A stretch of 64,000 nucleotides of DNA from an uncultured virus (IMG/VR IMGVR_UViG_3300037189_025930) (IMGVR_UViG_3300037189_025930); one strand, 5' to 3'; positions 1-64,000 are shown, counted from the first letter of the stretch. Notes: a model not told the origin generated them from the letters alone. Translations and numbers: made by a program.

Positions 1-43
1 AACTCTAAATACTGTTAATCTTAGGATATATAAGGAAATATAA

Positions 44-313
44 ATGCCAATATCAATATCTAGAGGAATAAGTTTAAATTCAAGTGGGAGTTATTCTGTA
101 TTAAAAGAAATAATTTTTAGTGAAAGATCAACTTTTAATAATTCTGTAGCATTCAACAGTTCAGGGACGTTTAATAACGTTAATACTTTTAATAGTTCGG
201 GAACTTTTAACGGTGTTAATACTTTTAATGGAGATGTAAAGTTTACAAAAACTATTTCAATACCATTAAGTTCTGGTACAAGTATAACTAATGGATCAAT
301 ATGGTTAACGTAG
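44..313 (+). CDS. small tail-fibre-like protein with 6-aa TFN repeats
   Basis: STFNNSVAFNSSGTFNNVNTFNSSGTFNGVNTFNG periodicity; AAGGA upstream; ends in NGSIW as in fibre motifs. Confidence 0.5.
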   Translation: MPISISRGISLNSSGSYSVLKEIIFSERSTFNNSVAFNSSGTFNNVNTFNSSGTFNGVNTFNGDVKFTKTISIPLSSGTSITNGSIWLT

Positions 314-314
314 A

Positions 315-1277
315 GTGCCTCTTAATTATAGAAAAAATAATATAAATTATAATATTCAATATTATGATAATATAAGTGATTTAAATGGTCCTTCTATTAG
401 ACAAGATAGAAGATTTAACATAGTTGTAAATGGACAAACTAAATATATTGGTTTAGTTAGTAGCGGACATATACAATCTAGTGATATACAAACAAGAACT
501 AATAATGAAAATTTAATATTAGCAAAACAAAGTAAATATGATAATACAAAAAGTCAATGGCTTAATTATCAACAACCAGAAGGATTATCTTATCCTTCTA
601 ATTATGTGATACCTCAAGTTTCTACTTCTGTATCATACACTCCTACTTTAACAAGTAATGGAGTAGGAGCATTAACATATAGCATTTCGCCTTCTTTACC
701 TTCTGGATTAAATTTTAATACATCTAATGGAATTATAAGCGGAACTACTCCTAGCGCATCAAATGATAATACATATACGATAACAGTAAATAATACTTTT
801 GGTAGTTCTTCAACAACTATTAGAATAAGAATTGTACTTAAATATTTTACTATAACTGCTTCTTCTTATGATAGTGGTGCAGCTCTTCTGTATGGATTTG
901 ACGATGTTGGAATAACGACTAATGATGCTGGCGGTTTATATGGTTCTATAAGTGATTCTGCTTTTAAATCTCTCAGAATAAGAGTGTTGAGTTATAGAAA
1001 TCAAAAAGCATATACATATAAACAAGTACGTATGATGTTTTTTTATTATCCTCAAAACTCTAATCCTGATTATACTTATTTAATTTCAGTAAGGGACAAT
1101 AAAACATCTTTTTTTTCAAAAATAGATATTAATAATGGAAGTAACATTCTTTACTCTAGTCAAACTACTACAGGAATAGACGGTTTTAATGATTTTGTCG
1201 GAGTATATTTTGATTGGAATGATATATATCCTAATAATATTTTTCCATCAGGAAATTATCCAATTATAATTGAATAA
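315..1277 (+). CDS. virion protein with putative Ig (He_PIG-like) domain
   Basis: TYSISPSLPSGLNFNTSNGIISGT motif; tail context; GTG start. Confidence 0.65.
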   Translation: MPLNYRKNNINYNIQYYDNISDLNGPSIRQDRRFNIVVNGQTKYIGLVSSGHIQSSDIQTRTNNENLILAKQSKYDNTKSQWLNYQQPEGLSYPSNYVIPQVSTSVSYTPTLTSNGVGALTYSISPSLPSGLNFNTSNGIISGTTPSASNDNTYTITVNNTFGSSSTTIRIRIVLKYFTITASSYDSGAALLYGFDDVGITTNDAGGLYGSISDSAFKSLRIRVLSYRNQKAYTYKQVRMMFFYYPQNSNPDYTYLISVRDNKTSFFSKIDINNGSNILYSSQTTTGIDGFNDFVGVYFDWNDIYPNNIFPSGNYPIIIE

Positions 1278-1388
1278 AAAATTTCAAAATAATATTTAAA
1301 AAATAAAACTTTAATCTTTAGAAAGTTTTATATCAATTACAAAAATTATAAAAATAAAAACAGTAATAATAAGAAATATATATTAGAT

Positions 1389-3530
1389 ATGCCAGTTACA
1401 GTTAATAAAAAAGTAATAATAGAATTACAGCAATTATATGATAACTATATAGAAAGTTATGCTGGTATATATGGTGATAATTGGTATGTTAGAGCAGGTA
1501 TAGCATCACCTTGGACTTCTTTAGCAGTAAACGAAAATAATGGACATATGTTAGCAGTTAGTAATAATTCAGATTCAGCAACAAATAGTTTTTCTTATTC
1601 TAATGATGGAGGCATCACTTGGACAGGTATTAATAGTTCTGCTACTTCTCCATCAGGAAATACTAATCAAGTTTGGAAAACCGTAACATATGGTAACGCA
1701 AAATTCGTAGGAATTTCTGCTTCTGGAGTTAACGTTTCTAGAGTTTTTTATTCAACTGGAACTAGTACATCTACTGCTCCAACATTAGCAACACATTTTA
1801 ATTATATTAATTCACCTCAAAATAATAATTGGGAATCAGTCACTTATGGTAATGGTTATTTTGTAGCAGTATCTAATTCTGGAACTAATAGAATCATGAC
1901 AAGTAAAGATGGAATTACTTGGAATTTAATTACTACCCCAAATAATGGATCAGTTTCTTGGGAAAGCATTACTTATAGTTCTGATTTAAAGATGTTTTTA
2001 GCTGTTAGTAGAGATGGTACTAATCGCGTAATGTTTTCTAAATATAATGGTAAATCTTGGACAGTAGTAGTTGGACCATCTCCACAAGGAGTGCTAAATT
2101 CTGTAGTTTGGAGTCAAAAATTAAATGTTTTTGTTGCTGTTGGTGATTCTGGTTTTGGTGCTATTTCTACTAATGGATCTGTATGGAATAGAATTTCAAT
2201 AGCAAATACAAGTCTTAATTTATCATCTATTACATGGTCACAAGAATTAGAAATGTTTGTAGTAATATCAAGTAGTACGAGCAATGGTGTAACTAAAAAA
2301 ATATTTACTAGTGTTGATGGAATAAATTGGTTTATAAGAAATAGTGGAACCGATACAACATCATTTATTAGTATTGTTTGGAATAGATTTTATGGAACTT
2401 TTATAGGAATTTCAAATGTTGGTACAAGTAATAGAATAGTATTAACAAAATCAATAGGAACAGATGTTCTTTTAAGTAAAAATAATTATTTAACAATTGA
2501 TGACAGATTAAATTATTTTGATTATACAATAAGTAATATATCAATAACTATTGGGACTTTAGTAGAAGTTTTTCCAATGATAAATGAGGAATATGAATTT
2601 ACATATATATTAGATACTAGCATATATTCATCTTTACCATCTGGACTATCTTTAAATCCTTTAACTGGCGAAATCAGCGGAGTACCAACTGCAGAACAAG
2701 AAAATAGAACATATACTATAAGAGCAACTAATGAATTAAATAGAATCATAATTTCAATAATTAATATTAAAATATCTTCTTCTTTAGAAAATATCAATAA
2801 TTTTATATATCCAGAAACAATATTAGCAAAAGATTTTAGTGATAATTTATTTACTTTAAAACCAAGTTTCAGTGCTGGAAATAATATTGGTTTTAGTTCT
2901 CCATTATTACCATCTGGAGTAATTTTAGATTCTACATCTGGATTAATTACTGGTAATTTATCTTCATATTTACCATTAACAGAATACACTATTACTGCTT
3001 CTAATTCAAAACCATCAACATCAGATTTTAAAATAAAGATAAGTTGTGATATACTAAAAACAAATATAACAGTTGGTGAATTTTATATATTTTCTAGTAT
3101 AGATACTATAAATAATCGTATCGAAGATTTTTTTAATTATAGTTTAGGTTATATTTCTAAAGGATCTTATTGTAACGCTAACTTTGGACCTAGCAGAGGT
3201 TTATTATCAAAAAATTTCTTTTTTAATTCGGTTGGATCATATATACCCGAATCAATCTTAGGAATAGTATTATATAGAAAAGTAAAAAAATCAGATAATA
3301 CAGCTTTAAATTCTTTTTTAGTTTTTGAAGTAAAAGGTAATTTAACTAGTGTTTCATTAAATTGGAATAAAATAACTTTTAGAAATAATGTTTATTTAAA
3401 AAATACAGCAACGGTTTTTTATAATTCTTCTACAGATTCAACAGTATATATATTTAATAATCAAATAACTAATCCATATTTTTATCAAAATGGATATACG
3501 GAAATAATTATCAACAATGCGAGTTCTTAA
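1389..3530 (+). CDS. receptor-binding/tail protein: BNR-type beta-propeller plus 2 He_PIG-like Ig domains
   Basis: repeated W-x-S-V-x-Y-G-N-G-x-F-V-A-V and SxDGITW motifs; LPSGLSLNPLTGEISG. Confidence 0.7.
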   Translation: MPVTVNKKVIIELQQLYDNYIESYAGIYGDNWYVRAGIASPWTSLAVNENNGHMLAVSNNSDSATNSFSYSNDGGITWTGINSSATSPSGNTNQVWKTVTYGNAKFVGISASGVNVSRVFYSTGTSTSTAPTLATHFNYINSPQNNNWESVTYGNGYFVAVSNSGTNRIMTSKDGITWNLITTPNNGSVSWESITYSSDLKMFLAVSRDGTNRVMFSKYNGKSWTVVVGPSPQGVLNSVVWSQKLNVFVAVGDSGFGAISTNGSVWNRISIANTSLNLSSITWSQELEMFVVISSSTSNGVTKKIFTSVDGINWFIRNSGTDTTSFISIVWNRFYGTFIGISNVGTSNRIVLTKSIGTDVLLSKNNYLTIDDRLNYFDYTISNISITIGTLVEVFPMINEEYEFTYILDTSIYSSLPSGLSLNPLTGEISGVPTAEQENRTYTIRATNELNRIIISIINIKISSSLENINNFIYPETILAKDFSDNLFTLKPSFSAGNNIGFSSPLLPSGVILDSTSGLITGNLSSYLPLTEYTITASNSKPSTSDFKIKISCDILKTNITVGEFYIFSSIDTINNRIEDFFNYSLGYISKGSYCNANFGPSRGLLSKNFFFNSVGSYIPESILGIVLYRKVKKSDNTALNSFLVFEVKGNLTSVSLNWNKITFRNNVYLKNTATVFYNSSTDSTVYIFNNQITNPYFYQNGYTEIIINNASS

Positions 3531-3533
3531 AAA

Positions 3534-6413
3534 ATGCCAATTAAATTAAATGTATCTTTAAATGAAGATGATGAAACTCTATATAATAACGATATAAAAA
3601 CTTTTTCTGGATATTATTTTGATACACTAACTAATAAATCAGTCGCTGACGTATCTTGGTCTTCAATTGCTGTTAATGAAGGTAATGGATTTATGATAAT
3701 TAGTTCTACAGGTACAAATGGAACTAGTACATTAGCATACTCATCAAGTGGTGGAGAAGAATGGATTAGTATATCTCTTAATACTACAGGTAATACTAAT
3801 CATAACTGGAAAGGCATTACTTTTGGAGATAATAAATTCGTAGGAATTTCTGCATCTGGAACCACTAATGTTTCAAGGACTTTTTATTCTACATCTGCTA
3901 CACCAACTTTAACAGCTAATTTTAATTATAATAATTCACCTCAAAATAATAATTGGGAATCAGTCACTTATGGTAATGGTTATTTTGTAGCAGTAGCAAG
4001 TTCTGGAATTAATAGAATTATGTATAGTCAAGATGCTATTAATTGGACAATAGTTAATCAAATAGAATTAAATTCAGTATCTTGGAAAAGTATATGTTAT
4101 AGTTTAGATTTAAAAAGATTCGTAATTATAAGTAATGATGGCTCAGGTAAAATTGCTTATGCTGATTTTAATCCAGAAAAATGGACTTTAGCTTTTTCTA
4201 GAGAATCATCAACTAACAATATTATAAATGGTGTTTTTAATAACGTTATATGGATTTCTAAGTTAAAAATATTTTTAACAGTTGGTAATTCTGGAATAAT
4301 TTTAAAATCATTCAATGGTCAAATTTGGACTAACGTTCCTTCACCAAACGCTAATAATTTTCAATCAATAATTTGGAGTCAAGAATTAGAAATATTGATT
4401 TTAATATCAAGTAATGGAACTGGAGCAAATAAATCTTTTACGACTTACAATTTAGATAATCCTATTGCAACTAATATATGGACAACTCGAAGTTTACAAT
4501 ATAGCGGAACATCTTGGATCGCTGGAACTTGGAATAGAAAATTTGGTAGTTTTATAATTATAGGATCAGCTGGATCAGCTGCTGAGAAAATTTTAACATC
4601 AAAAATTTCAGGACAAAGTCATTTTTTAGAAAAAAAATATTATTATGATTTAATTAAAACCTCTAATTTATTAAAATTTGAATATACAAATCCAAATATA
4701 ATATCAGCTAAATCAGTTGCATATAAAAGTTATCCTCTAATAAGTGAAATTTATGGCTTTAAATATTTTACATTTGATCAATTACCAACTGGAGTAACAT
4801 TAAATCAAAATACTGGTGAAATAATTTGTCTTGCTACATCTATTCAAAATAAAAAAACTTATAATATATACGCTAAAAATGATACTCAGACTTTAACGTG
4901 TGAAATAAGCATAACTATTTTTGATTCAATTAAAACTTTATCTGAATTAACCTATTCTAACAACACTGTTGCTACTGATTTAATAGATTTATTAGATATA
5001 TATCCAATCCTTAGTCAAGGAACAAATTATTCTTTTAGTTATGAAGTTATAGGAGCATCTAATATAGGATCATTACCAGAAGGATTAGAATTTAATTCTT
5101 ATTCTGGAGTAATCAAGGGAACTCCAAAAAATATACAACCAACACTTTTTTATAGAATTAAAGCAACAAACTCATTAGGTAATATAACTAAAGATATTAG
5201 AATTACTACATACATTTTAAAAACAAGTATTCAAACAGGAGATGTTAGAGGAGATATTTCTCTTAATGGACAATGGGAAGGTTTTGTATCTTCTTTTTTT
5301 AATGATTCAAATATAACTGGTGGAAAAATAGAAAAAAATTATTTCTATAATTTTAAAGGAGAATTAATTTATAATGGAATTTTAACTTTAGCAATAAAAA
5401 GAAGTTTCATTATTAATAATGGAATTGGATCATACAAAAAACAATTATTTTTTACAATTGATGGCGATTATAATTTAGATAATTGGGAATCAATAACTAT
5501 TGAGTTTTATATTTTTTTAAAATCTAATTCTAATAGAATATATAATAAAGAAAATGATTATACTCAATTTATTTGGGAATTAGATGATAATATAAGATAT
5601 TTTACAAAAAAAGATAATGAATTATACATAACAGGAAAATTAAGTAGTACATCAATACCAATAATTATTCCTCCTTCTGATTTAAATTATACTATACCTA
5701 GCTTATTATTATCAGGAACACAAGTAGAATATAAACCAACACTGTCAGTTGGATTCGCAACTAATTATATTGTTTCTCCAGATTTACCAACAGGTATAAA
5801 CATAAATAATTCTAATGGAATAATTAGTGGAAATACTCCATATATATCTAGTTCTTCAAATTATACAGTTTCAGCAAGTAACCAGGCTGGAATCACTACT
5901 AAAAATATTTCTATAAGAATAGCATACTCTAATGCAACATTAACGACAGGATACTCAGAACAGATTAATGTCGGTTCTCAAAGTTATTATCAAGAAGGAT
6001 ATATTAATAGCAATTATGGTTCTTTAGATAAAACATCAGTTGGAGTTCATACAATTATAGCATTTTACTATGATTGGAGTAGTGATGGATATGGTCCAAC
6101 TTTTAAATTATGGATTTCTGGTACATCTTTTTTTAACGAAAGTTTATTAAAAAAAATAACAATAGGCAATTTAGCAACTCTAACTAAAGATTCTACTTTT
6201 GATCCTCTTACTGGAAGAGGATATATTTATGATGAAAATTCTTATATAACGTCTGGAGGTAATGGAAGTACTTATTATACATATTTTTCTTGGTTTTTTA
6301 GCGACGGCGCTTTTCAAACTGGATCTGAAGCTATTGAAGATTATGGATGGGATCTTTTTTCTACTAGAACCCCATCTTATGTTCCACAAACAATTTCTTT
6401 CATAATTGAATGA
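3534..6413 (+). CDS. receptor-binding/tail protein paralogue: beta-propeller plus 3 Ig-like repeats
   Basis: clear paralogue of 1389..3530; LPTG/LPEG-x-NxxxGxIxG repeats. Confidence 0.7.
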   Translation: MPIKLNVSLNEDDETLYNNDIKTFSGYYFDTLTNKSVADVSWSSIAVNEGNGFMIISSTGTNGTSTLAYSSSGGEEWISISLNTTGNTNHNWKGITFGDNKFVGISASGTTNVSRTFYSTSATPTLTANFNYNNSPQNNNWESVTYGNGYFVAVASSGINRIMYSQDAINWTIVNQIELNSVSWKSICYSLDLKRFVIISNDGSGKIAYADFNPEKWTLAFSRESSTNNIINGVFNNVIWISKLKIFLTVGNSGIILKSFNGQIWTNVPSPNANNFQSIIWSQELEILILISSNGTGANKSFTTYNLDNPIATNIWTTRSLQYSGTSWIAGTWNRKFGSFIIIGSAGSAAEKILTSKISGQSHFLEKKYYYDLIKTSNLLKFEYTNPNIISAKSVAYKSYPLISEIYGFKYFTFDQLPTGVTLNQNTGEIICLATSIQNKKTYNIYAKNDTQTLTCEISITIFDSIKTLSELTYSNNTVATDLIDLLDIYPILSQGTNYSFSYEVIGASNIGSLPEGLEFNSYSGVIKGTPKNIQPTLFYRIKATNSLGNITKDIRITTYILKTSIQTGDVRGDISLNGQWEGFVSSFFNDSNITGGKIEKNYFYNFKGELIYNGILTLAIKRSFIINNGIGSYKKQLFFTIDGDYNLDNWESITIEFYIFLKSNSNRIYNKENDYTQFIWELDDNIRYFTKKDNELYITGKLSSTSIPIIIPPSDLNYTIPSLLLSGTQVEYKPTLSVGFATNYIVSPDLPTGININNSNGIISGNTPYISSSSNYTVSASNQAGITTKNISIRIAYSNATLTTGYSEQINVGSQSYYQEGYINSNYGSLDKTSVGVHTIIAFYYDWSSDGYGPTFKLWISGTSFFNESLLKKITIGNLATLTKDSTFDPLTGRGYIYDENSYITSGGNGSTYYTYFSWFFSDGAFQTGSEAIEDYGWDLFSTRTPSYVPQTISFIIE

Positions 6414-6434
6414 AAAAAAAATTAAATATATAAT

Positions 6435-8861
6435 ATGGGATTAAAATTAAATAAAAACCTAGATAATATAAATTTATCTTTATATTCTAACAATATAAAA
6501 ACCTTTTCTGGATTTTATTCTGATAGTTGGGGTGCACAAACGTCTACTTCAGCAGTATGGAATTGTTTAGCAACAGATGGAGAAGGATTAGTTATAGCAG
6601 TTGGAAATGGAGGTATATTAAATTATTCAAAAGATGGTGGAAATTCTTGGACTTTAATATCTGGTTTAACATCTAATACTTGGAAAAGTATAGTATATGG
6701 AAATGGAGTTTTTGTTGTAGTTGGAGAAGGCATAACTAATTATATCATGTATTCTACATCTAATAATCCTATTTTATCAGCTAATTGGAGTATATCTGTT
6801 ATTATTAAAAATAGCGTAGGAAACATAGTAACACCATCAGTTAATTGGCAAGATGTTATATATACTGGTGGAACTAATGGGTTATTTGTGGCAGTTGCTA
6901 ATACTGGCACTGGAGAATTTGCTTTTAGAAGATTAATTATATCTCGTGACGGAATAAATTGGAGAATAGAAACTCCTCCTTTTGAATTTTTTTCAACAAC
7001 TAATAGTTTAAAAACAATTACTTATGGAAATGGAACACTTGTTGTCGCTAGAAGTGCGGTTTCAGATTCTGCTTCTAAATTATTTTTTTCTAATAACGAT
7101 GGAAATACATGGGGAGTTTGTACAAGTGATTCATCTATAGACGTTAAAAGTACAACTAATGATTGGATAGATTCAGCATATTCTCCAAAATTAAATTTAT
7201 TTATATTAATTGGAAATGCTGGCTCTCAAAGATTAATTTATAGTGAAAACGGTATAATTTGGTCAAATATTGGTGTTTCAAGTTTTATTAATACTTATAC
7301 TTGGACAGCAATAACTTGGAGTTCAGAACTTGAATTATTTATAGCAATTGATGGAGCAAATAATATTTTTATGACATCAGTTAATGGCAAAACATGGACA
7401 TTAAGAATAGGAAGTAATTTCAGTAGTAAAGTAATATCATCAATTATTTGGAATAAAAAACACGGAAATTTTATAATGTGTTCATCAAGTACGGCATCTG
7501 CTTCTAATATTTTTAATACTAAACCATTAGGTATAGATACTTTATTACAACCAGAATATTATTTTAATAGAACACCTTTAAAAGAATTTAATTATCAAAA
7601 TCAAATATTAAGATTTTATAAAGATGCTGATTTTGGAGTAAAACCAAATATAAATATTAATGTTAATAATACATATTCTATAAATACGCCTTTTCCTAAT
7701 GGAATCAATTTAAATCCTCAAAATGGTGTAGTATATGGAAAAATTACATCGTTAACTATTTCTACAATAGAAAGAATAATTACTGCTACTAATAATTCAA
7801 CAAATGAAAAATTAGAATCAAGCATAAAAATAGAAGTTCCAGTAGGAAATATAGAATTAAATACTTTTAAATATACAACTAATAAAACAAATTATACCTC
7901 TACTCCTAATAATTTTATTTTAGATAGAGATAATCAAATAGTAGAATTAATACCAACAATAAATGATGGAACTGTAATTAGACCACTTTATTTTAGAATT
8001 TCTAATGCTGCAGGAAAAAGTCAATTGCCAAACGGTTTATCTTTAGATCCTAGTACTGGCATAATATCAGGTAAAATGAATAATTCTGATACTGTAACTA
8101 TAAATAGTATAGATATTATTGCATTTAACGATTTTGATAGAAGTATAACAGTAACAATTAATTTAAGTTTTAGATCATATTTTAATGTAACAATTAATTC
8201 AACGTCAAAACAAGCATTTATATACTTCTATAATTGGACTAGAAAAGAATTAGAATGGATACCTATTCAATGGTTAATAGGTGGAATAATGACTTGGATA
8301 ATATTTCCAATACCTAAAATTGTAACAACTAAAGAAGGTTGGGGATGGGATTATCAATTTTTAGGATATTTAGATTCAAATTATTCAAATAATCACAGTA
8401 TAATATCAAATAAAAATAATTTAATATCATACGGAATAAAATATAAAGATAAAAAATTAATTGCTTTTTATTTTATAGATATTCACGTTGATGAAGAGAT
8501 TTCATCAGAAGAGGATTCAGATGCCACAGTTAGATTTAAAAAAATACCTGGAAACACTTATCCAAAAAAAAGAGAATCTGCTTTATATATAATATTTGAA
8601 GGGGATGTCACTTTTACTAAAATAGTTTTTAAAGATCTTACAGTAAATTTTTCTGAATTAACTAAAAGTTATAATGATGGTTATAGTATTTTTACAAAAG
8701 CTTTTATTAATGTAGAAACCACAACTACAGAAAAACCTAATGAATGGGCTGAAGATGGTGAAGCATTAGGGACAACAATAACCACAACAAAAACAAGAAG
8801 ATACGCAACTGATGATAATGTTTCAAAATTACAAGGAAATCAAAGTTTTTATATCGAGTAA
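6435..8861 (+). CDS. receptor-binding/tail protein paralogue: beta-propeller plus 2 Ig-like repeats
   Basis: third paralogue with the same N-terminus (LY-x-N-x-IKTFSG) and propeller motifs. Confidence 0.7.
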   Translation: MGLKLNKNLDNINLSLYSNNIKTFSGFYSDSWGAQTSTSAVWNCLATDGEGLVIAVGNGGILNYSKDGGNSWTLISGLTSNTWKSIVYGNGVFVVVGEGITNYIMYSTSNNPILSANWSISVIIKNSVGNIVTPSVNWQDVIYTGGTNGLFVAVANTGTGEFAFRRLIISRDGINWRIETPPFEFFSTTNSLKTITYGNGTLVVARSAVSDSASKLFFSNNDGNTWGVCTSDSSIDVKSTTNDWIDSAYSPKLNLFILIGNAGSQRLIYSENGIIWSNIGVSSFINTYTWTAITWSSELELFIAIDGANNIFMTSVNGKTWTLRIGSNFSSKVISSIIWNKKHGNFIMCSSSTASASNIFNTKPLGIDTLLQPEYYFNRTPLKEFNYQNQILRFYKDADFGVKPNININVNNTYSINTPFPNGINLNPQNGVVYGKITSLTISTIERIITATNNSTNEKLESSIKIEVPVGNIELNTFKYTTNKTNYTSTPNNFILDRDNQIVELIPTINDGTVIRPLYFRISNAAGKSQLPNGLSLDPSTGIISGKMNNSDTVTINSIDIIAFNDFDRSITVTINLSFRSYFNVTINSTSKQAFIYFYNWTRKELEWIPIQWLIGGIMTWIIFPIPKIVTTKEGWGWDYQFLGYLDSNYSNNHSIISNKNNLISYGIKYKDKKLIAFYFIDIHVDEEISSEEDSDATVRFKKIPGNTYPKKRESALYIIFEGDVTFTKIVFKDLTVNFSELTKSYNDGYSIFTKAFINVETTTTEKPNEWAEDGEALGTTITTTKTRRYATDDNVSKLQGNQSFYIE

Positions 8862-8872
8862 AAGGAAATTAT

Positions 8873-10351
8873 ATGGCTCTAACAAAATTAAATTTTAATG
8901 AAGTACAAAATGCTAGTGAAACAACTACTGGTATTAATATAGATAAAACTGTTTCCTTTAAGCAACAGGTTATTTTACCAACTGTAACACCACCTCAAGA
9001 TAATGCTGTAGATGGATCTATTTGGGTAGATGAAACTACAGGTAATTTAAAAGTTAAAGTAAATTTAATAACTTATGATTTAGCTTCTAAAACTGATTTT
9101 AATAATATTACTTTAACTTCTCCTTATACTTTTCCATTAAATGGTAATGTAGGGATCGTTAATAATCTTGTAATAACTGGAACAGGACCTTCGCATACTA
9201 CAACAGTTGATTTTAGATCATCTAGTTTTGGACCAGCACAATGGTCAATTTTAGAAGTTAAAGGTGATTTAACTGTTGCATCGGGTTGTACTTTAAATCT
9301 TGTTAGAACACCGCTTATAGTTAGAGGAAATATTCTTGGTTCTGGAACTATTACTTCTCCTAATGGTACTAATGGTGGAAGTGCTGGAGTAGGAGGACCA
9401 GGTGGAGCATTAGGTAGAAATGGATATTTTATGGCTTTTAATGTAACTCCTGGTACTGGTACTGGTGAACCAGGAGGCGCTTCTCCTTCTACTTGGTCAA
9501 ATCAAAATGGAGGATCAGCCGTATCTATGCCAACAGAATATGGCATCTCTAGTGGAAGTGGTGGTCCAGGTGGTAGAGGAACAGCTGGTGGCGGTGGTGG
9601 CGGATATAGAATGTCAGCTTATGCTTCTACAGCTACTTCTGGTGGATCATCTGGAAATGGAAATCCAGGTGGTGGTGGTTATAATGAAAGACCAGAATCT
9701 ATTTATTATCTTATAATGATAAGTGGTGGAGGTGGTGGAGCAGGTGGTCCTGGAACCCCTGGTTCTGGTTCTACTCCATTAAGTATACCTCCGGGCGGTC
9801 CAGCGGCTACGGGCGTTACTGGAACTTCTGGAGGATCTGCAGGAATTTTATCTACATCTTATATTGGCATAGGTACACCTAGTAATGGTTCATCTGGTGC
9901 TGCTGGTACTTCTGGAGGAGCTGGTGGTAATGGTAATAGATATAACACTTGGTATTCACCTTCTAGCGATGATTTACCAACAGATGGTTCACAGGGCGGC
10001 AGCGGAGGAAATGGTGGTGCTGGTGGCGGAACAGGAGGAGCGCATATATCTATGTATGTAGCTGGATCAATATCTTCTTCTATAAATATTCGACCTGGTA
10101 AAGGTGGTTTAACTGGAGGAAGTACTTCTTTTGCTAGGGCTCAAACTGGGGGTCTTTGGTTGTTTACACCAACAGGTTCAGAATCAGTACCTGGAATTGA
10201 TTTAACTGGTGCTACTGGTACACCTAATGGTGCATCTGGAACCCTAAATAGGACAGCTGTTTCTGGAGTTGGAAATTTCTTTTCTGACATTTTATTTGAA
10301 GCTAGTGGTCCAACTTCAGCTAAAACTAAAGTAACTTTAACTTATCCATGA
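8873..10351 (+). CDS. glycine-rich tail fibre/adhesin A
   Basis: long GGxGG runs; MALTK N-terminus; paralogue of 11580..13058. Confidence 0.6.
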   Translation: MALTKLNFNEVQNASETTTGINIDKTVSFKQQVILPTVTPPQDNAVDGSIWVDETTGNLKVKVNLITYDLASKTDFNNITLTSPYTFPLNGNVGIVNNLVITGTGPSHTTTVDFRSSSFGPAQWSILEVKGDLTVASGCTLNLVRTPLIVRGNILGSGTITSPNGTNGGSAGVGGPGGALGRNGYFMAFNVTPGTGTGEPGGASPSTWSNQNGGSAVSMPTEYGISSGSGGPGGRGTAGGGGGGYRMSAYASTATSGGSSGNGNPGGGGYNERPESIYYLIMISGGGGGAGGPGTPGSGSTPLSIPPGGPAATGVTGTSGGSAGILSTSYIGIGTPSNGSSGAAGTSGGAGGNGNRYNTWYSPSSDDLPTDGSQGGSGGNGGAGGGTGGAHISMYVAGSISSSINIRPGKGGLTGGSTSFARAQTGGLWLFTPTGSESVPGIDLTGATGTPNGASGTLNRTAVSGVGNFFSDILFEASGPTSAKTKVTLTYP

Positions 10352-10902
10352 AAGAAATTAAAAAACCTTATAATGTATATTTAATAAAAAGAGAAAATGG
10401 AGAAGAGGAGTTAAAATTTATTCAAGGTGTTTATGATAATGATTATAAACTTTATTTAGGTCTATATATTTTAACAGACAATGAAGTTAAATTTCCAATT
10501 TTAAATTTTGAAACTGGAGAGATAACTCTAAATACTCAATTAAAAAAATTAGATGATCGTCAAAAAGCAATAGAAAATTTAAACTTATATATTGAAAAAA
10601 ATAACCAAAAAGAATCTGAAGTTTTAAAAAAAATAAAACAGTTTGAAGATAATAAAAAAAGTTTTTTATATCAAAATGATAATGATATTTATTATATAGA
10701 TTTTGAATTACACGATCAAATTAATATTTTAAGTCAAATTACACTAGGTCTTGAAAATATAAAAATAAATTGTATTAAAGGTAACGATATTAAAAAATAT
10801 ATATATTTTTCTTTAGAAGAAGCTAAAAAAATATATCTTGAATTATATAATAATTTATCTAATATAATTATTGAATCTAAAAATTCAATTAATGAGGAAT
10901 AA
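10348..10902 (+). CDS. probable tail fibre assembly chaperone
   Basis: ATGA-coupled to the fibre gene; size and position typical. Confidence 0.4.
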   Translation: MKEIKKPYNVYLIKRENGEEELKFIQGVYDNDYKLYLGLYILTDNEVKFPILNFETGEITLNTQLKKLDDRQKAIENLNLYIEKNNQKESEVLKKIKQFEDNKKSFLYQNDNDIYYIDFELHDQINILSQITLGLENIKINCIKGNDIKKYIYFSLEEAKKIYLELYNNLSNIIIESKNSINEE

Positions 10903-10904
10903 TT

Positions 10905-11537
10905 ATGAATTCTACTAATGTAAAAGATTTTTATGAGTTAGAATCTCCTGTTAAATTTAAATATAAAAATACAGACGATATTATTGTTTTTAAAAATGTT
11001 ATTAAAAAAGATGATTGTAAATTTATAATTGATACAATAGAGAATAAAGCTTCATGGGATGAAGCAACAACTTTTGGAAAAGTAGAAAATTATCGTAAAA
11101 CTCAAGTGTCATTTTTAACTCAAATTTTTGGCGCACATTCTGAACTTCTTAAAGCTCACTCAATTTTATCTTATTCATTTAAAGTTTGTATGGAACAATT
11201 AATGAAAATTTATAAATATGAATTTGATAAAAATTTAGAAACTCATATAAAATATAATGGAGATGAAGGATTTCAAGTTTTAAAATATCAAGAGGAAGAT
11301 TTTTATAAAGAACATATAGATGGTGGATTTAATTTAGAAGTAAAAAGAACTTTATCGTTTATATTTTATTTAAATGATGATTTTGTTGGTGGAGAAACTT
11401 ATTTTCCAAGACAAGATGTTTCTATATCTCCAAAAATAGGAGATGTTTTAGTTTTTCCATCTAATTACACACATCCTCACGAATCAAAATCAATTGTTAA
11501 AGGAACAAAATATAGCGCTGTCATATGGAGTTATTAA
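10905..11537 (+). CDS. 2OG-Fe(II) oxygenase, prolyl 4-hydroxylase-like
   Basis: YKEHIDG, RTLSFIFYLNDDFVGGET, FPSNYTHPHES, GTKYS: HxD...H facial triad. Confidence 0.9.
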   Translation: MNSTNVKDFYELESPVKFKYKNTDDIIVFKNVIKKDDCKFIIDTIENKASWDEATTFGKVENYRKTQVSFLTQIFGAHSELLKAHSILSYSFKVCMEQLMKIYKYEFDKNLETHIKYNGDEGFQVLKYQEEDFYKEHIDGGFNLEVKRTLSFIFYLNDDFVGGETYFPRQDVSISPKIGDVLVFPSNYTHPHESKSIVKGTKYSAVIWSY

Positions 11538-11579
11538 AAAATAAAATTTTTTTGATATTTAGATTAAAAATATAAATAT

Positions 11580-13058
11580 ATGGCACTTACTAAGATTGAT
11601 TTTTCTCAATTAGAGAATATTGATAATACTCCTACTGGATTAAACATTAATAAATCAATAAACTTCACTCAGCAATTAGTAATATCTGAAATCCCTTTTC
11701 AACAACCTTCTACACCTAATATTTGGTTTGATAAAAGTCCTTCTAATGCTGGATTAAAAATAAGAATAAATTCTACTGTTTACGATCTAAAGCCAAAAGA
11801 AACTCTTAATAATATTATTATTTCATCTAATTATGTTTTTAATTTAAGTGGAAAAAGAGGTATAGTTAATAACTTAACTATTAGTGGATCTAATATTACT
11901 CTAACAGTAAGAAGTGGAATAAACGATTGGTCTATATTAGAAGTTCAAGGTGATTTAATAATACCTACAGGTTGTACTCTTAATCTTATTAGAACTCCTC
12001 TTATAGTTCGTGGATCTATATTAGGTGGTGGAACTATCACTTCTCCTGATGGCGTTAATGGCGGATTAGGCGGAACTGGTGGTCCAGGTGGAGCAGGTGG
12101 AACTGGACTAGGGGGTTTTCCTGGAGGTATTTTTTCACAACCTCCTCCTTATGCTGGATCTGCTCCAACTTTTGGTTCTCCAGGATGGACTAATGGAGCC
12201 GGTGGATCAGCATCATCTATGCCTATTGAATACGGTATTAATAGCGGATCAGGTGGTAATGGTGGTCAAGGAACTGGTGGTGGTGGAGTAGGTGGCGCTC
12301 TATCATATGTACCAGGATTTGATACACTTACAGAATATTGGTCTTATGGTGGTTACTCTGGAAATGGAAATCCAGGAGGCAATGGATATTTAAATGCTGG
12401 TGGAGGTGGTGGTGGAGCAGGTGGATCAGGAACCTCTGTTGCTCATCCTACACAAACAGGTGGACCTGGTGGACCAGGTGCTTGGGCAACACCAGGTATA
12501 TCTGGAAATTCAGCTGGAACACTTTCTACTTCTTATATTGGTTTAGGCACTCCTAGTTCAGCTAATACTGCTCCTAGTCAAGGTACATCTGGAGGATCAA
12601 CTTTTGGTGGCGCAGGCGGGCAAGGTTTTTCTTTTACTGGACAGGGTTTAAATGGTCCAACCGTTCTTGGTTCACCTGGTTCACCTGGTGGAAATGGTGG
12701 TAATGGTGGTCCAGGTGGCTCTACTGGTGGTGCTCATTTAACAGTTTTTTGTATAGGCGATATATCTTCTTCTATTACTTTTAGACCTGGTAGAGGTGGA
12801 ATTAATGGTGGATTATCAACTTCTCCTAAAGCTCAAACTGGATCGGTTTGGTTATTTAATAAATATGGAACAACTTCTCCTACAACACCAGGATCATATG
12901 ATATACAAGGAATTGGACCATCTCCATCAGGACCAAATGGATCTGTAACGAGAATACTTATAACTGATGATAGTAGCGTTAATAGTTTTTTTAGAGATAT
13001 TTTATATAATACTAATGGTATAAGTCCAGCAAAAGAAGTGGTTGCTTTAACACTTTAA
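11580..13058 (+). CDS. glycine-rich tail fibre/adhesin B
   Basis: paralogue of 8873..10351 (WSILEVxGDL, GCTLNLxRTPLIVRG, MPxEYGI). Confidence 0.6.
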   Translation: MALTKIDFSQLENIDNTPTGLNINKSINFTQQLVISEIPFQQPSTPNIWFDKSPSNAGLKIRINSTVYDLKPKETLNNIIISSNYVFNLSGKRGIVNNLTISGSNITLTVRSGINDWSILEVQGDLIIPTGCTLNLIRTPLIVRGSILGGGTITSPDGVNGGLGGTGGPGGAGGTGLGGFPGGIFSQPPPYAGSAPTFGSPGWTNGAGGSASSMPIEYGINSGSGGNGGQGTGGGGVGGALSYVPGFDTLTEYWSYGGYSGNGNPGGNGYLNAGGGGGGAGGSGTSVAHPTQTGGPGGPGAWATPGISGNSAGTLSTSYIGLGTPSSANTAPSQGTSGGSTFGGAGGQGFSFTGQGLNGPTVLGSPGSPGGNGGNGGPGGSTGGAHLTVFCIGDISSSITFRPGRGGINGGLSTSPKAQTGSVWLFNKYGTTSPTTPGSYDIQGIGPSPSGPNGSVTRILITDDSSVNSFFRDILYNTNGISPAKEVVALTL

Positions 13059-13138
13059 TTTTTATATAATTAAAATAAAAATAATAATTTTTACATATTT
13101 GTTTTAAAAATAGTATATATAATTTTTTAGGACTAAAA

Positions 13139-13582
13139 ATGGAATTTAAAGAAATCTTAACCATAATAAATATTTTAAACATTTGTGTGGTTCCACTTAT
13201 TTTACTTTCGATGAAATATTTAATTAATCAAATTTCAAAAGAAAACATTGAAGAGGCAAAAAGAGATTTTGATAAAAAAATTCAAAAAATAGAAGATCAA
13301 ACTGAACAAAATAATAATAAATTAGATATAAAACTACAAAGAATTGAAGAAAAAATTGATAGATTTATTGGTGAAACTCATACAGTTTTACAAGAGAATA
13401 GAATTAAAATAGCAGAAATTGAAAGTACAAAAACAGTCCTAAATATATTAGATCGCGAATTAGAAAATAATAAAAATGAAATAAAAAAAATTGAAAGTTC
13501 TTTGCATCAAGAATTTAGAGAAGGTCTTGTTAGAGTTCATAATCGTTTAGATGAGATTGTAAGAAGTATAGCTTCTAAATAA
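13139..13582 (+). CDS. membrane-anchored coiled-coil protein (holin/antiholin-like)
   Basis: N-terminal TM segment followed by heptad-rich region; precedes the peptidase. Confidence 0.4.
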   Translation: MEFKEILTIINILNICVVPLILLSMKYLINQISKENIEEAKRDFDKKIQKIEDQTEQNNNKLDIKLQRIEEKIDRFIGETHTVLQENRIKIAEIESTKTVLNILDRELENNKNEIKKIESSLHQEFREGLVRVHNRLDEIVRSIASK

Positions 13583-13642
13583 AAAAAAATAATAAAATAA
13601 TTTTCTCTATATTTTAAAAATAATAGTAGAGGTTAAAAGTAA

Positions 13643-14260
13643 ATGATAAAGTTAGATGTACCATATAACTGGCAAGTCAATAATGATACGATAGTTATTA
13701 AAGAACAAAATATTAATTTTAAAGGAACTGCTCAATGTGGTCCTACATCTGCTTGTATTATGATGTCTGCTTTTATACCTGAAGCTGCTAGCGATAAATT
13801 TGTAAAAGAATTTATTACAGATATAGATGCTTCTTGGTTACAAGGTAAATCTTCTAGAAAGAGCGCTTTTCAATCTAACTATGAAACATCTATAAATAAA
13901 TTTTTACAAAAACATGGAGTTAAAAGAAAAGCAGTAGTTAAACCACATGGTGGAACTATTGATGATATAAAAAAAGCTTTAAATTCTGGTTCTCCAATAA
14001 TGACTTCTACCAAATTAACTGGTGATGGACATTATATTTGTATGGTTGGATTAGATGAAGAAAATAAGAGTTTTATATTTCATGATCCATATGGAAAATT
14101 TGATTTTTTTAAAAAGAGTTATACAGAAGTAAAAGATTTTGCTGGAGAATATGTTTCGTATCCAATGGATAAGATGATACAAGTTATGGAAGAATCGTCT
14201 AAAGCAGCGAATGGACCAAGAGTTAAAGGTTTTAGAATAATATATTTAGGAGAAATATAA
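13643..14260 (+). CDS. C39-like papain-fold peptidase, putative endolysin
   Basis: VPYNWQ, QCGPTS, GHY, FHDPYG (Cys-His-Asp). Confidence 0.8.
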   Translation: MIKLDVPYNWQVNNDTIVIKEQNINFKGTAQCGPTSACIMMSAFIPEAASDKFVKEFITDIDASWLQGKSSRKSAFQSNYETSINKFLQKHGVKRKAVVKPHGGTIDDIKKALNSGSPIMTSTKLTGDGHYICMVGLDEENKSFIFHDPYGKFDFFKKSYTEVKDFAGEYVSYPMDKMIQVMEESSKAANGPRVKGFRIIYLGEI

Positions 14261-14637
14261 TGGATTATATAACAAGTTTATTTGAGAGAAGTTTTGATAT
14301 TTACTTTATTTGTTTGATTATTTTAGGTAATAATTTTTTATGGGATTTAAATTTTTATTCTAATTTTTTACTTGAAAGAATTAAAAAAGTATATTTAACA
14401 GCACTACATAGTGTTTTGCTAGGTGTTTTTTATTATTTTGTTGTTAAATATTTTGGATCAAACGACTTAGAAGTTAAAGCGCTAATTAATTCATATTTTT
14501 TAAGTACATCGTTATATGAATTAGGATTAAAAGATGTTATAGATTATTTAAAAGCTAATGCTTCAAGGATAATGATTAACAAGATTAAAACAGCTACTGG
14601 AGATAATAATGAAAGTTCTATTGAAAAACAAGGGTAA
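14260..14637 (+). CDS. putative holin
   Basis: 2-3 hydrophobic segments, charged C-terminus, coupled to the peptidase. Confidence 0.55.
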   Translation: MDYITSLFERSFDIYFICLIILGNNFLWDLNFYSNFLLERIKKVYLTALHSVLLGVFYYFVVKYFGSNDLEVKALINSYFLSTSLYELGLKDVIDYLKANASRIMINKIKTATGDNNESSIEKQG

Positions 14638-14729
14638 AGTTTTTATTGGCGTTTTATTATTAGCTTCTTATGTAACTTATAAGATAATTATTAGTAATAA
14701 TTTATCAGAAGCATATATAGGATTTAGTA

Positions 14730-15056
14730 ATGAATGATTTTTTAAAAATTATATTAAATACAGTAAAAGATTTTGTTGTTAATAATACAAAAATTTTACT
14801 GTATGTTTTTATTAGTTTAATATCTATTAGTATTATATTCCAATATTTTTCTACTTTTAATCACAATGAAAATCAAGTTGTAAGTAAAGAGATTGTTAAC
14901 GCTAATTATAAAAATGATATGAATTTTTTAGAGTGCATTGCTGAACAACATAGTTGTATTTATAAAAATCTTGATAATTTAGTAGATCATAATTTAATAA
15001 AAGAGGTATGTAAAGATGAAAATTATTGTTCTAATCTTGGCGCTACTAATAAATAA
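14730..15056 (+). CDS. putative inner-membrane spanin
   Basis: single N-terminal TM; overlaps the downstream lipoprotein gene. Confidence 0.45.
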   Translation: MNDFLKIILNTVKDFVVNNTKILLYVFISLISISIIFQYFSTFNHNENQVVSKEIVNANYKNDMNFLECIAEQHSCIYKNLDNLVDHNLIKEVCKDENYCSNLGATNK

Positions 15057-15420
15057 TTGTTCTACACCAGAAAAAATTATTAATTATTCACCTAATATTT
15101 CTATTGGATGTTCTAATATTACTGAATCTAAAGAAAGATTACTTTGTATTTCTAAAATGGTAAAACAATTAGAAGATATAAGAAACTCTAAAATAATTAT
15201 TGTTGATAAAAAAAAGAATGAAAGAATAAATGAAAGTTATAGTTCTTTTACTACAATTTATTGTTTTTCTGATAAAGAAGAAAAAGAAAAGTTTTTATGT
15301 TTTGAGTCAACAAAAGAAGAATATGATCCTACTCTTTTAGGTATTGTTTTTGATTACACTAAAAAAATAGGATTTGGATTTGTAATTGGATTAGTTACTG
15401 GCTTATCATATTCTAATTAG
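15016..15420 (+). CDS. lipoprotein, putative outer-membrane spanin
   Basis: MKIIVLILALLINNC signal/lipobox; hydrophobic C-terminus. Confidence 0.5.
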   Translation: MKIIVLILALLINNCSTPEKIINYSPNISIGCSNITESKERLLCISKMVKQLEDIRNSKIIIVDKKKNERINESYSSFTTIYCFSDKEEKEKFLCFESTKEEYDPTLLGIVFDYTKKIGFGFVIGLVTGLSYSN

Positions 15421-15691
15421 AAGTAAAATATATAGTTTCACCTTTTGAAAGATGTACTTTTTTATTATCTCTAATATAATATAATTCTTTTTCAATTTGA
15501 TACTTTCTTTGTTTATTAGTAGGCGATTTCATTCTTTTTAAACATCCAGGATTATACTTTGGACTTATAAAAAAAACATTATTAATTTTTAAATCACTTT
15601 GTTTTAATTCATCGCTATGAAAAATATTTTTTTTAGCTTCAACTATTTGTTCATTCTTTTTTTCTTTAATTGTTACTTTTTCTTTTGACAT
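15413..15691 (-). CDS. hypothetical protein
   Basis: ORF with AGAGGA RBS. Confidence 0.6.
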   Translation of the reverse strand: MSKEKVTIKEKKNEQIVEAKKNIFHSDELKQSDLKINNVFFISPKYNPGCLKRMKSPTNKQRKYQIEKELYYIRDNKKVHLSKGETIYFTSN

Positions 15692-15703
15692 GTTTTTTCC
15701 TCT

Positions 15704-16231
15704 TTAAAATATTTGATCGTTTAATTTAGTAAAAAATTCAGTTAAATTATCTCCATCTTTAAAACCTTTATTTAATAAAGATTGAGATAATTGTTCTGAT
15801 TCTAATTTTATTTTAGAATTATATTTAAAATTACTTTTATAATTACAAAAATATATTTCTCCGCCTAAAGATATTATTTTTTTAGCTTCATTATTATAAC
15901 GAACATCACTAGTAACTATTTTATCATGTTTTTGTACTTCTTTTTCCCAAGAATTAATCCAAATATTTTCATCTACAACATTACGCATAATGTTTCCTAA
16001 TTGTAAAAAATCTCTTCCGTTAAGTGAGGTAAGATTTTTATATACTGGATTCCAATATGTTTCTTTAAATACCTCATAATTAAAATTATTTTCAATTTTT
16101 AACATTTTAAAAACTATTTTCTTTAAAACATCTGCAAAATTTACTTTAACATATCCCTCTCTAACATGTTTATCTGCATTATAATCTTTACCAGATCCTA
16201 TAACTCCACAAAAGCCTATTATTTTTTTCAT
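15704..16231 (-). CDS. deoxynucleoside monophosphate kinase (T4 gp1-like)
   Basis: IIGFCGVIGSGKD, FADVLK, RDFLQ, SDVRYNNE. Confidence 0.85.
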   Translation of the reverse strand: MKKIIGFCGVIGSGKDYNADKHVREGYVKVNFADVLKKIVFKMLKIENNFNYEVFKETYWNPVYKNLTSLNGRDFLQLGNIMRNVVDENIWINSWEKEVQKHDKIVTSDVRYNNEAKKIISLGGEIYFCNYKSNFKYNSKIKLESEQLSQSLLNKGFKDGDNLTEFFTKLNDQIF

Positions 16232-16268
16232 ATTATACCTTTTATTTATATATTATTATATATAAGTT

Positions 16269-16529
16269 CTATTTAATATGTTGTATTTTTAAATTTTTAA
16301 AATTATAGGATATTGCATTCATGCAATTTTTCATATCGTGAATATCACTAAAAGAAAAAGAATAAAATTTAAATTTAATATCTAATCCAGATTCATAAGG
16401 ATACTTACAAATTGAATTAATCATTTTATTTAATTCTTTAAATTCATTTTCATTTGTATTTGAAGAACATGATATTTTTAAAATATTCAATCTTTTGTCC
16501 TTTTTAATTTTACCACATGAGAAATACAA
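16269..16529 (-). CDS. hypothetical protein
   Basis: ORF in operon. Confidence 0.4.
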   Translation of the reverse strand: MYFSCGKIKKDKRLNILKISCSSNTNENEFKELNKMINSICKYPYESGLDIKFKFYSFSFSDIHDMKNCMNAISYNFKNLKIQHIK

Positions 16530-16852
16530 TTTTGATCTTTTTTCATAAATTTTAAATAGTTATTAATTAAAGAAATAATATTATTACTTCCAACAGTATT
16601 TGCTGAGTGAACTTTTATTAAAGGTAAAATATAATTATTATCTTGACAATATTTTATTAACCATTTAGCAACATCATATCCAGTCTTTTCATAATTTTCA
16701 TCCAAAAATCCTAAATCATGATCTAGTGATATTTCATATATTTCATTAAAATTAATTTTAACTACATATTCAATAAATTGTTCATAATCTTTAATTATAA
16801 TCCATTGATCATCTAATGGTATTCTTATGTCATCTAAAAAAATTTTAATCAA
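16487..16852 (-). CDS. cyclic-phosphate-processing receiver-domain protein
   Basis: FLDDIR, ISLDHDLG, TGYDVAKWL, VHSANxxG. Confidence 0.8.
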   Translation of the reverse strand: MIKIFLDDIRIPLDDQWIIIKDYEQFIEYVVKINFNEIYEISLDHDLGFLDENYEKTGYDVAKWLIKYCQDNNYILPLIKVHSANTVGSNNIISLINNYLKFMKKDQNCISHVVKLKRTKD

Positions 16853-17519
16853 ATCTTAAATTACCTTCGTATCCATCTAGAGTTAAATAATTGTGGATTA
16901 ATAGTTTTAAACTAGAATTAAAAGAATTTGTTTCAAATAATAAATCAAACATCTGAGAGACGACTATTCTAGTTTCTTTTTGAGCATCTTTTTTAAGTCT
17001 TAACTTAAAAAGGTGAATAAAGGCCCATAGTGATCCAGTCCAGATAAACTGAGTATTTAAACTTAACGGAAGAATGGTTCTAGATAATTCTTTAGCAACA
17101 TTATTATCATTTAATTTTTGATATATTATTTTAGAATTTTCAATATGATCAATCATTTCTTTTAATAGATTTTCGTCAATAAAAGAATCTCCACTACCTT
17201 GTTTAGAATCCTTACTTTGATAACGCAATTCAGTAGGAACCCAAAAATCTTCTGAAAAATCTACGTATCTTCCACTAATAGAATTTGCTGTTAATCCTAT
17301 TTGGTGTTTAAATAATTGTCTTTCAACAAAAATTGGACAGCTGATACGATATTGTAATTGAGGATGTCTAAATGGTGAAACATGTTTATGTTTAATTAAA
17401 AAAAGAAGAAGCTTTTCGTCATTAAGATCAAAAACTTTTTTATTTTTACCATAAGAAACTCTAGCAGCGTTTACTACCATTAAATCATCACCAAAAACAC
17501 TTAGAAGTTCAGCCTTCAA
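16845..17519 (-). CDS. thyX: FAD-dependent thymidylate synthase
   Basis: VNAARVSY, HVSPFRH, RQLFKH...SISGRY, LRLKKDAQKETR. Confidence 0.95.
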   Translation of the reverse strand: MKAELLSVFGDDLMVVNAARVSYGKNKKVFDLNDEKLLLFLIKHKHVSPFRHPQLQYRISCPIFVERQLFKHQIGLTANSISGRYVDFSEDFWVPTELRYQSKDSKQGSGDSFIDENLLKEMIDHIENSKIIYQKLNDNNVAKELSRTILPLSLNTQFIWTGSLWAFIHLFKLRLKKDAQKETRIVVSQMFDLLFETNSFNSSLKLLIHNYLTLDGYEGNLRFD

Positions 17520-17520
17520 T

Positions 17521-17850
17521 TTATATGTCCTTAAATAATTTTAATTTTTGATTTTTCTCGATAAAAAAATCATAAAATTTATTTTCAATTAAATTATTAA
17601 TTTTATTTTTATTGTCTTTAAAGTAATTTAAAAAAATTCTATGAGATTTTAACTTATAAGATTTTTCTTTATAAACTTTAAAATAAAAAACATCTTGATT
17701 TAAAATTAATTTTTCGTTTTTTTCAATAAAAAATTTAATATACCAACCATGTTTATTATCAATATCTAAAAAAATTTTTATATCTCTTCCATTATAAGAT
17801 TTCTCGAATAATGTTTTAAAAAATAAAAAGTTATATATATTCTTTAACAT
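17521..17850 (-). CDS. hypothetical protein
   Basis: ORF in operon. Confidence 0.5.
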   Translation of the reverse strand: MLKNIYNFLFFKTLFEKSYNGRDIKIFLDIDNKHGWYIKFFIEKNEKLILNQDVFYFKVYKEKSYKLKSHRIFLNYFKDNKNKINNLIENKFYDFFIEKNQKLKLFKDI

Positions 17851-17851
17851 T

Positions 17852-18403
17852 CTAAGAAACAGTTTTATCTTCTGTTATTTTATCTACTATTGGTCCACCA
17901 ACTATCCAAGCATCGCAAGTTCTTAAAGCGGAACACTTAAAATCTAACGCTTCACAAAATCCAAGTTTACCTGCTTCTATTGTTGCCCAAGCATCTTCTT
18001 TATTAGAATCTCCTTGAGATAGACCATCAGCAATACAATTTAACATTTTTTTAGTTATTACAAAAGCTGCACAATTTCCGCAAAGGCTTTTTTGAGCTTC
18101 TTCAACTGATTCTAGTCTCCATTTTTCAGTTTTTGAATTCCAAAATTCTTCGTTATCTTCTTTTGGATTTAATGGACCATAACCAAAATCATAGATTGCT
18201 TTTTGACGATTTTTTAAATTAGCTTCTACATCTTTAGTTTCTACTGGACAAGAAAAAGATGATCCTTTTGGTTTCTCTTTTTTTATCTTAGAGGATACTT
18301 TCTTCGTTTGTTTTTCCTCTTTAATTTCTACTGGTTCAATTTCTTTAATGTTTTTTTCTTCTTTAATTACACTTAAGTAATCTTGAAAACTTTTTCCTTT
18401 CAT
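17852..18403 (-). CDS. Cys-rich conserved phage protein with capsid-targeting-like N-terminus
   Basis: CPVET, CGNCAAF, GFCE...CSALRTCDAW; N-terminus KSFQDYLSVIKEE. Confidence 0.6.
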   Translation of the reverse strand: MKGKSFQDYLSVIKEEKNIKEIEPVEIKEEKQTKKVSSKIKKEKPKGSSFSCPVETKDVEANLKNRQKAIYDFGYGPLNPKEDNEEFWNSKTEKWRLESVEEAQKSLCGNCAAFVITKKMLNCIADGLSQGDSNKEDAWATIEAGKLGFCEALDFKCSALRTCDAWIVGGPIVDKITEDKTVS

Positions 18404-18424
18404 ATTATTTTTCCTTATATTATT

Positions 18425-19741
18425 TTATTCAAAAAATTTAAAAAATTCGTATGATACATTCATTGGTACGATACTATCTTTTTGTCCCATTCTTGCTTTT
18501 AAAACTTTAAAAGCCGCTTGACCTTGAGACCGCATACCAGGTGTAGCGATAATTGCTACACAAGTATCAAGAGTCATGATTTTTTTATGACTCTCACTAA
18601 TGTCGAATTCATTAATTTCAGCAGGTGGTTTTTCTCCAGCATTTCTGTTAAATTGAGTTGCTGTAACTATTGGACAATTATATTCATAAGAAATACCTCT
18701 AAGTGCTTCAAATATAGCTGCTCCATCTGCATATAATCCTTCTCTTTTTCCACTATTAGGAAGTAATAAATCAGCATAATCAACTACAATTAATTCTGGT
18801 TTAAATCCAGAATACATTTCTAATCGAGAAATAAAATGACTTATTTTTCTTACTGCTATTGAACTTGTAGGAAATTCTTTTATTATAAATCTTTTTCCAT
18901 CTGTTTGTATTCTTGAATAAGCATCTTGAATTTCTTTTTCTCTAGAAGGCAATTCTCCGATAAAACGATTCATAAAATGAGAATCAATTCTCATACCTTT
19001 CATTTCTTCACTTAATTCTAAAGTTATTAAAACTACATTTTTTTTCTGATTAGCCCAAGCATCAAAAGCAATCTGATCTAATGCTATACTTTTACCAACA
19101 GAAGAACCCGCAACAAAACAAGATAGAGTTTTAGCAAAAAATCCTCCTCCTATAAGATTATTAAGAGAAGGCCAAGGAGTAGGAATATAAGATTCTAATA
19201 ATTCTTTTTGACGAGAATATCTTTCTTTTATGTTAGTAATATCTATACCTAAATTCTCATCTATTCTCCAAAGTACAGCGTCTTTTAATTTCTCTTGAAT
19301 TTCGTCAAAAGCACTTGGATCATCTATTTTATTAATACCTTCAAAAATTATATCTTTAATTTTTCCACTTTTAATAAACTTTAATAACTCATCATGATAA
19401 TATTGTAATTCATCATCTGTTAAATTAGCTCTATCGAATATTTTATCAATTGTATTAAAAATAGTAGGTGATATTGGTTTCGCATTTTGTGCCGCAAATA
19501 GTTTCTGAACTGAAGAAACAATAATATTTTTCTTTGGTGAAGAAGAATATTTCTCCCAATACATTTTTGTCATTCTAAAAATATTTTTACAATCAGAAGA
19601 ATTAAAAAAATCAGCATCTATTTCATCAATAAAAGTTGTCATTTTTTGACGATTTTGAACTAAAGCTGATAATATTTCTTCTTCTATAATCCACGGTGAA
19701 AATTTAGGTGTTATCTTTACTACTGAATTAGTATTTTGCAC
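18425..19741 (-). CDS. dnaB: replicative DnaB-like helicase
   Basis: AGSSVGKS Walker A, ITLELSE, IVVDYADLL, TATQFNR, LKARMG. Confidence 0.92.
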   Translation of the reverse strand: MQNTNSVVKITPKFSPWIIEEEILSALVQNRQKMTTFIDEIDADFFNSSDCKNIFRMTKMYWEKYSSSPKKNIIVSSVQKLFAAQNAKPISPTIFNTIDKIFDRANLTDDELQYYHDELLKFIKSGKIKDIIFEGINKIDDPSAFDEIQEKLKDAVLWRIDENLGIDITNIKERYSRQKELLESYIPTPWPSLNNLIGGGFFAKTLSCFVAGSSVGKSIALDQIAFDAWANQKKNVVLITLELSEEMKGMRIDSHFMNRFIGELPSREKEIQDAYSRIQTDGKRFIIKEFPTSSIAVRKISHFISRLEMYSGFKPELIVVDYADLLLPNSGKREGLYADGAAIFEALRGISYEYNCPIVTATQFNRNAGEKPPAEINEFDISESHKKIMTLDTCVAIIATPGMRSQGQAAFKVLKARMGQKDSIVPMNVSYEFFKFFE

Positions 19742-19782
19742 GTTTTATCACTCCAATATACTTATTATATATTTAATGTTTA

Positions 19783-20736
19783 CTACTGTTTAAAATTAAT
19801 TTTTTCATTGAATACGAAATTCATTTCCCATTTTTCATCAACTTTTAAAAGATTTGGTTTTATTTCTTTCATTTCACCAAAATCCTTACAACCTGGTTCC
19901 CATAAATGAAACCATAGATTGTCAACTTTTCCAATCAATTTTTCAATAATTCTTTTTTGCCCTTGCCTGCCAGGATTATCGCCATCACCTATTACAACAA
20001 CTTTATATGGATTTTTATCTAAAATCTTTTTTAATTGTTCATCACGTAAAGTTAATCCAAAAATTGCTATTCCTTTTGGCCAAACTCTAACAGCATCAAA
20101 TATACCTTCGAAAATCCATATTTCATCTCTAACATTATCTAAATTCCAAATAGGATGTGAAGAAGCACCTGTAGAATTTAACCATCTAATTGGGTTTTCT
20201 TTATCAATACTTCTAGCAGCATAGAAAATAAGTTTTCCATTTTCATAAACAGGAAAAACAACTCTTCTTTCTTTATGATTAATAAATATCTTCATTTCTT
20301 TTAACATATCATCTGTAAAATATCTTTGTTTTAAATATGATATGTAAGTTTTATCATTAGAAGTTAATTGTTTTATATTTTCATCAAAAGAAAGGTCTCC
20401 TTCAACTAAATCAATTGTATCTTCACTATTAGATAAAAAATCAATTTTTATTTGGTCTAAAGAAAAGTAATTTCTTAGAAACCAAAGTTGTGATTGATTA
20501 TTGGTTTCAAATCCTTTTATGAAAGATACAAAAGACCACCATGATCCATAGTTACCACTTTTAAAGCAATTCCATGCTCCGCCCTTACGATAATTAATAC
20601 CGCATTTCTTTTTATAATCCCTAACGAACGGAGAATTAATTAATAATTCTCCTCGTTCTGGTTTTTCTTTAAAATCTGTAATTCCTTCGTCAACTAAGAA
20701 TTGTATTATCTGTGTTCTGTTCGGTTTTAGTGTCAT
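19783..20736 (-). CDS. DNA primase (TOPRIM)
   Basis: RVVFPV, ARSI, IFEGIFDA, GDGDNPG, KDFGE; degenerate Zn finger. Confidence 0.85.
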   Translation of the reverse strand: MTLKPNRTQIIQFLVDEGITDFKEKPERGELLINSPFVRDYKKKCGINYRKGGAWNCFKSGNYGSWWSFVSFIKGFETNNQSQLWFLRNYFSLDQIKIDFLSNSEDTIDLVEGDLSFDENIKQLTSNDKTYISYLKQRYFTDDMLKEMKIFINHKERRVVFPVYENGKLIFYAARSIDKENPIRWLNSTGASSHPIWNLDNVRDEIWIFEGIFDAVRVWPKGIAIFGLTLRDEQLKKILDKNPYKVVVIGDGDNPGRQGQKRIIEKLIGKVDNLWFHLWEPGCKDFGEMKEIKPNLLKVDEKWEMNFVFNEKINFKQ

Positions 20737-21007
20737 TTGTAAGTTCTTCTAGGTTTATATTTTCTTTGTTATTATCATAATAATCTGCTGTTGCTTTTAA
20801 AACATTAACTAAAAACTTATCAACATCCCAAAAAGGATCTTGTTTTTTTACTGATTTAACCCACTTTGCTCCACGTTTTGTAAATGAAGCGTTTAAAACT
20901 TCTTTATCTTCTTCATTTTTATTTAAATCTAAAATAATATCTTTAGACGATAATAAATCTAAAAATTGATTCATAATAAACTTATCAATATCTCTTTCAA
21001 AAATCAT
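20690..21007 (-). CDS. hypothetical protein
   Basis: ORF in replication operon. Confidence 0.6.
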   Translation of the reverse strand: MIFERDIDKFIMNQFLDLLSSKDIILDLNKNEEDKEVLNASFTKRGAKWVKSVKKQDPFWDVDKFLVNVLKATADYYDNNKENINLEELTNDTKTEQNTDNTILS

Positions 21008-21201
21008 GTTTTATCTTCTCCTTGAATTTTATTGTGAAAATTATTTATAGAAATTAAATTATCTGTTAACATTTGATGTTTTATTTCATCTATATCTTCT
21101 TTTCTTAAACTAGAAGAATCAACATCTTTAGTTTCAGTTAATTCAAATAAAATTCCTGAATCCTGGAAAGCAACTTTTGCTGTTATTTTTATTAAACTCA
21201 T
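21004..21201 (-). CDS. hypothetical protein
   Basis: ATGA-coupled ORF. Confidence 0.6.
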   Translation of the reverse strand: MSLIKITAKVAFQDSGILFELTETKDVDSSSLRKEDIDEIKHQMLTDNLISINNFHNKIQGEDKT

Positions 21202-21965
21202 TTTTTATTTTCCTTATGTTTTTTAACCATTTCAAGAGCAAATTTAATTTTTTCTTTAGCCCAATTTCTCTTTCTTAGTTCTTTTATTAATTCTTTTTTC
21301 TTATCAATTTCATTTTGAACATCACTTATTATTTCTAATTTTTTATCCAGATATAAATGAGATCTCTTTTTAAAAACATTGTAATAATAAGTTTTATAAC
21401 TATGAATATTTAAACCAAGAGCCTGTGCTATTTTTTCCCTAGAAAAATTTCTTTTTCTTAATTCTATTATAATATAGTCTGTTCTATGAATTTTTTGAAC
21501 ATCTGTTTCAGATTGAATTTTCTTAATTAAAGATTCTTCAAAAGTAATTTTTCTTGGATCAATTTGCCATTTATTTTCTAAATACTCAGAACTACCTCCT
21601 CCATCTCCATTAAAATTTCTTTTAAGACTTTCTATCGAAATTAATTCACCTTTTTCTTGTTCAAATTTACTTTTTCTTTGTAAGAATTGAATTAAATCAT
21701 TCTTAATTACAACATAAGCAAATGTTGAAAATTTATTACTTCCATTATACTTTGGAAGTGCTTTATTCCATAAAGATAATAAAGCTTCTTGTTTAGCGTC
21801 TTCAAATAATTCAGAATCATTAAGATTAAGTTTATTTTTCTTATAAACATACTTATGAACTAATTTATTTATAAAATTTAAATTTTCATTGATGAATTTT
21901 GTAAATTCTCTTTCATTTTTTTGTATTCTTATAGCGTCTTCTACTGTAATTTTACTTAGTTTCAT
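21198..21965 (-). CDS. sigma70-family RNA polymerase sigma factor
   Basis: region 2 (EDAKQEALLSLW...KFSTFAYVVIKN) and region 4 HTH (SREKIAQALGL). Confidence 0.85.
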   Translation of the reverse strand: MKLSKITVEDAIRIQKNEREFTKFINENLNFINKLVHKYVYKKNKLNLNDSELFEDAKQEALLSLWNKALPKYNGSNKFSTFAYVVIKNDLIQFLQRKSKFEQEKGELISIESLKRNFNGDGGGSSEYLENKWQIDPRKITFEESLIKKIQSETDVQKIHRTDYIIIELRKRNFSREKIAQALGLNIHSYKTYYYNVFKKRSHLYLDKKLEIISDVQNEIDKKKELIKELRKRNWAKEKIKFALEMVKKHKENKK

Positions 21966-22039
21966 TAATTGTCCTTTTTTATGTAATTTTGTAATATTGT
22001 AATATACTATTTATAAAAGTAAATAAAAAAAGTAAAAAT

Positions 22040-22894
22040 TTAAAAAATTTTTACAGGTTGTTTTTCTGGGTAATTAATAATAAACTGCTCAAAAAAATCA
22101 CAAGATATTTCTTTAGCCTTCATTATATCACCTATAAAATCTTCAAGATTACTTTTATTTATTGCTTTTAAATTTTTCCAAAAATCTGAATATTGACATC
22201 TAGTTGATAAATTTATATCGCCTAGAATATCGTCTGTTTTTCGTGACATATCTAATAATTCATAGTGTTCCTCATATATATGTAAACTACCTATATTAAC
22301 TTGATAAAAACCAACATTAATACCTAGTTGATTTGCTATGATTTCTTGTAATAGAGTAAAAGTAAATTGATCAATACATTCTCCTCTAATTAAATCTCGA
22401 CTTCTAGCGTTAACTATTAAATGTAATCTTTTATCACGAATTAAAAATTGATAATTAGGCGTACAAACAGTATCTTTGCCATAATAATTTGAAAAATCAT
22501 TATTAAATAAATTAACTACAGCTTGTCTTGAATCATTATCTTTTTCTAACTTTCTTATAATATTTATTATCTGATTTCCAGCACAAAATCCATAATTAGA
22601 ATTTACTTTTTCTCCATCATCACTATAATGTGCCCAGTGTTTTAAAAACGGAGTAATAATTTCTATTTTTGGATTACCTGTCATATACCATAAAAATTCT
22701 GCTAAAGCTCCTTTCAATGGAAACTTTCTATCAGATAAATTTATTATCCTAGCTCTTGGATTTAATATTCTTATAGATACACCATAAACCTCCTTTGTTT
22801 TAGTACCTCTTGTATTAATATCACTGCCGTATTTTTTTATTAGATCAATAGAATCTAATAACATTGAATTTGCGTCATATACTTGTAAAAACAT
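22040..22894 (-). CDS. thymidylate-synthase-fold enzyme, probable dCMP hydroxymethylase/methylase
   Basis: AEFLWY, DSRQAV, DTVCT, RSRDLIRGECID, GSLHIYE; Asp at the ThyA Asn177 position. Confidence 0.75.
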   Translation of the reverse strand: MFLQVYDANSMLLDSIDLIKKYGSDINTRGTKTKEVYGVSIRILNPRARIINLSDRKFPLKGALAEFLWYMTGNPKIEIITPFLKHWAHYSDDGEKVNSNYGFCAGNQIINIIRKLEKDNDSRQAVVNLFNNDFSNYYGKDTVCTPNYQFLIRDKRLHLIVNARSRDLIRGECIDQFTFTLLQEIIANQLGINVGFYQVNIGSLHIYEEHYELLDMSRKTDDILGDINLSTRCQYSDFWKNLKAINKSNLEDFIGDIMKAKEISCDFFEQFIINYPEKQPVKIF

Positions 22895-23226
22895 TAATCT
22901 TCCTCAATTAAAAAATATAACGCTTGTAAATCAACAGGTGAAATCTCTATATTAGAATTAATAATATCAGATTTTTTAATTTTTTCAAAACTGTTTATAT
23001 CAATCGTTGTTTCTCTTAAAAATTTTTCAAATTGTTCTTGTTTATTCTCTTCACCATAATCTTCTAAAATCTTCTTTTGTACGATAGTAATATTATCATA
23101 CTCATTTTGTATTTGCTTTAAAAGTTTTAAAAACTTAAAAGCAAAAGAGGAATTCATTTTTTGAGAAAAAACATTGTCTAAACTTTGTTTTACGGTAACT
23201 AAATGAATTAATTTTATATTGTCCAT
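22894..23226 (-). CDS. hypothetical protein
   Basis: coupled ORF between DnaE-C and the ThyA-fold gene. Confidence 0.6.
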   Translation of the reverse strand: MDNIKLIHLVTVKQSLDNVFSQKMNSSFAFKFLKLLKQIQNEYDNITIVQKKILEDYGEENKQEQFEKFLRETTIDINSFEKIKKSDIINSNIEISPVDLQALYFLIEED

Positions 23227-25256
23227 GAATAGAAATCTCCATTTTTTTTAATTTTTGCTTTATAAGATAATCCATCTTCAAAATTAACAGATATATCCCA
23301 TAAAAATATACTACACTTATTTCCGTTATTTAAATCGATAATTGATAATATCTTATATGGTTTTCCTGCCTTCTTAGTTTTAGCGCTTCTTTTAGAAACA
23401 ACTGTAAAAGCACATATTCCAAAATTACCATCTTCAATAGAATCAATAGAAATTGTATTTATTATATCTTGCTTATCTATAGATGAATAAGATATATTAC
23501 AATTTATTGCTTCCCTTTCTCGATTTAAAAAATCTCTTTTAGTCCATCTTAAAGTATTAGACTCACCTTTAATAGAACAATACTGTTCATAACAATCTTT
23601 TGGATCTTCGTCAAAAGCATTACTAAAAATTAGATTTTCAATAACTTTTTTATTAACGACTCTTTTACCTTTCATTCGAGATAAGAAATTTTGAAAACTT
23701 GTGTATTCTCCATTATCTCTTTCTTTTACTATTTCATCAGCTGCTTTATCCATTCCTGTAATATAACTCAAACCATATCTAATTACAAGTTCTGATTCTT
23801 TGATAAAAAACAAATGACTCTTATTAACATCTGGTTTTAAAAAGTCAATCTTACTTTCAGAGATAGCAGATGAAACATAATTATTAACATCGTCTTTACT
23901 TCCAGTATTTAATGCCCCTAACCAAAATTCAGTTGGATGATAATATTTTTGATATAATTGGTTATAAGAAACAAAAGAATATGCTACTGAATGTATAACT
24001 GAAAATAAGTATGTACTTCCAATAATAAACCAGTTCAATATTCCTTTTTCTGGTAATGGTAAAAATCCTCTTTTATCTAATTCAAAATTAATAAACTTTT
24101 TACCAATTTCGCCTATATCTTCTTCACTTAAAAAAGGAATTAGATATTTACTAAGAATATCTATCATGTCTGTGTGCCATGCTCGTAGTAACTCTGGCTT
24201 GCCTTGAAGAGAATCAACTAATCCATGCTTGCCCACGAATTTAGATAATTTTTTTCTAACTGAATTACCATCTCCAAAAGAATATTTTTCTTTTGATATT
24301 TTTTGAATCATAGAACTTAATTGTTCTTGATAAATAAGAACACCGTAAGTTGGTTTCAAGATTGGATATATAGTTTGAAAAAGATCTTCACTAATTTCAG
24401 ACCTAAGAGATGAAATCCATTCAGCTTCTTGTGAATTACTTAGAATTTTATATTTTTCATACATCGCTCTTCCACCTTCTGTTCCCATTTGACGAATCAT
24501 ACCAGAAGCGTTACTAAGATCATAAATACTTTCCATTTTTAAATCTGTAAAAGATCTTTTTCCAAGTGGACTTTCAAATTGAAAAATATTTTTATGATGT
24601 CCTTTTTTACAAATAGAAAATGGTTCTAAATTGACTTTATAATCTTCATAATATTTTTTATCACCTAATAAATATTTAACATATAGAACTTGTGAAAGAG
24701 CAGTTACTCCTAATAAATCATATTTAATAAAACCACAAACATCTTGTAATTCATCCTTATCATATAAAGTTGCTGGTATTCCACTATGACTTCTTTGTAA
24801 TGGAACATATTTTTGTAAAGGATAATCTTCTCCGCTAATTACAACTCCTCCAGCATGAACTCCAAAATTAGAAGTTACACCAACTATTTGAGAAGCTATT
24901 CTTACTGCTTCTGGATAATTTCTATTATATTCACTAAAAACTTTTGACCTTTTGATATTTTCTTCAATAGAATAATTATCATCTATTTCTTTCGTCACCG
25001 CAAAAGTTTCACTAGGAGGTATATTATAAGTTCTAGCAATATCCCTTAGTGCACTTTTAATAGAATAAATTGTTCTTACACCAACTAGTGCAAAATGAAT
25101 ATTTCCATCTCGATTATATTTTTTAGATAGATGTTGTAATATATAGTCTCTACCTTTATTTGTTAAAGGATTATTAGAGAAGTCAATATCAGCATCTATA
25201 AAGTCCATACCTGCTTCCCTAAGAAAAACATTTCTCTTAGACACTATTCTGGCCAT
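23214..25256 (-). CDS. dnaE: DNA polymerase III alpha, C-terminal part (palm, fingers, HhH)
   Basis: DADIDF, GVHAGGVVI, IKYDLLGV, IFQFES, TYGVLIYQEQ, HSVAYS, PDVNKS, IRYGLSYI. Confidence 0.93.
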   Translation of the reverse strand: MARIVSKRNVFLREAGMDFIDADIDFSNNPLTNKGRDYILQHLSKKYNRDGNIHFALVGVRTIYSIKSALRDIARTYNIPPSETFAVTKEIDDNYSIEENIKRSKVFSEYNRNYPEAVRIASQIVGVTSNFGVHAGGVVISGEDYPLQKYVPLQRSHSGIPATLYDKDELQDVCGFIKYDLLGVTALSQVLYVKYLLGDKKYYEDYKVNLEPFSICKKGHHKNIFQFESPLGKRSFTDLKMESIYDLSNASGMIRQMGTEGGRAMYEKYKILSNSQEAEWISSLRSEISEDLFQTIYPILKPTYGVLIYQEQLSSMIQKISKEKYSFGDGNSVRKKLSKFVGKHGLVDSLQGKPELLRAWHTDMIDILSKYLIPFLSEEDIGEIGKKFINFELDKRGFLPLPEKGILNWFIIGSTYLFSVIHSVAYSFVSYNQLYQKYYHPTEFWLGALNTGSKDDVNNYVSSAISESKIDFLKPDVNKSHLFFIKESELVIRYGLSYITGMDKAADEIVKERDNGEYTSFQNFLSRMKGKRVVNKKVIENLIFSNAFDEDPKDCYEQYCSIKGESNTLRWTKRDFLNREREAINCNISYSSIDKQDIINTISIDSIEDGNFGICAFTVVSKRSAKTKKAGKPYKILSIIDLNNGNKCSIFLWDISVNFEDGLSYKAKIKKNGDFYSWTI

Positions 25257-25331
25257 GTTTACTCCTATATTTTAACCCAATATTTAATATATACTATAAT
25301 TATATTATATAGTATAATATGTGTCTATGTC

Positions 25332-26003
25332 TTAGCCTAAATTAATTCTACCTAATAGTTCCTTAAATTTATCATAAGAATTATTAATATCATCATAACT
25401 ATTTATAATCTCTTTTAAAGAATTAAAGGTATCTATCCAAGGATATAAGATGCAAAAACTATCTATTCTAGTTTCCTCATCAGAATTTAATAAAAAAGCA
25501 ATTAATTTTTCATTTAATATTTCAAATAAACTATCATATCCAAGAATTTCATATTTTTTAATTGAATAATCTTCTTGATTAAAAACATTATTTTTTAATT
25601 TTAAATTGTAATAAATAAAAGATAAAATAATAGATTGATTGATATTGAATTCTAAACAAATATCAAAACCATTTAATTCTTTATAAGTTTTTTTCTCTGT
25701 TTCGTCTAAATCAAAAACTTTTAAAATTTCATTTTTTTGATTTAAAACATATATATACCTAGTAAATGGATCGTAATAATAATATATCTCTGTAATTATT
25801 TGTCCAAATAACATTTTTTCATATATTTTAAAGTCAGCTATAAAAAAATCAGATTCTTTATCACATGTACAAAGATCTGGATCGTTAAAAGTTTCTCCTT
25901 CAAGACAAGGATAACATATTTCTTTTTCAAAAACCTCTTCTCTAATTAAATGAGAAAAAAGATAAAAATTACGTTGTATTTGTTGATCATCTAAACGAAT
26001 CAT
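25332..26003 (-). CDS. hypothetical protein
   Basis: 223-aa ORF coupled to the upstream gene. Confidence 0.6.
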   Translation of the reverse strand: MIRLDDQQIQRNFYLFSHLIREEVFEKEICYPCLEGETFNDPDLCTCDKESDFFIADFKIYEKMLFGQIITEIYYYYDPFTRYIYVLNQKNEILKVFDLDETEKKTYKELNGFDICLEFNINQSIILSFIYYNLKLKNNVFNQEDYSIKKYEILGYDSLFEILNEKLIAFLLNSDEETRIDSFCILYPWIDTFNSLKEIINSYDDINNSYDKFKELLGRINLG

Positions 26004-26557
26004 TTATCCTGTTGAATTTTTTCTATTTTGGAGAAAACTTTTTTCTCTTCCTTTATTTTAGAAAAATCTTCGAATAAATATTTTTGAACTAAATCATCTA
26101 TATGTTCTGATATAGTTCTTTTCTTTTTTTCTTCTCGTTTCTCTTGAATATTATCTTCTTCAGCTGACTTCATATTTTCCACTAATTTTCGACTCCATTC
26201 ATAAGCTTCATCTCCTCCCCATATTAACCAACTAATATAAGAACGATTTGGATTTTGATGATCATGTTTATCTTTAAAAGCACTGTGACGAGAGAAAAAA
26301 GAATACATTCTTTTTACTGTTTTGGGACTTATATATTCATCATTCATAAGAGTAACAGCTCTTTGAACGCCACTTCCAATACCAAATTTAGAAGCTTGTT
26401 TATTTGTTAATCCACCTTTTCTAGAAGGTGGAGCAGCTTTACGATATTCTAATCCAAGAGCCGCATTATCTCTAATTTTTTGAGATGGTTTAAAATCATT
26501 ATCTTTCAAGCCATACTTATAGAAATGTTTTGGAAGAAGATGATTAGTTTTGTCCAT
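26000..26557 (-). CDS. conserved phage protein, possibly head-associated
   Basis: GVQRA...TVKRMYSFFSRH...ISWLIWGGD motif I recall from phage head-region proteins. Confidence 0.55.
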   Translation of the reverse strand: MDKTNHLLPKHFYKYGLKDNDFKPSQKIRDNAALGLEYRKAAPPSRKGGLTNKQASKFGIGSGVQRAVTLMNDEYISPKTVKRMYSFFSRHSAFKDKHDHQNPNRSYISWLIWGGDEAYEWSRKLVENMKSAEEDNIQEKREEKKKRTISEHIDDLVQKYLFEDFSKIKEEKKVFSKIEKIQQDK

Positions 26558-26586
26558 TATTTTATATTTAATAAACTATATTTTTT

Positions 26587-27120
26587 TTAATTGTTTTTTT
26601 TCAATAAAATTTTTATTTTTTCAAAAATTTTATCATAATATCTATCTTTTTGTAAATCCCATAATATTTTATTTTTAATAGTAGAAATATCGTTAATTAC
26701 AAGATCATATAAAAAAGTCATATATTTAATATTTTCAACTTTAGCAATATCATCTCCTCTAACGATTAAAGAATTTTTAATAAATTCAATATCAGTAAAA
26801 CATCCTATTAATATAGCATTATCACGAATGTGAAATTCAATTTCACTAATTTCTTTAACAGTCAAAGGATCTCTACCATCTTTATAAATTAAAGGGTTTA
26901 CAAATTCTCCTAAATGTAATCTATCACAAATTATATTTTCATTTGATAAATATAAAGATTGTAAGAGTTTAAAATAATGTTCGAAACCATTATAGTCTGA
27001 TGATAATCGTTGCCGATAAGTTATATCTTCTTTATAATATTTAAAATTAAATGTTTTTGCTATTTCTTTAGTTAAAGTTGTTTTTCCTACCCCATCTGTT
27101 CCTTCTACTATTATTATCAT
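26587..27120 (-). CDS. thymidylate-kinase-like NMP kinase
   Basis: IIIVEGTDGVGKTT P-loop, ICDRLHLGE, RGD. Confidence 0.8.
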   Translation of the reverse strand: MIIIVEGTDGVGKTTLTKEIAKTFNFKYYKEDITYRQRLSSDYNGFEHYFKLLQSLYLSNENIICDRLHLGEFVNPLIYKDGRDPLTVKEISEIEFHIRDNAILIGCFTDIEFIKNSLIVRGDDIAKVENIKYMTFLYDLVINDISTIKNKILWDLQKDRYYDKIFEKIKILLKKNN

Positions 27121-27124
27121 TTTA

Positions 27125-27304
27125 TCACCTATTAGATTTACAAGTTAAGCAATTTTTTTGACACTCGAATTTAACTATTATATAAGAAGACTGATTACAA
27201 TGTAATTTAGCCTCTAAAATAGAATTAAAAACATTTAAAGTAAAATCATTAGATTCTGGTAAAACTTTCCACTCGTGACCTTCGTGACTAACAATAACAT
27301 TCAT
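27125..27304 (-). CDS. hypothetical 59-aa protein (not in ORF track)
   Basis: AGGAG RBS; MNVIVSHEGHEW...CQKNCLTCKSNR. Confidence 0.55.
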   Translation of the reverse strand: MNVIVSHEGHEWKVLPESNDFTLNVFNSILEAKLHCNQSSYIIVKFECQKNCLTCKSNR

Positions 27305-27318
27305 AATAACTCCTAATT

Positions 27319-29117
27319 TTATTTATCTACGATACAACCTAAAAGAACATGTAATCTTTTGATTTCTTTTGAATTTAAAATTATACAATCCCAATGGCCA
27401 TATTTAGAGTGATATCCAAAAATATATTTTATTCCTAAAACAACTCTTTTCCAAAAAGGCAAATATGAAGAAAGATAAGGAGTCATATACATTTCTTTTT
27501 CTTCTGAATCATAACTTAAAACAAATTGATGTTCTAATGAATTACAGTCACATATAAAAAATTCTTTACTATTATCATTCATTTATATATTTTTCCTTTT
27601 TAAGGTAATCAACTATGTAATTTAAAAAATTTATGTAGAATTGAAATATACTTTTAAACATATAAATAAGTAAATCAAAAATCCAAAAAAGAAAATAATA
27701 AAAAACCTCTAATTCTGTTAGAGTTTCTCCTGTTTCTATTTTTAATTTAATATAAAAATAAGATGAAGTAATTAATCCTATAGATAAATAAATTAAAATA
27801 ATTATTAATTTAATTGTTAATTCCATTATTTACTCCATTTCACACTTAAAAACTCTTTTATTTAAAATTATAGTATTTATTTTTAAACATTGTTTTTCTA
27901 ATTTAGATTCATCTGGATATCCAGAACTAACTAAATAAACAAATACACCAACATTTAACGCTAAAAGCAAATACAATAAAAATATAATAACTAACATCTT
28001 ACCTATCGAATCATAAGCTTTTATTTTTTTAATTTTTTCATTCGTGAAATTCATTTTTAATTATCCTATATCGTCGTGATATCCTTGAAACACTGAATAA
28101 AATTCATCTCTAATTTCATCAATTTTTTTATATACTTCTTCAGAGTGTTCTTCGTATTTATAAATCTTTCTTAAATAGTTTTCAAATTCATTAATCATAC
28201 TAAGATATTTTGATCCTCTTTGAGCAACAAGAAACTCTGCTTCCTCTTCTGGTAAATTAAACTCTATCGTTACTTTCATAATTATAAACCATTTTTATTA
28301 TCTCTATGATCAGATATTTTTTTTAGAATATAATCTATTTTATGTAACGCCATACTTTGATCTTCTAAAATACTTTTAACCTCACTATAAAGTACCCAAT
28401 TGCCATCATCGCTAAGATCATATTTAATCCCAGTGATTTGGTTATCTTTTATAAGTTCACTAATTACATATCTTTGTATTTTAATTTTTTCCATATATAA
28501 TTATATATAAAATAAATAGTAATGTCTAATTAATCCAGCAATTATTTATTTCATCCCAATGTCGATTATCATAAATACCTATATTTAGAATATAACCTAA
28601 AATACATATTTCTAAAAATGGACCAGCGTGATCTTGTCCAGAAAAAATAATATTTAATTCAATTCCAAACCAATAATAAGAATATTTCATAATTTGAAAT
28701 TCAAAAACCTTATGCTTTGTAAAAGTTTTAACATATAAATATAAACTTCTAAAATCGTTTTTATATTTACCTCTTTTAAATTTTAAATTGAAAAACATAC
28801 ATTTACTCCTTCATAAAATCTATAAATATTTTAAAATCATTGATATCTTCATTTTTTACTATTTGATAATTTTTATCTATAACTATAAAACCAAACTCTA
28901 AATCCGTATAAAACTCAAAATAAATTTCATAATATTGATCTTTTTTAAAATAAAAAGCATATCCTATTCCAGTATCATCAACCTCTAATTCAGAAATTCT
29001 ATCAGGAATAACATTTTCTAATATTAATAAATTAAGAAAATCTTTTGCAAGATTAAAAACATTTTTATTTATATTAAAATTTTCTTTTAAGTAAAAAAGA
29101 GTGTCGTGTTGGTTCAT
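27319..29117 (-). CDS. run of seven small hypothetical genes (27319, 27575, 27830, 28061, 28282, 28526, 28803), two with TM segments
   Basis: tightly packed co-oriented ORFs between the DnaE halves. Confidence 0.6.
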
Positions 29118-29119
29118 TT

Positions 29120-30769
29120 TTAAATATCTAAATCGTCTTCTTCTGTAATATCTTTAACTAATTTCTGTGATCCATTTTTTAATTTAATCATATCTTTTGG
29201 TTTTAAATCTAAAATTCTTCCATCATCTAAATTAAGTCTTATTCTTTCAGCATCATTAGCGCTCTTCTTATCGTTAATAAATCTTTCAAATGGAAAATTC
29301 CACTCTACTGGATCAACTCTTGTTAGACCAAGAATATAAAAAATAAGACTCGCACCAGCACTACCTCTACCAGGACCAACTGGTATATCTTCGTTTTTTG
29401 CAAAATCAATAATTTCTTTTAATAATAAAATATAAGAACTTAATCCGCCATTTTTAATAGCTAAAAATTCTTTTTTAAAGCGTTCCGTATATATTTTATC
29501 TTTATCTAAATTTAATTTTTTAAGTCCATCTAAACAAATATCAAAAAGTCTTTCATTACTATTATCATATATTGGTAATTTAAGATCGTTATCCCATTCC
29601 CATTCTTCTATTTTTTCTAAAATATTTTTATTATTTTCAATTGCTTCATCTATCACTGGTCTTAATTCTGGAAACTGAAAAGCGTGTACTACTAATTCTC
29701 TTTGATTTTTAAAAGAAAGATCTGCACTTTCAATCATCCAAACTTTATTAGTTTCTTCAATTTTTTTAATCCAAAAATCCCATTTATCTTCTTCATTCAC
29801 AACTCCAATTTTTTTAGATATTCTAAGATTTTCTTTAATATCTTCTAATTTAACTCCATTAAATTCTTCGCCTTTATCAAGTTTTTTTCTTCGAGTTTCA
29901 CCTTTAGAAGTTTCATAAGTAATTCTCCAAATCTTTTTACCTATATCTTCTACTTTTTGTTCACCTTGAAGAAGAAGAAAAATTTCATGGCTCTTAGAAT
30001 AATCATTATTAAGATAATGAGAATCAGTACCCATAACTAATTGAATATTACTTTTTTTAGAAAGATCAATTAATTTTTTATTTACAAATCTTTGTTCTTC
30101 TAATTCGTGTGGTTGAATTTCTAAATACCAATCATCTCTAAGTTCTTCTTTCATAATATTTGCATGATCATAAGCAAAATTATCTTTTCCATTTAAATAA
30201 TCTTTGGGTATAACTCCGCTTAAACAAGAACTTGTAACTATTAAACCTCTATCTCCATTTTTATCTTTTGGAACACTAAATAATTCTTTAAGAGTTATTA
30301 AAGGCTTAAAATAAAATCCAGATAAAGATCCTATGTTATGTAATTGTAAAAGATTTCTTAAACCGTGTTCATTCTTGGCTAAAACTATGAGATGATTATA
30401 TCTTTTAATTTCTTCAAATTCATAATTAAGATTTCTGATTTCTTCATCTACATTCTTTTTTTCATCTTTAGACAAACCAGTTAATTCTTTGAGTTCTTCA
30501 AGTTTTTTTCTAATTTCAAATAATCTTTCTCTTTGTAAAGAAAGATAAAATTCAACCCCATAAACTGGTTTTATTTTATGTTTTTTAGCACTTCGATAAT
30601 ATTGAACAATACCTGCTCCCCAACCATGATCAGTTAAAGAAAAGGACATATTATTTTTAGAACAAATTTTTGCCATCTCATCTATCGATGCAGTACAATC
30701 TCTTACTGATCCAACGTTAGAGTGACAATGGAGAGAAAGAAATGGCCTTGAACTATTTTTATTTTCCAT
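29120..30769 (-). CDS. dnaE: DNA polymerase III alpha, N-terminal part (PHP domain)
   Basis: LHCHS, LTDHG, GVEFY, HLIVLAKN, TDSHY, VGPGRGSAGASL, VDP...FERF. Confidence 0.93.
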   Translation of the reverse strand: MENKNSSRPFLSLHCHSNVGSVRDCTASIDEMAKICSKNNMSFSLTDHGWGAGIVQYYRSAKKHKIKPVYGVEFYLSLQRERLFEIRKKLEELKELTGLSKDEKKNVDEEIRNLNYEFEEIKRYNHLIVLAKNEHGLRNLLQLHNIGSLSGFYFKPLITLKELFSVPKDKNGDRGLIVTSSCLSGVIPKDYLNGKDNFAYDHANIMKEELRDDWYLEIQPHELEEQRFVNKKLIDLSKKSNIQLVMGTDSHYLNNDYSKSHEIFLLLQGEQKVEDIGKKIWRITYETSKGETRRKKLDKGEEFNGVKLEDIKENLRISKKIGVVNEEDKWDFWIKKIEETNKVWMIESADLSFKNQRELVVHAFQFPELRPVIDEAIENNKNILEKIEEWEWDNDLKLPIYDNSNERLFDICLDGLKKLNLDKDKIYTERFKKEFLAIKNGGLSSYILLLKEIIDFAKNEDIPVGPGRGSAGASLIFYILGLTRVDPVEWNFPFERFINDKKSANDAERIRLNLDDGRILDLKPKDMIKLKNGSQKLVKDITEEDDLDI

Positions 30770-30801
30770 ATCTAATTATATATCCTTACTGTTAATATGT
30801 T

Positions 30802-31021
30802 TTAAATAATTAATTCGGGGGGGTGGTTTTCTGAACACCACTTTTTAATTCTTTTACATGCTTCTATTGAATCATCTCCATTTTCTAATTCACCCATTTG
30901 ATGATAAGAATAACAAGTATTTTCAATTTCATTTTCAAATATAAAATAACCAGTTTCTTTTTCTAAAATAATTTTTTTGAAAAAGTCTTTTTTTTATAAA
31001 AAGATAAGTGTAATTACTCAT
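30802..31021 (-). pseudogene. frameshifted small gene ending KWCSENHPPELII
   Basis: ATG at 31021 joins the long frame if one A is removed from an A8 run; C-terminus resembles 32685..32933 (KKWLLKNHPEYIL). Confidence 0.45.
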
Positions 31022-31301
31022 ATATATCTTTACAAAATTTGGATATTATGTGTCCAACATTAATTTTAAAAGCAGTTCCTATATGTCCAGTACCAAAATT
31101 AAATATTAATGCTTGATCAGTAGATGCTCCATAATCATCTGAACTCCAATAATAAGCGTTTTCAAATCCACTTTCTTTATTCTTATAAGCTTCTAATAAT
31201 TCATTTATGTTTGGTAATCTTTGATCCTTTTTTTCTAAATCTTTTGCATCATACCAACTCATTTTACGAAGTGCTTTTAAATTTAACCATTCAATTTTCA
31301 T
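31014..31301 (-). CDS. DUF1566/Lcl-like domain protein
   Basis: MSWYDA, RLPNINEL, YYWSS, FNFGTG. Confidence 0.7.
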   Translation of the reverse strand: MKIEWLNLKALRKMSWYDAKDLEKKDQRLPNINELLEAYKNKESGFENAYYWSSDDYGASTDQALIFNFGTGHIGTAFKINVGHIISKFCKDIYE

Positions 31302-31314
31302 TTTTTCATTATCC

Positions 31315-31899
31315 TCATAACGTAGTTATACTTTGAGTTTGAGAAATTTTTATCGTTTGTGTTTCATGTTGCACGATTTTTTGTTCTTGTTCTTTATTCT
31401 CATATTTCTCTACCTTACATAATCTTACTAAAAAAGCAGAATTAGTTTTCATAGATGTATAATTAAATCCATATAGAAAATTAAAATGATAGGCCATAAC
31501 ACCTCCAGAAGATTCTGTGCAACTCCAATAAGAAATTGGCTTAAATCCTTCAGTTTTAGTGTCGAAAGCGTTTTTTAATTGAAATAAACTAGGTAGTATC
31601 CATCCATCACCTTCTAATTCTTTAGCTTGATACCAATTCATTGTTCTAGGTTCAGTATCTTTCCATTTTAAATTCATTTGAACTAACATATCTATTTCAT
31701 CAGATAAACACTCTACTACCATGAATATATCATTAAAATCTTGATAATCATACCATATTTTTTGATTATCATCTTCAAAAAAACATTTAATTGCTGAATT
31801 TGCTTTTTTCAAAACTTCAATTTCAAAGAAATGTTTTTCTCCATAACTATCTTTTAAAATTAAATATTTTTTTCCTACTTCTAAATCTTTTGATTCCAT
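31315..31899 (-). CDS. DUF1566/Lcl-like domain protein with N-terminal extension
   Basis: MNWYQA, GWILPSLFQL, SYWSCT, VRLC. Confidence 0.7.
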   Translation of the reverse strand: MESKDLEVGKKYLILKDSYGEKHFFEIEVLKKANSAIKCFFEDDNQKIWYDYQDFNDIFMVVECLSDEIDMLVQMNLKWKDTEPRTMNWYQAKELEGDGWILPSLFQLKNAFDTKTEGFKPISYWSCTESSGGVMAYHFNFLYGFNYTSMKTNSAFLVRLCKVEKYENKEQEQKIVQHETQTIKISQTQSITTL

Positions 31900-31987
31900 A
31901 TTTCCTCTTTTATAATATTATATTTTTAAAAACTTTAAGTGTACAAACATAAAAATAGGAAGAACATTTTATTTATTCGATAATTAA

Positions 31988-33187
31988 TTATAAAATAACT
32001 CCTTCCCATTTTTCAACAGTTTTAATATTATTAATTATACTACCATCTAAACACGTTGAAACTCTAATTGGATATCTGTAACTAAATGGATGATTTTCAT
32101 ATTTTAATCCCCATGGATTAAAAGTTTCTTCTATATCATCTTCTATTTCTACTTGAGATTCAATATATGATTCAGATTTTTGTTTTAAAAATTCTAATAA
32201 TTCATCTATTGTTTTATTAGTTTTAATAGGAAATATAACATTATAACTATCCCACTCAACTCCAAAATTATCTTCATATATAAATGTATTCATTATTCAA
32301 TCCTTTTCATTAATTAATTCATCATCAAAACTTAATCTAGTATAATCATTATAATCTTTCAATTTATTAACAAAAACATTATAAATTTTAATATTTTCTT
32401 TAAAATATTTCTCAACACTTTCTACTGTTTTTTCTTTTGGATATTCAACTTTATCAAATTGATCATAAAAATCAAAATTATTTTTCTTTAAATAATTATA
32501 AAGATCCCTATAAGCTGCTATTGGTTTATCATAGTCACTAACTATCAATAATCCCCAAGAAGTTGCCCATGCAAACATATCGTTATATGTTAATATAAAA
32601 ACAATTTTATTTAACTCCTCATCCATTTCCATATCAACAAATGAACCCGTAAATTTCTCTAATTTTCTCATCTTTACTCCTGTTTTATAAAATATATTCT
32701 GGATGGTTTTTTAATAACCATTTTTTTGCTCTTGTAAAAGATCTTCTATCTAATTTTGAAATTGAATCTTGATTTTTTTTTAATTCGTACAAATTCCAAT
32801 AATTTAAAATATCTTGATTATCGTATTCAACAACATAATAATCATCAACTATTTTAAAATAACTCATATATTTTAAAAAGAAACGATCTTTAATTTTATT
32901 AAATAAAAATAAAATAAAAAACACAAGAAACAAGTTGATTCTATATATATAAATATAACTATAATCAAATTATTTTTTAATAAAGATTCTAATTGTTGAA
33001 ATAAAACTTGTCTTGATTTTACTAATTCAAGATTTTTATCTTCAATCCAACTAATATAAGTAGTTATTTTACTATCTAATTTATTTTTTTGAATAAATTG
33101 AATTGATTCAATGATTTCGTCAGCTTTTTCAATTCCTTCAAGTTGATTCAAGTAAAATTTAATTCTATTTTTTTGATCATCTGTCAT
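31988..33187 (-). CDS. four small hypothetical genes (31988, 32297, 32685, 32873)
   Basis: packed co-oriented ORFs. Confidence 0.55.
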
Positions 33188-33199
33188 TATCGTTTATCC

Positions 33200-33809
33200 T
33201 TATATAGTTTGTTCAAAAATTTCAAATTGTAATAAAATATCTTTTAAAATAATAGAATAAAAAATCTTATGTATAGGTAAAGTTTTTGCTTTATCATAAT
33301 ATAAATTAAATATTTTTTCTGTAATTGGATAACAATTTTTACTTTTCATTAAAGTTGAAATATTATCTTCAGTTAAACGTTTTTGTTTAATCGTAATACG
33401 ATCATTAAATTTTAAAAACAAATGATCTTTTAAAGAAAACAAAATAATCGTATTAACATATTTATCAGAAGCATCTACACATAAACAATAATTATATATA
33501 GTGTTCATGTATATTTAAGTATTCATCAAGAATACCCTCTTTAGATTTTTCTTTTAAAACATTAAAATTCATATTTAAAAATCTATTAAATTGATCAGTA
33601 GTTACATTAAAAATATTGATTAAATCAAAATTTTCACCTCTATCTAAACTCACGATATAATCATTAAATTGTTTAGTGTTTAATTTAGTTTTATAATCTA
33701 CTAAATTTTTTTCTCCATAATAAGCACATAAATCTTTTTCTGAATAAAGAAAAAAGAGACCTAAACTATTTTTATTAAAACCAGTTATTAAATAATAATT
33801 ATTTTCCAT
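33200..33809 (-). CDS. two small proteins of the C-terminal E-x-x-I family (33200, 33492)
   Basis: YxL N-terminus; end FEQTI and HEHYI. Confidence 0.55.
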
Positions 33810-33863
33810 AATATTTATATTAATACTATTTATAGTAAGTGATTAAACCTAAAAATAAAACAC

Positions 33864-33894
33864 GTAATTCTCTAAAACATTTTTAGAGAATTAC
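33864..33894 (-). terminator. hairpin downstream of dut
   Basis: GTAATTCTCTAAAA-cat-TTTTAGAGAATTAC. Confidence 0.6.
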
Positions 33895-33904
33895 ATTTAT
33901 ACAC

Positions 33905-34396
33905 TTAATTAATAACTATTCCAACTGGATATGAAGGAGTAGAATCAGTATCATCATTATCTTTAGAAGCCGTTAATCCGCTACTACCAAAACCACCTGC
34001 TCCTCGAGAAGTAACATCATCTATTACTCCCTCTGTGATTTCTAGAAATTCAACTCTTCTAATTATACCTTGAATTATCTTCTCACCAGCTTTAATAACT
34101 ACTTTCTTTCTCCCTAAATTAAAAAGATGAGCGTGTATTTCACCTCGATAACCTTCATCTACAACACACGCACCTCTAATTAATTTATTCTTTGTAGATC
34201 TTCCACTCTTATTCTCAAAAACTAAATCCATCCCTGGTGGTAACTTAACTTTTAATCCAAGAGGAACAAGAAAATCGCTTTTAGGTGCTATTGCAAAATC
34301 TACTGGAGAAAAAAAATCCATTCCTGAATCGTTATAATTCGCCCTTTGAGGGAGAAGAACCCCCTCCCGTAATCTTTCAAAAATTATTTTACTCAT
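33905..34396 (-). CDS. dut: trimeric dUTPase
   Basis: SGMDF, KSGRS, VVDEGYRGEI, IIQG, RGAGGFGSSG. Confidence 0.93.
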   Translation of the reverse strand: MSKIIFERLREGVLLPQRANYNDSGMDFFSPVDFAIAPKSDFLVPLGLKVKLPPGMDLVFENKSGRSTKNKLIRGACVVDEGYRGEIHAHLFNLGRKKVVIKAGEKIIQGIIRRVEFLEITEGVIDDVTSRGAGGFGSSGLTASKDNDDTDSTPSYPVGIVIN

Positions 34397-34428
34397 ATTC
34401 TATTATATAAGTAATATGTTTATAGTGT

Positions 34429-34740
34429 TTATTTCTTAAAGTCTTTTCTTTTAGCAACAAGCCGCATTAATTTCTTCTTAGAATAACGTTCTTTTTGCTT
34501 TAATCTTACTAAAACATAAGTTTTAGAACCTGGAAGTTTAACCCTTTTAAAACCAGTCCTTGGTTTTAAAGTCTTCCAGTTAGTACCTCTATGAGCCTTT
34601 TTTCGAGTTTTCTTTATTTTTCTTTTTACTGGCTTTGTTAATTTATGAGGAATAAACTTAGCACGACTTCTTTTCTGAGATTTGTTAGGAATAAATTTCT
34701 CTGCTAATATCTCTATCGACTCAAATAAATTATTTTCCAT
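34429..34740 (-). CDS. very basic protein with acidic N-terminal leader (candidate DNA-condensing head protein)
   Basis: MENNLFESIEILAE followed by K/R-rich body. Confidence 0.5.
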   Translation of the reverse strand: MENNLFESIEILAEKFIPNKSQKRSRAKFIPHKLTKPVKRKIKKTRKKAHRGTNWKTLKPRTGFKRVKLPGSKTYVLVRLKQKERYSKKKLMRLVAKRKDFKK

Positions 34741-34745
34741 ATAAA

Positions 34746-35048
34746 TTAATCTGAAAGACCTTCGCTTTTTAGATATGCTTCTGCTCCTGTAGAATATTTA
34801 ATTCTTTCTTTAGAAAATTTATCGTGAGTTAAATATAATTCTAACATATCTGCTTTTTGTGAAACATCTAATAAATCCCAGGCTTCATTTAATGAATTTT
34901 CATTTGTTTTTATATGATCAGCTATTTTTCCATCTGGACCACAAGATAAAGCATCAAGAATAGAAAATATATCTCCTTTTCTACTATATCCTTTTTCACT
35001 CTCATTAAAATTTTCTATTTTATTTAAATAATCTTTAAATGTTTTCAT
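34746..35048 (-). CDS. candidate internal head protein
   Basis: MKTFKDYLNKIENFNE resembles the T4 capsid-targeting sequence. Confidence 0.5.
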   Translation of the reverse strand: MKTFKDYLNKIENFNESEKGYSRKGDIFSILDALSCGPDGKIADHIKTNENSLNEAWDLLDVSQKADMLELYLTHDKFSKERIKYSTGAEAYLKSEGLSD

Positions 35049-35112
35049 GTTTTTAATTCCTACATATTAAAATTATATTATTTTATATCTTTTCTTTTTA
35101 TATCAAACATTT

Positions 35113-35763
35113 TTATTTATTTATTCTATCTATAATTTCTTTATCTGTTAAAGGTTTATTAGTAAAATCGTCTACATCTAAATCAAATTTATTTTTTGTT
35201 TGTTTCTTTAAAGCTTTAAATAATTCAAGTTTAGATTTATCATTTACTTTTTTTCCTTCAACTCCTTTTATTGTACTATTAATTAATTTACTTGTTAACA
35301 TTATAGAGATATTTTGTTTTTCACTAGAATTTAATTCTTTATCGCTAAAAAAAGCAACATAAGAAAATTTATTTTTTAACTCTTTTAAATCATTACCTAA
35401 TTCTTTTTCCTGTAATTCAAAAGAAAATAATCTAATATAATCCATGGTACTTAGTAAATCTATCTTAACTTTTCTTTTTCCTTCAAATTTTTGAAAAAGA
35501 GTTAAAGATTCTTCTTCATTGTCAATTATTAAAAAAATATCTAATTTATTTAATAAATCTTTTAATTCATTTAAAGTTGCTCTGACTTTAATTGAAGATA
35601 AATGTTTATTATGAATCACGCTATCAACTTTTTTATTTGGAAGATTTATACTCAAAGTATAGTATAATTCTGTTTTTAAATTAACGGGTTCGTTTTGAAA
35701 TGTAATCGCTTGTTGATTTCCTCTAAATTTATTTAATTTATCTAAATAATCAATTAGTTTCAT
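35113..35763 (-). CDS. hypothetical protein (possible head protein)
   Basis: MKLIDYL N-terminus. Confidence 0.5.
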   Translation of the reverse strand: MKLIDYLDKLNKFRGNQQAITFQNEPVNLKTELYYTLSINLPNKKVDSVIHNKHLSSIKVRATLNELKDLLNKLDIFLIIDNEEESLTLFQKFEGKRKVKIDLLSTMDYIRLFSFELQEKELGNDLKELKNKFSYVAFFSDKELNSSEKQNISIMLTSKLINSTIKGVEGKKVNDKSKLELFKALKKQTKNKFDLDVDDFTNKPLTDKEIIDRINK

Positions 35764-35764
35764 A

Positions 35765-36070
35765 TTAATATCTTCTTCTCATATACAATTTTGGTGATTT
35801 ATAATAACTCTTTCTTAAATAAGTTGCTTTACCTAGAGCACGACCTAATTTTTTTTTAGCCAATCTTTGTGCTGGTGTTTGACGAACTCTTATGTAACGA
35901 TTAGTATCAGGAATCCTTAATCTAAGATAACCTTTAATTTTTTTTACTTTTAAAAAATTAGTTCTTCGATTTCTTCTTAAATTCTTAAAAAATAATTTCC
36001 TTCTAGCAGGAACAGATCTTTTAAAAAAGAAAAACTCAAAGATTTCACCAAGATTAGCTGATTCTTCCAT
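35765..36070 (-). CDS. very basic protein, paralogue-like to 34429..34740
   Basis: KGYLRLRIPDTNRYIRVR versus TGFKRVKLPGSKTYVLVR. Confidence 0.55.
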   Translation of the reverse strand: MEESANLGEIFEFFFFKRSVPARRKLFFKNLRRNRRTNFLKVKKIKGYLRLRIPDTNRYIRVRQTPAQRLAKKKLGRALGKATYLRKSYYKSPKLYMRRRY

Positions 36071-36112
36071 AAAATATTTTTAATTTTTTACAATAAAAAA
36101 TATTATTTTTTT

Positions 36113-38884
36113 TTAAATTAAATGTTCTTCTAAAGAAAAACGTTTTAAAAAATCAACTTTTTTAATTTTAAATATCTTATCAACTTTAAGGTTATAAATC
36201 TTTTTAAACAACTCATCAGTTATTTTAATATGATATTTCTTTGCATTATCTATTTCATAATTATTAGTAGATGTATTTATAAAAAGTTTATCTTTAACTT
36301 TTATATTATTTAAAGAATCGTCAATAGTAGATAATAAAAAATCATGACAAACATAATATTTATTATTATCAAAATCTAATAAAACAAGAGTTGAAATATT
36401 ATCTGCACTAGGTGAATTAATTATTTTATAAAAAACAACATCAGTTTCCGCATCCGTAGAAATATATAAACCTTTCATATAATCAATTCATGTAAATTAA
36501 ATAACTTTAATAAATTATTGATATAATATTGTTTAAAAATAATTAATTTAGTATCTAATAATTTTAAAAAAATTTCTTCTGAAATATAATCAAAAGAACC
36601 ATAATAAATATTATCTTCTTCATAACTTACTTTAGTTTCAATTAATTTTAAATTAAGATCTCCATTATTAGTAGCATCATATTTATAATAACAATAATTA
36701 TCAAAATCAATAACATTTAAAATTAATATGTTTTTCTCATTGTGACCCCAAATATTAGGAAAAGGTACAATATCAATTCCTTTCATATTAGTACCTCTTC
36801 TATGCCATATTTAATAAAAAAATCTTTAATCGTTAAATCTTTAAGATCAGATGTTTGTAATCCTCTTAATCTTTGATATTGAGATTCATTCAATTCATAA
36901 ATATCATCTATAAAATATCTAAGTAAAGAGTCAATCCCTGGATTATCATCCGAAAAAACCAAGAAACGATCAATAATATTTCTTTCCTCTTTAATAAGAA
37001 GAAATTTTTTGCCTTGTATCATATTACGAGTTCTGAAAATCCGTTCTCCGCAAAAAAATCTGTCTTATTTATTTTCTTAACATCTTTATAAGTTAAGTGT
37101 TTTATTTTTTGATATTGAGATTCATCCAGCTGATAAACGTAATTACTTAAAATAATTACGGGTAAATTTGCTGTGATATTACTATCATCAATAATCATGA
37201 ACTCTGAAATTTTATCATTGTTCTTCCCATTAACTTTGTCACCTTGTTCTTCTTTAGAAGTAATAAAAAGGTAATATTTTCCCATGTTGTTTTCTCCTGT
37301 TTTTTAAATAACTAATTCATATAAACCTAAATAAATTAATATTTCATTATCGTTCGTATCATACTTAAATTCTCTTGGAAAGAAATAATTTTTTAATAAT
37401 CTTTCATAATCTTTCTGATTAATTATATACTGATTTGGTTTTCGTATGTGACTATCCTTTGATTTTAAATGACTAATTATATCTACATATCGACCAATAA
37501 AATTTTGTTCAATTTTAATAAAATAAATCCTTTCTTCTTTCATATTATTAATTCGTATAATCCTAAGAGATTTAAAATTTCCTCATTAGTACATATATAA
37601 TACATATCCAATGGAAAACGATATTTCTTTTTTAAATTCTCATAATCAAATTTAGAGATTTTATAATGAGAAGCAGCTATAAATAAAACGCTTGTTCTAT
37701 AATTTCTAACATCAACAATCGTACTATTATTAAAATCTTGAATCATAAGATAATAATTATTTTCATCACTTATCATATGGCTCTTTCAAAAATACCACCA
37801 TTAATAAGAAAATCATTTTTATCTAAATCGTAAATTCTATTCATTTTCATTTTTAAACAATCATTAAAAAAATCTTCACTAATTTGAAAAGAATCTTTTA
37901 ATGAATTATTTATATAATCACTTCCTTTATTAATATAGTGATAACTATTTTCTAAATTAGCATTTTCATTTCTGATATAATAAAGCTTATTAAAATCTAA
38001 ATCAAATAAAATTAAATCTCCAATACAATTACTTTCTGGTTCATTCTCAATCTCACATACTGCTTTTATATACATCCTCTTCATATCAACCACTCCTCAT
38101 CGCCATAAAACTTATAATTAGAATATTGACTTAAACTATCACCGTAAATATTTGGTGAATCTTCTCCAGAATTTTCTGAAACTGGATACCATCGATCGTT
38201 ACAACAAGAACAATCTAACTTTTTACGAACACCATTAAAATAAACGCCAATCTCTTGAGCTTTAGAATTAGCCTCATCAGCATTTTTAGCTTGAATAATC
38301 ACATATTCATCTATCTTGTCATTTTTAATAAAATATCCACCAGGATTACTCTGGTGAAAAGTATAAAACTTCATCTTCTTTCCCCTTTCATAACATGAAT
38401 TCTTGTAACTCTAAATCAAATAAAATATCTCTTTTAGTATATCCTTCATAAGAAGAATCTTCTGCTGGTATCTTCTTTAATCGAACGTATGAATCGCAAT
38501 TAATCTCTAAACAATCACTATAGAAAGAAGAATATTTAGGATTAACTTCATGTAAAACAAAAAATCGAATTCCTGCTTTAGTATCACATATCTCTATAAA
38601 AAACTTATTCATATTAGCATCTCTTCCATATTCAAATAAATATATAAATCTACTTTAGTGGTGTTCTTTTTTAATGGAAAAAGACGAATCTTATGGTAAG
38701 TTCCCTCATCAATCTCCTTAAAGTCTCTCCAAGAAAGTTCACTTTTATTATAAGAAGTCCACCTCTTAGTAATGTCCCAACACATAATGATATAATTAAT
38801 TTCCTCTCCATCGTCGCTATCTATTAAAACTATAGATATAACATTATTACCATAATTATTAACTTTATAGTAGTAATTCATCAC
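36113..38884 (-). CDS. tandem run of ten small genes (36113, 36475, 36783, 37019, 37304, 37540, 37773, 38081, 38388, 38609) ending in E-x-x-[IL]
   Basis: mostly ATGA-coupled; shared C-terminal motif; 38081 has a different body (QSNPGGYF...CSCCNDRW). Confidence 0.7.
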
Positions 38885-39869
38885 GTGACTCTAAATAAAC
38901 TTTATTCATATTGCTAATAGAACTCATAAATCTTTCTGTAGCAGGAAATTTTTCTTTAGCTTCCATCTCTACATCCCATCCTCGCTCTAAGTAATACATC
39001 ATCTTCCAATTCTCTGAATCATAAAAGAAATCGCTATGAGCACAAGCTTCTCCTCGAATAGATCCTACATGTAAACGATTAGAGAGATGCATCGTTGGAA
39101 CTAATCCAACTTTATCCCTCCACTTACTCTCAATAAAACTATTTTGATCATCTCCCAAAACTCTGAAAAAATAATCTTGTCCATTAAAAGTCCTGTGGAC
39201 AGCTTCGTGATGAATATCGTAACAAACTAAACAATCTACCTTAGCCGATACATCTAGTATCGTCGAAATCGAAGAACTCTTCTCGTCATTCTCTAAAGAT
39301 AAAACTCGCTTCATCCGATCCGATAAATAATTTTGATACGTATTAACCATCCGATCTGGCGATCCTTCGTCTTTACCAGAAAGATGAACGTTAATGGAAA
39401 ATGGCAATCCAAATGGCTCCATAAAATCGTAGTGATACTCTAACTCATTAATGGAATTTTGCACGACTCTAGGATCCTTAGAATTAGGTACACAGAACTG
39501 TCCAGGGTGAGTAACGATCCTAAAATTTGGATCTCTCAATTTAACCCTATCACCAATAACCCTTATCATTGCCACAATTTGAGGATACTTATCCTTCCAA
39601 AAAGAATTAATCTCGGGATCATCTAAAGTTGCGAGGGGAAAGAGAGAAGAAGAAATTCTAAAAAAATGAAAGTGATCGTCTTTATCGCATAATATATCTA
39701 AAGCCTCTCCCGTCTTTCTAATATTACTCTCCCATATCTCCCATAATCGACCATAATCTCGATTCTTGAGAAAAGAAGTCTTTGTCGTAGACCGATAACC
39801 AAAGTCAGAATCAATCATACAACAAGTACCTAACCTAAATCGAACCATATCTTTAAAACTCAGCAGCAA
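38865..39869 (-). CDS. uvsE: UV-damage endonuclease (UvsE/UvdE family)
   Basis: FFRISSSLFP, THPGQFCVPNS, ELEYH, INVH, LENDE, YDIHH, HSDF, EMEAKEK. Confidence 0.9.
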   Translation of the reverse strand: MLLSFKDMVRFRLGTCCMIDSDFGYRSTTKTSFLKNRDYGRLWEIWESNIRKTGEALDILCDKDDHFHFFRISSSLFPLATLDDPEINSFWKDKYPQIVAMIRVIGDRVKLRDPNFRIVTHPGQFCVPNSKDPRVVQNSINELEYHYDFMEPFGLPFSINVHLSGKDEGSPDRMVNTYQNYLSDRMKRVLSLENDEKSSSISTILDVSAKVDCLVCYDIHHEAVHRTFNGQDYFFRVLGDDQNSFIESKWRDKVGLVPTMHLSNRLHVGSIRGEACAHSDFFYDSENWKMMYYLERGWDVEMEAKEKFPATERFMSSISNMNKVYLESRDELLL

Positions 39870-40176
39870 TTCGACTTTTAATCTTAAAAGTAAAATTACC
39901 CTTTAACTTAGGTCCACTAAAAACTATCCCCTCACGAATCTTTTTTTCTTCCCACTCCTTAACACGAGATCGTCGAGAACTCTTCAATCGACCAGAAATA
40001 TCAATAGAACAAAATTTTCGATAATCTAAAAATTCCTCAATAGAAATCGTTTCGTAACCAGCCAGTCGTCTCTTGTAATTATGACAGTGATAAGAATTCA
40101 TCAACTTATTCCGATCTCGATATCCCTTCATCTGTAAATTGTACTCTTCCTTAGTTTTCTTCTTACTTCTTTTCAT
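39853..40176 (-). CDS. basic hypothetical protein
   Basis: AAGGAG RBS; downstream of the promoter at about 40200-40235. Confidence 0.6.
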   Translation of the reverse strand: MKRSKKKTKEEYNLQMKGYRDRNKLMNSYHCHNYKRRLAGYETISIEEFLDYRKFCSIDISGRLKSSRRSRVKEWEEKKIREGIVFSGPKLKGNFTFKIKSRIAAEF

Positions 40177-40304
40177 ACTATTCTCCTTACATAATTCTAT
40201 TCTATACTACTAAGAAATAAGTGTTTAAACCTAAAAGTATATCCAACTAGAATAGAAAACAGAAAAAATAGACTCCATAGAATCAGTTTAAATCACTAAA
40301 TCAC

Positions 40305-41045
40305 TCAAAAATACGCATCGATTAGATATAGCCTATTTTTAAGCCCAGCCTACTGGTATATTTTGCATATAAATAGATAGTATAGAATAGAATAAAAAAA
40401 CCAAAAAAAAGACTCCATAGAATCAGTTTAGATTTTGAAATCACCAAAAAACGTGCTCCGGTTAGATATAGCCTATTTTTAGTCCCAGCCTACTGGTATA
40501 TTTCCTATATATTTTTTTCTTGGAATCACTCCATAATATAGAATAAATTAAAATGATTACCATTTGTAAATCCCCGAAAAATACGCTTGGGTTAGATATA
40601 GCCGAATTTTGAGCCCAGCCTACTGGTATATTTTGCCTATATTTTTTATAATAATTTGTAGTAGTAGAATCGTTTATAGTTTTAGAATCATTAAAATAGT
40701 AGAATCGTTTATAGTTTTAAAATCCTGAGAAAATATGCTTGGGTCTAATATAGCCTATTTTTAGTCCCAGCCTACTGGTATATTTCGTAGTATAGAATAA
40801 GATTAAAAAATTAGAATCAGTTTATAATTAGTTTATAGTAGTGAAATCAGTTTATAGTTTAGAATCATGAAAAAATACGCTTAGGTCTAATATAGCCTAT
40901 TTTTAGTCCCAGCCTACTGGTATATTTTGCATATATTTTTTTTAGGATTATCGTTCCTTATGAATTTTAGAATCATTCAAAAATACGCTTGGGTCTAATA
41001 TAGCCGAAAAATGAGCCCAGCCTACTGGTATATTTTGCCTATATT
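40305..41045. repeat. six-copy non-coding direct repeat of about 60 bp
   Basis: invariant core CCCAGCCTACTGGTATATTT at 40344, 40484, 40614, 40766, 40908, 41016, preceded by ATATAGCC. Confidence 0.95.
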
Positions 41046-41131
41046 TTTTATATAGTTTTTAGGTTTTTTATTATATTAGATTTTATTAATTTAGTGTTTT
41101 TAATTTTTGGGATTTTTAAAAAAACTAAAAA

Positions 41132-41159
41132 AAAAGTAGAGTCTTACGACTCTACTTTT
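41132..41159 (-). terminator. intrinsic terminator
   Basis: AAAAGTAGAGTC-ttac-GACTCTACTTTT. Confidence 0.8.
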
Positions 41160-41167
41160 GGGATTTA

Positions 41168-41695
41168 TTATACTTCTTTCCAAATATTTATTTTTTCTTT
41201 GTAAGAATATTTAGAGAAGAAATTTTCAAGATTTTCTAAATTTTCTTGTATTTCGTAAAATAATTCAAATATTTTTTTTGTATTTCTAATTACGAAGAAA
41301 TTTTCGGGATTTTGAATAGACTGAAATTTATATACAGGCCATTCTTGAATATTTCTAGTAATAGAGAATTGGGATTTTACTAAATTTTGAATACTTTTCA
41401 TATTGGGTTGAGAAATATTTGAGTATTCTCTTTTTTCGGGATTTACAAAATTCTTTTTAGTTACAGAATTAAAAATATCTAAAAATTCTTTTGGGTTTTC
41501 ACAAATATATTCTAATCCGCGATTATATATTTCTTGTAATAAATATTTTTGGGATTCTTCGATTGTAGAAAATTCTTTATCGCCGATTTTGTAAGTAATT
41601 TGAATATTCATAGTATTCTCTCTATTATTTTTATTTGAAAAGAAATTTTCAGAAATTTTATTTTCTTTTTTTATTTCTAAATTTTCTCTTTTCAT
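41168..41695 (-). CDS. KVGDKE/WPVY family protein (SD-led start 41611)
   Basis: YKIGDKEFSTIEE and WPVY motifs. Confidence 0.8.
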   Translation of the reverse strand: MKRENLEIKKENKISENFFSNKNNRENTMNIQITYKIGDKEFSTIEESQKYLLQEIYNRGLEYICENPKEFLDIFNSVTKKNFVNPEKREYSNISQPNMKSIQNLVKSQFSITRNIQEWPVYKFQSIQNPENFFVIRNTKKIFELFYEIQENLENLENFFSKYSYKEKINIWKEV

Positions 41696-41864
41696 ACTAC
41701 TAATATATAATTTTTTTAAGTAATAGAAAAAACCTGAAAATTTTACTATTTGAATTTTTTAACTATATTTTAGGTTTTTTCTTTTGTATCTAAATGTTAT
41801 ATATTATCAGTATGAAAAGAAAAAATAAACACTTTTCAAATACAAAAAAAAGAGAGAACAGAAT

Positions 41865-42293
41865 ATGAACATAGAAAACAGTTACAAAGTCGGTGATAAG
41901 ACTTTCACAAACCTAAAAGATGCTCAGAAGTATATAATTGAAATCATGTACTCTAATGGATTAGATTGGATCTTAGAGAATCCCACAGATTTTTCAGAAG
42001 CTTTATTTCAATATAAAGAAGTTAAGCCCGTAAGAAAATCAAGTCCAGTACAGAAATCAGTTATTAATCCTGGAGCAAAAGGAGATTTAGCGGGGATTGT
42101 AGAACTCCTTAAAACAAAATACTCTGTAAAAAGAGATGCTACCCATTGGCCAGTATATCACTTTGATGGTATCGGAGAAAATGGATCTTTTTCGATAAGA
42201 TTTATTGGAAAAGTGTGGGAGCTTTATAATTTAGTTGCAGAAAATCTTGAAAATATTGAAGTTACTTTAGACAAATATAAAGTTAATAAATAA
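41865..42293 (+). CDS. KVGDKE/WPVY family protein
   Basis: YKVGDKTF, HWPVY, FSIRFIGKVWEL. Confidence 0.85.
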   Translation: MNIENSYKVGDKTFTNLKDAQKYIIEIMYSNGLDWILENPTDFSEALFQYKEVKPVRKSSPVQKSVINPGAKGDLAGIVELLKTKYSVKRDATHWPVYHFDGIGENGSFSIRFIGKVWELYNLVAENLENIEVTLDKYKVNK

Positions 42294-42300
42294 AATCTTG

Positions 42301-42330
42301 AAAAAATAGAATCTTCGGATTCTATTTTTT
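42301..42330 (+). terminator. intrinsic terminator, UUCG loop
   Basis: AATAGAATC-ttcg-GATTCTATT followed by T-run. Confidence 0.85.
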
Positions 42331-42410
42331 TTAATTCATTCAAAATTTTTGGGATTTGTAAAAAAAATAAAAAAAAAGTAGAATCTTTTAGGTTCTACTT
42401 TTTTAATCTT

Positions 42411-42686
42411 CTAGGTTATCTTGACCCTAGTGACTTTAATTTCCAACCTCTTAGAGGTGACCTTAGTTGTCCAGTGATACGCTGATTTATAACCAGTTCG
42501 GGAGAATGTTAGTGATTTAAAATCATACAAGGTAAGAGAATTAAAGAGTGCAATTCTGATGTCTCTCTGAAAAGTCAGCGCTAATCTTCTTGTAGGGAAT
42601 TCTAAGAAGAATGTTTTTATGGTTTCTCTTTTATTAGAGAACCTCTCAGTATTCAATTTTTTGAATTTTATTTTTTTTCTTTTCAT
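42411..42686 (-). CDS. cassette hypothetical protein (internal start appears as ATA)
   Basis: own promoter and terminator; GAGAAACC-ATA where other cassettes have SD-ATG. Confidence 0.6.
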   Translation of the reverse strand: MKRKKIKFKKLNTERFSNKRETIKTFFLEFPTRRLALTFQRDIRIALFNSLTLYDFKSLTFSRTGYKSAYHWTTKVTSKRLEIKVTRVKIT

Positions 42687-42846
42687 AGTAAAAATATAAT
42701 TCTTTTTTATTTTATTTTAAAAACCTAAAAATTTTGTATTATTTATTTCTTATTTTTTAGGTTTTTTTGTTTATATAAAAATTTTTGGGATTTGTAAAAA
42801 AAATAAAAAAAAAGTAGAATCTAAAAGATTCTACTTTTTAGGATTA

Positions 42847-43323
42847 TTATTCGGTGTCTAGAGGTATTCCGTATCCTCTTAGAACATCTATGTCACTTTC
42901 TACAACGAGGTTATAAAGACTTTCGACCCCATATACATACCTTATGATAAAGAAGTCGCTGCTGGTGGATACGAAGTACATCGATGGTGCATATAAGGAA
43001 TGTACTGATTCTCCTTTTCTATATGGATTGATTTCAGCGTTCCTCTCAAGGTGTTTATTGAGGTCTTCAAGTGTTTTACCTGTTCTACGAGGTTCTGGTA
43101 CTAGAACTCTAAGGTTGCCGATTAATTCTTCCATGTTTTCGACGATATAATCCACACCGCATTGAGTGATTAGTTCTACGATTTGAGCAGCTGTTTCTTT
43201 GTTATACTGATCTAGAGTTTCAGCGTTTTGAGGTTTTATATTATAAGTGATCATTTGATCTCCAAGTATTTTATTTGAAAAGAAATTTAAAATATTTTTT
43301 AGTAGTAAATTTTTTCTTTTCAT
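42847..43323 (-). CDS. diverged WPVY-family protein (SD-led start 43254)
   Basis: GVDYIVENMEELIGNL, GKTLEDLNKHLE, FIIRY. Confidence 0.75.
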   Translation of the reverse strand: MKRKNLLLKNILNFFSNKILGDQMITYNIKPQNAETLDQYNKETAAQIVELITQCGVDYIVENMEELIGNLRVLVPEPRRTGKTLEDLNKHLERNAEINPYRKGESVHSLYAPSMYFVSTSSDFFIIRYVYGVESLYNLVVESDIDVLRGYGIPLDTE

Positions 43324-43435
43324 AGTAGAATAATATTCTTTTTTTATTTATTTAAAAAAACCTAAAAATTCTATAATATTTATTTCTTAGTTTTTAGGTT
43401 TTTTTTATTATTTAGAAAAATTATATATTACTATT

Positions 43436-43831
43436 ATGAAAAGAAAAAATTATTCTACTAAAATTTTCAATTCAAATAAAATACTTGGAGACACCTCTAT
43501 GGTAACGCTCAATAAAGAAAATCTTTACTTCCTGGAAACAGAAGACTTAACAGCAGATGATGTAGCATGTGATTCTCAATCACTAAGAAGGATGAGAGAC
43601 ACCGGATTAACAATGGATTCTACAATCCAAGAAATCATTGAAGTAATCACTGCAAAAGGTTTTAAACCATCACTTATCGAAACTCAAAACATCGACGTTA
43701 ATTGTACACTCGAACACTTAGTATCCAATGTGGATGGATTTGAAGAATGGGAAATCTTTGAGAACGTAATCTTGTACACTGGAGAAGATATAGAACTAAG
43801 ACTAGAGAACATTGGAGAAGATGAAGATTAA
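43436..43831 (+). CDS. acidic cassette protein (SD-led start 43499), paralogue of 44520..44840
   Basis: MVTLNKENLYF, TIQEII, EWEIFENV. Confidence 0.75.
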   Translation: MKRKNYSTKIFNSNKILGDTSMVTLNKENLYFLETEDLTADDVACDSQSLRRMRDTGLTMDSTIQEIIEVITAKGFKPSLIETQNIDVNCTLEHLVSNVDGFEEWEIFENVILYTGEDIELRLENIGEDED

Positions 43832-43930
43832 ATAACATCAAGAATCCATTCGTAAGGATGGATTCTTTTTTTTATATTTCAAAAATTTTTAGGTTTTTTC
43901 TTTTCTCTCAAAAAATTATATATTACTACT

Positions 43931-44340
43931 ATGAAAAGAAAAAATTCTATATTACAAAATTTTTCAATTCAAAAAAATTCTATTGGAGATAGAACTATGG
44001 AAGTTAAAGATTATTCTTTAAATATAAATGGACAGGATGTGGTTTTTGAAAATCATCCAGCTTGGGAAGATAGCATCAAGGCTGTAATAAAATTCGCAAA
44101 TGGATACAGTGCTTCGATAATCACGAAAAGAAGCGGAGCAGATCAATCATACAGTTCTTGTCTTGGTCAGCGGGTGGAAGTTGGGACAAGATGACTTTTG
44201 AAGTTGCACTTTTAAAAGATGGACAATTTATCTTTGATGAAGAAATTGAAGATGAAGAATATAGAGAAGAAGGTGGGGTTTGGAAAAATATCCATCTAGA
44301 AGATATGAACGAAATCTTGAGTATTATCAAAAATCGTTAA
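43931..44340 (+). pseudogene. cassette gene broken by a 5-bp duplication; homologue of 52135..52452
   Basis: TCTTG duplicated at 44156-44165; removing one copy fuses ORFs 43931 and 44158. Confidence 0.75.
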
Positions 44341-44441
44341 TCTTGAGTAGAAACCTCTTCGAAAGGAGAGGTTTCTTTTTTTTAATTTCAAAAAAATTTT
44401 TGGGTTTTTTATTTTTCTCTCAAAAATTTTATATTACTACT

Positions 44442-44840
44442 ATGAAAAGAAAAAATTTACTACTAAATAAAATTTCTAGTAAAATTCTCTTTTCAAATAA
44501 AATTCTACTTGGAGACACCATGATTACACTTAATTCGACTAACACTTACTTCTTTGACCTCGAGAAACACAACGTCGACCCTGTAACAGCAACTGTATCA
44601 ACTCATCACCGACAAAATTGGGAAGACATGGGAAACATAGATGATCTCACAATCGCAGAAGTAATCATAGAACTTCAGGAGAGAGGTTTAGATCCAATAA
44701 TCTCTGAACAGTATGAAGATCGTGAAGAAATCTTGAACATGAAATATCTAGATGTTACTAATCTAGATGAATATGATTGGGACATCTTCCATAACATAGC
44801 ACTCTCTTGGGGATACATGCTCAACAACGAATGGGAGTAA
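44442..44840 (+). CDS. acidic cassette protein (SD-led start 44520)
   Basis: MITLNSTNTYFF, TIAEVI, DWDIFHNI. Confidence 0.75.
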   Translation: MKRKNLLLNKISSKILFSNKILLGDTMITLNSTNTYFFDLEKHNVDPVTATVSTHHRQNWEDMGNIDDLTIAEVIIELQERGLDPIISEQYEDREEILNMKYLDVTNLDEYDWDIFHNIALSWGYMLNNEWE

Positions 44841-44963
44841 GGACTTTTAAACCTCTTCGAAAGGAGAGGTTTCTTTTTATTTATATGAAAAATTTTTAGG
44901 TTTTTATTTTATATTAAAAAAATAGTATTCTATTAATATAGAAATAAAAAAAATGGAGACAAT

Positions 44964-45305
44964 ATGGTTAATACATCTGAAATAATTATTCTCAAAGGTA
45001 CTTGTGGAAAATTATCAGTTACTTGTCAGTACCAAGAGAATTATAATTGGGAAGGTGAAGGCGATGGTTCACCTCGTTGGAAAATGAAAGGTGGAGACTC
45101 TTTTATTATAGATCCAGCGGACATCAAGAAGTTTGTGAACGATCCAAAAATTATCTATGAAGATAAAGTACAAAGACAGTACATTTGTCACTCAGAGATA
45201 TTACAAGAGGATTTCGTATTTGAAATACCTGATTACGTAGATCCTACAGATCGTGAATGGTACATAGGAGCTTTTTGTCCACAGATTTGGCCTAAGGTCG
45301 AATAG
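44964..45305 (+). CDS. cassette hypothetical protein
   Basis: promoter, GGAGAC SD and terminator; QYQENY...PRWKMKGGD. Confidence 0.75.
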   Translation: MVNTSEIIILKGTCGKLSVTCQYQENYNWEGEGDGSPRWKMKGGDSFIIDPADIKKFVNDPKIIYEDKVQRQYICHSEILQEDFVFEIPDYVDPTDREWYIGAFCPQIWPKVE

Positions 45306-45495
45306 TAACTAAGGGGTTGAAAAGCCCCTTCTTTTATCGTAATTATTCTTTTATCGTAATTATTCTCTCTAAGTAAAACTTCTCGGGGATCGAAAGATCC
45401 CTATTTTTTTATTATGTTAAAAATTTTGGGATTTTATTTTTTAAAAAAAATGTTTAAAAAAAAAGTGGCTCCTTGCGGAGCCACTTTTTTGGGTT

Positions 45496-45972
45496 TTACT
45501 TCTTGTACTGCTTCAAGGAATCGATCCCTTGTTCTACTATTAGGGAGTGTAATTCCCACACCTTGCCAGTGAATCTTATTACGAAAGATTCAGAAGGAGT
45601 GTTAATGGTGTAGACTGGCCAATCAACTGTTGATCTTACTACTGATGATCCACTTTTTTCGAGGTGATCATTTATGTCTTTTAAGTTCCCTTTGCCAGTG
45701 TTGCTGTACTTAATCCCAGCCAGTGCTTTTAGGTTCTTGATAAATGTCTCACTGTTCTCTATAATGTGATCCACACCTTCACTTAACATTGCCTCTATTG
45801 CGAATTGTGCTACATATGCGTTAGCTGATTCAATTGAGGAGAATTCTTTATCTCCAACTTTGTAAGATTTAGTTGCTGTAATGTTCATTTTAGTCTCCAT
45901 GACTTTTTTTATTTGAAAAGTAAAATTTATTTTAGTAGAATTTTTTTCTAGTAGTAAATTTTTTCTTTTCAT
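45496..45972 (-). CDS. KVGDKE/WPVY long form, copy 1 (SD-led start 45888)
   Basis: near-identical C-terminal half to 47350 and 49835. Confidence 0.85.
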   Translation of the reverse strand: MKRKNLLLEKNSTKINFTFQIKKVMETKMNITATKSYKVGDKEFSSIESANAYVAQFAIEAMLSEGVDHIIENSETFIKNLKALAGIKYSNTGKGNLKDINDHLEKSGSSVVRSTVDWPVYTINTPSESFVIRFTGKVWELHSLIVEQGIDSLKQYKK

Positions 45973-46166
45973 ACTACTACAATACTACTTTTCTAACTTA
46001 TTTCAAAAACCTAAAAATTATATATACTTAATTTTATTTCTTAGTTTTTAGGTTTTTTATTTTATTTCAATAAATAGTATTCTATTAATATGAAAAGAAA
46101 AAAAAGAATATTAAAAAAATTCTCTCTTTTCTTCTCAAATAAAACTAAAATCGTGGAGACGATACT

Positions 46167-46349
46167 ATGGAAATCAAAGCAACTAAAATATTTAAAGTAG
46201 GGGACAAAGAATACTCCTCTAGAGAAGAAGCAATCACAGCAGCCGCAATGGATATTCTTCATACAGAAATCCCACTTGGCATCGACAACGTGATCGCCAA
46301 GAGTGGGGATATTATCAAGGCTCTTCAAGTAGTAGGGAAGAAGAAGTAA
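46167..46349 (+). CDS. KVGDKE short form type J, copy 1
   Basis: FKVGDKEYSSREEA...IPLGIDNVIAKS. Confidence 0.85.
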   Translation: MEIKATKIFKVGDKEYSSREEAITAAAMDILHTEIPLGIDNVIAKSGDIIKALQVVGKKK

Positions 46350-46446
46350 AACAACAAGAGAGAGGTCAAAAGATCTCTCTCTTTTTTATTATCTGTTTTA
46401 TTTTTAGGTTTTTTAATATATTAGAAAAAATTATATATTTATTATT

Positions 46447-46848
46447 ATGAAAAGAAAAACTTCTAATATATTAGAATTTTCAAAAAATGGAGATGAAACT
46501 ATGAAAACACTACAACCATCCCTACAAAGGGCTCTTCGAAAGATTGGGTTCAAGAAAGTAAAGTCAACAGGGTTCCTTGGAATGAAAGGTGGAGAGTATG
46601 GTCCAATGACAATAACTGATGCTTATCTAAGACACAATAAAGAGGTTGCTTTTGAGGTTAAGATTGGATTAATTCAAGAATTGAAGTTAACCACTGATAT
46701 GGAATTTAACTTTAACGAGAAATCACAGTACGAGTTCACTTTATCTTTAACTAGAAAGACAGTTTCTGAAACATTCGGATTCTACTTTTGTCCAGTAACT
46801 GAAAAAGGTTATCAAAACTACTACCTAACCTTTATAAATCTTTCTTAA
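46447..46848 (+). CDS. cassette hypothetical protein (SD-led start 46501)
   Basis: own promoter, GGAGA SD and GAAA-loop terminator. Confidence 0.75.
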   Translation: MKRKTSNILEFSKNGDETMKTLQPSLQRALRKIGFKKVKSTGFLGMKGGEYGPMTITDAYLRHNKEVAFEVKIGLIQELKLTTDMEFNFNEKSQYEFTLSLTRKTVSETFGFYFCPVTEKGYQNYYLTFINLS

Positions 46849-46937
46849 TAAGGAAAGGGTCGAAAGACCCTTTTTTTTTTATTTCTATAAAATTTTTAGG
46901 TTTTTTCTTTTCTATTAAAAAATAGTATTCTATTAAT

Positions 46938-47195
46938 ATGAAAAGAAAAGAAAGAATACTAAAAAACTCTCTCTTTACTTCTCAAATAAAATTAAATCGT
47001 GGAGACGATACTATGGAAATTTCAATAACAAAAGTTTATACAGTAGGTGGAAAAGAGTTTTCTACAAAAGAAGAAGCATTCAGAGAAACAGCAATCGAGA
47101 TTCTCAGAAAGCACGTAAGTAGTGAGCAAGAAGTAAAGGCTCTCGTAGAGAACGCAGATGAAGTGAGAAGAGCACTAGCAATTCTCAAGAAGTAA
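46938..47195 (+). CDS. KVGDKE short form type L, copy 1 (SD-led start 47013)
   Basis: YTVGGKEFSTKEEA...NADEVRRALAILKK. Confidence 0.85.
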   Translation: MKRKERILKNSLFTSQIKLNRGDDTMEISITKVYTVGGKEFSTKEEAFRETAIEILRKHVSSEQEVKALVENADEVRRALAILKK

Positions 47196-47349
47196 AAAAG
47201 TAAAGAGAGGGATCGAAAGATCTCTCTCTTTTTTTATGTCCGCTTAGTTTTTTGGATTTGACAATTAAAAAAAATAAAAAAAATTTTTGGGATTTTAAAA
47301 AAAATGTTTAAAAAAAAAGTGACTCCTTGCGGAGCCACTCTTTTGGGAT

Positions 47350-47829
47350 TTACTTCTTGTACTGTTTCAAGGAATCGATCCCTTGGTTCACGATCATCGC
47401 GTGGAGTTCCCACACTTTGCCTACGAATCTGATTGCGAAAGATTCAGAAGGAGTGTTGATGGTGTAGACTGGCCAATCAACTGTTGATCTAACCACTGAT
47501 GAACCCTGCTTTTCTAGGTGATCATTGATGTCTTTCAAGTTCCCTTTGCCTACATTGGTATACTTGATGTTAGATACGATTTTCAGTTGCTTGATGAATT
47601 CTGCACTGTTTTCTACGATATAATCAACTCCCTCTTTTAGCATTGCCTCTACTGCGAATTGTGCTACGTACGAGTTTGCTGCTTCTAGGGTTGAAAATTC
47701 TTTGTCCCCTACTTTGTATGATTTAGCTGCTTTGATTTCCATTTTAGTCTCCATGACTTTTTTTATTTGAAAAGTAGTAGAATTATTTTCAGAAATTTTA
47801 TTTTCTAAGAATACTTTTTTTCTTTTCAT
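47350..47829 (-). CDS. KVGDKE/WPVY long form, copy 2 (SD-led start 47742)
   Basis: paralogue of 45496. Confidence 0.85.
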   Translation of the reverse strand: MKRKKVFLENKISENNSTTFQIKKVMETKMEIKAAKSYKVGDKEFSTLEAANSYVAQFAVEAMLKEGVDYIVENSAEFIKQLKIVSNIKYTNVGKGNLKDINDHLEKQGSSVVRSTVDWPVYTINTPSESFAIRFVGKVWELHAMIVNQGIDSLKQYKK

Positions 47830-47997
47830 ACTACTACAATACTACTTTTCTAAGTTATTTAAAAAACCTAAAAATTTAGTATATAGTAGTATAGAATTTT
47901 TAGGTTTTTTCTTTTCTCTTGAAAAATTATATATTACTATTATGAAAAGAAAAAATATTCTCAAAAATACTTTTCAAATAAATCGTGGAGATAAAAA

Positions 47998-48438
47998 ATG
48001 AGTGAATTAACTAAAGAACAACTAAAGCAAAAGCTTCTTACAGATGACAAAGCTTTAATAGCAGCATTAGTAGCGTTAAATGGTTGTCAAACAGAAGAGG
48101 AAGTTGCCTCTGGAAGAACTATTGATAGAAATGGTATGGGGTTCAGATCTTTCGATTCTAAGGTCGGTAGTGGAATGGTTAAGTTCTATAAGAAGACTGG
48201 ATTCTTAACTCCTAAGCAAATCGAGTATTGGAAGAAAAAAGATGTTAGAGGTAAAGAAAGAATTATTTGTTACCTCAACCAACTCCATACTTTACACCTC
48301 AGAAAGAGACAAGAGATAGAAAGCAATAAACGTGAAACACAAGAAGCACCTCCAATACATAAGCATGTAGAGCAAGAAGAAAGGAGTGGACTTAATTCAA
48401 AATATCCACTAGGTTCTAGACTTAGGAACGGGTTTTAA
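47998..48438 (+). CDS. conserved phage hypothetical protein
   Basis: QTEEE...NGMGFRSFD...FLTPKQ; own promoter and terminator. Confidence 0.75.
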   Translation: MSELTKEQLKQKLLTDDKALIAALVALNGCQTEEEVASGRTIDRNGMGFRSFDSKVGSGMVKFYKKTGFLTPKQIEYWKKKDVRGKERIICYLNQLHTLHLRKRQEIESNKRETQEAPPIHKHVEQEERSGLNSKYPLGSRLRNGF

Positions 48439-48528
48439 ACCCGTTTTTTTTTATGTTTAATTAATTTTTGGGTATTGACATTTAATGAACATAAAATAAT
48501 GGAGTAAAAATACTCCATTTCCTTAGTA

Positions 48529-48903
48529 CTAGATGTATATCTCCATGTCCTTATTAGTAGTCTCAACGATCTTCTTAATCTTTGGATGAAGAATAACATC
48601 TAGTGGTTTCTTATCTTCCACTGTTCGGTGCCAAGATATGTGTTGTGAATTGTAGAGGTATTTGTTTTCAGAAGTTCCAGGTGTTGAATAATATCCAAAG
48701 TCTTCGTGATACTTAATAGATCCAGAGTTCACTAAAAGATTAATAGAGTTACAACTATATCCTCTTGAAACTTCTCCCTTTTTTAAATCTTTCTTTTTGA
48801 TACCTCTAGAAAGAGTATACATCTTTTCTTGAACACCCTTAAAAGTAAGTACATTTGTTTCAAGGTATTTTACTAATCTTCTAGCAATGTTTTTATTTTT
48901 CAT
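48529..48903 (-). CDS. cassette hypothetical protein, possibly winged-helix
   Basis: own promoter, AAGGAG SD and terminator. Confidence 0.7.
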   Translation of the reverse strand: MKNKNIARRLVKYLETNVLTFKGVQEKMYTLSRGIKKKDLKKGEVSRGYSCNSINLLVNSGSIKYHEDFGYYSTPGTSENKYLYNSQHISWHRTVEDKKPLDVILHPKIKKIVETTNKDMEIYI

Positions 48904-49081
48904 TGATTAAATCTCCTTTTTGTGTTAAATAAAATTCAATATGAAAATCTTTTATTTTCATATTAATATAATATTTCTTTTTTAATTTAATGCAAAAACC
49001 CAAAAACTAAATTGTACTAATTTTTTATTTAAGAATTTTTTAGGTTTTTTATTTTATTTCAATAAATAGTATTCTATTAAT

Positions 49082-49348
49082 ATGAAAAGAAAAAGAATAC
49101 TACTAGAGAATACTTCTCAAAGTAAAGTTCTTTACTTCTCAAATAAAACTAAAATCGTGGAGACGAACATGCAAATAACAACAACTAAAGTATTTAAAGT
49201 CGGTGACAAAGAGTATTCTTCTAAAGAAGAAGCAATCAAAGCAGCAGCAATGGATATTCTTCACTCAGAAATCCCACTCGGCATCGACAATGTGATCGCC
49301 AAGAGTGCAGAGATTATAAAGGCTCTTCAAGTAGTAGGGAAGAAGTAA
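49082..49348 (+). CDS. KVGDKE short form type J, copy 2 (SD-led start 49169)
   Basis: paralogue of 46167. Confidence 0.85.
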   Translation: MKRKRILLENTSQSKVLYFSNKTKIVETNMQITTTKVFKVGDKEYSSKEEAIKAAAMDILHSEIPLGIDNVIAKSAEIIKALQVVGKK

Positions 49349-49442
49349 GACAAAAGGGGAGATCGAAAGATCTCCCTTTTTTTTATTTCTATAAAATTTT
49401 TTGGGTTTTTTCTTTTCTATTGAAAAATAGTATTCTATTAAT

Positions 49443-49700
49443 ATGAAAAGAAAAGAAAGAATACTAAAAAACTCTCTCTTTACTTCTCAAATAAAAACAA
49501 GTCATGGAGACTACAAAATGAATATATCAGTAACTAAAGTTTACACAGTGGATGGAAAGGAATTCTCTTCTAAAGAAGAAGCAATCAGAGCAACTGCGGT
49601 TGGGATTCTGAAGAAGCACGTAAGTAGAGATCAAGAAGTACAGGCTCTCTTAGACAACGCAGACGAAGTGAGAAGAGCACTAGCAATTCTCAAAAAGTAA
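49443..49700 (+). CDS. KVGDKE short form type L, copy 2 (SD-led start 49518)
   Basis: paralogue of 46938. Confidence 0.85.
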   Translation: MKRKERILKNSLFTSQIKTSHGDYKMNISVTKVYTVDGKEFSSKEEAIRATAVGILKKHVSRDQEVQALLDNADEVRRALAILKK

Positions 49701-49834
49701 AACAGCAAAGAGAGGGATCGAAAGATCTCTCTCTCTTTTTTTTTTATGTCCGCTTAGTTTTTGGGATTTGACATTTAAAAAATAAAAAAAAACATAAAAA
49801 AAAGTGACTCCTTGCGGAGCCACTCTTTCGTGAT

Positions 49835-50311
49835 TTACTTCTTGTACTGCTTGAGAGAATCCAATCCTTGTTCTACGATCAGGGAGTGTAGTTCCCATAC
49901 TTTGCCTACGAACCTTATTACGAAAGATTCAGAAGGAGTATTGATGGTATAGACTGGCCAATCAACTGAAGATCTAACCACCGAGGAACCGCTTTTTTCA
50001 AGGTGTTCGTTGATGTCTTTCAAGTTCCCTTTGCCTACGTTAGTGTACTTGATGCCTGCTAGTACTTTGAGGCTTTTTATGAATGCTTCGCTGTTTTCGA
50101 TGATGTGATCTACACCTTCGTTTAAGTGAGCTTCAACTTCAATTTTAGCCACGTGTGCGTTTGCTGCTTCGAGAGAGGTGAATTCAAGATTCCCTACTTT
50201 GTAAGATTTAGTTGCTGTAATGTTCATTTTAGTCTCCATGACTTTTTTTATTTGAAAAGTAAAATTCAATATAGTAGAAGTTTTTTCTAGTAGTAGAATT
50301 TTTCTTTTCAT
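49835..50311 (-). CDS. KVGDKE/WPVY long form, copy 3 (leader ATG 50311, SD-led start 50227)
   Basis: paralogue of 45496 and 47350; the track start at 50353 lies inside the promoter. Confidence 0.85.
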   Translation of the reverse strand: MKRKILLLEKTSTILNFTFQIKKVMETKMNITATKSYKVGNLEFTSLEAANAHVAKIEVEAHLNEGVDHIIENSEAFIKSLKVLAGIKYTNVGKGNLKDINEHLEKSGSSVVRSSVDWPVYTINTPSESFVIRFVGKVWELHSLIVEQGLDSLKQYKK

Positions 50312-50424
50312 AATAGTAGAATATACTTTTTTGAGTATTTTAAAAAAACCCAAAAATTCTATATATTACTATAACTATTTTTTTAGGTTTTTTATTCTCT
50401 GTAAAAAAGTAGTATTCTATTAAT

Positions 50425-50838
50425 ATGAAAAGAGAAAAAATATTCAAAAACACTTTTACTACTTTTCAAATAAATAACTCTCATGGAGACGAGAACATGA
50501 CAATTACATCTATCAAAGACAAATTATTTGGAACAGCAGAAGAATCCATTAACCCTATCGAAATGGCATTAGCAACTATAGAACCTCCAGTTGAAACCAT
50601 GAAATACACGGTTGAAGCATCTTCACAAGTTACTCCAACAGTAAAAGTTGCTCCAGTTGCAATTTCTATATCAAAGGTTTTCAAAGTAGGTGATAAAGAG
50701 TATGCATCAAAAGAAGAAGCAATCATAGCAGCAGCAATGGAAACACTTCATTCAGAAATCCCTCTTGGCATCGATAACGTAATTGCTAAGAGTGTGGATA
50801 TTATCAAGGCTCTTCAAGTAGTAGGGAAAAAGAAGTAA
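50425..50838 (+). CDS. KVGDKE short form type J, copy 3, with N-terminal extension (SD-led start 50497)
   Basis: C-terminal 60 aa paralogous to 46167. Confidence 0.85.
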   Translation: MKREKIFKNTFTTFQINNSHGDENMTITSIKDKLFGTAEESINPIEMALATIEPPVETMKYTVEASSQVTPTVKVAPVAISISKVFKVGDKEYASKEEAIIAAAMETLHSEIPLGIDNVIAKSVDIIKALQVVGKKK

Positions 50839-50845
50839 ATCAGTA

Positions 50846-50875
50846 AGAGGGAGGTCGAAAGATCTCCCTTTTTTT
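50846..50875. terminator. bidirectional terminator closing the array
   Basis: AAGAGGGAGGTC-gaaa-GATCTCCCTTTT. Confidence 0.8.
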
Positions 50876-51074
50876 ATGTTCTATTAGTTTTATGAAGTTT
50901 ATTAGCGAAATTTATTGCATCTCTATCTCTAACAAAAACACCAAACTCTTCTAATATTGAATTTAGCTGTCTTTGATCTATTTTGAATTCCCATAAGATC
51001 ATCTTTTTAGTTTGACCATCGTTAATTCTTTTTAGGATTTTTTGTTTTAGTTCTGGTGTAAATTGTTTTTTCAT
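50874..51074 (-). CDS. small HTH DNA-binding protein
   Basis: FTPELKQKILKRINDGQTKKMILWEFKIDQRQLNSIL. Confidence 0.6.
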   Translation of the reverse strand: MKKQFTPELKQKILKRINDGQTKKMILWEFKIDQRQLNSILEEFGVFVRDRDAINFANKLHKTNRT

Positions 51075-51116
51075 AATAAAAAGAATCCCGACACTAACAT
51101 CGGGATTCTATACTCC

Positions 51117-51518
51117 TTATTTGGAATAGGTAAGGTTAAAAAGATTTTCTGAAATAGCTTTATCTTTTTCAGATACAATAATCTTTTTCATATTCTTTGG
51201 TCTTTTGTTCTTGGTTCTAAATAAGTAGATAAGATCTGATCTAAAGAATCCTTCTTTCTTAGCCAACTCTGCTAGATTCTTATATCCTCTTGCTTCTATC
51301 TTCTTATTAGAGAAAGACCAAGAACCATATTCTTCATTCTTTAAAAAGAAGTGTTTCAAAAGGTACTCTCCATAAACATCAATACCAAGTTCTTTAATCT
51401 TCTTTCTACTGAATGGACCTTTTATTTTAGAAAGAACAGATAAGACGTTCTTAACCTTTGATTCTTTCAAAGCTGATCTATGAATAACTCTTTTTTGTTT
51501 GATTTTAACTGTCTTCAT
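51117..51518 (-). CDS. basic hypothetical protein
   Basis: ORF with AGG RBS. Confidence 0.6.
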   Translation of the reverse strand: MKTVKIKQKRVIHRSALKESKVKNVLSVLSKIKGPFSRKKIKELGIDVYGEYLLKHFFLKNEEYGSWSFSNKKIEARGYKNLAELAKKEGFFRSDLIYLFRTKNKRPKNMKKIIVSEKDKAISENLFNLTYSK

Positions 51519-51525
51519 TCGTTAC

Positions 51526-51882
51526 CTACTTCTGTACATAGGGACTTAAACCATCTATCCCGTTCTTTTCTATTATCTCAAACATCTCATTTACTTTTCC
51601 TTTGAAGAGAACCGAGTAGGACTCTCCATTTTGAAATATGTGATAGAGTGGCCATTTCTTTTCATCCCTTTCCATCTTAATACCATCTTTAGAAAGAATC
51701 TGATTAATAGAAGCTAAGGAGCCTCTTGATGGATTAGAATTCTTAGAAACGATTCTTGGTTTCTTTATGCCAGAAGCAATCTTTAGGTTTTCAATAAAAT
51801 TATCAGAATTCTCAATAATATCATCTACTCCCTTTTCAATAAATTGCCCTACTGTTTCTTTTGCTGCTTCAATTGTACTCAT
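51526..51882 (-). CDS. WPVY-family protein lacking the KVGDKE hairpin
   Basis: GVDDIIENSDNFIENLK, KWPLY, FKGKVNEM, GIDGL. Confidence 0.8.
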   Translation of the reverse strand: MSTIEAAKETVGQFIEKGVDDIIENSDNFIENLKIASGIKKPRIVSKNSNPSRGSLASINQILSKDGIKMERDEKKWPLYHIFQNGESYSVLFKGKVNEMFEIIEKNGIDGLSPYVQK

Positions 51883-52134
51883 TGTTTTACCTCTTGTTTT
51901 GTTTTTGTATATTCAATATATATACCTAAATAAATTATATAGTAATAACACGAATATGTTTTATATATTTATCCATAGAACTTACCTTTTTTCTCTATTA
52001 AAATTTATATATAATTAAATAATAATATAATTCTTAATAGGTGACTAAACCCAAAAATTAATCAGTCTAAAAAATAATAGAATTGTTTTTGGGTTTTTAA
52101 TTAAAAATAATATATTAAATTAGTAGAGGAAAAC

Positions 52135-52452
52135 ATGAAAGATTTTAAACACTATTTATCATTGATAAATGAATCAAAAACAATGAGCGTTACTTTTGGA
52201 GATTATAAAATTGATTTTAAAAATAAATCTAAATCTATCTTAGAAGGATCTGTAGATTTCCCAAATAAACACAGTGCATATATAATTACTAAAGATGGAA
52301 AAACTTTTGAAGTATCAATGATGAAAGATGGAGAATTATTATTTGATAAAACAATCATTAATGATGATTATATAAAAGATAATGGAGTATGGAAAGGATT
52401 GAGTTCAGATGATGTAAGAAGTCTTCTAATAGATATTTCTGATCGTCCTTAA
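52135..52452 (+). CDS. candidate internal head protein, homologue of the 43931 cassette gene
   Basis: MKDFKHYLSLINE leader; SAYIITK, TFEVSMMKDG, GVWK. Confidence 0.7.
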   Translation: MKDFKHYLSLINESKTMSVTFGDYKIDFKNKSKSILEGSVDFPNKHSAYIITKDGKTFEVSMMKDGELLFDKTIINDDYIKDNGVWKGLSSDDVRSLLIDISDRP

Positions 52453-52521
52453 TTTAAGGATTTTTAATTAAAACACGTAAAAAACTATCCCTACTCTAAT
52501 AGGTAGGGATATATAGAAGTG

Positions 52522-53820
52522 TTAGAAATTAACTTCTAAAACAGAACCACTACCTTGGATTGTAGATTGTGGTACGTGGTGTGGATAACCGATCTTCCAA
52601 TCTTTTGATAAATACCAATCGAAGTCTAGTATGTCTCTAATACACTCCATCAAAATTAAACACTCTTCTTCGTTAAATCTACTAAACAATTCATACTTAA
52701 GCGCTTCACTTAAGGTGTCTCCCATTTTAAGTGCTTCAGCGATATTCATCATTCTTCTCGTACTAAAAACAGAATTAGTAATATCACCATTCTTTTTAAG
52801 TGCTCTAAACAATTCAAAAATCTTAACGAGCTTCTTAGATAATTCAGAATCACCCAATATTGATTCAACAATCTTAGGTTCTTTCTTAGAATACTCCATT
52901 TGAAAAATAGTCCATCTGTCTAGAAAAGCACTGTTCATAAAATTTGTACCATGGTAAGAATCTGTGGAGTCTCCTCTACCAGTTGTATTACCTGTGGCAA
53001 AAATTCTAAATGAAGGGTTAGGAGTAACCATCTCACCTTCGTTAGAAGTAATAACGAGAGGCTTACCTTCAAGAACAGCTTGTAGTACAGAAGTGTGTTC
53101 TGGTTCAGCGTAATCAATTTCGTCTAGGAGTAACCAATAACCTCTTTTCATGGCTAATGGAACTAACCCGTATGCAAATTGAGTTTCGCTGTTTCTTACG
53201 ATATACTTTCCAATAAGAGTTGATTCAGTTACACCTTGGTGGAAGTTGATTCGTATAAGAGTTTGACCATAGAAGTCAGCTAGTTTCTGAATCATATCGC
53301 TTTTTCCTGTTCCAGATTCACCAGAAATAAATATATTTCTTTTACCTCTAATTCTATTTAAAAGATTAGGAGTAAATTCTGGAAAATAAAATCCATTATA
53401 ACTCTTTGGAGGTGAGTTATAAAGAACTGCTTCAGGAGGAGCTTCTTTTTGAAAGTCTGATATGTAACTTTCTTTTTTAACTACCTGTACTACCGGTTGT
53501 ACGATTGGTTGAACAACTTGTGGAGTACTTTGCTGTACTGTAACAACCTCTACTCTTGGAGCAACAAAAGCTGCTTGAGCGATTGGTTGTACGGAAGGAG
53601 CAACATAACCATTCTTGATTTGTATCTCAGGAGGTAATTGAATATTACCTTTATAGATAGCGTCAAAAAGATCGCTTAGTGGTCCTCTGAATTCGAAGTT
53701 CTTAACTGTTCTTCCAGTTGCTTTCTCTATGATTGAATAATCGAACCAATTAACGTTTCTTATTAATTCATAGTCATCTGGCAAAAGAACTTCATTTATA
53801 CTTTTGATGTTTTTTGTCAT
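52522..53820 (-). CDS. MoxR/CobS-like AAA+ ATPase
   Basis: GESGTGKS, LLLDEID, FRIFATGNT, AFLDRW, FSTRRM. Confidence 0.92.
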   Translation of the reverse strand: MTKNIKSINEVLLPDDYELIRNVNWFDYSIIEKATGRTVKNFEFRGPLSDLFDAIYKGNIQLPPEIQIKNGYVAPSVQPIAQAAFVAPRVEVVTVQQSTPQVVQPIVQPVVQVVKKESYISDFQKEAPPEAVLYNSPPKSYNGFYFPEFTPNLLNRIRGKRNIFISGESGTGKSDMIQKLADFYGQTLIRINFHQGVTESTLIGKYIVRNSETQFAYGLVPLAMKRGYWLLLDEIDYAEPEHTSVLQAVLEGKPLVITSNEGEMVTPNPSFRIFATGNTTGRGDSTDSYHGTNFMNSAFLDRWTIFQMEYSKKEPKIVESILGDSELSKKLVKIFELFRALKKNGDITNSVFSTRRMMNIAEALKMGDTLSEALKYELFSRFNEEECLILMECIRDILDFDWYLSKDWKIGYPHHVPQSTIQGSGSVLEVNF

Positions 53821-53921
53821 CTACTTATATTCTTCCCTTTTTTTAAAATTTTCTAATAATATAATATTACTTATTTAAGTATACGATTAAACCCAAAAAT
53901 AAATCCATCTAATAAAGAAAG

Positions 53922-54365
53922 TCAATGACTTTCTTTATTTCTTGCTAAATAGAAGGATGGCTTCAGAGGAGGGAAAATTTTTGTCTTATCTATCGCAATC
54001 TCTATTACTCTTTTGAATGGTGATTCTTTATAAAGATCTAAATTCTTAGAATCATAGAATTCAATCTCTTCCAGTTCAGCAACTGAATTTGAACTTAGGA
54101 ACTGTCTTATTCTATAAATCTTTACTTGAATAGAATCTCTTAATCTTTTAACATCTATTTTAAGATCATTTTGTTTTACAACAAAGTAAGCATGCTTACC
54201 ACTAAGAGTGTTAAGAGTCTTAGGGATATAGATTGCTTTCTTCTCTTTACCAATTGGATTAGCAATTATAGTTGCTGTTATTGTTCCAAGTTGATTAGAA
54301 TGCATCTCTTCAGACATGGAAGGTAAACCGCTCTTTGTCTTATCACAATTAATTCTAATAGCCAT
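53922..54365 (-). CDS. hypothetical protein
   Basis: AAGGAG RBS; promoter at about 54390-54425. Confidence 0.65.
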   Translation of the reverse strand: MAIRINCDKTKSGLPSMSEEMHSNQLGTITATIIANPIGKEKKAIYIPKTLNTLSGKHAYFVVKQNDLKIDVKRLRDSIQVKIYRIRQFLSSNSVAELEEIEFYDSKNLDLYKESPFKRVIEIAIDKTKIFPPLKPSFYLARNKESH

Positions 54366-54571
54366 ACGTTTCTCCTTATATACAGATATTATATTACAAC
54401 TATAACTAGATGTATAGACCCAAAAAATAGGACCAATTTTTGGGTTTTGTCATCATGACAAGAATAAGAAAAAAGTTTAGTGATTTCAATAACATGATTG
54501 TAACAAAGATTATACGAAGCTTTAATATAGCGTGATGTTTTATTGATAAAGATATTAATAGGAAGGCTATA

Positions 54572-55246
54572 ATGATTTGTAAAGTTTTTTTTGAATTAAA
54601 TGATCAATTAATTATTGATGATATTTTAAACATAAGAAATGTTTCTTTTAAGGAAACATATAATAAAGATATAATAGATACTTGGGAAGAGTATGATAAA
54701 AAGAGTTATCACTTTACAGTATATGATAACGATCTATTAGTTGGGTATTACAGATTAAGAAGATTTGATAATAACTTTAATGACACATTAGCGTCACAAT
54801 TATTTAATCTTGAAAACTTTTCTTATTCTGAGTTCTGTGAGATTAGTCGTGCTTGTGTTAATTCTAATTATCGTGATGGAAGCGTTATATCTTTATTGTG
54901 GACTAACATATCTAGCTTCTTATTAATGAATAACATTCAATATTGTATAGGATGTACATCTATTGTTAACGATCAATCTTTTTTGGTTAATTCTTTTTCG
55001 TACATCTTAAATAATAATTTAATTTTTAAAGATTTAATATTGCCAAAGAATAAAATAAACATAGAGCAAAAGCTTGATGAAGAAAACATAAAGAAAAAAT
55101 TTGTAACAACTCTAATAAGGGCTTATGGTAAACAAGGAGCTCTCTTTAGTCCATGGCCTTCTTTAGATGAAGAATGGAATACAATAGATTTCTTTACTGT
55201 ATTTAACGTTAAAGACTTAACAAAAAGATTTTCAAAAATGGGATAA
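54572..55246 (+). CDS. GNAT acyltransferase (OlsB/acetyltransf_5-like)
   Basis: LVGYYRL, EISRACVNSNYRDG, GCTS, LIRAYGKQGA, DEEWNTIDFF. Confidence 0.85.
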   Translation: MICKVFFELNDQLIIDDILNIRNVSFKETYNKDIIDTWEEYDKKSYHFTVYDNDLLVGYYRLRRFDNNFNDTLASQLFNLENFSYSEFCEISRACVNSNYRDGSVISLLWTNISSFLLMNNIQYCIGCTSIVNDQSFLVNSFSYILNNNLIFKDLILPKNKINIEQKLDEENIKKKFVTTLIRAYGKQGALFSPWPSLDEEWNTIDFFTVFNVKDLTKRFSKMG

Positions 55247-55297
55247 TTGTATATTATAATAAGCATATCTTCGTATAATGATTAATATAATAGACAT

Positions 55298-55615
55298 ATG
55301 GGATATATTTATTTAATACATCAAGAGGACACTGATTACTGGAAAATAGGTAGGACTAAGAAGCCATTAGATAGAATTAAAAAACATCGTAACTCTAATA
55401 TTAGTACTGTTGGTTACACAGCAATCTTTGAAGTAGAAGATGATGTTCTATCTGAAACAGTTCTTTTTCGTAGGTTAAATAAATATCGTTATGATGGTCG
55501 TGAATTCTTTGAGTTGCCAATAGATGAACTCAAAGATTTAGAGAAAAACATCATTGGCATCAAAACAGCATTCTATTCAGAAAAATTTTTATCCATTATT
55601 AAAGAAGCAACTTAA
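55298..55615 (+). CDS. GIY-YIG-like T5orf172/MUG113 domain protein
   Basis: GYIYLI, WKIGRT, REFF. Confidence 0.8.
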   Translation: MGYIYLIHQEDTDYWKIGRTKKPLDRIKKHRNSNISTVGYTAIFEVEDDVLSETVLFRRLNKYRYDGREFFELPIDELKDLEKNIIGIKTAFYSEKFLSIIKEAT

Positions 55616-55622
55616 CGCTTCT

Positions 55623-56276
55623 TTATAATCTGTACTTTAACACTTTACTTCCTATACTAGAAGTAATTAGTATTTTAAAATCCACATATCCAGAAAATTT
55701 ATTAGGTATCTCTATTTTCCATCCTAAACACTCGTGACGATAATCTGTATTACATTGAGAGTCTGGATAATAAATACCCCACTCTTCGTAATAAGTGTTG
55801 ATACATGAAAAATAACCATCTCTACCAGAAGGTTTATTTAAAGCTGGATACCAAACTGTTTTATAACTCCAAACTTTAATGTTTGGATTATCAGGTATCA
55901 ATTCAGCTTCGAATTTTGGTAGAGGATTATTACCATCATAAAATAAAGGAATTTGTAGAACCCCATTTTCACCAGGTTCTGGTACACCATTATTATTTCC
56001 CGAACTCCATCCGTTTGGATAACAATAAGAAGTGTCGGGATGATGATCATTAAAGAAATACTTTCCAGGTATAGTCTCTAGACAATCTAGACCACAACTA
56101 GAAAGATATGTTCCGCTTGATCCATTGTTTGGTTTAGAACCTGAGTAATTATTTGTCGTCGTGTTATTATTTATCGTTAAGAACCACAGGGATATTTTAT
56201 CATAATCAATTCTTGATGTTGTACTCATATCGCAATTAACAAAAAACAATAACACGAGAAGTAAATAACTTCTCAT
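55623..56276 (-). CDS. lipoprotein
   Basis: MRSYLLLVLLFFVNC signal and lipobox. Confidence 0.65.
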   Translation of the reverse strand: MRSYLLLVLLFFVNCDMSTTSRIDYDKISLWFLTINNNTTTNNYSGSKPNNGSSGTYLSSCGLDCLETIPGKYFFNDHHPDTSYCYPNGWSSGNNNGVPEPGENGVLQIPLFYDGNNPLPKFEAELIPDNPNIKVWSYKTVWYPALNKPSGRDGYFSCINTYYEEWGIYYPDSQCNTDYRHECLGWKIEIPNKFSGYVDFKILITSSIGSKVLKYRL

Positions 56277-56291
56277 GTTTGTTCTCCTTTT

Positions 56292-59200
56292 TTAAATTAT
56301 CTTCTTAATTTTCTTTTCTAAATTGTTTCTTATGTCGGAAGAGTTCTTTACCAGAGTAAAGTTCTCCTTACCGATATACTTCTCTCCATTATTATTCTCA
56401 ATACCTATCCCGTAAATCTCCCAACCAGAACTTCTCATTTTATTAAAAAGATCTTTGTAAGTATATTCACTCTTAGACGTGTTATAAGCAGTTTCAAAAA
56501 AGTATGAAAAGTTGATTAAGAAAAACAATTTACACATGTCTTCAATAGAAGTAATCTCGTCACGATCTAAATAGAAAGAAACATCTCTATCAGTCGAACA
56601 GGTTTCTTTTACATGTAGTAATTTTTTATTGACCTTTATTTTAAAAGAAGGTATGTCCTTCATAATTATTTTATTATGAGTAACATCTTTCTTTTGAAAA
56701 TACTTTCTATCCAACTTAAAGAATTTAGTCTCTATGTTTTCTCTATCACTGTAATTAAAGTCATATAGAAAATTATCAAGATCAGAAAATACTTGTTGTG
56801 CTTTATCTAGTTCAACTAAGTTCTCTTTATTTTTATCATAATCTGAATGTTCAAAGAATTTATAATAATTGCTATATCTAAAGTTCTTTGTGAACAATGA
56901 ATAAGCAGTTCTTGTAATATCTTTTAAAATTCTTTCTTGTTCTGAGTTAGAAATTATAACCTCTTTACCAAAGATAAAGTCATAAGCAAAATTATAAAAA
57001 GAAACAAATTTCGTAGAATCACTTAGATTAGAATTGTTTATCAATTTCATTTCTTTATCTTGGAATGAAAATGAATCGTACTCTCCATCGTTAATTAAAA
57101 ACAATTTTTGTTTAGGTAAAGCATTATACAATCCAATAACCGCTGGACACTCGGGAGTACTACCAGAAAAGAAATTATCCCATGCGTTAAAGTACCTTCC
57201 ATTGTTAGCACAATTGAGAAGTAACTCTATGATCTTCTTTCTTTCTTGTCCACGAGTGTTACGATTAATAAGACAATAAATCAAAGTAAAATTGTTTTTA
57301 GTGTAACTAAATTGCTCATTAAGTCTAAAAGAAATTTCTGAATCATAAACTTTGTGATCATACATATGCTTTGGATACATTTTTTGTAGAGCAATCTTCT
57401 CTGATAAAGAATTAAATTTGTAACTAATATGGTGGTAATCCTTACCCGAAAAAGAAAAGACGTTGAATGGAATATTTATTTTAGAAAATACCTCATTAAG
57501 AACCACAACCGACTCTAATAAGTTTTTCAATTTATACCCACTCATAGATCCACTAAAATCTAATAAGAAAGAAACATCATCTTTAGTAACTAAAGTTTTC
57601 TCTAACATACTAAAAATTCTGGAATCAAATTGCTTCTTATTTAAGATCTTGTAAAGAGCTTCGTTATTTAAATCACCTTGTTCTTTGTTAAAGAATCTTT
57701 TACTTTTTTCTTTATCTTGGAACTTCAATCTAAAATAATTAGACAACTTGATAATGTTTTGATTATTAGCTGCTACAATCTTATTATAAAGAGATCTAAC
57801 GTTTGGATCGTTCTTTTTTCTTTTCTTTTTCTTATTAGCAATAGATAAGTAACGAGAAGCATCTACTACTTTAGAACCAAGGTTTCTCATTTTAGAGTTA
57901 TTATATTTGATAAACTCATTAGCTTGAGACTCGTGATTTAAAATATCTTCAATTAAATCAGTCTCGCAACCCTTAATAAGTTTTAAAACATCTATAATAT
58001 TAATCTCACTACCATCCTCTTTAGTCAACTTCTCAGAAAGAGAATCAACAGTAGAGTTAAACTTTTCAGAATTAGATTTGTCTTTCTCTCCTCCACCAAA
58101 TTGTTCTTTAATGTTATCTAACTCATCTTCTAAATTATTTTTCATTTCATCAGCTAACATACTAGAAAAATCTTTATTATTGAACTCTCTATCGTCTGCT
58201 TCTTCGTCTAAATTAGACGATTCATCTAACTCTTCATCGTCTAAGTCTTCATCTTCTTCAAACTCTTCTTCTTCTTCCTCTTCATTCTCTTCACCGTCTA
58301 ATCCAGATTCAGAAGTATCTTCATACTCACCTTCTCTATTTTCATTAGAACCATTAGAAGAACTTTGCGAAGAAGAATTTTCAGACTCATCCTCTTCAGA
58401 ATCAGATTCAGAATCTTCTTCTTGTTTTTCATTTTTTTCTTTTGGACTCAAATCAGGAATAGAAGATTGTGGTTTTTCCTTTTCACTCTTCATAGAAGCT
58501 TTTGGATTATAACCAGAAGACTGTGATTGATTACTATCTTCTTCACTATCCTCTTGAGTATAATCACTTTCTTCATACTCTACTTCTTCATACTCCTCAT
58601 CTAACATTTCTTCATAAGCTTTAATATCATTTTTTCTTTCTTGTAACTCTTGATTAAAATCTTTCTTAATTTGTCTTACAAGTTCAGCAACTTCTTGTCT
58701 GGATAAATTAAGAAAATCAGAATACTTAGAAAAGATTTTATCGTAAATCTCAGTAGAGAAAGTTTGTTTAAATTCAAATCTTTTAGAACGATAGATAAAA
58801 TAAAAAGCTAAGTTCTGAAAAGTAGGTGAATCAATTTCAATCTTCTCTTTACCACGATTAAAAAACTTTTTCTGTACGTCAAAGAAAGTATCGTTAGCAC
58901 CTGGAAATCTCTTTCCAAACGCCCACTCAATTCTTACATCTTCAATCGCATTATTGAGAAACATAACGTCTGATGGATCGCCTCTATGATGTTCCGTGTA
59001 ACTTTCCATGTCAGAGTAAATGATATGAGCCACTTCGTGCTTTAAGAAAGCTTTTCGTAACTTAATATCATCTTCTTGAATAGACTCATCAATATAAAAA
59101 TCTTTTATTTTAGGTAAATAAATAGAAAATTTATTTTGATTGTTATCGCGATCTTTTCGATACGAAACACGTGGTTGTGCGTCGTAGTCTTGAACAAATA

Positions 59201-59324
59201 TCGAAACAACATCGTCTATCTTACCAGTCGCTTGTAACAACGAATTACAATAACTGGATATCGCATAAGAATCGTTCCAAAATTCAGGGGAATCTGTAGC
59301 TGATTCTAATTTTAGATGTTCCAT
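56292..59324 (-). CDS. CobT-like vWA protein with N-terminal metallopeptidase motif and acidic linker
   Basis: HEVAH...NAIEDVRIE, D/E/S-rich linker, MIDAS LLDFSGSM, GSTPE, INDGE, IYGIGI. Confidence 0.88.
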   Translation of the reverse strand: MEHLKLESATDSPEFWNDSYAISSYCNSLLQATGKIDDVVSIFVQDYDAQPRVSYRKDRDNNQNKFSIYLPKIKDFYIDESIQEDDIKLRKAFLKHEVAHIIYSDMESYTEHHRGDPSDVMFLNNAIEDVRIEWAFGKRFPGANDTFFDVQKKFFNRGKEKIEIDSPTFQNLAFYFIYRSKRFEFKQTFSTEIYDKIFSKYSDFLNLSRQEVAELVRQIKKDFNQELQERKNDIKAYEEMLDEEYEEVEYEESDYTQEDSEEDSNQSQSSGYNPKASMKSEKEKPQSSIPDLSPKEKNEKQEEDSESDSEEDESENSSSQSSSNGSNENREGEYEDTSESGLDGEENEEEEEEEFEEDEDLDDEELDESSNLDEEADDREFNNKDFSSMLADEMKNNLEDELDNIKEQFGGGEKDKSNSEKFNSTVDSLSEKLTKEDGSEINIIDVLKLIKGCETDLIEDILNHESQANEFIKYNNSKMRNLGSKVVDASRYLSIANKKKKRKKNDPNVRSLYNKIVAANNQNIIKLSNYFRLKFQDKEKSKRFFNKEQGDLNNEALYKILNKKQFDSRIFSMLEKTLVTKDDVSFLLDFSGSMSGYKLKNLLESVVVLNEVFSKINIPFNVFSFSGKDYHHISYKFNSLSEKIALQKMYPKHMYDHKVYDSEISFRLNEQFSYTKNNFTLIYCLINRNTRGQERKKIIELLLNCANNGRYFNAWDNFFSGSTPECPAVIGLYNALPKQKLFLINDGEYDSFSFQDKEMKLINNSNLSDSTKFVSFYNFAYDFIFGKEVIISNSEQERILKDITRTAYSLFTKNFRYSNYYKFFEHSDYDKNKENLVELDKAQQVFSDLDNFLYDFNYSDRENIETKFFKLDRKYFQKKDVTHNKIIMKDIPSFKIKVNKKLLHVKETCSTDRDVSFYLDRDEITSIEDMCKLFFLINFSYFFETAYNTSKSEYTYKDLFNKMRSSGWEIYGIGIENNNGEKYIGKENFTLVKNSSDIRNNLEKKIKKII

Positions 59325-59458
59325 TATATTTTTCTTCTCCTTATAATATTTTTTCTTAATACTATAATACTAAATATATATACTAACGATTAAACCCAAA
59401 AAAGAAACAGTAATAAGAAAGAAAAAACTGATCTCTCAGTCTCTTCTCTCTTGATAAA

Positions 59459-60133
59459 TCAACTCAAAGAATTTAACTTCTTAGCAATAGCTTTAAACTC
59501 CTCTATCATCTCAACCGGAACACTCCATCCATTTGAACCAAGAATACCTTCTCTTACATAGTAAACTTCTGGATTAGAAAGAAGTATATCGTTTCTTCTA
59601 TTCTCTCCATACATGAGATGCTTTCTATCTTTGATAGCAATGATTCCTGCTCTAATCTCTACTACAAAGTGTCTCTCTTTAATAGATGGATTACTCAAAA
59701 AAGATTTAATCTTCTCTAAGAAAGAAATATAAGTATCAGCATTCTCTTTAAACTCTTCTAAAGTAGAAGTAAATCCAAGATTATCATCTAAGTAATCTAA
59801 TCCAGAATTATAAGAATCATAATTATCTAAGATATCCTTTTCTTGTAATCCTTCGAATTGAAGATCTAAAGAAATATCGTTAATATCAAAACCATTTTCT
59901 ATATATCTTTCAATCCTCTTTTTAAGACGTTCAGAAAAAGGTACTCCATCCTTATGAAGAAGATCACTAATTGACTTCTCTAAACTAGAGATCTTAGATT
60001 CTATTAACTCAACATCACGATCAGCATCTTCTAATTCACTAACGATATCATCACTAAAAGAAGTGATCTTATCTGCAAGATCGCTTGCTATACTCTTCAC
60101 ATCTGTAATATCTCTTTTGTTATACAAATACAC
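59459..60133 (-). CDS. hypothetical protein
   Basis: AAGGAG plus GTG; promoter at about 60165-60200. Confidence 0.65.
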   Translation of the reverse strand: MYLYNKRDITDVKSIASDLADKITSFSDDIVSELEDADRDVELIESKISSLEKSISDLLHKDGVPFSERLKKRIERYIENGFDINDISLDLQFEGLQEKDILDNYDSYNSGLDYLDDNLGFTSTLEEFKENADTYISFLEKIKSFLSNPSIKERHFVVEIRAGIIAIKDRKHLMYGENRRNDILLSNPEVYYVREGILGSNGWSVPVEMIEEFKAIAKKLNSLS

Positions 60134-60273
60134 GTTCGTTCTCCTTTTTTAAATATATAATAATATTTTAATAGTATTAGAACTAAGTGTTAAAACCTAA
60201 AAAATAAACATATATAAAAAAAAACCTCTCAATTAAGAGAGGTCAAAAGTGGAAGAATAAGTGTATGGGGAAT

Positions 60274-60954
60274 TTATTTCTTTAACTTTAATATACCATC
60301 TATACCACTATCTAAATAGATGTTATATAACTCAAAAACCTTTCCACTAAAATCTATCTCTTCGTGAGTTCCATCAGCAAGAACTATATGATACCTAACC
60401 CACTTTGCTTTATCCCTCTCTATATGTATATTATCTTCTTTAAGAAGCAATTGGAGAGTCTTAAGATTTGGAGCAGGTCCACCTTTATAATCGCGATGTC
60501 CAGATACCTTCTCAAGATTGTTCTTCTCTAACGGAGTTGGTACAAAAGATGGAGAAGCTAATTTTTTGGGTTTTGTTATTACTTCTATTTCATTTTCTAA
60601 AAAATCTCCTATCGCCGAACTCAAATCGTCTTCATCAGCAATATCTTCGCTCTTCTCTAAATCACTTTTAACTGATATAGTCTTTACAGAAGCCATCCCC
60701 TTAATAGCTTTAGCCGTAATAGCTTTTTGAGCTTTAAAAATATCCTTTTGCATCTCACGATTATAAGCATCTTCATTCGTTAGAAAAACATGCAAGATCT
60801 CATCTTCTACTCCCTTATCTGTACGAACTAACATTAAACGCAAATCAGTAACATTACCAACGAACTTTACAAAAGTACCTTTAAAGTATTCTCGACCAGA
60901 AGCCCAAAAAATAATATCACCTTCTTTCAACTTATCAACTTCTTCTATTACCAT
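60274..60954 (-). CDS. protein with C-terminal WPVY-like domain
   Basis: NLKTLQ...IERDKAKWVRYHI...FSGKVFELY...GIDGI. Confidence 0.7.
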   Translation of the reverse strand: MVIEEVDKLKEGDIIFWASGREYFKGTFVKFVGNVTDLRLMLVRTDKGVEDEILHVFLTNEDAYNREMQKDIFKAQKAITAKAIKGMASVKTISVKSDLEKSEDIADEDDLSSAIGDFLENEIEVITKPKKLASPSFVPTPLEKNNLEKVSGHRDYKGGPAPNLKTLQLLLKEDNIHIERDKAKWVRYHIVLADGTHEEIDFSGKVFELYNIYLDSGIDGILKLKK

Positions 60955-60966
60955 ACATTTACACCT

Positions 60967-61140
60967 CTATTTTTTTTCATTATCATTTAAAATAATGCGT
61001 CTTTTGTGATTAAAGAACTCATATTCTTCTATCTTTAGGAACTGATTAGAGTTCTTCAAAAATTCAAGTAAGGACTTTAAATAAAATTTAGAATCTGATT
61101 CCTTACCTTTAATCTTAATCTTTATAATTATTTCTGTCAT
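60967..61140 (-). CDS. hypothetical 57-aa protein (not in ORF track)
   Basis: AGGA RBS; MTEIIIKIKIKG. Confidence 0.5.
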   Translation of the reverse strand: MTEIIIKIKIKGKESDSKFYLKSLLEFLKNSNQFLKIEEYEFFNHKRRIILNDNEKK

Positions 61141-61311
61141 CTATAAGTCCTATATTAAATTATATAGAAGAAAGAAATAAATGTCTATACCTAATAAATA
61201 TAAAAGCAGAAAAAAGAGAGAGGTAAATTAATACCTCTCTCTAAGAACGATAAACAAAGGAATAACTTTTCATTTAACAAATCTTTTCGCTTAAACCCAA
61301 CCAAGGACAAC

Positions 61312-61458
61312 TCAATAATTTTCAAACTGGAATTTACAATCCTTCGCGTTTTCCTCTTCACAAATTTCATAATCGTTAACGCTAGTAAGATCCTTTCTCT
61401 CAGTTGTCGAACAATTAAATAACCAACCCATAACCAATATTAAAAAAATTCTTTTCAT
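61312..61458 (-). CDS. 48-aa lipoprotein (not in ORF track)
   Basis: GGAGAC SD, own promoter, MKRIFLILVMGWLFNC lipobox. Confidence 0.65.
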   Translation of the reverse strand: MKRIFLILVMGWLFNCSTTERKDLTSVNDYEICEEENAKDCKFQFENY

Positions 61459-61548
61459 GCTAGTCTCCATTTACTTTATATAAGAATATTCTATACTATA
61501 AGTAATTAGATGCTTAAACCCAAAAAGAAATCCATTACAAAGAGAATA

Positions 61549-62371
61549 TCAGATGATCTTCTCTTCTAATCCATAATGTGTTATAAACCAATTAATATCG
61601 TTAAAACGCGTTTTACCTTTCTTTAAAATACAAAAAAGATTTATATCTATCTCTATCTTATATAAAACAGAAGATTCATTAATAACTTCCCTAGAAACAT
61701 AATCACCATTAATATAAGCTCCTCTATATTCATCAAACAAATCGTAATAATAACCAACAAAAGATGATTTCCTTATAATCACATAATACTTATGATTAGA
61801 ATAATATTCACTCATATCAAATACTCCTGTAATCCATATCTATTAAAAACATCTCTAATATCCCTATTATTTAAATCTTCAATAAAGTTTAAATTCAATA
61901 ATCTATCTAATAAATCCATATCAAGTATCTTAATTTTATATTCATACTCTAAATCAAAATACAAGATTTTATAATTATCTTTAATCTTTCGATCACCATA
62001 AAAATATATAGCCTTGTCATAATCAGCAATAACAAAACTCTGTATCTTATAGTTATTAGTATTAACACATAAATAATAATTCATATCAAATACTCTTGTA
62101 ATCCAAATGAAATTAAAACTTTATTAAAATCCTGTTGACAAAAATGTTTACCATAATCACTTCTTAAAAAACGATTATAAGATTCAAAATCTATTACAAA
62201 AACATAATCGTAATTGTACACAAGATTATCAAATTTAATTTCATCTATGAAAGAATCTCCAATCCTATCATTACCGTTAAATAAAAATCCATTCTCTGAA
62301 TTGAAAAGATGTAATAACCAAATTGTTTTATCTTTATATATATCAATACAGAGATAATATTTCTTATCCAT
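61549..62371 (-). CDS. three small proteins of the C-terminal G-L-x-E-x-x-I family (61549, 61812, 62081)
   Basis: end YGLEEKII, YGLQEYLI, FGLQEYLI; ATGA-coupled. Confidence 0.7.
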
Positions 62372-62377
62372 ATATCT

Positions 62378-62411
62378 ATAATATAACTAATAATAAACAA
62401 TGATTAAACCT
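62378..62411 (-). promoter_or_regulatory. phage promoter AGGTTT-N22-TATTAT giving an apparently leaderless transcript
   Basis: ATG of 62371 lies 6 nt after the -10 hexamer; same spacing at many other sites. Confidence 0.7.
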
Positions 62412-62459
62412 AATAGTATAGAATTGAAAAAGATTTATGTCCTCTTATAAAAACACAAT

Positions 62460-63205
62460 AGAGTAGGTGGGACAATGGGACCTAAATGAGCAGCGAGGAT
62501 CCTAAAATGATTACTCTCTGATTTCTGATTTATGCTCCTTTCCTCAACGATTAAAAACGATTAAAAACGATTAAAAAAGATTACAGAAGATTACAGAAGA
62601 TTACAAAAGATTAAAGATTCATTAAAAAGATTTGAAGAAGATTTAAATCATCTAATGAAAGTATAATATGGTGGGAGGGACAATGGGACCTAAATGAGCA
62701 AGAAGGATCCTAAAAAACGATTGGTTTTTATTAGGAATTAAAGGTGGATGGATTAGAAGATCAGAAGATTTCAGGGAATTGAAAGATTCTAGCGATTCTA
62801 ATAGTAGAAGATCTTTATTTTACTATATTGTTTATATCTTATATCTATCTTATTGGTTGATTATCTTATTAGTAGATAGATATATTGATATATCTATCTT
62901 ATTGTTATTGATTGATATTGATATATTTATCTTATTAGTTGATTATCTTATTAGTAGATATGGATATAACTATCTTATTGATATATCTATCTTATTAGTT
63001 GATTATCTTATTTGTGATATTTATCTTATTAGTTGTTATTGTATATTTGGATTGTTTATCTTATTAGTTGTTATAGATATATCTATCTTATTTCTGAGAG
63101 ACGATATTAGGAAAGGAGCATAAAGTTTTGGTGACAATCATCGAGAAAGGAGCATACAATTTAAGGTTAAGGAAAGGAGCATAAAGTTTTGGTGACGATC
63201 ATAAG
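62460..63205. repeat. non-coding repeat region at a divergent strand switch, candidate origin
   Basis: 24-bp repeat at 62469/62677; 10-bp tandems at 62547-62610; AGGAAAGGAGCATAAA at 63109/63170 with an inverted copy at 62529. Confidence 0.85.
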
Positions 63206-63309
63206 ATTTTATTTGGATTAGTTTTGAAACTGTTTTCTTTTTAGGTTTGTACATCTATACAAATTTATATTACTATATAATTAGTAAAAAAAATTGGTAG
63301 GAGAAAAGT

Positions 63310-64000
63310 ATGTTACAAGAGTTTGAAAAAAATAACATGGATCTTTCTTTAGAATTCCTTAAAAAGGAAGGAAAGAACGCTTTGACTCTCGGTAGGTTAG
63401 AGTATATTCTGGGACAGGTTAGTGAGTTTCACGAACGTCACGAAAAGATTAATCTTTCTTTTACTCTCAAGACTCCCAAGTTACATTTTATTTTTGGGAT
63501 CAGTGGGTTGGAGTTTAATAAAGAGGACAAGATTAGTGTTTTGAGAGTTTATAAAGGAACTCGGGAGGTTCAGAATAATCTATTAGAGCAGTATGATTTA
63601 AAAAGATTTAATTTTACTACAATTCTACAACAGATTGTGACTTCGTACGATTATTTAATTAAATCGTCTCAAAAAGATTTTGACATTATGAATCAAAATA
63701 TTGCTGATGGAGAAGAAAAAATTAAATCAATTATTTTTCCTGATTATCATAATCCAAAAGAATACGTTAGTGTAAATTCTCTTCAGGAAGAGATTGATAA
63801 GATTAAAAAGATTAGTCAAGATATTCCTGGTTTTGATTGGAAGACGATTCCTTGTTGTATTGAATCAACTTTTTTTCCAACTGGGTTTATGATGATTGAA
63901 ATAGCAGCGACTCTAAAAAATATGCAAGAAGAGACTTCTCCTTACATTGGAGCTTCTTTTGTGTGTGATTCTTTTAATCCAGAAGAAGTTTTATTTGATT
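63310..64000 (+). CDS. hypothetical protein, truncated by the window end
   Basis: promoter at about 63243, AGGAG SD, open frame MLQEFEKNNMDL... to the end. Confidence 0.75.
   Translation, partial: MLQEFEKNNMDLSLEFLKKEGKNALTLGRLEYILGQVSEFHERHEKINLSFTLKTPKLHFIFGISGLEFNKEDKISVLRVYKGTREVQNNLLEQYDLKRFNFTTILQQIVTSYDYLIKSSQKDFDIMNQNIADGEEKIKSIIFPDYHNPKEYVSVNSLQEEIDKIKKISQDIPGFDWKTIPCCIESTFFPTGFMMIEIAATLKNMQEETSPYIGASFVCDSFNPEEVLFD

Follow-up and report, generated by a model that had tools for sequence, protein, structure and literature searches.

A repeated promoter-leader module in an uncultured phage may combine leaderless and Shine-Dalgarno-led initiation on one message

The closest known system to the gene cassettes described here is the group of Escherichia coli 5'-uAUG mRNAs, which carry a 5'-terminal AUG in addition to a Shine-Dalgarno (SD)-led gene (Beck, Fleming & Janssen 2016, PMC4965119). 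In the parts of that study drawn on here, 70S binding and translation of the 5' upstream reading frame (uORF) are demonstrated, several of these uORFs overlap the downstream start (one as ATGA), ribosome loading, coupling and mRNA protection are proposed as roles, and in-frame cases are deliberately excluded (PMC4965119). What 5'-terminal AUGs do biologically on SD-led mRNAs is not settled, and in-frame examples are unstudied. So far as that account goes, the cassettes share with those messages a 5'-end AUG (here predicted) on an mRNA with a conventional SD-led start. They differ in that the E. coli examples are scattered single genes, whereas here a conserved module stands before 18 genes of one phage, mostly in frame, with a frame whose selection is suggested by comparison and with a 5' hairpin, and is known from sequence alone.

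The lambda cI mRNA from pRM and the mycobacterial leaderless transcripts are naturally leaderless; the cassettes, and likewise five long ORFs of this phage, resemble them in having the predicted transcription start site (TSS) on the A of the AUG and no SD. However, a classical leaderless mRNA is unstructured at its 5' end and offers a single start, whereas the cassettes have a structured stretch of 54-87 nt and an SD-led second start. Phage dual-start genes (lambda S105/S107) and two-polypeptide endolysins likewise produce one phage protein in two lengths from two in-frame starts, but there both starts sit inside a leadered mRNA, separated by anything from a few codons to a domain, the extension has a defined function, and the genes do not form a shared module. 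The SPO1 host-takeover module is a cluster of small early genes, each driven by a strong promoter of its own, and the present array similarly places small ORFan genes near a genome end, every one of them equipped with a promoter and a terminator; a 5'-AUG leader in SPO1-type modules was not described in the literature searched. The work of Emory et al. in 1992 reportedly concerned stabilisers of the 5'-terminal stem-loop and ribosome-binding kind. The predicted cassette hairpin resembles such stem-loops in starting from nucleotide 2 with one unpaired 5' base, and differs in lying inside a maintained reading frame, the known stem-loop stabilisers being untranslated. As far as the source covers the matter, BsRppH depends on two or more bases being unpaired, and downstream RNA can gain stability from a 5' hairpin or a ribosome-binding site (PMC3997798).

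The window, that is, the whole 64,000-nt stretch of DNA analysed, belongs to an uncultured 290-kb phage and contains, at 41611-50497, 18 small-gene cassettes with a common promoter-leader module (a promoter of about 45 nt and a leader of 54-87 nt; Table 1). Each cassette would be a transcription unit of its own in which one small ORFan gene, preceded by a phage promoter (a TTTRGGTTT box and a TAnnnT -10) and a conserved leader, is followed by an intrinsic terminator. An earlier note on this DNA had counted 18 cassettes with ATGAAAA at the predicted +1, and the count stands: ATGAAAA(G/T)A lies 3' of an invariant TAnnnT box, as expected at the -10 of a sigma-70-type promoter, in 18/18, at 6 nt (N6) in 17 and at 7 nt (N7) in cassette 46447. 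The sequence ATGAAAAGA is present in 17/18 (22 copies in the window versus 3.76 expected) and ATGAAAATA in the other, 48961-; the interval 23.2-31.9 kb of the genome holds 17 of the 30 copies of ATGAAAAGA found in all 290 kb. The -10 invariants are T-12, A-11 and T-7, with T at -1 and A at +1, and neither GGA nor GAG occurs within 20 nt upstream of ATG1 in any of the 18 cassettes. From this promoter geometry, the A of ATG1 is the predicted first base of the transcript.

The layout of the example promoter in Table 1 is common to all cassettes, and its T-rich stretch occupies the position of TAAACA in a genome-wide promoter class. The same box/-10 geometry is found at 38 non-cassette sites, which have TAAACA, TATACA or TAATCA, at 17-bp spacing, where the cassettes show TTTTNN. 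The -35-like hexamer of this class is absent from the cassette promoters, which are not called by a sigma-70 consensus scan. At the 38 sites an ATG occurs 6, 3 and 2 times at N6, N7 and N8, and never at N0-5 or N9-14; its presence at N6/N7 in 9/38 has a p of 4.8e-6. Five ORFs of 102-565 aa begin at the predicted +1 with no SD-led ATG behind, the 565-aa one being a helicase with a Pfam ResIII match from residue 10. The candidate leaderless gene of Table 1 has a promoter of the genome-wide class, with its box at 33853. By this recurrence, with its enrichment of ATG at +1 and its SD-free ORFs, the predicted leaderless start gains independent support; the genome-wide recurrence of the geometry, together with the leader hairpin discussed below, is new here.

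In 17/18 cassettes, GGAGA or GAGAG is found 9-13 nt before a second ATG (ATG2), at whose Met the homology between paralogues starts; at sequence level these 17 join a 5'-uAUG, at a predicted 5' end, to an SD-led downstream start, and ATG2 thus appears to be a start as well. In 42686- and its two relatives ATG2 is absent; since the equivalent codon is ATA (Ile/Val in the relatives), ATG1 would be the only start of this gene.

Table 1. Coordinates of the cassette leaders and related features (window positions).
Feature	Coordinates	Strand	Leader	Remarks
Leader 41695-	41609..41695	-	84 nt, in frame	ATG1 41695, ATG2 41611; CDS 41168-41611; box variant TTTTCAGG, SD variant GAGAG
Leader 41812+	41812..41867	+	53 nt, out of frame	18-codon uORF, TGA overlaps ATG2 41865 (ATGA); CDS 41865-42293
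Cassette 42686-	42411..42686	-		91-aa ORF straight from ATG1; no SD-led ATG2
Leader 43323-	43252..43323	-	69 nt, in frame	CDS 42847-43254
Leader 43436+	43436..43501	+	63 nt, in frame	CDS 43499-43831
Leader 43931+	43931..43999	+	66 nt, in frame	CDS from 43997, shortened by frameshift near 44165
Leader 44442+	44442..44522	+	78 nt, in frame	CDS 44520-44840
Leader 45972-	45886..45972	-	84 nt, in frame	CDS 45496-45888
Leader 46090+	46090..46169	+	77 nt, out of frame	36-codon uORF ends 31 nt past ATG2 46167
Leader 46447+	46447..46503	+	54 nt, in frame	-10 at N7
Leader 46938+	46938..47015	+	75 nt, in frame	CDS 47013-47195
Leader 47829-	47740..47829	-	87 nt, in frame	CDS 47350-47742
Leader 47942+	47942..48000	+	56 nt, out of frame	19-codon uORF, ATGA overlap on ATG2 47998
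Leader 48961-	48901..48961	-	58 nt, out of frame	ATGAAAATA; 22-codon uORF ends 11 nt past ATG2
Leader 49082+	49082..49171	+	87 nt, in frame	CDS 49169-49348
Leader 49443+	49443..49520	+	75 nt, in frame	CDS 49518-49700
Leader 50311-	50225..50311	-	84 nt, in frame	CDS 49835-50227
Leader 50425+	50425..50499	+	72 nt, in frame	CDS 50497-50838
ATG1-less natural control	44895..44966	+	short	same box, -10 TATTCT; ATAGAAATA in place of ATGAAAAGA; hairpin absent; SD GGAGAC, ATG at 44964
Example promoter	43888..43930	+		TTTAGGTTT box, T-rich stretch, A-tract, TATATT at -12..-7, N6, ATG1
Candidate leaderless gene, outside cassettes	33492..33809	-		105-aa ORF, 7 nt after -10, no SD

Among the 17 cassettes with an SD-led ATG2, the ATG1 frame contains no stop before ATG2, versus 26 stops (the forced TGA left out) and 31 stops in the other two frames. 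Leader length is a multiple of three in 13/17 (54-87 nt, 18-29 codons), which fuses leader and gene in frame; these 13 and 42686- account for the 14 in-frame fusions previously proposed, at the distance to the SD-led ATG then given. In the remaining four (41812, 47942, 48961 and 46090) an out-of-frame uORF reaches ATG2, and only in these does a uORF stop lie at or just past the main start, the other 13 leaders being fusions and not uORFs. The earlier note was right that 46090, 47942 and 48961 run out of frame across the real start, and that one of them does so as an ATGA overlap (this is 47942); a second such overlap exists, however, in 41812, which had been misread as stopping at once. With that leader open for 18 codons, none of the leaders closes before the real start.

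Stop-free leaders had been called unexpected, and the shuffle test that was run agrees: dinucleotide shuffles give 2.98 open leaders of 17, versus 17/17 observed. Because the leaders are paralogous, such counts are not independent, a caveat already raised and well founded, since all leaders are homologous and form 12 clusters at 80% identity; taking the largest p per cluster, the combined p over the 12 clusters is ~8e-10 (hand product). The in-frame state (13/17) has a binomial p of 3.4e-4, by clusters 8/11 with p 0.009, and by distinct modulo-3 combinations it amounts to only 5/8 (hand count). Upstream in-frame ATGs at a distance of 18 codons or more are found in 12/16 cassette-region genes versus 22/194 genes elsewhere (Fisher 5.8e-8), and in 13/16 the distance from box to ATG1 covaries, modulo 3, with that from box to ATG2. 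As to the peptide, lack of conservation was correctly recognised: TTTTCAAATAAA is read in both frames (FSNK/FQIK), GGAGAC likewise (GD/ET), and the TAA-giving frame of these blocks never occurs in the cassette leaders. Selection on translatability, and not on the peptide, is thus supported by the absence of stops despite 45% of leader codons being one substitution short of one, by the modulo-3 covariation and by in-frame homologues; this core inference of the earlier note finds support. It is important to note that the conservation of ATG1 itself is confounded with promoter and hairpin constraints.

Homologues from other metagenomes at 30-90% identity retain in-frame leaders with codon-sized indels (-11, +1 and +2 codons in close relatives), so that leader length ranges in relatives from 11 to 36 codons while staying in frame. 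In the 45972 family, in-frame MKRK leaders of 27-36 codons are found in 33/40 homologues (29 distinct), long forms being ascertained via gene callers and the 7 remaining short forms being uninformative. The 43436 family has such a leader in 5/5 representatives, three of them at 30-37% identity, and for the out-of-frame gene 47942 every homologue is short (5/5). Among 53 distinct leaders, box frame and SD frame occur in each of their four possible combinations, in a table with one row (P0012) misassigned by regex.

The leader is predicted to fold into a 5'-terminal hairpin in 16/17 cases (mean z -2.4), a feature missing from the earlier note. In those 16 its stem begins flush at position 2, so that A1 is the only 5' nucleotide left unpaired, fewer than two; 46447+ is the only leader without it in its best fold, and the hairpin of 48961- (AUGAAAAU/AUUUUCAU) carries one compensatory change. 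Rfam gave 15 matches, each of them below the family's gathering score and situated on a terminator, and no leader was matched. U2 and G3 of AUG1 are paired in 16/17 best folds, and the mean unpaired probability is 0.45 for AUG1 versus 0.66 for the SD. Start-codon accessibility is described, in the part of the source used here, as a known determinant of leaderless initiation (PMC8459731). In the folding model the hairpin would therefore partly mask AUG1, which argues against efficient leaderless initiation on folded RNA, and co-transcriptional ribosome loading could bypass this masking.

From the observed anatomy, statistics and conservation we infer the TSS, initiation at AUG1 and any benefit, be it robust expression or mRNA protection. 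The reading towards which we lean, if only slightly, is that these mRNAs initiate leaderless at AUG1 and SD-led at AUG2, with the AUG1 frame selected to be open. Ribosomes would either start at the 5'-terminal AUG1, SD-free as on a leaderless mRNA, or at AUG2, 18-29 codons downstream, behind its GGAGA Shine-Dalgarno. Because AUG1 is used, selection would keep its frame stop-free up to AUG2 and, in most cassettes, also fused to the gene, so the product of AUG1 ribosomes would be the gene's own protein extended by a disordered N-terminal tail rich in Lys and Asn. Where leader and gene differ in frame, as in four cassettes, these ribosomes would make a uORF ending on or just after AUG2, permitting coupling. 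A leader free of ribosomes would fold into the hairpin with one unpaired 5' nucleotide, a plausible mRNA stabiliser, and leave the SD mostly exposed.

It is unlikely that the tail itself is selected, the open frame then reflecting selection on a long isoform that differs from the AUG2 form in, for example, stability, localisation or activity, as with the two forms from phage dual-start genes, rather than on translatability itself. In favour are the almost unchanging N-terminal MKRK, the basic, Lys/Asn-rich character of every tail and the prevalence of fusion; against this, ATGAAAAGAAAA dictates MKRK and at the same time forms one hairpin arm, the conserved blocks are read in two frames, the same leader stands before unrelated proteins and out of frame in four cassettes, residues 1-33 are disordered in the AF2 model, and one relative lacks 11 of the tail codons. 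The frame evidence demands only that ATG1 be translated and no particular TSS, so transcription might begin further upstream, with SD-independent initiation on an A/U-rich leader, as the lack of a recognisable -35 and the failure of the consensus scan would allow. We hold this for quite unlikely, given that the only invariant -10-like element lies 6 nt upstream of ATG1, that the alternative TAGGTT varies (A/G) at its critical second base, and that the ATG enrichment is genome-wide, exactly at N6-7, with the hairpin flush with position 2.

That ATG1 is the sole working start of the in-frame cassettes, with GGAGA-ATG2 being vestigial or acting internally, for instance as a pause site, is improbable. 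Gene callers often choose ATG1, and 42686 works without ATG2, but the SD precedes ATG2 in every cassette that has one, the ATG2 Met is invariant across paralogues of 34-47% identity, the four out-of-frame cassettes and the ATG1-less 44964 depend on ATG2, and SD-like motifs stand on 38% of the first ATGs of the genome versus a background of 6.8%. Most improbable of all is an untranslated leader, whose open frame would be the legacy of one copied ancestral sequence under nucleotide-level constraints (promoter start region, hairpin, A-rich spacer and SD). Although the leaders are all homologous, and a purine-rich 5' arm and a pyrimidine-rich 3' arm cannot form stops in some frames, structure is frame-blind, and yet the other two frames hold 57 stop triplets and that of ATG1 none, with so many codons one change from stop; the variable parts, moreover, differ in sequence and length and stay in frame.

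Dual initiation at AUG1 and AUG2 would acquire a wider meaning if, as we suggest tentatively, a portable module in this phage lineage deliberately joins leaderless and SD-led initiation on one message, with the hairpin protecting ribosome-free mRNA. As both AUGs are held in one frame, either route would give a working protein, a possible hedge against shifts in host translation during infection, for example where SD-dependent initiation is lost, under stress, or when defence systems target the anti-SD or the 5' ends of mRNAs. On this view leaderless initiation would belong to the normal gene expression of this phage and be no oddity. Across 18 copies and dozens of diverged relatives the upstream frame is open and mostly fused, with the peptide free to change, and this comparative evidence suggests that ribosomes see a 5' AUG on a leadered mRNA strongly enough to shape the evolution of its sequence. 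The module is short and has natural controls (ATG1-less, ATG2-less and four out-of-frame cassettes), and is therefore directly testable; as a compact part for expression it could also be of use. Annotation is affected as well, since gene callers divide between ATG1 and ATG2 for the same genes.

The 18 cassettes, small genes named here by the window position of the ATG at the predicted +1 (ATG1), have ATGAAAAGA at a fixed place, replaced by ATGAAAATA in one. A TAnnnT hexamer lies 6 nt upstream of ATG1 in 17 of them (7 nt in 46447), and T-12, A-11, T-10, T-7 and T-1 are invariant in the promoter alignment. Neither GGA nor GAG is found within 20 nt before any of the 18 ATG1 codons. In 17 cassettes a second ATG (ATG2) follows GGAGA or GAGAG at 9-13 nt. 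The claim of the earlier note that the cassettes share ATG-led, stop-free leaders was borne out: the frame of ATG1 is open in all 17 cassettes with an ATG2, with 0 stops before it, vs 26 (the forced TGA not counted) and 31 in the other two frames. The length of the leader is a multiple of three in 13 cassettes (54-87 nt), and all four out-of-frame leaders reach or pass ATG2. Among the latter, 41812 had been described as stopping at once, which is wrong, since its leader encodes 18 codons. In cassette 42686, ATA occupies the ATG2 position and its 91-aa ORF can therefore only start at ATG1; two relatives of this gene have no Met there either.

The stop depletion that the earlier note proposed to check by shuffling was assessed with dinucleotide shuffles of each leader, which gave the probability of an open frame from ATG1. 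This probability ranges from 0.04 to 0.54 per leader, so that 2.98 of 17 open frames are expected vs the 17 observed. The leaders, which are paralogous, fall into 12 clusters at 80% identity; the hand product of the shuffle probabilities, with the least favourable member of each of the 12, is about 8e-10. In-frame fusion is found in 13/17 cassettes (p 3.4e-4) and in 8/11 unmixed clusters (p 0.009), while the most conservative count, by distinct modulo-3 combinations, gives 5/8, which makes the window alone suggestive, not conclusive, for fusion. The TCAAATAA box, a conserved block within the leaders, is located at offset 0 (nine cassettes) or 2 (seven cassettes) modulo 3 and never at 1, where its TAA would fall in frame. 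The distance from this box to ATG2 covaries with the offset, both summing to zero modulo 3 in 13/16 cases. Of the 388 leader codons, 45% could become a stop by a single substitution. Across the genome, 12/16 cassette-region genes have an ATG in frame 18 or more codons upstream, vs 22/194 others.

As far as comparison of sequences can, the relatives settle that the leader frame is selected. Homologues of the 45972 protein (58-97% identity) are represented by 40 clusters, and 33 of the representatives begin with an in-frame MKRK leader of 27-36 codons (29 distinct); the seven short forms are uninformative because they include the in-frame gene of the window itself, for which ATG2 was called as the start. 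In the 43436 family, all five representatives have in-frame MK(R/E)K leaders of 21-33 codons, three of them at only 30-37% identity. These counts were ascertained via gene callers, and a long form is reportable only if open. Close relatives differ by in-frame indels of -11, +1 and +2 codons. The 53 distinct leaders include SNK-type and QIK-type readings of the box, and GD and ET readings of the Shine-Dalgarno (SD) motif, in all four combinations (regex assignment, one row misassigned). There is a counter-trend: for the out-of-frame gene 47942, 5/5 homologues have the short form, and the two homologues of 46447 are one long and one short. Megablast against phage records gave no match to the sequence. 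An initial, looser cassette pattern was unspecific; exact patterns matched 3 times in viral contigs, 89 in metagenomes and 48 in genomes, with no box upstream in any case, so all looked like chance. Protein-guided scans of IMG/VR with the 130-aa family, the 43436 family and PolIII alpha found nothing.

On comparative grounds, ATG2 too is a start codon. Its Met is invariant and marks the beginning of the alignment between paralogues (34-47% identity), and four cassettes can make their protein from ATG2 only. Site 44964 is a natural control: it has the same promoter with ATAGAAATA replacing ATG1, and a short leader runs straight to GGAGAC-ATG. As a separate observation, an NTG (ATG, GTG or TTG) always precedes GGAGA just before ATG2, and GGAGA often lies in the loop of a small hairpin with a varying stem (e.g., AUCGU-GGAG-ACGAU or AGUC-AUGGA-GACU), which may be an SD-presenting structure. 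Regarding the proteins themselves, 14 of 15 gave no match in a PHROG scan, the exception being 47942, which matches phrog_21015 (unknown function). The AF2 model of the 130-aa family is moderate (pLDDT 70.7) and had no PDB fold match at E <= 0.001. A Sec or lipoprotein signal in the leader was rejected by eye, the leader peptides having no hydrophobic core.

The best predicted fold in 16/17 leaders pairs nucleotides 2-8 (UGAAAAG) with CUUUUCA, directly before an A-rich AAAUAAA stretch. This hairpin leaves one unpaired 5' nucleotide and encloses the variable part of the leader, which usually adds stems of its own; its mean z is -2.4 against shuffles, and that of cassette 48961 contains the compensatory pair AUGAAAAU/AUUUUCAU. 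No Rfam family matched any leader. The mean unpaired probability is 0.66 for the SD, mostly exposed, vs 0.45 for AUG1, half masked. Among the internal arguments against efficient leaderless initiation, this predicted masking of AUG1 weighs most, the accessibility of the start codon being a known determinant of such initiation (PMC8459731). 5' hairpins, as well as 5' ribosome binding, are described as established mRNA stabilisers in a review (PMC3997798).

The cassette promoter belongs to a genome-wide family of 59 sites in which a TTTRGGWTT box is followed by a hexamer and, exactly 31 nt from the start of the box, by TAnnnT as the -10, with 17 bp separating the hexamer from the -10. At the -35 position, the 38 sites outside the cassette region have TAAACA, TATACA or TAATCA. 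The cassette promoters have the box and the -10 in common with this class but a T-run (TTTTNN) at -35, an indication of two promoter classes that may differ in timing. A phiKZ-type virion RNA polymerase promoter, an idea suggested by TATATTAC, was dropped in view of a sigma-like ORF in the genome and of its promoter family, which has two boxes and is sigma-70-like. In the 38 non-cassette promoters, an ATG follows the hexamer at 6, 7 and 8 nt in six, three and two cases, and at 0-5 or 9-14 nt in none; the nine at 6 or 7 nt have a p of 4.8e-6. Five such ATGs, 6-8 nt after the -10, open ORFs of 102-565 aa without an SD and without an SD-led ATG downstream. For the helicase among them, the ResIII match begins at residue 10 and an in-frame stop lies 36 nt upstream of the ATG. 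The leaderless layout thus looks like a regular habit of this phage, and its presence elsewhere in the genome supports the predicted transcription start site (TSS) of the cassettes. One genome-wide-class promoter in the window has a start-stop (ATG TAA) at its predicted +1; AAGGAGA follows, and the real ATG lies 16 nt further. At two more promoters outside the cassettes, a uORF that opens with a 5' AUG (6 codons in one, 18 in the other) ends just past the SD-led start.

We infer the TSS, initiation at AUG1 and its benefit as follows. Transcripts would start at AUG1, and a ribosome would engage this 5' codon, most plausibly before the 3' arm of the hairpin is made. It would then translate the leader and go on into the gene, except in four cassettes, where it would meet a stop at AUG2. 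The SD-led AUG2 would be the start for other ribosomes, and a leader without a ribosome would fold into the 5' hairpin. A stop or frameshift would waste AUG1 ribosomes or let them block AUG2, hence selection for an open, mostly fused frame. In the AF2 model, the leader-encoded residues 1-33 are disordered, as would suit a tail for which sequence is unimportant. An unlikely alternative is that the long isoform is functional in itself. Slightly less likely again is translation from ATG1 on a transcript with a leader; it would likewise keep the frame open, but the geometry of -10 and ATG found elsewhere in the genome speaks against it.

That ATG1 is the sole start in fused cassettes appears improbable: cassette 42686 has ATG1 only, and the invariant Met of ATG2 and the control 44964 stand on the other side. 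The least probable alternative, to be given very little weight, is that there is no translation and that ancestry plus RNA constraints account for everything; the leaders are indeed paralogous and predicted to fold, but the strongest arguments against it are the frame-specific lack of stops and the in-frame indels in relatives.

The closest phenomenon described comes from E. coli, in which mRNAs with a 5'-terminal AUG and an SD-led gene bind 70S and can act as leaderless and canonical mRNAs (PMC4965119). That study excluded in-frame cases and dealt with scattered genes (PMC4965119), while in the phage a conserved module precedes 18 genes. Unlike the E. coli set, the cassettes are as a rule fused in frame, show comparative evidence of selection and have a predicted hairpin inside the maintained frame, and the genome also has several plainly leaderless-looking genes. 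In open-access papers and bioRxiv, no cassette of this kind, with a 5' AUG and a leader in frame with the gene, was found for a phage.

Coordinates of the leaders, promoters, genes and other sites discussed (window positions unless stated)
Feature	Position	Detail
Out-of-frame leader	41812	TGA overlaps ATG2; 18 codons
Out-of-frame leader	47942	TGA overlaps ATG2
Out-of-frame leader	48961	ends +11 nt past ATG2
Out-of-frame leader	46090	ends +31 nt past ATG2
Genome-wide-class promoters	33853-, 40235-, 52055-, 53897-, 59400-, 61524-, 63240+	box TTTRGGTTT
Promoter with start-stop	40176-40235 (-)	
Candidate leaderless gene	L261:89-1786 (locus at genome 198648 onward)	XPD/DinG-like helicase
Candidate leaderless gene	L262:230-598 (-) (genome locus)	
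Candidate leaderless gene	L263:193-501 (-) (genome locus)	
Candidate leaderless gene	L264:219-542 (-) (genome locus)	
Candidate leaderless gene	33492-33809 (-)	
PolIII alpha ORFs	23214-25256 and 29120-30769 (-)	
TTTGGGATTT boxes	41106, 42348, 42784, 45425, 47286, 49760 (+)	
Gene of cassette 43931	43997-44340 (+)	frameshift near 44160-44175
ORF beginning MKRIFLILVMGWLFNCS	61458 (-)	

The source is an uncultured jumbo phage: the record has 290,274 bp, 25.6% G+C and exact terminal repeats of 81 bp, and the window corresponds to its positions 9629-73628, minus strand. Its genes include a split PolIII alpha, a DnaB-like helicase, UvdE, thymidylate synthases and the sigma-like ORF. The two PolIII alpha ORFs are ~3.9 kb apart, one encoding PHP and the beginning of the NTPase domain, the remainder lying in the other. 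SD-like motifs precede 38% of first ATGs vs a background of 6.8%, which indicates that the host uses Shine-Dalgarno initiation. The cassette array (genome 23-32 kb) consists of small ORFan genes on both strands, and every gene has a promoter-like module of its own as well as a strong intrinsic terminator; 23 terminator-like sites were found in the region vs 3.4 expected. Between window positions 41000 and 51000, the terminators are a repeated family with G+C-rich stems and GAAA-type loops, for instance GGGATCGAAAGATCCC and GTGGCTCCTTGCGGAGCCAC, which suggests duplication of whole promoter-to-terminator units. The TTTGGGATTT boxes lie beside bidirectional terminators, two of them with TTGTAA-17-TAGAAT downstream, where the -10 falls within the terminator stem; antisense promoters are one possibility. 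The gene of cassette 43931 is broken by a frameshift at a tandem TCTTG TCTTG, and the relative P0053 (134 aa) aligns to it in two frames; this might reflect a pseudogene, variation between strains or an error in assembly. A second, near-identical record of 290,572 bases is present in the protein collection, and some shared genes are called there from ATG2 and in the window's record from ATG1, the two annotations being inconsistent. Finally, the start of the ORF at window 61458 resembles a lipoprotein signal in its sequence.
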